Shown here: piece after piece, positions 1 through 4,867 of the stretch
Numbering within the stretch: position 1 is the first letter of the stretch
How the letters are laid out: each line of letters opens with the position of its first letter
Virus record (IMG/VR): IMGVR_UViG_2582580933_000010
Location: 1 to 4,867 of that record
DNA length: 4,867 bases
Reading direction: 5' to 3' (one strand)
Source: a virus
Lineage: Duplodnaviria; Heunggongvirae; Uroviricota; Caudoviricetes
The notes under the pieces: generated by a model
What the model was told of the DNA's origin: nothing
Database searches by the model: none
Seen by the model: the letters and a program-made list of their open reading frames with translations, nothing else
Program-made: the position numbers and the translations under genes

Positions 1-2165
1 GGCGTCAGCTCAATCCGCGACGGTGCTGCCGGTGCGGCAATCCGGAAGGTGGTGGTGGCAGGTTCACCCTGCTGGCCATAGCTGTTTATCGCCCGCACCG
101 TCAGGGTGTATTCCCCGAGCGGCAGGCCGCTGAAACGGTGCTCCGTGTCTGCGGTGATGGCGGTGGTCACCAGTCTGGCATCCGTTCCCTTACCACTGGT
201 CAGGCGCAGACTGAAGCGCACACCCTTCACCACCCGCGGCGTGTCCCATTTCGCCTGCGCCAGATACTGGCCGTCAGCTGCGCTCACCTCCACCGTCAGG
301 TGCTGCACTGCCGGTGGGATGACGCTGTTCAGGGAACCTGACTGCGGCTCAAAGCGGGCACCGTTATCCACGATGGCTTCTTTTTCCGGTACGTGCTGCA
401 CCGCCGTGATGGCAAAGGTGCCGTCCGTGTTTTCCCGGACGGAGACACAGCGGAACAGGCGACGGCGCAGTGACGGCAGGGAGAGTCCCCACACCCCGTA
501 TGTCTCCACACCATCAGGCAGGGTGCTGACCTGTATCCGGTCCGGCGCGGGGTGTTCGGTGATGTCCACACTCACCGGCTTACCGCTGCCGTTAATCAGG
601 TTCACCGTGGCGGCACCGGTCTCCGGAAGTGTCACTTCACGGTCCAGCGTCAGGGTGCGGGTGGCAGCATCAATGGACAGGACACGTCCGCCGGTCAGGG
701 TCCCGGCATAGTCGTTATCACAGATTTCAATGATGTCACCGGGTGTGTGCCGCAGCCCCTGAGACCCGAGCGTGAAATCCACCGTCTGCGTTTCCAGCAG
801 TCCGGTCTTTATCACCCACAGTCCGGCACGGTGGGCCTGACCGCGGCTGGTACAGCCGAACGCGTCCATCTTCAGCAGATTGCGCCCGTAGCGCAGTATG
901 GCTTCCGGGTCTTCCACCAGTTCCGTGGAGGTCTGCCAGCCGTTCTGCGGGTCGGTGTAATTCACCTCCACCGCCGTGTGCCGGTCCTTCAGGGCACTGA
1001 AGCTGTAGCGGAATCCCACGCCGTTATCATCCACCACCACATCGCTGTTGGTGTACGGCCACACCACATCCGACGGGCGGTCCTGAACGAACGTCAGCGT
1101 CTGGCCGTTCCATACCGGCATACAGCGCATCGCCGAGCAGAAATCACTGAGAACATCCCACGCCTTACGCTGTTGTGCCAGGTACGCATTGAAGGTCATC
1201 CGCGGCTCGGTGCCCCCGAAGCCATCCGGCACCATCTGGTCGCAGTACTGCCCGATGGCATACAGCGCCCACTTGTCCACATCCGCCGCCCCCAGACGTT
1301 TTCCCATGCCGTAGCGCGGGTGAGTCAGCATGTCCCACAGACACCAGGCCGGATTGTTGCTGTATGCCGGTTTCAGACTGCCGTCCCAGATACCACTGTA
1401 CGTGCGTTTTTCCGGGTCATAGTTTGACGGCACCTGGATGATGCGACCGCGGATATGGTAGTTCACCGTCATCTGCTGACCACCAAACTGCTCCGCATCC
1501 ACCTGCATCCCCACAATGGCCGTGTTCGGGTAGCACTGTTTCACATCGATGATTTCGGTGTATGACGACCACAGCGTTCTGTTCTGCAGCTGGTCCGTGG
1601 TGCTGTCCGCCGTCTCCCTGACCATCCGGATGTTAAAGGGGCGGGGAGGCAGATTATCCAGAATCACCGACGCCAGAAACTGCGAGGTGGTCTTGCCGTT
1701 AATGGTGACATCCTTTTCCGTCACCCAGTTACCGTTACGCTGTAACTGAATCAGCAGTCGGACAGAAGAGGGATTACGGTCGCCCTTTGAGGTGGTCTCC
1801 AACAGTGACTGCACCCCGAAGGTGACCCGCAGGCGGTCAATGTTCGCGGACGTAATGGTGCGCGTCACCGGCTTTGCCTTCGTCACTTCCACGCCCAGTG
1901 CGGTTTCCGCCCCGGAGGACTCAAAGCCTTCAGGTGGTGTCTGCTCCTGCTCCCCGGCGCGCCAGACCGCTGTCACACCATGTATCACAGGATTACCGTC
2001 CGTGTCCGTCAGCGGGGTTTTGTTCACCAGGATACTCTGCAGCCCCTTCACCGGACCTTCAATCGGCCCTTCACCAATCGCATCAATCACGCTCATCATC
2101 TGCGTGGACTTAAGATTGTCCTTTGCCTCAACCGGCGTGTGCGCCTTGCCGCCACCTTTGCCCAT
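1..2165 (-). CDS. J: Central tail fibre / host specificity protein J, N-terminal ~721 codons; 3' end lies beyond the window start
   Basis: ATG at 2165..2163 with SD-like AGGGTGAG at 2176..2169. Hand translation from the start gives MGKGGGKAHTPVEAKDNLKSTQMMSVIDAIGEGPIEGPVKGLQSILVNKTPLTDTDGNPV, closely matching the lambda gpJ N-terminus as I recall it. Around 1260..1349 it reads AWCLWDMLTHPRYGMGKRLGAADVDKWALY, and at 3..80 it reads YGQQGEPATTTFRIAAPAAPSRIELT, both matching remembered gpJ segments. The frame (codons at 3k..3k+2) is the same at all three points, and the track shows no minus ORF ending at 2165, so the frame is open to the window edge. Confidence 0.95.
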   Translation of the reverse strand, partial: MGKGGGKAHTPVEAKDNLKSTQMMSVIDAIGEGPIEGPVKGLQSILVNKTPLTDTDGNPVIHGVTAVWRAGEQEQTPPEGFESSGAETALGVEVTKAKPVTRTITSANIDRLRVTFGVQSLLETTSKGDRNPSSVRLLIQLQRNGNWVTEKDVTINGKTTSQFLASVILDNLPPRPFNIRMVRETADSTTDQLQNRTLWSSYTEIIDVKQCYPNTAIVGMQVDAEQFGGQQMTVNYHIRGRIIQVPSNYDPEKRTYSGIWDGSLKPAYSNNPAWCLWDMLTHPRYGMGKRLGAADVDKWALYAIGQYCDQMVPDGFGGTEPRMTFNAYLAQQRKAWDVLSDFCSAMRCMPVWNGQTLTFVQDRPSDVVWPYTNSDVVVDDNGVGFRYSFSALKDRHTAVEVNYTDPQNGWQTSTELVEDPEAILRYGRNLLKMDAFGCTSRGQAHRAGLWVIKTGLLETQTVDFTLGSQGLRHTPGDIIEICDNDYAGTLTGGRVLSIDAATRTLTLDREVTLPETGAATVNLINGSGKPVSVDITEHPAPDRIQVSTLPDGVETYGVWGLSLPSLRRRLFRCVSVRENTDGTFAITAVQHVPEKEAIVDNGARFEPQSGSLNSVIPPAVQHLTVEVSAADGQYLAQAKWDTPRVVKGVRFSLRLTSGKGTDARLVTTAITADTEHRFSGLPLGEYTLTVRAINSYGQQGEPATTTFRIAAPAAPSRIELT

Positions 2166-2196
2166 TGTCTCACCCTTTACTGTGATAACTGTTACG

Positions 2197-2230
2197 CACA
2201 AAAACAACAGGCATCCCGGAGGATGCCTGT
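2197..2230 (-). terminator. Candidate rho-independent terminator, minus-strand oriented, 32 nt upstream of the J start codon
   Basis: Perfect 10-bp stem (2207..2216 pairs with 2221..2230, plus-strand arms ACAGGCATCC / GGATGCCTGT) with 4-nt loop 2217..2220. On the minus strand it is followed immediately by UGUUUUUGUG (2206..2197). No such run follows it on the plus strand, so the orientation is minus. Confidence 0.5.
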
Positions 2231-2363
2231 ATCATGACTGAATAAAAATTCTGAATATCTTCACATTTTCTGTACGCCCCCGTGGCAGATATCATTCCCG
2301 GGCGTTACAGTTTTTTCGGGCCAATAAAAACAAAACTCCCTGTGGTTAATCTTCATTTTCTGT

Positions 2364-2396
2364 TCCCGCAGCCTTCGGTCACTGCGGGATTTTTTC
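2364..2396 (+). terminator. Candidate rho-independent terminator, plus-strand oriented, convergent on the tail operon just beyond the I stop codon
   Basis: 8-bp stem (2364..2371 TCCCGCAG pairs with 2382..2389 CTGCGGGA, 6 G:C pairs), 10-nt loop, followed directly by TTTTTT at 2390..2395. On the minus strand the hairpin is preceded by A6 and not followed by a U-run, so the terminator polarity is plus. Confidence 0.55.
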
Positions 2397-2400
2397 GCTT

Positions 2401-3081
2401 TTATGCCTGCCGCCCGATAACCACCACCTTCCCGTCACCGCCTTCATCACGGGTACTGATGTCCTGGGAGATTCGCCGTGAGCCAACCAGCATTTCACCG
2501 TAAGGCACCGGCATCGGGTTCCCCTGGGCAATCATGTTATCCAGCGACGAAAAGTACGTGTTCTGTTTACCGTTATCCGTTGCCCTGTATTCCGGTGTTT
2601 TTGGCTTCGGGGCCAGCATCTGTGCCACACCACCCAGTATCATGCTGGCACCCAGTGAAAACAGCATCGTGGTGGCAGAAAAACCGCCGGCTGCCAGGGC
2701 TGAACCCCATAACGCCATTGATGCCCCGGCAGTGAAGAACGACCCCACGATGGCCGCCGCCCCCAGCACAATCTGCAGTCCACCTTTTCCGGCCCCGGCC
2801 AGTCGCGGCACAATATGGATGACCGCCCCCTCACCCAGAGGTTCGTGAAGACGGGCGTACACCGCCTCCGGTGCCGTGTCCTCACCGCGAATACGTATCT
2901 GGTACCAGCCTTCGTTCATCTGACGGCGGAATCCCGGCACCTGTAACGACAGCGCCCGGATGGCTTCCGCTGCCGTGTTCACATACAGGCTGAGGCGGCG
3001 GCCAAATCGTTGCAAATCCCCGTGAAGGCAGATGCGTGCCAGTGGCGGTGACGCCAGACAGAATGCGTTCGTCGTTGCCAT
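2401..3081 (-). CDS. I: Tail tip assembly protein I (lambda gpI family; ubiquitin-like N-terminal domain per published family analysis, hydrophobic Gly/Ala-rich C-terminal half)
   Basis: 226-aa ORF in the track, ATG 3081..3079, stop TAA 2403..2401. SD-like GGAGAGG at 3099..3093, 11 nt before the ATG. It sits between K and J as in lambda and overlaps the 3' end of K by 103 nt in another frame. Residues ~101-158 form a long Gly/Ala/Ser-rich hydrophobic segment. Confidence 0.9.
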   Translation of the reverse strand: MATTNAFCLASPPLARICLHGDLQRFGRRLSLYVNTAAEAIRALSLQVPGFRRQMNEGWYQIRIRGEDTAPEAVYARLHEPLGEGAVIHIVPRLAGAGKGGLQIVLGAAAIVGSFFTAGASMALWGSALAAGGFSATTMLFSLGASMILGGVAQMLAPKPKTPEYRATDNGKQNTYFSSLDNMIAQGNPMPVPYGEMLVGSRRISQDISTRDEGGDGKVVVIGRQA

Positions 3082-3722
3082 TTTTCGGAATACCTCTCCC
3101 GTTTACTCAGTTGTTCAGGCAGATGGTGAAGCAGTTCACCGTTGCCGCAGTAAATGGCGGCATGATTGGCCACCGATGCGCCAAAGCAGCACAGCAGGAT
3201 ATCGCCCGCCTGTGCAGAGGACAGGGGCACCCGGTAAAAGCCGGTGACCGCCATATTGTCCAGGTAAAGGTTCTGACCGTTGCGCCACCAGTCATCCTCA
3301 CGCTCAAAATCCGGCATATCAATTCCCGCCAGATGGTATGCATCCCGGAACAGCGTGTAACAGTCCGTCACCCCGTGCTCAAAGCGCCGTCCTGTCAGAT
3401 GTGGCACACAGCGGAATTTATGAATTTCCCCCCGGCAGACCAGCCACCAGGACAGTGCACTTTTTATCTGCAGCCGCCGGTCGGCCTCGCTCAGCCAGGG
3501 CAGGCCACCGGGATGGCTGTGGACCAGTGCCACAATCTCCCCCTGCATCTCTGCCCGCAGCCAGTCTTCCGGTGCAATACGAAAATACGCCTCCGGCTCT
3601 GCAGAGATATTCACACAAGGGATATACCGCTCCCCCTCCGGCGTTCTCACCACGAAGCCGCACGACTCCGCAGGCGCACACCGCCGGGCATGCGCCAGAA
3701 TCGCTGATTCAGTCTGTGTCAT
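2979..3722 (-). CDS. K: Tail tip assembly protein K (lambda gpK family): N-terminal JAB/MPN (JAMM) metalloprotease-like domain fused to C-terminal NlpC/P60 cysteine peptidase-like domain
   Basis: Internal ATG at 3722..3720 of the 334-aa track ORF gives a 247-aa product starting MTQTESAILAHARRCAPAESCGFVV. JAMM signature is visible: E19 (AESCG), then H68-S-H70-x7-S78-x2-D81 (HSHPGGLPWLSEAD). NlpC/P60-like triad candidates are C121 (VTDCYTLF), H187 (ANHAAIY) and H199/H200 (GELLHH). The start lies 10 nt after the L stop with no clear SD, so it is probably translationally coupled. The 87 upstream in-frame codons overlap L out of frame and are not counted as coding. Confidence 0.85.
   Translation of the reverse strand: MTQTESAILAHARRCAPAESCGFVVRTPEGERYIPCVNISAEPEAYFRIAPEDWLRAEMQGEIVALVHSHPGGLPWLSEADRRLQIKSALSWWLVCRGEIHKFRCVPHLTGRRFEHGVTDCYTLFRDAYHLAGIDMPDFEREDDWWRNGQNLYLDNMAVTGFYRVPLSSAQAGDILLCCFGASVANHAAIYCGNGELLHHLPEQLSKRERYSEKWQRRTHSVWRHRHWHASAFTGICNDLAAASACM
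3093..3099 (-). promoter_or_regulatory. Shine-Dalgarno-like element for I, embedded in the 3' end of K
   Basis: Minus-strand GGAGAGG, 11 nt upstream of the I ATG at 3081. Confidence 0.45.
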
Positions 3723-3732
3723 AAACCGGGAT

Positions 3733-4431
3733 TTACTGCGAAAGTTTATTAATGGAAAGGAAACCGCCAAAATTAGCCACCATGCCGCGCATCTCACACC
3801 CGCGCATGCACTTGCTGCATCTGTCCTTACGGATATCGGTGGTGGGTTTATCGAACTCATCCGCCACAGCCCCGCCCGTGTAACCACACTCATCAGAGCG
3901 GTAGGTCCACATACAGGTATTCGCCAGCATAATGCGACCGGGAAACAGCGCTCCGTCCGTCTCCGTCGGTGTTGCCAGCACAAACGAGGCTGTCATGGCC
4001 GTCAGCTCTGACATCTGCTCCACCACCCACCGGTCCGTCAGCTCCTGCTCAGGGTCTGCCTCAGGATTGCCTGCCACAAAATTCACCGCATCCAGAAAAC
4101 GGGCATACACCCGGCGGCGGACCACCGTGGCCCCCACCAGGCTCTGCAGGTCCTCCGCCATCCCGGTGACCAGACCAAACAGATTCGACACCGTCAGCGA
4201 CGGTCTGGCACTGCTGCCCTTCCCGTTCATCTCAAAGCCACTGCCGTCAATCGGGTATGCCTGATATTGCCGCCCCTGCCAGGTAACCGCCTCCCCTTTT
4301 TCATTCAGCTCATTGCAGAAAAAATACCGCTCACCACCCTGTACCGTCAGGTCGATTTCCCAGAGTACCACCCGCGGTGACTGCTCTGATTTAACCGACT
4401 CGTTCAGACTTTCTTCGTGAATATCCTGCAT
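3733..4431 (-). CDS. L: Minor tail protein L (lambda gpL family; tail tip complex, C-terminal cysteine cluster)
   Basis: 232-aa ORF, ATG 4431..4429 sharing one nucleotide with the M stop (minus strand AAC-TGA-TGC-AGG), stop TAA 3735..3733. The sequence MQDIHEESLNE...FGGFLSINKLSQ matches lambda gpL as I recall it. Cysteines at 173, 182, 205, 208 and 212 form a C-terminal cluster. Confidence 0.95.
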   Translation of the reverse strand: MQDIHEESLNESVKSEQSPRVVLWEIDLTVQGGERYFFCNELNEKGEAVTWQGRQYQAYPIDGSGFEMNGKGSSARPSLTVSNLFGLVTGMAEDLQSLVGATVVRRRVYARFLDAVNFVAGNPEADPEQELTDRWVVEQMSELTAMTASFVLATPTETDGALFPGRIMLANTCMWTYRSDECGYTGGAVADEFDKPTTDIRKDRCSKCMRGCEMRGMVANFGGFLSINKLSQ

Positions 4432-4760
4432 CAGTTCACCACCTGCTTAAACTCCGCGCTGAACTCAACGCGCAACATCCCGACCCGCGCAGACCACCCG
4501 GCACAGGTCACCTTTATCTGCCGGTATGCATAGGGTGGCTTCCACAAAAATGCCTTCCAGCCTCCGTGCTCTGCCAGGAACGCTTCCAGATGCCGGGCCT
4601 CCTCCCGGGTCACGGAAAGCGTCACACGGTATGTTTTCAGGTCAGCATTCAGCCCTGCCGCCATACGCTGTGAGTACCCGTCACCAAAACGCACTTCACG
4701 CACCGATGGCTGCGAGTTCACCTCCATATCCGGCTTCACTTTCCAGCGAAAGGTTTTCAT
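4431..4760 (-). CDS. M: Minor tail protein M (lambda gpM family)
   Basis: 109-aa ORF, ATG 4760..4758 preceded by SD GGGAG (4772..4768, 7-nt spacing), stop TGA 4433..4431. The sequence MKTFRWKVKPDMEVNSQPSVREVRFGDGYSQR...MLRVEFSAEFKQVVN closely matches lambda gpM as I recall it. Confidence 0.95.
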   Translation of the reverse strand: MKTFRWKVKPDMEVNSQPSVREVRFGDGYSQRMAAGLNADLKTYRVTLSVTREEARHLEAFLAEHGGWKAFLWKPPYAYRQIKVTCAGWSARVGMLRVEFSAEFKQVVN

Positions 4761-4867
4761 CGTCCGCTCCCTGATAACATACCGCCATCACGCAACTGCA
4801 GCCGGAGTTCATCCTGCGCCCCCTTGCGGGCCATGTCATACACTGCCTTCATCATCTGTGGACCTGG
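4757..4867 (-). CDS. H: 3' end of the upstream tail gene, most likely tape measure protein H (C-terminal 36 codons plus stop; 5' end beyond the window)
   Basis: The minus-strand frame is open from the window edge to TGA at 4759..4757 and translates as PGPQMMKAVYDMARKGAQDELRLQLRDGGMLSGSGR*. The stop overlaps the M start as ATGA, the same H/M junction geometry I recall in lambda. The assignment rests on synteny; the fragment is too short to recognise by sequence alone. Confidence 0.55.
   Translation of the reverse strand, partial: PGPQMMKAVYDMARKGAQDELRLQLRDGGMLSGSGR
4768..4772 (-). promoter_or_regulatory. Shine-Dalgarno element for M
   Basis: Minus-strand GGGAG, 7 nt upstream of the M ATG, lying inside the last codons of the upstream H reading frame. 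Confidence 0.5.

Follow-up and report, generated by a model that had tools for sequence, protein, structure and literature searches.

Gene frame of the I-J gap

The window, that is, the whole stretch of 4,867 nt analysed here, contains lambdoid tail genes, and its minus strand carries all of them. The gene frame was read from the sequence and from the list of open reading frames (ORFs) as follows.

4760-4431, minus strand: tail gene M (sequence and ORF list)
4431-3733, minus strand: tail gene L (sequence and ORF list)
between L and I, minus strand: tail gene K (sequence and ORF list)
2401..3081, minus strand: tail assembly gene I, stop codon at 2401-2403 (stop codon and ORF list)
1..2165, minus strand: 5' part of the host-specificity/tail tip gene J, ATG at 2165-2163 (sequence)

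From the stop codon of I to the start codon of J, the gap spans 2166..2400 and measures 235 bp, compared with 60 bp in lambda (15445-15504), so that it holds the extra DNA between neighbouring genes that is expected of a moron. The GC content is 0.43-0.46 across 2150-2400 versus 0.54-0.65 in the flanks, and the only ORFs listed between the two hairpins of the gap encode 31 and 41 aa. An earlier note on this DNA had put the lambda gap at about 60 bp and had described the 235-bp gap as AT-rich against its flanks and free of long ORFs between the hairpins. The lambda and window coordinates, the GC profile, and the ORF list (longest ORF, 41 aa) bore out each of these points. A copy of the spacer with 100% identity is present in O26:H11 11368 (NC_013361), where it lies between an annotated 'tail assembly protein' and gpJ; O121 RM8352 likewise has the window allele.

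The features assigned within the gap, each with the evidence used, are listed below.

2317..2395, ~79 nt, plus strand, antisense to the tail operon: probable sRNA gene of the PasB/EcOnc22-24 family (alignments, published coordinates, and probes)
2365..2395, plus strand: Rho-independent terminator of the sRNA (folds and consensus helix)
2346..2356, plus strand: conserved single-stranded motif TTAATCTTCAT, the presumptive seed (conservation; unpaired in the consensus fold)
2334-2339, plus strand: second conserved motif, AACTCC (conservation)
2306..2311, plus strand: candidate -10 element 'B', TACAGT (allele counts)
2290..2295, plus strand: candidate -10 element 'A', TATCAT (allele counts)
2250-2265, upstream of the sRNA promoter: CRP-like 16-mer TCTGAATATCTTCACA (inside the conserved block)
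2233..2269, strand not assigned: near-invariant AT-rich block (conservation profile of 76 alleles)
2197..2230, minus strand: terminator-like hairpin in operon sense, upstream of the ribosome-binding site of J (terminator scan and folds)

Homology to the PasB and EcOnc22-24 loci

The PasB family was found in EPEC by RIL-seq and northern blotting in 2021 (Pearl Mizrahi et al., PMC8550237). PasB is an 83-nt RNA of prophage PP6 in EPEC O127:H6 E2348/69 (NC_011601 1466343->1466261; PMC8550237, Table S6) and was confirmed by northern blotting with the probe AATCCCGCAGTGATCGCGGAGCT (PMC8550237). We found that this interval lies between the I homologue, which ends at 1466255, and gpJ, which starts at 1466496, and that it is on the strand opposite to both; in the numbering of the PP6 locus, PasB occupies 1762-1844, I ends at 1756, and J starts at 1997. 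The probe AATCCCGCAGTGATCGCGGAGCT is complementary to the loop and to the 3' arm of the homologous terminator hairpin in E2348/69. Deletion of hfq lowers PasB in two growth conditions (log2 fold change of -6.8 and -2.4), and RIL-seq recorded 37 partners of PasB, with PasB as the second RNA in essentially every chimera. Its mean read count is 482-1082, and those of the neighbouring genes I and J are 5-15 (PMC8550237).

EcOnc22, EcOnc23, and EcOnc24 were reported as homologous Hfq-CRAC peaks in the Sakai prophages Sp15 (Stx1), Sp14, and Sp11 (Tree et al. 2014, PMC4104026, Table S2); by northern blotting they are ~85 nt long, and they are destabilised in the hfq deletion (PMC4104026). All three peaks fall inside Sakai I-J spacers, on the strand equivalent to the plus strand of the window. 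The coordinates of Table S2 refer to NC_002695.1, and their offset to NC_002695.2, gauged with AgvB1, is ~128-143 nt, which sets the peaks on the part of the spacers homologous to PasB. The placement is decided by the northern probe for EcOnc22/23/24, the reverse complement of which has an exact 23-nt match in the Sakai spacer, immediately 5' of the terminator.

From end to end, the window spacer could be aligned with its I-J counterparts in prophage PP6 of E2348/69 and in Sp15, Sp11, and Sp14 of Sakai. For PP6, the mean column identity of this end-to-end alignment was 87%. In the sRNA region, the window copy is only 74.7% identical to PasB and 75% identical to EcOnc22, about the same distance as that between PasB and EcOnc22 themselves (75.9% identity), and homology extends across the sRNA body. 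The 5' end of PasB, 1466343, aligns to window position 2317; the 5' end of the window sRNA is approximate, and ~2302 is possible if promoter A is used. Like PasB and the EcOnc RNAs, the window copy is intergenic between I and J and antisense to both genes. As in PasB, its terminator abuts the I stop codon, and as in EcOnc22-24, the position of the northern probe lies 5' of a common terminator in an RNA of the same spacer and strand, the Sakai RNAs being ~85 nt, Hfq-bound, and Hfq-stabilised. AACUCC, UUAAUCUUCAU, and the CCCGCAG/CUGCGGG stem are common to the window copy and the characterised RNAs, and PasB and the window copy further have in common the U-tract, UUnAUCUUCAU, and the conserved block upstream. 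They differ in the 5' third and in the terminator loop, and the promoter-A elements of the window are weaker. Expression as a discrete Hfq-dependent RNA of ~80-85 nt has been demonstrated for the E2348/69 and Sakai alleles only.

Judging from the alignment, the coordinates, and the northern probes, PasB appears to be an allele of the same locus as EcOnc22-24. The accessible parts of the text of the PasB papers (PMC8550237; bioRxiv 10.64898/2026.05.13.724894) hold no link between PasB and EcOnc22-24. This link and a possible control by CRP, which is considered below, are what the present analysis adds, and we infer both of them. For the window, we conclude, with a probability of roughly 0.85, that the I-J gap is a compact sRNA 'moron' in the lambdoid tail operon, which encodes on the plus strand an sRNA of the PasB / EcOnc22-24 family.

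As the gap is homologous to the PasB / EcOnc22-24 spacers, the feature is real and has already been described. The earlier note had suspected a self-contained insertion, possibly an sRNA locus, and had thought it plausibly undescribed. Its suspicion of an sRNA locus was well founded, with homologous spacers encoding validated sRNAs and lambda lacking ~170 bp here, whereas the supposed novelty has to be given up, the family having been in print since 2014.

Distribution and annotation of the spacer

A BLASTN search with the spacer, which had been suggested beforehand, located it in phages and prophages. With the whole spacer as the blastn query, 147 phage records were matched, nearly all of them Stx1- or Stx2-converting or related Escherichia phages. 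By megablast, 706 of the 5426 complete E. coli genomes carry the spacer, in up to 9 copies each (median, 3). Phages and prophages have the spacer at strictly the same syntenic position. The window allele itself, at 99% identity or more, recurs in 279 records of E. coli and in 9 of phages. When one genome per species was scanned with the conserved block, Escherichia albertii was the sole true match outside E. coli; the other matches were attributed to chance, and the Brenneria match, the only other one inspected, lies in coding sequence (pgi from its translation).

A BLAST search with the E2348/69 sRNA alone has been reported to identify 24 phage genomes (Zhu et al., 10.64898/2026.05.13.724894). 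Compared with the 147 records obtained with the whole spacer, this count is probably an underestimate. The longest exact word common to PasB and the window copy is 17 nt, and thus blastn with a 28-nt word would probably miss the window allele.

In the databases, the locus is unmarked. None of the E. coli matches listed has an annotated feature under the spacer, and no sRNA gene annotation was present in the genome and phage annotations inspected. Rfam release 15 gave no match at the gathering score over the whole window; at E<=10 across 2000-2600, there was none inside the spacer and there were only chance snoRNA/lncRNA matches in the flanking coding sequence. An Rfam search had also been proposed in the earlier note as a check, and it returned no family covering the spacer.

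Anatomy of the sRNA family

An IMG/VR pattern scan, together with phage and prophage loci fetched separately, yielded 138 copies of the locus with 76 unique alleles; of the sRNA itself, there are 46 unique alleles. Across these alleles, two -10-like elements, the CRP-like site at fixed spacing, the single-stranded UUAAUCUUC motif, and the terminator are kept. The -10 elements lie at a constant distance from the upstream block, and the length of the sRNA body is variable, with 71-84 nt from -10 'B' to the terminator.

The terminator consists of the stem CCCGCAG (2365-2371) / CTGCGGG (2382-2388) followed by T6 (2390-2395), and it ends 5 nt from the I stop codon. Its folding energy is -14 kcal/mol, a value equalled by 4 of 200 shuffles, in keeping with the plus-oriented I-proximal hairpin and T6 that had been picked out by eye. 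Because of a loop of more than 8 nt, this hairpin escaped the simple terminator scanner. A consensus fold computed from 22 diverse alleles has the terminator as its sole helix. No covariation was seen in the sRNA among the alleles, because nothing varies in the terminator stem, the 3' arm of which was part of the search pattern.

The 5' 47 nt of the sRNA are predicted to be essentially unpaired. CAUUUUCUGUU precedes the stem, U6 follows it, and a single-stranded seed candidate lies upstream, which is the arrangement of an Hfq module. The seed of PasB has been placed directly upstream of the terminator, in the region of UUAAUCUUCAU (Zhu, Shabalina & Storz 2026, 10.64898/2026.05.13.724894).

Several other structures in the spacer were dismissed. 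A 5' stem-loop in the sRNA appears in single-sequence folds that disagree among alleles, and the consensus retains the terminator alone. Neither the inverted repeat 2187-2197 / 2302-2312 nor the direct repeat CATTTTCTGT (at 2264 and 2354) is conserved in other alleles.

The alleles also bear on whether the spacer might encode an operon-sense small protein of 31 aa, from the ORF 2356..2261 (MKINHREF...). This ORF exists in the window, similar ORFs are labelled 'hypothetical protein' in two phage records, and the first 9 codons look alike among some alleles. Against this, the start codon is ATG in 38 of the 76 alleles, ACG in 28, and absent in 10; the ORF ranges from 6 to 69 aa in length, with unrelated C-termini; and the seed-like motif of the sRNA, read as its reverse complement, gives the conserved codons, which are kept where the start codon is lost. 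With the start codon lacking in half of the alleles and lengths of 6-69 aa, the ORF was rejected, and a protein-coding reading seems to us scarcely credible.

Promoter elements and a CRP-like site

Two conserved -10-like elements precede the sRNA gene, and a promoter scan of the window returned none above threshold. Element 'A' takes the form TATAAT in 40 of the 76 alleles, AATAAT in 19, and TATCAT in 11, the window included; the -35 element for 'A', at 2268-2273 and 16 bp upstream, is TTCACA in 49 of 76 alleles and TTCTGT in the window. The pattern TAnnnT of element 'B' is present in 75 of 76 alleles. Both elements stand at a fixed distance from the CRP-like site in 75 of 76 alleles. Element 'B' predicts a start at 2318/2319, in agreement with the PasB 5' end and with the start of the CRAC peak, whereas 'A' would yield a primary transcript of ~95 nt, which would need trimming to reach the observed size. 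Two promoters that had been put forward as weak candidates fared poorly in the allele comparison: in ATGACT/TATCTT (2234..2261), position 2 of TATCTT is not an A in every allele, and in GTTACA/TAAAAA (2304..2330), the TAAAAA region is variable and contains indels.

The near-invariant block contains the 16-mer TCTGAATATCTTCACA, which matches TGTGA-N6-TCACA at 9 of 10 bases (TCTGA-N6-TCACA). It is the sole match in the window at one mismatch or fewer, with 0.17 expected. The left half-site, TCTGA, is present in 76 of 76 alleles and was not imposed by the search pattern, to which the right half-site, TCACA, did belong; positions 2-3 of the central spacer vary. The centre of the site, 2257.5, would lie at -60.5 or -61.5 from the 'B' start and at about -44.5 with 'A'. 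As the published 5' end is approximate, being based on read coverage and band size, the promoter choice and the position of the CRP-like site relative to the start are uncertain. A conserved CRP-like site ~61 bp upstream of the likely start suggests that the sRNA may be switched on by cAMP-CRP from a predicted class I site.

In published data, overnight LB gives more PasB than DMEM does, and the CRP-repressed sRNA Spf shows the opposite behaviour in the same data (PMC8550237). This pattern fits CRP activation, and stationary phase alone could account for it as well.

The weaker elements of promoter A raise the question of whether the window allele is a decaying, silent remnant and the spacer merely inherited intergenic DNA. 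Compared with most alleles, TTCTGT / TATCAT are degraded, and the U-tract of the window has 6 nt rather than 7. However, TATCAT recurs in 11 of the 76 unique alleles, and the TAnnnT form of -10 'B', the CRP-like site, the seed-like motif, and the terminator are all intact. The near-invariance of the allele over the 279 E. coli and 9 phage records given above makes decay decidedly unlikely, since a widespread and well-conserved allele is not what a remnant would present.

The J-proximal hairpin

On the minus strand, a perfect stem of 10 bp (2207-2216 / 2221-2230) with a 4-nt loop is followed by UGUUUUUGUG at 2206-2197. This hairpin was the top match of the terminator scan, and its stability of -17.9 to -19.9 kcal/mol was reached by none of 200 shuffles, so that the minus-oriented hairpin with a U-tract reported in the earlier note stands. 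With the terminator prediction that the note had recommended for both strands, the J-proximal hairpin was called and the I-proximal one was missed owing to its long loop. The pair 2214-2223 covaries, being C-G in 30 alleles, T-A in 14, and mismatched in 5, which are apparent recombinants. In 19 of 76 alleles, the J-proximal hairpin is swapped for an unrelated one, which is flanked by T-rich runs on both strands.

Lambda has a comparable element at 15463-15482, where a GC-rich hairpin in operon sense precedes a run rich in U and is located, like 2197-2230, ~25-40 nt upstream of the J start. The lambda hairpin has no detectable sequence similarity to that of the window and is not called by the simple terminator scan, and the lambda spacer is without the sRNA module. 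As one hairpin is the sRNA terminator and the other is an operon-sense structure with a counterpart in lambda, the two do not bound one unit, as had been supposed when the gap was described as an insertion enclosed by them. The J-proximal hairpin is part of the I-J junction and separate from the sRNA.

We considered whether a second, minus-strand sRNA might start in the spacer centre and run over 2231-2275 to the J-proximal terminator, forming a divergent pair with the first. The block is near-invariant, and on the minus strand its AU-rich sequence leads directly into a GC hairpin and U-tract, much as in an Hfq-binding module. However, no conserved minus-strand -10 or -35 element was found by eye or by scan, and the Sakai Hfq-CRAC tables and the EPEC RIL-seq rows listed contain no minus-strand RNA here and none ending at the J-proximal hairpin. 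Invariant half-sites with a variable centre suit a protein-binding site better than an RNA seed, and the 19 alleles with an unrelated hairpin keep the block. A second sRNA was rejected for want of a conserved promoter and of any trace in these tables and rows, and we judge it very improbable.

A long-range minus-strand helix around the conserved block, formed by an A-tract and a U-tract, was also seen in the window and Sakai alleles. It is broken in recombinant alleles and was therefore treated as chance A/T complementarity.

Proposed mode of action

On the evidence above, the plus strand would be transcribed independently of the tail operon into an sRNA of ~80 nt, from ~2318 or, with the other promoter, from ~2302, and transcription would end at the intrinsic terminator (2365-2395), right next to the stop codon of I. 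The RNA would have a long, unstructured, A/U-rich body with AACUCC and UUAAUCUUCAU. Its 3' part, in the order U-rich stretch, GC stem, and U-tail, would complete the standard Hfq-binding layout. The sRNAs of the homologous loci accumulate in lysogens in which the tail genes are silent, depend on Hfq, and form chimeras with dozens of mRNAs. By analogy, the window copy is predicted to be an Hfq-dependent, trans-acting sRNA that base-pairs with host and accessory-genome mRNAs through a seed in the single-stranded UUAAUCUUCAU region. cAMP-CRP would possibly activate its promoter via the conserved CRP-like site. The J-proximal hairpin, in turn, might halt polymerase unmodified by the phage Q antiterminator before J, and Q-modified polymerase might read through it in lytic growth.

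Two groups of phage RNAs invite comparison. AgvB and AsxR are likewise short, Hfq-dependent sRNAs of lambdoid/Stx prophages that are expressed in the lysogen. They differ in lying at the moron site of the late promoter pR', in having an unrelated sequence and a length of 51-60 nt, and in their demonstrated function as anti-sRNA sponges. Identity of the window sRNA with AgvB/AsxR is ruled out by the unrelated sequence and by a position at pR' rather than in the tail operon. The OOP RNA of lambda is short, has its own promoter and intrinsic terminator, is convergent with a phage gene, and is complementary to phage mRNA; it acts in cis, by way of RNase III, on cII, whose coding sequence it overlaps. 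The window sRNA is proposed to be, like OOP, a short, independently promoted antisense RNA with its own terminator. In contrast to OOP, it is wholly intergenic, and its homologues behave as trans-acting Hfq sRNAs.

The likeness to OOP brings up a mainly cis-acting sRNA, which would pair with the late mRNA at the I-J junction and alter its processing, its stability, or J expression. The sRNA indeed lies wholly inside the I-J intercistronic region, on the opposite strand and perfectly complementary to the junction, and the strict synteny of the locus in phages and prophages would suit such a role. However, PasB is abundant in lysogens that keep I and J almost silent, its Hfq-mediated chimeras are with 37 other RNAs, and none with the I-J region occurs among the RIL-seq rows listed. 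We hold a mainly cis-acting function to be rather unlikely and favor a trans-acting sRNA. A cis role need not exclude a trans role of the same sRNA.

Meaning of the locus

As the gene is absent from Rfam and from annotations, readings from sequence alone will keep rediscovering this locus, and in the literature PasB and EcOnc22-24 are handled separately. The conserved CRP-like site and the seed motif provide concrete handles for experiments. Tentatively, and with the odds leaning against it, we suggest a joint reading in which the sRNA is a cAMP-CRP-activated switch, J is under a second check in lytic growth, and the family is broader than described. If this were true, a CRP-activated sRNA would link whichever host or virulence mRNAs it targets to the host's carbon status. 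In lytic growth, the second check on J would come from the operon-sense terminator acting jointly with an sRNA that is perfectly antisense to the I-J junction, and PasB and EcOnc22-24 would be one mosaic locus carried by most long-tailed Stx phages.

CRP-like site upstream of the sRNA, and a direct repeat

In the window, the following site precedes the likely start of the sRNA by approximately 61 bp.

2250-2265: CRP-like site, TCTGAATATCTTCACA

When the 76 alleles (unique spacer sequences) were compared, the half-sites of this sequence were invariant while its centre was variable, and the spacing between the site and the -10 elements was fixed. Neither CRP nor a promoter is mentioned in the available parts of the two PasB papers (PMC8550237; bioRxiv 10.64898/2026.05.13.724894). 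An exact 10-nt direct repeat, CATTTTCTGT, was also found in the window at 2264-2273 and 2354-2363, 90 bp apart. The first copy is situated at one end of the CRP-like site and the second directly precedes the sRNA terminator; other alleles did not keep the sequence as a repeat.

Replacement and recombination of the J-proximal hairpin

The segment with the J-proximal hairpin (window 2197-2230, minus strand) was swapped for a longer, unrelated one in 19 of the 76 alleles, in which the spacer was approximately 340 bp long. Two examples of such alleles are as follows.

121-464 of L019 (PPompW_699): spacer with a replaced J-proximal segment
1-330 of L034 (E. albertii): spacer with a replaced J-proximal segment

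The replacement carried its own hairpin, AAACCCCGGTATC-AGCA-GATACCGGGGTTT, which looks bidirectional, with T-rich runs on both strands. Further, five IMG/VR alleles had a C·A mismatch at the positions homologous to window 2214/2223, their left and right hairpin arms coming from different hairpin types, which suggests that recombination breakpoints fell inside the hairpin loop. Such breakpoints would fit the mosaic composition of the entire I-J spacer. The 60-bp I-J spacer of lambda consists mostly of a sense-strand GC hairpin (L009, the lambda locus, 764-783, corresponding to lambda 15463-15482), with the structure AAACCGCC-UGCG-GGCGGUUU followed by UGUCAUUU. We know of no described function for this lambda hairpin.

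PasB and EcOnc22/23/24 at one locus

PasB (EPEC, 2021) and EcOnc22/23/24 (EHEC, 2014) were found at one I-J locus and on one strand, with an identity of about 76%.

1762-1844 of L002 (EPEC E2348/69 prophage PP6 locus): PasB
2350-2427 of L003 (EHEC Sakai locus; NC_002695.2 2902849-2902926), strand equivalent to that of PasB: EcOnc22/23/24-family sRNA

In the available part of the 2021 paper, the PasB table gives EcOnc homologues for PasA and PasD and none for PasB (PMC8550237), and EcOnc is absent from the available text of the 2026 preprint (bioRxiv 10.64898/2026.05.13.724894). The first 23 nt of the EcOnc22/23/24 northern probe (Tree et al. 2014, Table S3) matched Sakai Sp15 perfectly, and its final 10 nt (…CTGATGAGTTA) had no exact match to the Sp15 sequence; this mismatch may reflect a text-extraction error or a probe made for another copy.

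Copy number and gene context of the module

Two IMG/VR contigs carried two copies of the module (conserved block and sRNA terminator) within approximately 225-450 bp, an arrangement that suggests tandem duplication.

4420-4784 of L100: double-copy module
543-1128 of L110: double-copy module

In a Stx2a phage (L010, Stx2a_WGPS2, 1-267), an IS66-family transposase gene was present at the expected start of J, directly adjoining the sRNA module. In a few IMG/VR contigs (U46, U49, U51, and U52), the sequence past the sRNA terminator bore no relation to the gene I end, indicating that the module is present in other gene contexts too.
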